Assembly (NCBI GenBank): GCA_046484865.1
Contig: JAWOID010000011.1
Span: forward strand, 1-18,671
Direction of reading: 5' to 3'
DNA from: Candidatus Krumholzibacteriia bacterium
GTDB lineage: Bacteria; Krumholzibacteriota; Krumholzibacteriia; LZORAL124-64-63
Length of the DNA: 18,671 nt
Shown here: piece by piece, positions 1-18,671 of the stretch
How positions within the stretch are numbered: the stretch's first letter is position 1
Layout: the number at the start of each line of letters is the position of its first letter
The notes under the pieces: generated by a model
What the model saw: only the letters and a program-made list of their open reading frames with translations
Told to the model about the DNA's origin: nothing
Databases searched by the model: none
Translations under genes and position numbers: made by a program

Positions 1-186
1 AGGGAAGACAATGAGGTGATTATCGAATCTTTCCTGGACGGCACCGAAGTTTCGGTTGGAGTGATCACCTGGAAAGGCAAAGTTCGAGCCCTACCGGTTA
101 CCGAGATCATTTCTGAAAATGAATTCTTCGACTACGAAGCCAAATACCTGGGGAAATCACAGGAAATCACCCCGGCAAACATTTCA
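1..186 (+). CDS. ddl: D-alanine--D-alanine ligase, internal ATP-grasp fragment (partial at both ends; foreign to the rest of the window)
   Basis: Frame 1 reads REDNEVIIESFLDGTEVSVGV...LPVTEIISENEFFDYEAKYLGKSQEITPANIS. FFDYEAKY is the Ddl motif and the style is Bacteroidota-like. Hand count 86/180 GC over 1-180. Similarity stops at ~186 and the frame closes at 228 without the Ddl C-terminal motifs. Confidence 0.85.
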
Positions 187-413
187 GGCGCCGCCGAAGT
201 CGACGCCCCGCCGTTAAAATGGAGATGAATCATCCAGATTAGCGTTCAACCGATTCGCGGGCGACCGCGAGGGGCGCGATCTTGACGGAAACGGGACGGC
301 TCCTGCGGCGGCCGGCGGTGAACGCGTCCGTTCGAAACGCGGCGCTTGTTCTGCTGGCGAAGCCGGCCCCGAGCCGATGGCCCCGCTCCGGTGGCGAAGC
401 CGGCCCTGCTCCG

Positions 414-1553
414 ATGGTAAAGGTGGTCCTCTTGTCTTCGACTCATCCCCCTTCCGGCAGCGGTCATCACGACGTGCTCGGCGCGCAGGAGCACCCGGAC
501 CTGCGGCGCAGCCTCTGGCAACTCGCCAACAGCGTGGTGCCGTACGTCCTGCTCTGGGTCCTGATGGTCCACAGCCTGAGCGTCTCCTACGCCCTCACGC
601 TGGGCCTGGCGGTCCTCGCGTCGGGGTTTCTGGTGCGCATCTTCATCATCTTCCACGACTGCGGTCACGGGTCGTTCTTCCGGTCCAGGCGTGCCAACGA
701 CGTGGTGGGTTTCCTCACCGGTGCCCTCACCCTGACGCCGCACCGGCAATGGTGGCGCCAGCACCTGCGGCATCACGGCAGCGCCGGCGACCTGGACCGC
801 CGTGGCACCGGAGACGTGTGGACGATGACGGTGAAGGAGTACCGGGCGGCGTCGCGCTGGCGGCGGCTGGTGTACCGCACGGTGCGCCAGCCCTTCTTCA
901 TGCTGGCGGTCGGTCCATTCGTGATGTTCGCCATCCTCGCCCGGTTCCCCACGCGCGACTCGCGGCGGCCCGAAGTGCTGGGCATCATGGCCACCAACCT
1001 GGTCATCGCCGGCGCGATCGCCGCCCTCGTGGCGACCATCGGCTGGCGAGCCTATCTGATGATCCACCTGCCCATCGTGGCCTTGAGCGGCGCCGCGGGC
1101 ATCTGGCTGTTCTACGTGCAGCACCAGTTCGAGGGGGCGTACTGGAGCCGGCGCGCAGACTGGGACTACGTGTCCGCCGCGGTCGAAGGCAGCTCGTTCT
1201 ACCGGCTGCCGCGCCTCCTGCAGTGGTTCTCCGGCAACATCGGCTTCCATCACGTCCACCACCTGAACGCGCGCGTGCCGAACTACCGCCTGGAAGAGTG
1301 CCACCGCGGCGACCCGCAGCTGCGGAGCGTTCGCCCCGTGACGTTGCGCGCGAGCCTGGCGTCGCTGTCGCTGCGGCTCTGGGACGAGGAGGCCGGACGG
1401 ATGGTCGGCTTCGCCGCCGCACGGGCGTCGCGGGCGTCGCGGGCGCAGCGGGCGCAGCGGGCGCCGCGGGCGCCGCGGGCGCAGCGGGCGCGGCAGAGGC
1501 GGCAGGCGCAGGCGCAGGCACAGCGTGCGCAGGAGCAGCGGGCGGAGGAGTGA
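414..1553 (+). CDS. Membrane fatty acid/acyl-lipid desaturase (Bacillus Des-like)
   Basis: Three His boxes (HDCGH, HLRHH, HHVHH) plus YVQHQFE, GNIGFHHVHHL and VPNYRL; several hydrophobic helices. The ATG at 414 is chosen as start but is uncertain; the ORF-track start at 282 adds a non-conserved extension. Confidence 0.9.
   Translation: MVKVVLLSSTHPPSGSGHHDVLGAQEHPDLRRSLWQLANSVVPYVLLWVLMVHSLSVSYALTLGLAVLASGFLVRIFIIFHDCGHGSFFRSRRANDVVGFLTGALTLTPHRQWWRQHLRHHGSAGDLDRRGTGDVWTMTVKEYRAASRWRRLVYRTVRQPFFMLAVGPFVMFAILARFPTRDSRRPEVLGIMATNLVIAGAIAALVATIGWRAYLMIHLPIVALSGAAGIWLFYVQHQFEGAYWSRRADWDYVSAAVEGSSFYRLPRLLQWFSGNIGFHHVHHLNARVPNYRLEECHRGDPQLRSVRPVTLRASLASLSLRLWDEEAGRMVGFAAARASRASRAQRAQRAPRAPRAQRARQRRQAQAQAQRAQEQRAEE
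1422..1493 (+). repeat. 9-bp coding tandem repeat, 8 copies of CGGGCGNNG
   Basis: cgggcgtcg x2, cgggcgcag x2, cgggcgccg x2, cgggcgcag, cgggcgcgg. Encodes RAS-RAS-RAQ-RAQ-RAP-RAP-RAQ-RAR in the desaturase tail. Confidence 0.95.
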
Positions 1554-1554
1554 G

Positions 1555-2784
1555 GTGCAGAGCGGGAGGGTTCCCGGACGACGAGGGCGTGAACGGCGAC
1601 GCGCACCGCGTCGCCGCCGCCGGCTCGCGCGCCCGCTCCTGACGGTGGGCGGGGTATTGCTGGCGCTGGTGCTGATGCTCGTCGGCTGGGGGCTGGTGGA
1701 ACCGCTGACGCTGCGCCGGGAGGAGGAGACGGCGATCGTGCCCGGGCTGCCGTCGGCCTGGGAAGGTCGCCGGATCGCCGCCTTCGGCGACCTGCAGATC
1801 GGCATGTGGTGGGACAACGTGGGCACGGTGGAGCGCGCGGTGGATCTGGTCCTGGCCGAACGGCCGGCGGCCGCGCTGATCCTCGGCGACCTCGTCTATC
1901 ACATCGACCGGCCGGACGCCGGCGAGATCGCCACGGTGACCGGCATCCTGGGCCGGCTGCCCGGTGCCGGCATCCCCACCTTCGCCGTCCTGGGCAACCA
2001 TGATCACGGCATCTCGCGCGAGCAGGACGCGGAGATCGCCGGCGTGGCCAGCGCGCTGGCAGCCGCGCTCGAGGCCGTGGGCGTCCGGGTGCTGTCGAAC
2101 CAGGCCGTGCCGCTGGTGCTCGGGGGCGCCGGCGAGACGGCGGCCGGGCAGGGCGAGACGGCGGCCGGGCAGGGCGAGACGGTGGCCGGGCGGGGCGAGA
2201 CGGCGGCCGGGCAGGGCGAGACGGTGGCCGGGCGGGGCGAGACGGCGGCCGGGCAGGGCGAGACGGTGGCCGGGCAGGGCGAGACGGCGGCCGGGCGGCG
2301 AGACACCCTGTACGTGGTGGGCATCGGTTCGCACCTGGCCGGACGCGACAGCGTGGTCGCGGCGCTGCGGCACGTGCCGCCGGAGGCGGCGCGGGTGGTC
2401 TTCTTCCATCACCCGGCGGTGTTCCCGCTCCTGCCCGCCGGGGCGGCGCCGCTGGCGGTGGCGGGGCACACCCACGGCGGCCAGTTCTCGCTGCCGGGCC
2501 TGCCCGGCTGGAACGAGCTGTCGCTCGGCCGCGAGCGCGAGGTCCACGCGGCCGGCTGGGCAGACCGCTCGTACGGTGCGCCGGGCAACCGCCTGTGGGT
2601 GAACCGCGGCATCGGCATGAGCATCGTGCCCCTGCGCATCAACGCGCCGCCGGAGGTCACGTTCTTCACGCTGCAGGCTGATCCTCGCCGCCACCGGGAC
2701 GCAGCCGCTGCGGCAGCTGCAGGCGGCGGCGCAGGGAGCGCGCGGCATCGCCACGACCCAGGCGTTCGCCCAGGTACACGATGA
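1555..2784 (+). CDS. Metallophosphoesterase (YkuE/YaeI-like, calcineurin-like fold) with an N-terminal membrane anchor
   Basis: Motifs GDLQ, LGDLV, LGNHDH, HHP, GHTHGGQ, VNRGIG, PLRINAPPEV. The GTG at 1555 follows GGAGG and lies one base after the desaturase stop. N-terminal Arg cluster plus a hydrophobic helix. Confidence 0.9.
   Translation: MQSGRVPGRRGRERRRAPRRRRRLARPLLTVGGVLLALVLMLVGWGLVEPLTLRREEETAIVPGLPSAWEGRRIAAFGDLQIGMWWDNVGTVERAVDLVLAERPAAALILGDLVYHIDRPDAGEIATVTGILGRLPGAGIPTFAVLGNHDHGISREQDAEIAGVASALAAALEAVGVRVLSNQAVPLVLGGAGETAAGQGETAAGQGETVAGRGETAAGQGETVAGRGETAAGQGETVAGQGETAAGRRDTLYVVGIGSHLAGRDSVVAALRHVPPEAARVVFFHHPAVFPLLPAGAAPLAVAGHTHGGQFSLPGLPGWNELSLGREREVHAAGWADRSYGAPGNRLWVNRGIGMSIVPLRINAPPEVTFFTLQADPRRHRDAAAAAAAGGGAGSARHRHDPGVRPGTR
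2131..2298 (+). repeat. 21-bp coding tandem repeat, 8 copies (GGCGAGACGGYGGCCGGGCRG)
   Basis: Encodes GET(A/V)AG(Q/R) x8 between NQAVPLVLGGA and DTLYVVGIG. Confidence 0.97.
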
Positions 2785-3634
2785 TGCCGCCGAGAGCGGC
2801 GCCGCCCAGGACGTCCACGACGTAGTGGTAACGGCAGTAGACCGTGGACGCCGAGAGCAGCAGGAACAGGAGCGTGAACCACCAGCGATGCCGGGGGAAC
2901 CACTTCCAGACGTGGTACCAGGGCACCAGGGTGGCGGCCACGTGGCTCGAGGGGAAGGCCGCGCCCAGGATCGCGCCGGTCTCGTGGATGTGGCGCATGA
3001 TCGCGGTGAACGGTCCGCCGGTCACCGCGATGGGTCCGGTCTGGAAGTACTTGGGGCCCCACACGGGGAATAGGGTGTAGAGCGTGTAGCAGATGAGCAT
3101 CACGGCGGCCAGGTCGCGTATCAGCGACCGCAGGGCGACCCAGCGGTAGCCGTCAGGCACGCCCCGCGCCCGCAGGATCAGGTAGACCGCCGTGAAGCTG
3201 GCCAGGTAGTAGGAGAAGTACGCGAACTCCATCAACTCGTGGAACCACGGCCACGGCCAGGCCCGCGACCAGTCGAGGCTCGGCTGGCCACCGAAGAGCG
3301 CGGCCTCGATCCGGATGAGGGCGGGGTCCAGCGAGTTCTCGAACGGGAAGAAGATCAGGCCCAGGTACTCCATCTCGCCATAGAAGACGGGGAACAGGAA
3401 GGGCAGGTAGATCTCACCCGCCAGCCGGGGCCAGACCCCGCGCCGCTGCCGGAGCAGAGGGGGCAGGAACCACACCAGGAGCGCGATGCCCACGTGGACG
3501 AGCACATTGGTGTAGGGGTCAGGAAAGGTGTCCGGGCGCAGGATGGGATAGAAGGCCGACGCGCCCAGGTAGATGACGGCCCAGCGGTCGATGTCGCGGC
3601 GGTGCACGGAGAGGCGGGCGATCCGCCGCTTCAT
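2666..3634 (-). CDS. PAP2 superfamily polytopic membrane protein (PAP2_3 / Aur1-IPC-synthase-like)
   Basis: About 7 hydrophobic helices; motifs AYFSYY, LFPVWGP, AAFPSSH (2942-2956) and STVYCRYHYVVD (H-x3-D at 2813-2827). The ATG at 3634 overlaps the upstream stop (ATGA); alternative ATG at 3643. Confidence 0.85.
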   Translation of the reverse strand: MKRRIARLSVHRRDIDRWAVIYLGASAFYPILRPDTFPDPYTNVLVHVGIALLVWFLPPLLRQRRGVWPRLAGEIYLPFLFPVFYGEMEYLGLIFFPFENSLDPALIRIEAALFGGQPSLDWSRAWPWPWFHELMEFAYFSYYLASFTAVYLILRARGVPDGYRWVALRSLIRDLAAVMLICYTLYTLFPVWGPKYFQTGPIAVTGGPFTAIMRHIHETGAILGAAFPSSHVAATLVPWYHVWKWFPRHRWWFTLLFLLLSASTVYCRYHYVVDVLGGAALGGIIVYLGERLGRGDAARSLRRRLQLPQRLRPGGGEDQPAA

Positions 3635-4659
3635 GTCATCCATCGCGCACCCCGGTAGAAGTCCAGCGTGTCCTGCAGTCCGCCGGCCAGCTGGAAGCGT
3701 GGCCGGAACTCCGTCTCCCGCAGCAGTCGCTCGCCGCTGCACACCCACCCCGGCGCCGTGAGATCGGTCAGCCGGTCGGGGTTCAGCAGCGGCCAGCGCC
3801 GGGCGCGTTCGCCCAGCAGCGCGCTCGCCCAGCGCAGCGGCGCCACCGGCAGGGGCACCGTGCGGACGCGCCGGCGCAGGACCTGCGCCAGGGCCGCGGT
3901 CAGTTCCTGCGGGTCGTGGCCCCAGCGATGGCGGCGCTGCGCCGCAACGGGTCCGGTCGCGTCGTCGCCGCCGTCGTCCACGAAGTACACCCCTCGTGCG
4001 GTGGGCGTGGCCAGCAGCGTCACCGCGGCCTCGGCTGCATCCGCTCCGTGCACCAGCGAGAGTCCGCTCAGACTGCCGCCGGGCCGGGCGGTCCACCCCA
4101 GCGCCGCCGCCCGGAACAGGAGGAGGAACTCCCGGTCGCGCGGTCCGTAGAGCGCCGGCGGGCGCAGGACCGCCGTGCGGAACGGCCAGTCCACCTCGTT
4201 CACCAGCGCCTCGGCCGCCACCTTGCTGCGGCCGTAGGCGGAGATCGGGCGGCAGGGGGCGCTCTCGACCTGCGGCGCTGCCAGGGGCGCCGGCCCGGCG
4301 GCCGCGAGGCTCGAGATCAGCACCACCGCCTCGATCCCGTCCGTCTGGGCGGCCGCCGCGAGCAGCGCCCGCGTGGTGTCCACGTTCCCCCGCCGGTAGC
4401 CTTCCTCGTCGCGCGCGGCCACCACGCCCGCGCAGTGCACCAGCCAGCGCGCGCCGCGGAGCAGGCGCTGCGTGTCGGCCGCCGACGCCAGGTCGGCGAC
4501 GACCGTTTCCACCGGCTTGTCGCGCAGCCAGCGCAGATCGGAGGTGGGGCGTACCGACGCGCGCACCCGGGCGCCGCGCAACAGCAGGCGGTCGGCGATG
4601 TGGCTGCCGAGAAAACCGGTGGCGCCGGTGACCACCGCCAGGGGCGGCGGCGCGGTCAT
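3631..4659 (-). CDS. cerR: NAD-dependent epimerase/dehydratase (extended SDR), probable ceramide reductase (CerR-like)
   Basis: TGATGFLG Rossmann motif, HCAG, SSLAA, YGRSK, LRPPALYGPRD. ATGA overlap with the upstream gene. The SDR call is firm; the CerR role is inferred from position after spt and the cerS-like gene. Confidence 0.75.
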   Translation of the reverse strand: MTAPPPLAVVTGATGFLGSHIADRLLLRGARVRASVRPTSDLRWLRDKPVETVVADLASAADTQRLLRGARWLVHCAGVVAARDEEGYRRGNVDTTRALLAAAAQTDGIEAVVLISSLAAAGPAPLAAPQVESAPCRPISAYGRSKVAAEALVNEVDWPFRTAVLRPPALYGPRDREFLLLFRAAALGWTARPGGSLSGLSLVHGADAAEAAVTLLATPTARGVYFVDDGGDDATGPVAAQRRHRWGHDPQELTAALAQVLRRRVRTVPLPVAPLRWASALLGERARRWPLLNPDRLTDLTAPGWVCSGERLLRETEFRPRFQLAGGLQDTLDFYRGARWMT

Positions 4660-5813
4660 GACGCGGGCATCTCGTAGATGCGGTAGGTCTTCGTCTTCAC
4701 GCCGCCGTAGCTGCGCATGACGATGTTCATCGGGCGGTTGGTCTCGAGCACCCAGCTGCACTCGCCGCGGGCGATGCCCTTGGGGAAGGTCGCCTGCATG
4801 GTGCGGTAGACGAGAGCGGCGTCCACGCCCTTGTTGCGGTACTCCGGACGCACGCCCATGAGCAGCGTACGGGCCATCCGGATCCGGCGCTTCGCCAGCA
4901 GGAAGCGCAGCCAGCCGAAGGGGAACAGCTTGCCGCGCAGCGGCTTGAGAGCCTGGTTGAAGTCGGGCACGCTGAGGGCGAAGCCGATCGGCCGCCCCTC
5001 GTCGTTCTCGGCGATGAGCAGGAAGCTGGGATCGACCATCGACTTCATGTCCTTGGCCAGGTAGGCGAACTCCGCGTCGTCCAGCGGGATGAAGCCCCAG
5101 TTCCTGCTCCACGCCTCGTTGTAGATCTCGCGGACGATGCTGGCGTCTTCCCAGAAACGGTCCATCCGGAAGGGCCGGATGGTGAAGGTCGCCGTGGCCA
5201 TGATGCGGTCCATGAACCGCTGCAGCTTCTCGGGGACGGTGCCGCCCGTGTCCAGATCCCAGGCATACAGGTCCATCGCCTTGTACAGCCCGTAATCCTC
5301 GAGCAACGTCGCGTAGTAGGGCGGCTGGTAGGGCATGCCCACCACCGGATCCTTGTCGTAGCCGTCGACGAGCAGGCCCAGGTAGTCGTGGTTGGTGGTG
5401 AACGACGCGGGACCGCGCAGGATCTCCATGCCGTGTTCGGCAACCCACCCGCGGGCGGCGTCCAGCAGCGCGCATGCCGTCACCGGATCGTCCTCGCACT
5501 CGAAGAAGCCGAAGAAGCCCGTCTTCTCGCCGCTGTGCTCGTTGTGGTAGCGATCCACGCAGGCCCCGACGCGCCCCACCACGCGCGGGCGGCCCCCGCC
5601 CGATCGGCGGCGCGCCAGCCAGAGCCGGGTGTCGGCGTGGGCGAAGAACGGGTTGTGTCCCGGATCGAAGAACGCCTTCTGCTCCCTCAGCAGTGGAAAG
5701 ACGTAGTGCGGCTCGTCGGCGTAGAGACGGTACGGCAGGCGCAGGAAGTCGTCCAGGTCGCCCGCGCCCGCGACCGGTTCCACCTGCACGTCCATGCGCG
5801 GCCGTGTCGTCAT
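4656..5813 (-). CDS. cerS: GNAT-like acyltransferase, probable bacterial ceramide synthase (CerS-like)
   Basis: Family motifs FLRLPYRLY...NPFFAH...VGRV...GFFGFFECEDD...LRGP...GLLVDGY...MPYQPPYY...NEAWSRNWGFIP...PDFNQAL...MGVRPEYRNKG...SWVLETN...KTYRIY. Starts 13 bp after the spt stop; alternative ATG at 5795. Confidence 0.8.
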   Translation of the reverse strand: MTTRPRMDVQVEPVAGAGDLDDFLRLPYRLYADEPHYVFPLLREQKAFFDPGHNPFFAHADTRLWLARRRSGGGRPRVVGRVGACVDRYHNEHSGEKTGFFGFFECEDDPVTACALLDAARGWVAEHGMEILRGPASFTTNHDYLGLLVDGYDKDPVVGMPYQPPYYATLLEDYGLYKAMDLYAWDLDTGGTVPEKLQRFMDRIMATATFTIRPFRMDRFWEDASIVREIYNEAWSRNWGFIPLDDAEFAYLAKDMKSMVDPSFLLIAENDEGRPIGFALSVPDFNQALKPLRGKLFPFGWLRFLLAKRRIRMARTLLMGVRPEYRNKGVDAALVYRTMQATFPKGIARGECSWVLETNRPMNIVMRSYGGVKTKTYRIYEMPAS

Positions 5814-5826
5814 GGGATTCGGCGTC

Positions 5827-7008
5827 TCAGGAGATGACACCCAGCTCCTTGCCCACCTTGACCATCTTGTCCATCGCCTCATGGATCTGGTCCTCGGTGT
5901 GGGTGGCCATCAGGCTGAGGCGGATCAGCGCCTTGCCGGGGTCCACCGCCGGCGAGACGACGGGATTGACGAAGACGCCCTCCTCGAACAGGCGGCAGCA
6001 CATCTTGAATGCCAGCATGTCCTCGCCGATGACGGCGGGAACGACGGGCGTCTCGGACGGTCCGGTATCGAAGCCGGCGTCCTGGAGCCGCGTGAGCAGG
6101 ATCTCGGTGTTGCGCCACAGTGCCTCGTGGCGCCACTGTTCCTCGAGCATGACGTCGACGGCCGCCGAGACCGACGCCACCGAGGCGGGCGGCATGCTCG
6201 CCGAGAAGATCAGAGCCCGGGCCGAGTGCTTGATGTAGTTGATGGTCTGCGCGTCCGACGCCACGAAGCCGCCCACCGACGCCAGCGACTTGCTGAACGT
6301 GCCCATGATCAGGTGCACGCGATCGGTGAGACCGAAGTGGTCGACGGTGCCGCGGCCCTGCTCGCCCATGACGCCGATGCCGTGGGCGTCGTCCACCATC
6401 ACGCTGGCGCCGTACTGCTCGGCCAGCGCCACGATCTCGGGCAGACGGGCGATGTCGCCTTCCATCGAGAACACGCCGTCCACGACGATGAGCTTGCTGC
6501 TGCTCGCCTCGGACTTCAGGACGAACTCGAGGTTCTCCATGTCGTTGTGTCGGAACTTCCTCACCTGTCCGAAGGAGAGCCGGGTGCCGTCGATGATCGA
6601 GGCGTGATCGGTGCGGTCCACCACCACCACCTCGTTGCGTCCGACCAGCGTCGAGATCACGCCCTGGTTCACCATGAAGCCGGTGCTGAAGACCAGCGCC
6701 CCCTCCTTGCCCACCAGGCCCGCGAGCTTTTCCTCGAGTTCCACGTGGATGTCGAGCGTGCCGTTGAGGAAGCGCGAACCCGCGCAGCCGGTGCCGTACT
6801 TCTCGATGGCGCGGCAGGCCGCCTCCTTGACGCGGGGGTGATTGGTGAGGCCCAGGTAGTTGTTGCTGCCGAGCATGATCACTTCACGCCCGTTGTACTT
6901 CACCGTGCTCTCCTGGGCCGACTCGATGACCCGGAAGAAGGTATAGAGCCCGGCCTGCTGGACTTCCCGGGCAGCGGTGAAGTTGTAGACCTTGTCGAGC
7001 AGACCCAT
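5827..7008 (-). CDS. spt: Serine palmitoyltransferase (PLP-dependent alpha-oxoamine synthase family)
   Basis: GSNNYLGL, YGTGCAGSRFLNGTLDIH, DHASI, DGVFSMEGD, VDDAHG, GTFSKSL (PLP Lys), IFSAS, SLMATH. Closely resembles Bacteroides-type Spt rather than BioF or Kbl. GGAG RBS at 7013-7016. Confidence 0.88.
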   Translation of the reverse strand: MGLLDKVYNFTAAREVQQAGLYTFFRVIESAQESTVKYNGREVIMLGSNNYLGLTNHPRVKEAACRAIEKYGTGCAGSRFLNGTLDIHVELEEKLAGLVGKEGALVFSTGFMVNQGVISTLVGRNEVVVVDRTDHASIIDGTRLSFGQVRKFRHNDMENLEFVLKSEASSSKLIVVDGVFSMEGDIARLPEIVALAEQYGASVMVDDAHGIGVMGEQGRGTVDHFGLTDRVHLIMGTFSKSLASVGGFVASDAQTINYIKHSARALIFSASMPPASVASVSAAVDVMLEEQWRHEALWRNTEILLTRLQDAGFDTGPSETPVVPAVIGEDMLAFKMCCRLFEEGVFVNPVVSPAVDPGKALIRLSLMATHTEDQIHEAMDKMVKVGKELGVIS

Positions 7009-7075
7009 GCGTCTCCATCACTCGGTAGGGTGAGGGCGGCCGGAGCCGCCGGCCATCCCGTGGGTGGGCCACCCG

Positions 7076-7104
7076 AAAATAGCCGGGCGCTGGATATCCA
7101 ACAA
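7076..7104 (-). promoter_or_regulatory. Putative sigma70-type promoter for the spt operon
   Basis: Minus strand TTGTTG-N17-TATTTT in an AT-richer patch of the 119-bp intergenic region. Confidence 0.4.
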
Positions 7105-7127
7105 CCGAAATTCGCCCCGAGACGCCG

Positions 7128-8549
7128 TCAGCGCGGGGGTTCCTCCAGGATCTCGGCCTCGAAGGTCGCGAATGTGGCGCCGCTCCGCCAGCCGTCTCGC
7201 GGCAGTCCGGCCTTGAGGGCGAGGTGCTCGAGGGTGGTGGTCAGGTCCCACCCCTGCTCGGGTGCCACCTGGGGCAGGAAGACGGCTCGCAGCAGACCCT
7301 TGCGCAGCAGGATCCCGTGGCGGCCGAGGCGGATCTGGTCCGGCCCGGACACGTCGCGCAGCGGAGTGAGGGCGGAGATCTCCACGCGGATGTCGGCCAG
7401 TTCAGCGGGACGGACCGGCGCGAAGCGCGGGTCGGCGAGCGCGGCGCTGCGGGCGTTCTCGATCACGGCCTGCGCCAGGGGCTTCACCGGTTCGATGTAG
7501 CCGATGCACCCGCGCAGTTCTCCTCGCCTCGTGAGGGTGACGAACGCGCCGCGCTTCGCCAGCAGCGCCGGGGTGAGTTCCCCGCCCCCGGCGCGTGCCG
7601 CCTCCTGCGGGTCCGGCGGCTCGTCGCCGCGAACCGCCGCCTCCAGCGCGCGGCGAGCCAGCGCGAGCAGGGCGTCCGACTCGGCCCGGGTCAGACCCGG
7701 CGCCGTGAGCATGATGGCGGCATAGCTCACCGAGAGCGCGTGGTCGCCGTCGCGATCGCCGCTGCGCCGGTAGTCCAGCAACTCGGCCTCGTAGCCCGCC
7801 GGAGCGGGGCCGGAGATCGCCAGCGCCGCAGCGTCCAGGCCGCACATCGTGATGCCCGTCTCGCGGCCATAGGCGATCAGCCCCTCGGCATCGTGGCCGA
7901 GAACGCGCAGGATCGCGCCCGCGTCCAGCTGTTCCAGGCGATCGGCGATCTCGGTGCGGAAGGGCACGTACCCGTAGCTGTCGCCGTAATGGGTGAAGTC
8001 GGTGGAGACGACGACCAGGTCGTCGTCCCGGCGCAGTCGCTGCAGGGCCGCGGCGGCGGCCCGGCGCCGTTCCGCCGGCAGGGGAGGGACGAGCAGCGGC
8101 ACGAGCCGGAACCCCGGTGCGAGCGCCCGCTGGAGGAACGGGAGCTGGATCTCCACCGCGTGTTCGCGTTCGTGGGCGCGGTCGTCCACCGCGAAGGCGG
8201 GGTCCGCGGCCAGGTCCCGCACCGCATCCCGGTCCACCGGCACCTCTCCCAGCGGCGTGGCGAAGGCGGCGGCGCCGCTAAGAGCCACGCGGTCCAGGCG
8301 CACCCGGTGGCTCGGCGCCAGCACGAACACGCGTCCGAGCCGTTCACCCCGCAGCAGGCCGTAAACCCGGCCGGCCGTGGCGCCGCTGTACACGTAGCCC
8401 GCATGCGGCGCCACCACGAGGTGCGCGCGACCCTGCGGTCGCCGCTCCGGCTCGGCACCGGACAGGTAGCCGTCCACGGCGGCGGCGAGGTCCCGGCTCG
8501 GGCCCGGATACCAGGTTCCGCTGAGCACGGCGGGGCGCACGGTCGCCAT
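7128..8549 (-). CDS. amrB: AmmeMemoRadiSam system protein B-A fusion (MEMO1 domain + AMMECR1 domain)
   Basis: N-terminal VRPAVLSGTWYP, APHAGYVYSG, EHAVEIQLPFLQ, STDFTHY, TMCG (MEMO1). C-terminal GAFVTL, LRGCIG, DPRF, FLPQV (AMMECR1). GGAGG RBS just upstream of the ATG at 8549. Confidence 0.92.
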   Translation of the reverse strand: MATVRPAVLSGTWYPGPSRDLAAAVDGYLSGAEPERRPQGRAHLVVAPHAGYVYSGATAGRVYGLLRGERLGRVFVLAPSHRVRLDRVALSGAAAFATPLGEVPVDRDAVRDLAADPAFAVDDRAHEREHAVEIQLPFLQRALAPGFRLVPLLVPPLPAERRRAAAAALQRLRRDDDLVVVSTDFTHYGDSYGYVPFRTEIADRLEQLDAGAILRVLGHDAEGLIAYGRETGITMCGLDAAALAISGPAPAGYEAELLDYRRSGDRDGDHALSVSYAAIMLTAPGLTRAESDALLALARRALEAAVRGDEPPDPQEAARAGGGELTPALLAKRGAFVTLTRRGELRGCIGYIEPVKPLAQAVIENARSAALADPRFAPVRPAELADIRVEISALTPLRDVSGPDQIRLGRHGILLRKGLLRAVFLPQVAPEQGWDLTTTLEHLALKAGLPRDGWRSGATFATFEAEILEEPPR

Positions 8550-8738
8550 CGAGGACCTCCTGAACCGGTGGGGCAGCGCTGTGCGGGGCGGCCCGCGACG
8601 CGCGGCGGCATGCGCCCACGCTAACAAAGAGAGGAGCCGCCGGTCCAGTCGGGGCTTGCCTTGGGCGCGCAGACTCCGGATTATACCCGTCGAGTCATCA
8701 CCCCGGCGCACCGCCGGGTCACCGGGAAGGAGATCGAT

Positions 8739-9086
8739 GTGAAGATCACCAGGAAGCCCGAGGGCGACATCATGGTTCTGCACCTGTCCGGCAAGATCAT
8801 GGGCGGTCCGGACCACGAGCGGTTCCACGCCGAGGTCAAATCGCTCGTCGCCGAGGGTTACGTGGACATCCTGCTGAACATGTCCAAGGTCAACTGGATC
8901 AACTCCACCGGACTGGGCATCCTGGTCACCGCCTATCACACCGTGAAGAAGAACGATGGGCGCCTCAAGATCTGCTCCGTGAGCGAGCGCATCGACAACA
9001 TCCTCAACGTCACCCAGCTCAAGCTCGTATTCGAGACCCACGAGAGCTGCGAGGAAGCGCTGGCGTCGTTCGAGCAGGACAGCTAG
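8739..9086 (+). CDS. STAS-domain anti-sigma factor antagonist (RsbV/SpoIIAA-like)
   Basis: LLNMSKVNWINSTGLGILV with the phosphoacceptor-type Ser, GRLKICSV, 115 aa. AAGGAG RBS at 8727-8732 before the GTG at 8739. Confidence 0.92.
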   Translation: MKITRKPEGDIMVLHLSGKIMGGPDHERFHAEVKSLVAEGYVDILLNMSKVNWINSTGLGILVTAYHTVKKNDGRLKICSVSERIDNILNVTQLKLVFETHESCEEALASFEQDS

Positions 9087-9124
9087 CCCTTTTCCGGGCG
9101 AGCATCCGGCGCCGACGTGGATCG

Positions 9125-9176
9125 AGAGGCAGCTCGCGACGGGCCCGTCGTCGACGGCCCGCCGGGCTGCCTCTTT
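9125..9176 (+). terminator. Long GC-rich hairpin, possible terminator or attenuator between STAS and mrp
   Basis: AGAGGCAGCTCG (9125-9136) pairs with CGGGCTGCCTCT (9163-9174) with one G:U; inner CGGGC/GCCCG stem; only a short T run follows. Confidence 0.45.
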
Positions 9177-9235
9177 GCACGCGCGGGGTGCGGCGGTTAG
9201 CTTTCGGATGCCCTGCCCGGCGAAAGGAGAACAGC

Positions 9236-10318
9236 GTGGCTCACGATCTGACGCGAGAGGACGTCCTGAACGCCCTGCGCGAGGTCAAGGTACCGGGAAC
9301 CAAGGTGGACGTCGTCACCATCGAGCTCATCGGCGCCATCGAGATCCGCGGCGACGAGGTCACGGTGACGGTGGTGCGCACGTCGGAGAAGCAAGAGACC
9401 ATCGCCGCGGTGCAGGAGGCCGTCGCCGAACGGCTGAGCGAACTGCCCGGCGTGACATCGGTGAGCGTGGAGGTGGACGACCGCTCGGGCACGGCCCGGG
9501 AGCCGGCCGGTCCTCACGGCCAGTCGCCCGACCCGTTCGCCAACCGCAAGCCGTTGCCCGGCGTGGCCCGCGTGGTGGCCGTCGCCAGCGCCAAGGGCGG
9601 GGTGGGCAAGTCGTCGGTGGCGGTGAACCTCGCGCTGGCGCTGCGCGAGGCGGGACAGCGGGTGGGTCTGCTGGACGCCGATATCTACGGGCCGTCGGTG
9701 CCGACCATGCTCGGCATCCACGAGCCGCCGGAGGTCACCGAGGAGAAGAAGATCCAGCCGGTGCGCGTCCACGGCCTGCAAGTGGTGTCGATGGGCCTGC
9801 TGCTGCCGCCCACCCAGCCGGTGATCTGGCGCGGCCCGATGGTCTTCTCGGCGGTCCGGCAGTTCCTGCACGACGTGCTGTGGTCGGACCTCGACTACCT
9901 GGTGATCGACCTGCCGCCGGGCACCGGCGACGCGCAACTCACCGTGGTCCAGCAGGTGCCGCTGGCCGGCGTGGTCATGGTCACCACTCCGCAGGAGGTG
10001 GCGCTGACCGACGTGCGCCGCGGCGTGATGATGTTCCGCAGCGTGGACGTGCCGGTTCTCGGCGTGGTGGAGAACATGAGCTACTTCCGCTGTCCGGACA
10101 CCGGCAAGGAGTACGACATCTTCGGTCGCGGCGGCGGTCGCCAGGTGGCCGATCAGTTCGGCCTGCCGCTGCTGGCGGAGATCCCCATCGACCCGATCAT
10201 CCGCGAGGGCGGCGACGCGGGGCGGCCGGCTTTCCTGGTGGAAGGGAGCGCGGCGCGTGCCGCGTTCGCCGCGCTGGCCGAGCGCGTGCACGAACTGGCG
10301 GAGACTCCGGCCGGATAG
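9236..10318 (+). CDS. mrp: Mrp/ApbC/NBP35-family P-loop ATPase with an N-terminal DUF59-like domain
   Basis: ASAKGGVGKS deviant Walker A, DADIYGPS, VIWRGPM, DLPPGTGD, VTTPQ, VVENMS. AAAGGAG RBS before the GTG at 9236. Confidence 0.93.
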   Translation: MAHDLTREDVLNALREVKVPGTKVDVVTIELIGAIEIRGDEVTVTVVRTSEKQETIAAVQEAVAERLSELPGVTSVSVEVDDRSGTAREPAGPHGQSPDPFANRKPLPGVARVVAVASAKGGVGKSSVAVNLALALREAGQRVGLLDADIYGPSVPTMLGIHEPPEVTEEKKIQPVRVHGLQVVSMGLLLPPTQPVIWRGPMVFSAVRQFLHDVLWSDLDYLVIDLPPGTGDAQLTVVQQVPLAGVVMVTTPQEVALTDVRRGVMMFRSVDVPVLGVVENMSYFRCPDTGKEYDIFGRGGGRQVADQFGLPLLAEIPIDPIIREGGDAGRPAFLVEGSAARAAFAALAERVHELAETPAG

Positions 10319-10323
10319 TCGCG

Positions 10324-10362
10324 AGGGGCCGCAGCCGGCAGGCGCGCCGGCTGCGGCCCTTT
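10324..10362. terminator. Hairpin between the convergent mrp and sulfatase-like genes, probable terminator
   Basis: Perfect 14-bp stem GGGCCGCAGCCGGC (10326-10339) / GCCGGCTGCGGCCC (10346-10359), 6-nt loop, followed by TTT on the + strand. Confidence 0.7.
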
Positions 10363-10370
10363 CCGCGCCG

Positions 10371-11927
10371 TCACTCCCCGTAGCCCAGATCCCGCAACCG
10401 CTGCCGCACCTCGTCGGAGAGGTCGCGCCAGGATCCGCCCGCACCTCGGGTCTGAACGGCCGCCGCCTCGCGCCAGAGCGCGAGGTGCTCCAGGAGCGAC
10501 GCCGCCACCACGGGCTCGGCGGCGGCCCGGTCAGTCTTCTCGCCCGGATCGGTGTCCAGGTCGAAGAGCCCCAGAGGCTTGCCGCCACGTTGCGCCACGA
10601 GCTTCCAGCGACCGCGGCGCACTGCCACCAGATCGGGCCCGAACGCGATGGCCTCGGAGAGCAGCGTGCGCTCCGGGCCGACCGCCGTGGCCGTTCCGAG
10701 GGCGGGCTCGGGACGGGCCGCGGCCGCGGCCCGCGGCAGCGCCGCCGCTTCGCGCGTCAGCGATCGTCCCACCAGACCGTCCACCTGCTGCTGCGGCAAC
10801 GGCAGCGGGGCCACGCCGAGCCAGTCCACCAGTGTCGGGGCGAGATCGCAGAGCGACACCGGCGCGCGGTGGCGGACGCCCGCCGGTACGCCGGGCCCGA
10901 CCGCGAGCCAGGGGACATGGAGCAGCTCCTGGAAATGCGTGTGCCCGTGGCCGATCCCGTGCCAGGGGCGAGGGTCGTGCCGCCAGTGCAGCGACTCCTC
11001 CAGGTGGTCGAGGAATTCCTCGCCGTGGTCGGCGAAGACCGAGACCAGGGTCCGCTCCTGCAGGTTCCAGCGCTCGAGCTGTCGCCAGAGCCGGCCGAGC
11101 GCGCGGTCCACCGTGGCCACCGCCGCGTCGTAGACCGCCAGCTTGGCTCGCAGCAGGGACCGTTGCACGTCCGAGAGCGGCGGCCGCGCGCGGCCCAGGT
11201 GGGCCGGACCGCGGCCCCGCTGATCCTCGCCCCACCACGCCAGGCCCGCGAACGGAGCGTCGAGCCCGTCGCCGGCGGGCTGCCAGAAGCGTCCCAGCAG
11301 ATCCGGGGGCGGAGTGGTGGGCTCGTGGGGGTCGTTGAAGAGCGTGAAGACGAAGCAGGGGCGGTCGCCGTTCCGCCGCAGCCAGTCCAGGATGAGCGCC
11401 ACCAGGTCGTCGGCCGGCAGGTTGTGGTAGGCGTGCTCCTGGAACGACTCGGCGAGGCCGAAACCGAAGAACTGGTTGGAGTAGATGGCCGCGGTGCGAT
11501 AACCCAGCGTGGCCAGATGTTGCGCCAGGGTGGTCACGTCCTCCGGCAGCCGGTGCGGCGGCTGGGTGCTCATGTTGCGCACCGTGCCGTCGAGCAGGGC
11601 GCCGTGCAGCGACGGCGTGAGCCCGGTCAGAGCGCTGGAGAACGACGGCAGCGTCCAGGGAGCGGGGGCCATCACGTCGTCGAAGCAGGTTCCGAGAGCG
11701 GCCAGGGCGTCGAGGTGCGGCGAGGTGGCCCGCCGGTATCCCGCCAGACCCAAGTGATCGTACCGGAGCGTGTCCACGCCCATGAGCAACAGGTGCGGCG
11801 GACCGGAATGCCGCGCCGGACGACCGCTGCCCGCCGGATCCAGCAACCAGCGCCGCGAGCGCTCCAGGCGTCCCCGCCAGCGCTGCTTCCAAACCAGGCC
11901 GCGGAACGGATCGCGGATCATGGGCAT
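10371..11927 (-). CDS. Sulfatase-like hydrolase/transferase (alkaline phosphatase superfamily)
   Basis: VDTLRYDHLG, TSPHLD, APWTLPSFSSALTG, DPHEP, YDAAV, ADHGEEF, GHG, LCDLAPTL, FDLDTDPGEK and a C-terminal LRDLGY. Start could be 11927 or 11921. Confidence 0.88.
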   Translation of the reverse strand: MPMIRDPFRGLVWKQRWRGRLERSRRWLLDPAGSGRPARHSGPPHLLLMGVDTLRYDHLGLAGYRRATSPHLDALAALGTCFDDVMAPAPWTLPSFSSALTGLTPSLHGALLDGTVRNMSTQPPHRLPEDVTTLAQHLATLGYRTAAIYSNQFFGFGLAESFQEHAYHNLPADDLVALILDWLRRNGDRPCFVFTLFNDPHEPTTPPPDLLGRFWQPAGDGLDAPFAGLAWWGEDQRGRGPAHLGRARPPLSDVQRSLLRAKLAVYDAAVATVDRALGRLWRQLERWNLQERTLVSVFADHGEEFLDHLEESLHWRHDPRPWHGIGHGHTHFQELLHVPWLAVGPGVPAGVRHRAPVSLCDLAPTLVDWLGVAPLPLPQQQVDGLVGRSLTREAAALPRAAAAARPEPALGTATAVGPERTLLSEAIAFGPDLVAVRRGRWKLVAQRGGKPLGLFDLDTDPGEKTDRAAAEPVVAASLLEHLALWREAAAVQTRGAGGSWRDLSDEVRQRLRDLGYGE

Positions 11928-12048
11928 GCTCTCGGATGGGGCGGGCGGGAATTCGCGACGTCTTTCGTGCCTGCGCCCGATACACGGCCGGGCCGGCGCC
12001 GGTGACGACGCTGGACAGGTCCACCGACGGTCGTTAACGTAGCGCGTC

Positions 12049-12513
12049 GTGAGGCTCGTTGACTACACATCAGTTCACAGCTTCCTGCCCCGGCAGGACA
12101 GCCCCGATCTCACCGACGCGGTGAAGCGTCTGGTGGACTCGTTCGCGGCTGCCGGTGCGGTGCGCGAGCCCGCGCGTCTGCTGGAGGAGATCATGCGCCG
12201 CGAGCAGGAGGGCAGCACCGCCCTGGCAAGCGGCCTCGCCATCCCGCACGCCCGCGCCGACCTGGTGGATACGCTGCATCTCGGCGTGGCCACCCTGGCC
12301 CACCCGGTCGAGCCGGGGAACGAGACGCCGGCGCCCATCGACGTGGTCATCCTCATCGTGGGGCCCCGCGGCGACCCTCGCCACATGCTCCGCATCCTGG
12401 CGCGTCTGGCGCGGGTCGTGAAGCACGGCGCGCTCCTGCCGCGGTTGCGGGACTCCAGCACGCCCGAGGCCATGCGCGAGGCCCTTCTCGACGCCGAGGC
12501 AGCCCGCGCCTGA
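12049..12513 (+). CDS. PTS EIIA type-2 domain protein (PtsN/fructose-mannitol IIA-like)
   Basis: IMRREQEGSTALASGLAIPHAR with the conserved phosphorylatable His; HMLRILARLAR; 154 aa; standalone. Confidence 0.88.
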   Translation: MRLVDYTSVHSFLPRQDSPDLTDAVKRLVDSFAAAGAVREPARLLEEIMRREQEGSTALASGLAIPHARADLVDTLHLGVATLAHPVEPGNETPAPIDVVILIVGPRGDPRHMLRILARLARVVKHGALLPRLRDSSTPEAMREALLDAEAARA

Positions 12514-12625
12514 CCCGGGCCAGGCCCCGGCCGTTTTCCTGCCCCCCGCCCGATCACGCGCATCCCGGCCGTCGGACCGCCTCGTCGACGATCTCACAAG
12601 AGGTCTGACCACCTCGCGAAACGTC

Positions 12626-12654
12626 TTGATCCATCGGAAGCGGCAAGCTATGGT
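12626..12654 (+). promoter_or_regulatory. Putative sigma70 promoter for the LTD/PorV-like/HhH operon
   Basis: TTGATC (12626-12631), a 17-nt spacer, then TATGGT (12649-12654). Confidence 0.55.
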
Positions 12655-12870
12655 ACCCGGCGCGGTGCAGCGGCACGGGCGGATTCGGCGCTGCGGCTCC
12701 CAGCTGGAGGCGCGGCACCGGACCCGCCGACCGACGCGGCACCGGCGTGAATCGCCGGCACGCCGCGAACAGACGCGTGCACCGATCCGAGACCACCGCT
12801 GCCGCTTCCGGCTCCCGATCGCATACCCGTGGGATCGGGGCCGGGTTCCCGCCGAAGGGAGCGAGGTTCC

Positions 12871-14919
12871 ATGTTCCGTCTCCCCCGGAGAGCCTGCCGG
12901 TTCGCCCACGCCCGTCACCATGGGGTACGCGCGACCGGGCCGGCCGCTTGCATCCTGCTGGCCACGGCGGCCATCCTGATCACGGCCGCCGCGCCCCCGC
13001 TACTGGACCAGGCAACGGCCCAGACCCGTTCCCAGCCCGGGTTCGGCAGCCCGTACGTCCAGGTTGCGGAACCGGCCAAGCTGCTGTTCAGCGAGGTCAG
13101 CGTGCTCGGCAACCAGCAGGAGTACGTGGAGATCTACAACCCGAACTCCTTCCCCGTGGACATGTCCGACTACTACCTGACCGACGCCAACCACACCGGT
13201 TCGACCAGCAACTACTACTGGCGAATCACCGAGGGCAATCCCACCCAGGCCACGGTCGGGGGCGGCGCCTACTACGATTTCCACGCCCGCTTCCCGGACG
13301 GCTTCACCATTCCCGCCGGCGCGACCATCGTGGTGAGCGTCCCCGGCGCCGACGCGTTCTTCGGGCACTTCGGCTTCCTGCCCAGCCTGGAACTCTACGA
13401 CGCGGGCGGCTTGAGCGCGCAGGTACCCGATATGCGCGAGATCTTCCCGGGCAGCATCGACGGCGAGACCATGCCCACGTTCACCAACACCGGCGAGGGC
13501 GTCGTGCTCTATCACTGGGACGGCGAGAGCCCGCTGGTGACCGACATCGACGTCTTCTTCTGGGGTACCAGCACGGAGTACCGGTTCTCCAAGAACGGCG
13601 TGACGGTGCGCGGTGCCACCTACCAGCCGGAGACGACGGTCCCCAACCAGGAGCCGTTCGCCCAGGCGGCCTCCTTCGGCAACGCCTATACGCGCGTCGA
13701 TTTCACCGAGGGCGACCAGATCTCCTCCGGCAGCAACGGCGTGGACGGGCGCGACGAGCTGAGCGAGGCCTTCGAGGCCACCTTCAAGTTGCGGCCGTAC
13801 AACCCGGCGCCGCCTCCGTCGGGCGTCGCCAAGCTGCTGCTGACCGAGGTCGCCACCACCGGCGGCGGCAGGGAGTTCGTGGAGATCCACAACCCGAACG
13901 ACGAGCCGGTCGACCTCTCCGATTACTACCTCACCGACGCTGTCGACGTGACCGCCGGCCAGCTCTACTGGCAGGTCGCGGCAGGCACTCCGAGCCGGGC
14001 GACCATCGGCGGCGGCACCGACGCCGACTTCCACGCCCGCTTCCCGGCCGGATACACGGTCGGCGCGGGAGAGACGATCGTCGTGAGCATCGGCGGCGCC
14101 GGCGCCTTCGAGTCGGCGTACGGCTTCTTGCCTGCGCTCGCTCTGCACGGGGGCGACACCGCGGGCGAAGCGGTGCCCGACCTGCGCGAGGTCTTCCCGG
14201 GCAGCATCGTCGGCGACACCGAGCCCAGTCTCGATCAGGCCGGCGAGGTCGTCGTCCTCTACCACTGGAGCGGCGTCGGCGATCTGGTCACCGACGTGGA
14301 CGTGTTCTTCTGGGGGACCGAAACCAGTTACCGCTTCTCCAAGACGGGCGTCACGGTGGGCGGCTCCACCTACCTGCCGGAGACCGCGGTGGAGAACCAG
14401 CGACCGTTCGCGGCAGCACTGGCTGCCGGCCAGTCATACACCCGCGTCGACCTCGACGAGGGCGACCAGGTGGCCACCGGCAGCAACGGCGTGGACGGGC
14501 GCGACGAGTTGAGCGAGGATCTCGAGGCGACGTTCGCGATCCGGTCGGCCAACCCCGTGGCGCCGCCCGAGGTTGACGACGAGCGGGTCGCGCTGCGTGT
14601 TCCGACCGCCACCTTCGATGCCCGTAACGGCGAGGTCTTCCCGGTGGGCATCCGGACGATCGCGGGCGCGGCGACGCAGCTGCGGATCTTCGACCTGGAG
14701 GGGCGGCTCGTGATCACCCTGTTCGACAGCCGCTTCGACGACGACGCCGCCACCGAGCCCGACGTGCTGACGGAACTGCTCTGGGACGGCCGCGACAGCA
14801 CATTCGAACGCGTCCCTGCCGGCCTGTACATCGTGCACCTGTCGGTGGTCGACGTGCGCACCGGCGAGAAGACCACGAAGACCGCGCCGGCCGTGGTCGC
14901 CACCGACCTGGGCAACTGA
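12871..14919 (+). CDS. Secreted protein with two lamin-tail-like (LTD) repeats and a C-terminal FlgD-Ig/T9SS-CTD-like domain
   Basis: Signal-peptide-like region ending ATA|Q. Two copies of LL(F/L)(S/T)EV...E(Y/F)VEI(Y/H)NP...VD(M/L)SDYYLTD. C-terminal LRIFDLEGRLV...LLWDGRD...VPAGLYIVHL. Purine-rich RBS before the ATG at 12871. Confidence 0.8.
   Translation: MFRLPRRACRFAHARHHGVRATGPAACILLATAAILITAAAPPLLDQATAQTRSQPGFGSPYVQVAEPAKLLFSEVSVLGNQQEYVEIYNPNSFPVDMSDYYLTDANHTGSTSNYYWRITEGNPTQATVGGGAYYDFHARFPDGFTIPAGATIVVSVPGADAFFGHFGFLPSLELYDAGGLSAQVPDMREIFPGSIDGETMPTFTNTGEGVVLYHWDGESPLVTDIDVFFWGTSTEYRFSKNGVTVRGATYQPETTVPNQEPFAQAASFGNAYTRVDFTEGDQISSGSNGVDGRDELSEAFEATFKLRPYNPAPPPSGVAKLLLTEVATTGGGREFVEIHNPNDEPVDLSDYYLTDAVDVTAGQLYWQVAAGTPSRATIGGGTDADFHARFPAGYTVGAGETIVVSIGGAGAFESAYGFLPALALHGGDTAGEAVPDLREVFPGSIVGDTEPSLDQAGEVVVLYHWSGVGDLVTDVDVFFWGTETSYRFSKTGVTVGGSTYLPETAVENQRPFAAALAAGQSYTRVDLDEGDQVATGSNGVDGRDELSEDLEATFAIRSANPVAPPEVDDERVALRVPTATFDARNGEVFPVGIRTIAGAATQLRIFDLEGRLVITLFDSRFDDDAATEPDVLTELLWDGRDSTFERVPAGLYIVHLSVVDVRTGEKTTKTAPAVVATDLGN
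13075..14556 (+). repeat. Internal tandem duplication of a ~243-aa module (13075-13806 and 13828-14556)
   Basis: Colinear motifs (FHARFP, RE(I/V)FPGSI, VVLYHW, VTD(I/V)DVFFWGT, GSNGVDGRDELSE). An identical 32-bp stretch occurs at 13727-13758 and 14477-14508. Confidence 0.93.
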
Positions 14920-14933
14920 GCGGAGGACCAACG

Positions 14934-15848
14934 ATGACACGAGGGCTCGCAGGAGGGCTCCGGACGTTTCGCGTGGCCGCGTTGACGGCGCTGGCCCTCG
15001 CCGTCGCCAGCGCACCGGCGGGGGCGGTCTTCGAGAACGTGACGGTCAACCCCCGGGTGCGCGCCATGGGCGATGCGGGGGTGGCCGTCGCCGACCCGGC
15101 GTTCGCCGCCTACCAGAACCCGGCCGTCCTGGGCGCCACCGGCCACGGCGTCGCGGCCGCCAGCTACGTGCGCCCCTACAGCCTGGACTTCACCGACCTG
15201 CTCTACGCGGGCGGCGCGATCCCGCTGAACGAGCGGCTCGGCGCCATCGGGCTGGGGCTGCGGCACTTCGTCGTCGACTACCAGGGCGTGAACCTGCTGC
15301 AGGAGACGGCGATCACCGCCAGCCACGGCATCAACCTCTATCAGGACATCCACAGCACGGTGAACCTGGGCTACGCGGTGAACGTCTATCGCGTGGAGTT
15401 CGCCGAGACGGTCACCGGCGTCGATCCGGGCAACGACACCACCGTGGGGTTGGACGCGGCGCTGTACGTCACGCTGCACGAGCGCACGCGGCTGGGCATC
15501 CTGGCCAGGAACCTGAACACTCCCACGATCGGCCGCAACGAGGAAGAGCTTCAGCAGCGGCTCAATGCGGGCATCGCGTACGAGCCCTACGCCGGCGTGA
15601 TCACCACGTTCGAGATCGAGAACCAGCTCGGCGAAGACGTGCAGTATCACGGCGGCATGGAGGCCGAGATCGTGGCCGGCTTCCGGGTGCGCTCCGGCGT
15701 GATGACGGGCCCCAGCAAGCTGACGGGGGGCTTCGGCTACACGCGGGCCGGCTTCTCGGTGGATTACGGATTCTCCACCGGCGGCGGCACCCTCGACAGC
15801 ACGCACCAGTTCGGTCTGGCCTACAGCTTCGGTGGGGAGCAGCCGTGA
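14934..15848 (+). CDS. PorV/PorQ-like (FadL-related) outer-membrane beta-barrel
   Basis: Signal peptide, N-terminal plug-like motif RVRAMGDAGVA...AYQNPAVL, alternating beta-strand pattern, C-terminal STHQFGLAYSF. GGAGG RBS, 14 bp after the upstream stop. Confidence 0.75.
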   Translation: MTRGLAGGLRTFRVAALTALALAVASAPAGAVFENVTVNPRVRAMGDAGVAVADPAFAAYQNPAVLGATGHGVAAASYVRPYSLDFTDLLYAGGAIPLNERLGAIGLGLRHFVVDYQGVNLLQETAITASHGINLYQDIHSTVNLGYAVNVYRVEFAETVTGVDPGNDTTVGLDAALYVTLHERTRLGILARNLNTPTIGRNEEELQQRLNAGIAYEPYAGVITTFEIENQLGEDVQYHGGMEAEIVAGFRVRSGVMTGPSKLTGGFGYTRAGFSVDYGFSTGGGTLDSTHQFGLAYSFGGEQP

Positions 15849-18468
15849 GCGTGATGTACGATCTCACTCACCGCCCGGGATCAGCGCGGGCTGCCGGCGA
15901 TCGCCGGCCGACCGCCGGCAGGTCGCGGCGGTTGGTCCACTGGCTGGCGGCTGCCGCGATCGGCGCGGTTCTGGGCGGCGTTCCGGTCGCGCCCGCCGGT
16001 GCCCAGGACGACCCCCAGAGCGAGTCGGACCGGACCACCGGCGAACGCACGATGGTGACCGGCGGAGCCTACGCCAGCGGCAAGCTCGACCTCAATCGCG
16101 CCTCGGCCGAGCAGATCGCGACGCTGCCGATCCCTCTCGACGTGGCGCATCGTATCTGGGAATACCGCACCTACGTCAGCTACTTCGGGGACATCTACGA
16201 TCTCATGGAGATCCAGGGGTTCACCCCGGAGATGCTGGCGCGCCTGAAGCCGCTGGTGGCCACGCTGCCGCCGGAGCGCGACGACGAGGCGCTGGAGCGG
16301 CTGTCGGCGAGCTACCGGCAGGTTCGACGCTACCTGGGCCAGGAGGGAGCCAGCGAGGGACTCGTTGACGAGTACCTCGACCAGCTCCGCGACCCGGCCA
16401 ACATCAACGAGCTCGACCTGTTCGACCTGATGTCGTACCAGAACGTCTCGCCCGTGGACGCAGTGGCCATCCTCAAGGCGCGCGAGCGCCTGGGGGGGTT
16501 CGAGAGCGATCGACAGCTGCGCGGCAGCGAGGGGCTCCGCTACTGGGCGTTCCGCAACCTGCGCGACTTCGTGGTGTACGGCGACGCGGCCCAGGCCGAA
16601 TCGAGCGGCGGCCGGCTGCGCGGCGACTACCAGATCCGGTTCTCCGAATCGCCCTACTTCTCCGACGACGATGAGCTGGCGGATGCCGCCCTGGGGGCGA
16701 ACCCCGGCGGCCGATACCTCGTCAGCGACGTCGAACTGCCGCGGCCCGCGCTCACCCAGAAGCTGCGCTTCGCCCTGGATGACGACGCCAAGGCGGGCGT
16801 GCTCACGAGCCGTTACTACGGCGAGCAGGACTGGAACGAGACGTCGAAGGCGTTCGTCTCGATCCAGGACCAGCACGCCGGCCAGTTCCACCTGAAGAAC
16901 CTGGTGGTGGGCGACTTCCGCGCAGCCTTCGGACTGGGCCTGGTGATGGACAACACCGATTTCTTCCTCTACCGGAAGACCGGTTACGACTTCAACAAGC
17001 GTCCCATCGGCGTGGGTGGCGACCTAAGCCGGACCCGCGAGTACGGCTTGCGCGGCGCCGCGCTGGAGAGCCGGTACGGTCCGGTGTACGGCACCTTCTT
17101 CGTGTCCAGCCTCCGCAAGGACGCTGTCCTCAACCCGGACGACGGTACGGTTAATCGCATGATCTTCCTGCTGCCGCGCGTGGAGCAGGAGGTCATCGAC
17201 GGCCGCGAGCCCGGAACGGGACTCGTCGACCCCACGCTGCTGCGCCGGGATGCGCTGCAGGAGGACCTGGTGGGCGGCAACGTCCGGTTGATGCTCGGCA
17301 CGGGCACCTACCTGGGCGTGACCGGCTACGAGGCGACCTACAACCGCGGCTTCCGCGCCGACGTCGCCACCCTGGTCGCCGACACCACCCTGCTGGAAGC
17401 GCGCGACAGCGAGATCTGGCAGGGCTACACCAGCGTCTTCACCGAGGGTGACGAGGTCACGACGCATCGGTTCCGGCGCGTGCTCGGAGCCGAGGCGCAG
17501 ACCGTGATCAGCAACGTGGCCCTCCAGGCGGAGTACGCGTTCCTGCAGGATCCGCGCAACTCGCTCTTCGACGGCGACAACCCGGACGCGCTGGTGGTGA
17601 ACGCCTACACGCAGTTCGACGACCTGCACCTGCTGGCGATCTATCGCGACTACGACCTGGGGTTCGACAACCCGTACAATCGCGCATTCGCCAACGACAA
17701 CCGTTACGAGCAGACGCTGCTGGACGCACCGTACCGGCTGAACGACCCCCTCTTCACCTTCCTGGAGCTGAACAACCCGCAGCCCAAGCCGGAAAAGGGG
17801 CTGTTCTTCGACGCGCGCTACCGCGTCAGCCGCACGCTGACGCTCACCGGTTTCCAGTTCGACCAGTGGGAGCGCAAGGCCGACGGCGCCGATCTCACCC
17901 GCTACACCGTCAAGGCGGAGTACCAGCCCATCTTCGCCCTGCGGTTCCGGGCGCGGCACCGTTACAGCAGCCGCACCGAGCAGCTGCCCGGCGACGTGCG
18001 GACCTTCCGGAACTGGGAGACGCGCTGGCAGCTCGTGGCGCTGCTGAGCAACTTCAACCGCCTGCAGTTCACCTACATGACGAGCAACGTGCAGTTCCCG
18101 GCGCGGCAGCGACTCAGCGGGCTGCCCTATCCCTCGCCCTTCGATCCGGCCGTCGGCACCGCGGCGGACCCGTCCAAGGTCCTCGAGGTGCGCTACGAGC
18201 ACAACCTCACGCCGTGGATCACGCTCTCGGCCGCGTCCACCATGTACGACGGCTTCTTCTGGAACTTCGAGGGGAACGAGTTCGTGCTGCTCGACGGAGT
18301 GGGCTACCGCAACTGGTTCAAGTTCGAGAGCCGGGTGAGCGAGCGCCTCCTGCTGCAGCTCAAGGTCACCCGCGATCACAACCTGCCGCGCACGTACGTC
18401 GACATCCGGTCCTTCGGAGAGGAACTCCGGCCGACTCCGGACGCCGACTACGCGCCGCGGGACGTGCT
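15845..18468 (+). CDS. Large exported protein with two ComEA-like helix-hairpin-helix domains and a C-terminal probable beta-barrel (3' end lost at the junction; absent from the ORF track)
   Basis: The GTG at 15845 overlaps the upstream TGA (alternative ATG 15854). Frame 2 stays open to the window end. Signal ...VPVAPAGA|QDD; HhH1 KLDLNRASAEQIATLPI...RIWEYR...FGDIYDLMEIQGF; HhH2 NINELDLFDL...AILKARERLGGFESDRQL; then LVVGDFRAAFGLGL, EYGLRGAA and aromatic-rich strands. Confidence 0.85.
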
Positions 18469-18671
18469 AAGGCTTGCCGAGACGATCTTGAGAATGGCCT
18501 TTACCGAAAGGGGAGGCCGTTTTGCCAGCTGTTCGGCGAAGGCGATGGCTTCATCAAGGACGGTGCCTTCCTCGCAGAGACGGTCCACCAGTCCTATGGT
18601 GAGGGCCTCTTCCGCTTCCACCTGGCGTCCCAGCAGCATTATTTCAAGGGCCTTTGAGCGCCCAACAAGGC
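18469..18671 (-). CDS. Enoyl-CoA hydratase/isomerase (crotonase) fragment, partial; foreign to the rest of the window
   Basis: Minus strand reads LVGRSKALEIMLLGRQVEAEEALTIGLVDRLCEEGTVLDEAIAFAEQLAKRPPLSVKAILK, a typical crotonase C-terminal segment. Hand count 105/180 GC over 18481-18660, with many A/T-ending codons. Confidence 0.85.

Follow-up and report, generated by a model that had tools for sequence, protein, structure and literature searches.

The last gene of a ceramide operon in a Candidatus Krumholzibacteriia bacterium very probably encodes a transferase that adds a phospho-head group to ceramide, whichever lipid donates it. More narrowly, and with less assurance, we lean towards an inositol phosphorylceramide (IPC) synthase. 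The operon was found in the window, that is, the whole stretch of 18,671 nucleotides that was analysed, and its genes were as follows.

2666 to 3634, minus strand: Aur1-like PAP2_3 gene, translated product P0001 of 322 aa, predicted ceramide phospho-head-group transferase
3631 to 3634, minus strand: ATGA shared by the end of cerR and the beginning of the PAP2_3 gene, read from the sequence; translational coupling
3631 to 4659, minus strand: cerR-type NAD-dependent epimerase/reductase, 342 aa (Pfam Epimerase, 97 bits)
4656 to 5813, minus strand: GNAT-like protein in the bCerS position (weak match to Pfam Acetyltransf_1, 21.7 bits)
5827 to 7008, minus strand: serine palmitoyltransferase spt, first of the four-gene core (Aminotran_1_2, 193.5 bits)

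The initial annotation had named spt, cerS and cerR and had placed a PAP2-type gene at the end of this operon with an ATGA overlap to cerR. The names agreed with the Pfam and NCBIfam matches and the gene positions, and the overlap was read directly: the ATG of P0001 (3634-3632) overlapped the TGA (3633-3631) of the upstream epimerase-type gene. The cerS/cerR junction was an ATGA too (4659-4656). Against the NCBIfam serine palmitoyltransferase model NF047600, spt scored 598.7 bits, which was 41 bits under the cut-off of 640. The cerS label was given from the GNAT-like match and the operon position, without comparison to a characterised bCerS reference sequence. As spt ended at 5827, the first in-frame cerS ATG beyond it was at 5813, with an alternative start at 5882 in the longer frame, and the product was 385-408 aa long. 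All four operon genes had a GC3 of 0.92-0.93. A promoter and terminator scan gave no promoter-like sites, and terminator-like sites inside genes only. Spt, a GNAT-type acyltransferase, and an NAD-epimerase-type reductase were encoded together, as in bacterial ceramide operons, and Caulobacter crescentus has the same three enzyme types (Spt, bCerS, and CerR) in one operon. The head-group route of Caulobacter is kinase-based (CpgB), with ceramide phosphorylated by a kinase, whereas a predicted Aur1-type transferase held the fourth position in the Krumholzibacteriota operon.

P0001 belonged to the Pfam family PAP2_3 (PF14378), the Aur1/Ipt1-type branch of the PAP2 superfamily; it scored 61 bits (E 1.7e-16) against a cut-off of 27, and the alignment spanned profile positions 2-190 of 190. 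PAP2 (PF01569), the contrast suggested in the initial annotation, gave 33.7 bits (cut-off 27.2) for the C2-C3 part only. The score against PAP2_C (PF14360), the sphingomyelin synthase family, was 23.5 bits and stayed below the cut-off of 27. A single-sequence search of PDB sequences returned only a weak C3-motif match to YodM (E 0.11), so Aur1 was reached only by the family profile. With the profile of 139 relatives, Aur1 was the top match (E 7.5e-10), with profile positions 12-282 aligned to Aur1 residues 42-314 (about 270 residues), whereas PgpB, YodM, and LpxE aligned over profile positions 213-293 only.

The structure model of P0001 had a pLDDT of 93.4 and a pTM of 0.90, and its C-terminal ~25 residues were non-conserved and of low confidence. 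At E ≤ 0.001, only two PDB entries were matched by Foldseek, and both were IPC synthases, 9vj4_A (7.8e-6) and 9ivc_A (4.6e-5). The model showed the full-length fold of the Aur1 catalytic subunit, namely the PAP2 core with the N-terminal helices of which the ceramide chamber is made, and its two to three extra N-terminal helices were common only to Aur1. In the comparison with Aur1 and SMS that had been suggested earlier, Aur1 was the best fold match; for the SMS family (SMS1/2, SMSr; PAP2_C), the SMSr match was limited to model residues ~63-304 and ranked below Aur1 and several phosphatases. On sequence, P0001 is best described as a full-length homologue of fungal Aur1, and the model predicts an inner-membrane enzyme with eight helices, within the Aur1 branch of the superfamily of lipid phosphate phosphatases and phosphotransferases. 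P0001 differed from Aur1 in its low identity (14-18%), in its length of 322 aa without the long C-terminal tail, and in its bacterial origin, its gene sharing an operon with a ceramide pathway of the Caulobacter type.

The family comprised 1,864 representative clusters at E ≤ 0.001, and the public names of the relatives were generic, either 'phosphatase PAP2 family protein' or 'membrane-associated phospholipid phosphatase'. A 676-aa protein (P0123) joining cerR and PAP2_3 was considered as a Rosetta-stone fusion; it contained out-of-frame-looking stretches relative to CerR, was judged to be probably an artefact of assembly or of a frameshift, and was left uncounted. The public names and the PF01569 score above cut-off would also suit a lipid phosphate phosphatase in or near the pathway, acting on ceramide-1-phosphate, a long-chain-base phosphate, or phosphatidylinositol phosphate, the last to give phosphatidylinositol. 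Such an enzyme seems improbable, since the homology to Aur1 is full-length while the phosphatases align to the last third only, and no ceramide kinase was noticed among the operon genes.

The active-site motifs bear on the same question. They were located by regular expression, and conservation was assessed over an alignment of 139 family sequences.

2942 to 2956, minus strand: C2 motif FPSSH, residues 227-231, aligned to Aur1 AFPSLH
2813 to 2848, minus strand: C3 motif STVYCRYHYVVD, residues 263-274, aligned to Aur1 TMYLTHHYFVD
3053 to 3073, minus strand: degenerate C1-equivalent LFPVWGP, residues 188-194, aligned to Aur1 FPAAPPWY

C2 and C3 were present as first read, and the reported absence of a C1 motif proved correct: K-x6-RP was absent from P0001 and from all 139 family sequences in the alignment. 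The third motif had been given as LFP-x2-P, a miscount by one residue, the actual motif being LFP-x3-P. In PAP2 phosphatases, the C1 Lys and Arg and the C3 Arg bind the phosphomonoester. The C1-equivalent of P0001 retained the proline, and had Phe/Tyr at the Lys position (186) and Gly at the Arg position (193); within the family, P190 was conserved in 139/139, G193 in 136/139, P194 in 132/139, and F/Y at residue 186 in 136/139. The canonical C3 signature S-R-x5-H-x3-D was likewise lacking in P0001 and occurred in one of the 139 sequences; Thr264, found in 113 of them, occupied the position of the phosphatase Arg. Altogether, the three basic residues were substituted in 138-139 of the 139 relatives. 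In contrast, the canonical PAP2 encoded elsewhere in the genome, P0271, retained all of them (KNTVKRPRP, FPSGH, and SRSWLGVHYPSD). Compared with canonical PAP2 enzymes (PgpB, YodM, LpxE, LPP1, and G6PC1), P0001 had extra N-terminal helices and was without the C1 Lys/Arg and the C3 Arg. This family-wide replacement argues against phosphatase activity.

The C2 motif itself was of the PSGH-like kind of canonical PAP2 proteins, PS[SAG]H being present in 138 of the 139 sequences. P228, S229, and H231 were invariant (139/139), and so were H270 and D274. The triad H231, H270, and D274 aligned to H255, H294, and D298 of Saccharomyces cerevisiae Aur1, the catalytic subunit of IPC synthase (PDB 9vj3/9vj4, 9ivc), and in both proteins a C1-like FP..(G/P)P replaced K-x6-RP. 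Single mutation of any of these three Aur1 residues abolishes IPC synthesis (PMC13133130). According to the same source, a His-His-Asp triad is common to true phosphatases and the proposed mechanism goes through the same phospho-histidine intermediate, which is in favour of the phosphatase reading.

The survey of homologues envisaged in the initial annotation gave a clear result: the PAP2_3 gene was strongly linked to ceramide genes across several phyla. The closer loci were counted only where enough upstream DNA was available (at least 1 kb for cerR, 2.3 kb for cerS, and 3.5 kb for spt). In these, cerR lay directly upstream of the PAP2_3 gene in 63/63, GNAT-like cerS was present in 56/56, and spt was present in the order spt-cerS-cerR-PAP2 in 54/54. 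Five of the nine distant loci (31-38% identity; Verrucomicrobiota, Brocadiia, and one unclassified) adjoined spt, cerR, or cerS, and the other four were without a sphingolipid neighbour. Across 151 Krumholzibacteriota genomes, cerS was found in 61 of the 62 gene-positive genomes, and 84 genomes had neither gene. Moreover, 2 of the 121 Verrucomicrobiota genomes were gene-positive, both among the 10 that were cerS-positive. cerS without the PAP2_3 gene was observed in 5 Krumholzibacteriota and 8 Verrucomicrobiota genomes, and four genomes of the same family as the source (G030, G059, G078, and G118) were without both. Inside the phylum, the co-occurrence mostly reflects a single trait inherited within one family.

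A Memo-AMMECR1 gene was also a conserved neighbour (47/48 loci). A membrane protein unrelated to sphingolipids, such as a modifier of lipid A or of a carrier lipid, might sit at the operon end by inherited gene order, and the synteny coming mostly from one taxonomic family, the conservation of the Memo-AMMECR1 gene, and the four unlinked distant loci fit this explanation. It is, however, very hard to reconcile with the remaining observations and is given little weight: the start codon overlaps the cerR stop codon, the gene was lost jointly with cerS in four genomes of the family, the gene again stands next to spt, cerR, or cerS in Verrucomicrobiota and Brocadiia, at 31-38% identity and among otherwise different neighbours, and both gene-positive Verrucomicrobiota genomes were cerS-positive against a background of 10/121.

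Concerning the donor, the genome encoded MIPS (contig C27) and a PIP-synthase-like gene (C19), both away from the ceramide operon. The latter was the genome's only CDP-alcohol phosphatidyltransferase, and scored 128-135 bits on PIP/archaetidylinositol-phosphate synthase models compared with 29.6 on pgsA. A PIP-synthase-like gene was present in 58 of the 61 genomes of the same taxonomic family, at 113-151 bits, never reaching the curated cut-off of 170. MIPS was present in 58 of 60 same-family genomes. It was rejected as a discriminator, being present in 142 of the 151 phylum genomes with or without the operon. Since MIPS and the PIP-synthase-like gene also occur in operon-free genomes, they are compatible with IPC without singling it out. 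The four family genomes lacking both the PAP2_3 gene and cerS still had MIPS and the PIP-synthase-like gene, which indicates that the PAP2_3 gene is not needed for the phosphatidylinositol route and speaks against a phosphatase on phosphatidylinositol phosphate.

No PS decarboxylase was detected in any of the 61 family genomes, of which 44 had a completeness of 90% or more; the controls (Bacteroides, E. coli, and Bacillus) all gave matches. pgsA was also found in 0/61 at E ≤ 1e-10, a weak result because the model was silent on the Bacteroides control at the same threshold. A single CDP-alcohol transferase match was seen in 36 of the 61 genomes and further paralogues in 25. From this lipid gene content, the donor is probably phosphatidylinositol, and the three head groups proposed in the initial annotation (inositol, ethanolamine, or glycerol) could be narrowed to inositol as the most likely.

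The same transferase chemistry with another donor, such as phosphatidylglycerol giving ceramide phosphoglycerol, phosphatidylethanolamine (PE) giving ceramide phosphoethanolamine, or another phospholipid, is less probable. The fold, motifs, and linkage fit it equally, the extra paralogues in 25 of 61 genomes could make PG or PS, and in this superphylum the pgsA model may lack sensitivity. Furthermore, the choice of head group varies in the superfamily, Aur1 using phosphatidylinositol and SMSr using PE (PMC13133130). Bacteroides without BT_1522 still makes PE-dihydroceramide (PMC9246714), so that another bacterial transferase for other head groups must exist. Against another donor stand the missing PS decarboxylase, with its positive controls, and the 36 of 61 genomes with a single CDP-alcohol transferase match, which in the source genome was PIP-synthase-like.

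From the observed fold, motifs, homology, gene linkage, and lipid gene content, we infer the substrates, the product, the membrane side, and the chemical mechanism. Spt, the GNAT-type ceramide synthase, and CerR would produce (dihydro)ceramide, and P0001 would most likely catalyze the last step of the pathway, in which the C1 hydroxyl of (dihydro)ceramide receives a phospho-head group donated by a glycerophospholipid and diacylglycerol is released. The likeliest donor would be phosphatidylinositol, with IPC as the product. By analogy to Aur1, D274 may activate H270, H270 may attack the donor phosphodiester to form a phospho-histidine intermediate, and H231 may assist the ceramide hydroxyl in taking the head group. 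In the model, Lys and Arg were clustered at the N terminus, in the loops ~63-66, 156-160, and 244-250, and at the C terminus, and the conserved motifs lay in the alternate loops. By the positive-inside rule, the catalytic loops of this model would face the periplasm; the motif set of Aur1 is also on the non-cytoplasmic side. In Caulobacter, CerR works on the periplasmic side of the inner membrane (PMC11087976), in keeping with the outward-facing active site predicted for P0001, and ceramide would be finished on that side. The Aur1/SMS-type transfer to ceramide first proposed thus holds in silico, by Aur1 homology and fold, the invariant triad, the loss of the phosphatase-type basic residues, and the multi-phylum linkage; at the level of activity and lipids, it stays a prediction.

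Yeast Aur1 works with Kei1, a subunit described only for the fungal complex (PMC13133130). No Kei1 (PF08552) was detected in the genome, which is 88% complete, and this speaks against the IPC synthase reading. Among bacteria, the closest functional parallel is BT_1522 of Bacteroides thetaiotaomicron, which was picked by homology to yeast AUR1 and whose deletion abolishes phosphoinositol dihydroceramide (PMC9246714). The enzyme is curated at NCBI as NF052609 (phosphoinositol dihydroceramide synthase). Both sources contradict the earlier view that bacterial head-group routes consist of kinases, CDP-alcohol transferases, and glycosyltransferases. Aur1-like transferases in bacteria are therefore already known, and P0001 is not a new kind of system. 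Like P0001, BT_1522 is a bacterial Aur1 homologue of the same superfamily with the same proposed reaction, in a host with MIPS and a PIP synthase. However, P0001 scored only 16.5 bits against NF052609 (cut-off 480), over the C2-C3 region only, so it belongs to a different clade and is not an equivalog of this one characterised bacterial enzyme; no other match to this model was found in the genome. BT_1522 is also clustered with inositol-lipid genes (those for PIP synthase, a PgpA-like phosphatase, and MIPS), whereas P0001 lies in a ceramide operon with the inositol genes elsewhere.

Bacterial ceramide synthesis has been worked out recently, and to our knowledge very few bacteria have had their head-group-adding enzymes identified. 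Our literature search found no paper combining Krumholzibacteri with sphingolipid, none joining CerR or bCerS with AUR1, IPC synthase, or PAP2, and none identifying a bacterial CPE or CPG synthase. A paper on Black Sea sphingolipids (PMC11334938) does not mention PAP2, IPC synthase, or Aur1, and the BT_0972 paper (PMC9278070) does not mention a neighbouring PAP2 gene.

Its large size and its linkage to ceramide genes in several phyla make the family a good candidate for a phosphosphingolipid synthase that is widespread among bacteria. A bolder and rather doubtful extension is that the clade is a stand-alone, Kei1-independent, periplasm-facing IPC synthase with the whole eight-helix Aur1 architecture, that the membranes of the host family are based on inositol lipids (phosphatidylinositol and IPC) and have no phosphatidylethanolamine, and that the enzyme, found beside ceramide genes in Verrucomicrobiota and Planctomycetota, could be the main bacterial phosphosphingolipid route and a prokaryotic relative ancestral to the eukaryotic IPC synthases. 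The antifungal target Aur1 could be modelled conveniently with a small, partner-free relative of this kind. If the function is assigned, hundreds of 'PAP2 phosphatase' annotations would gain a function, and if the prediction is true, IPC would be expected as a lipid biomarker for Krumholzibacteriota.

The source MAG (4.07 Mb, 148 contigs) is 88% complete, and the window is the entire contig C15. A compact unit of four genes, ending with the gene of P0001, was found on the minus strand.

Features of the window (coordinates, strand, description)
282-1553, +, DesA-like Delta5 fatty-acid desaturase (NF052548, 436 bits, cut-off 500)
1525-2784, +, LpxG/YaeI-like metallophosphoesterase
2666-3634, -, PAP2_3 gene encoding P0001 (322 aa)
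3631-4659, -, cerR-type NAD-epimerase gene
4656-5813 (5882 with the longer frame), -, GNAT-like gene at the ceramide synthase (cerS) position
5827-7008, -, serine palmitoyltransferase gene (spt), first of the four-gene unit
7128-9041, -, Memo-AMMECR1 fusion (proteins B and A of the AmmeMemoRadiSam system, single 637-aa frame)
10371-11927, -, sulfatase
12829-14919, +, lamin-tail-domain protein, 696 aa
15845-18670, +, HHH_3 (helix-hairpin-helix) repeat protein, more than 940 aa, running off the contig end

The ATGA overlap of the PAP2_3 gene with cerR, described in the initial annotation, was present at the junction, and another was read at the cerS/cerR junction. Furthermore, 13 bases lay between the spt stop and the nearest cerS ATG, and GC3 was 0.92-0.93 across all four genes. 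Of the 67 cerS matches listed in related genomes, 16 contained one or two in-frame stops (TGA, with a TAG as well in one match), and most of these 16 began at query residues 2-4. Therefore, the true cerS start may be the ATG at 5813, with codons 1-23 of the longer frame overlapping the spt end. The desaturase and metallophosphoesterase genes run convergent to the operon, and the metallophosphoesterase frame shares 119 nt with the PAP2_3 gene at the latter's non-conserved 3' end. Several long frames among the sulfatase, lamin-tail and HHH_3 genes had no Pfam match.

P0001 was assigned to PAP2_3, the Aur1 branch, with 61 bits over the full profile length. The score on the general PAP2 model was 33.7 bits, and that on the sphingomyelin-synthase model PAP2_C was 23.5 bits, under threshold. 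In the 90%-clustered collection, 569 of the 8,000 candidates scored were relatives at E <= 0.001, and the best 120 showed 58-73% identity; the 50%-clustered library held 1,864 representative clusters at E <= 0.001, including 607 at <= 1e-10. One library representative, P0123 (676 aa), was rejected as a cerR and PAP2_3 fusion; it probably arose as an artefact of assembly or gene calling across the overlapping genes, because stretches of its CerR alignment look out of frame. The family alignment comprised 139 sequences (16 close ones and 122 with 23-33% identity). When its profile was searched against all PDB sequences, the top match was Aur1, the yeast inositol phosphorylceramide (IPC) synthase (E 7.5e-10; profile 12-282 on Aur1 42-314), and the true phosphatases YodM/PgpB and LpxE were matched in the last third only. 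The AlphaFold model built from the alignment was confident (pLDDT 93.4, pTM 0.90) and had about eight membrane helices. In a Foldseek search of the PDB, just two chains passed E <= 0.001, each of them yeast IPC synthase.

The motifs FPSSH (residues 227-231) and STVYCRYHYVVD (residues 263-274) were located in P0001 by regular expression and K-x6-RP was not, as the initial annotation had read them; its third motif was also present, but spaced LFP-x3-P (LFPVWGP) instead of LFP-x2-P. In phosphatases, a phosphomonoester is held by three basic residues in the canonical motifs. All three were substituted across the 139-sequence family alignment: Phe or Tyr stood for the C1 Lys, Gly for the C1 Arg and mostly Thr for the C3 Arg. 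Regular expressions found K-x6-RP in 0/139 family sequences and SR-x5-H-x3-D in 1/139. The other PAP2 protein of the source genome (contig C142), used as an internal control, possessed KNTVKRPRP, FPSGH and SRSWLGVHYPSD and scored as an undecaprenyl-diphosphatase/PgpB-like enzyme. Seven columns were invariant in 139/139 sequences (Y139, P190, P228, S229, H231, H270 and D274), and H231, H270 and D274 aligned with Aur1 H255, H294 and D298. According to the passages of PMC13133130 on this triad, any single mutation in it abolishes IPC synthesis, and a phospho-histidine intermediate has been proposed. From the positive-inside rule applied to the model's helices, the termini and the short Arg/Lys-rich loops would be cytoplasmic and all conserved motifs would lie on the outer face.

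A locus scan of one genome for each species gave 327 relatives. The 80 top-ranking loci were retained, of which 71 were closer (43-73% identity, most of them with a Krumholzibacteriia label) and nine distant (31-38%). A same-strand cerR was directly upstream in all 63 closer loci with at least 1 kb of upstream DNA, cerS was upstream in 56/56 with at least 2.3 kb, and spt in 54/54 with at least 3.5 kb. This synteny is largely one inherited arrangement, and therefore the distant loci weigh more. The order spt-cerS-cerR-PAP2_3 was found in L081 (Brocadiaceae) and spt-cerR-PAP2_3 in L077 and L078 (Verrucomicrobia), and L075 and L079 had a convergent cerS homologue; no sphingolipid neighbour was seen at L074, L076, L080 and L082. 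The proposed coupling to ceramide genes thus held at every closer locus with enough DNA and at five of the nine distant ones.

In the phylum of the window, 151 sampled genomes contained the PAP2_3 gene in 62 cases and cerS in 66 (both 61, neither 84, PAP2_3 gene only 1, cerS only 5). The single PAP2_3-only genome had its match close to a contig end (about 1 kb away). In match tables, 57 of the 61 both-positive genomes had the two genes on the same contig, separated by about 1-1.4 kb. Moreover, only two of 121 Verrucomicrobiota genomes had the PAP2_3 gene (E <= 1e-30), and both belonged to the ten with a cerS match. An unrelated function of P0001 is highly improbable.

Other features of these loci were also recorded. 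The Memo-AMMECR1 gene, 119 nt upstream of spt, occupied this position in 47 of the 48 closer loci with sufficient sequence but in no distant locus, and no radical-SAM partner was recognised within the window. Neither the desaturase nor the metallophosphoesterase was found in the flanks (up to 6 kb per side) of the 80 loci at E < 1e-10. L077 encoded, divergent from spt, a 771-aa protein (1045-3360, -) with FeeM/GNAT N-acyl amino acid synthase-like and aminotransferase class V domains; the cerS homologue of that genome sits on a different contig. Many 'uncultured Fibrobacteraceae bacterium' records (L005, L010, L022, L029 and others) contained, with 56-67% identity, the operon also seen in Krumholzibacteriia-titled records; these MAGs seem to be inconsistently labelled by organism.

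For the head group, the source genome encodes myo-inositol-phosphate synthase (MIPS, contig C27) and a sole CDP-alcohol phosphatidyltransferase (contig C19), which scored 134.9 bits as archaetidylinositol-phosphate synthase, 128.4 as phosphatidylinositol phosphate (PIP) synthase, 93.8 as BT_1523-type PIP synthase and 29.6 as pgsA. PS decarboxylase was not found in this 88% complete genome. Among 61 genomes of the same taxonomic family (44 at least 90% complete), a PIP-synthase-like gene was present in 58, at 113-151 bits and always under the curated 170, and 36 had one CDP-alcohol transferase match only. PS decarboxylase was found in 0/61, a better controlled search than that for pgsA, whose 0/61 at E <= 1e-10 carries little weight, the Bacteroides control having been silent too at that threshold. 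MIPS occurred in 142/151 genomes of the phylum and therefore permits IPC without discriminating. On this combined evidence, the likeliest donor is phosphatidylinositol and the likeliest product IPC; use of another donor by P0001 is a less probable alternative. That P0001 is a phosphatase is unlikely, and four same-family genomes lacking both the PAP2_3 gene and cerS (G030, G059, G078, G118) retained MIPS and the PIP-synthase-like gene, which argues against a PIP phosphatase of the phosphatidylinositol route.

A bacterial precedent exists in Bacteroides thetaiotaomicron. The sections of PMC9246714 on BT_1522 report that this gene was picked by homology to yeast AUR1, and that its deletion abolished phosphoinositol dihydroceramide and left PE-dihydroceramide untouched. 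However, P0001 belongs to a different, uncharacterised clade, because it scored 16.5 bits on NF052609, NCBI's curated BT_1522 model, against a cut-off of 480. A search covering a minority of subscription journals found no literature connecting Aur1-like genes with operons of the spt-cerS-cerR type, and none connecting sphingolipids with Krumholzibacteriota. The gene is less surprising than the initial annotation held.

On the computational evidence, P0001 is probably an Aur1-type ceramide phospho-head-group transferase as a class, and the narrower assignment as an IPC synthase is somewhat favoured. The finding is of use for annotation, and a bench test would be easy. In addition, the PS decarboxylase, pgsA, PIP-synthase-like and MIPS counts point to an unusual set of phospholipid genes in this taxonomic family and suggest that its membranes may be inositol-lipid-based, without PE.
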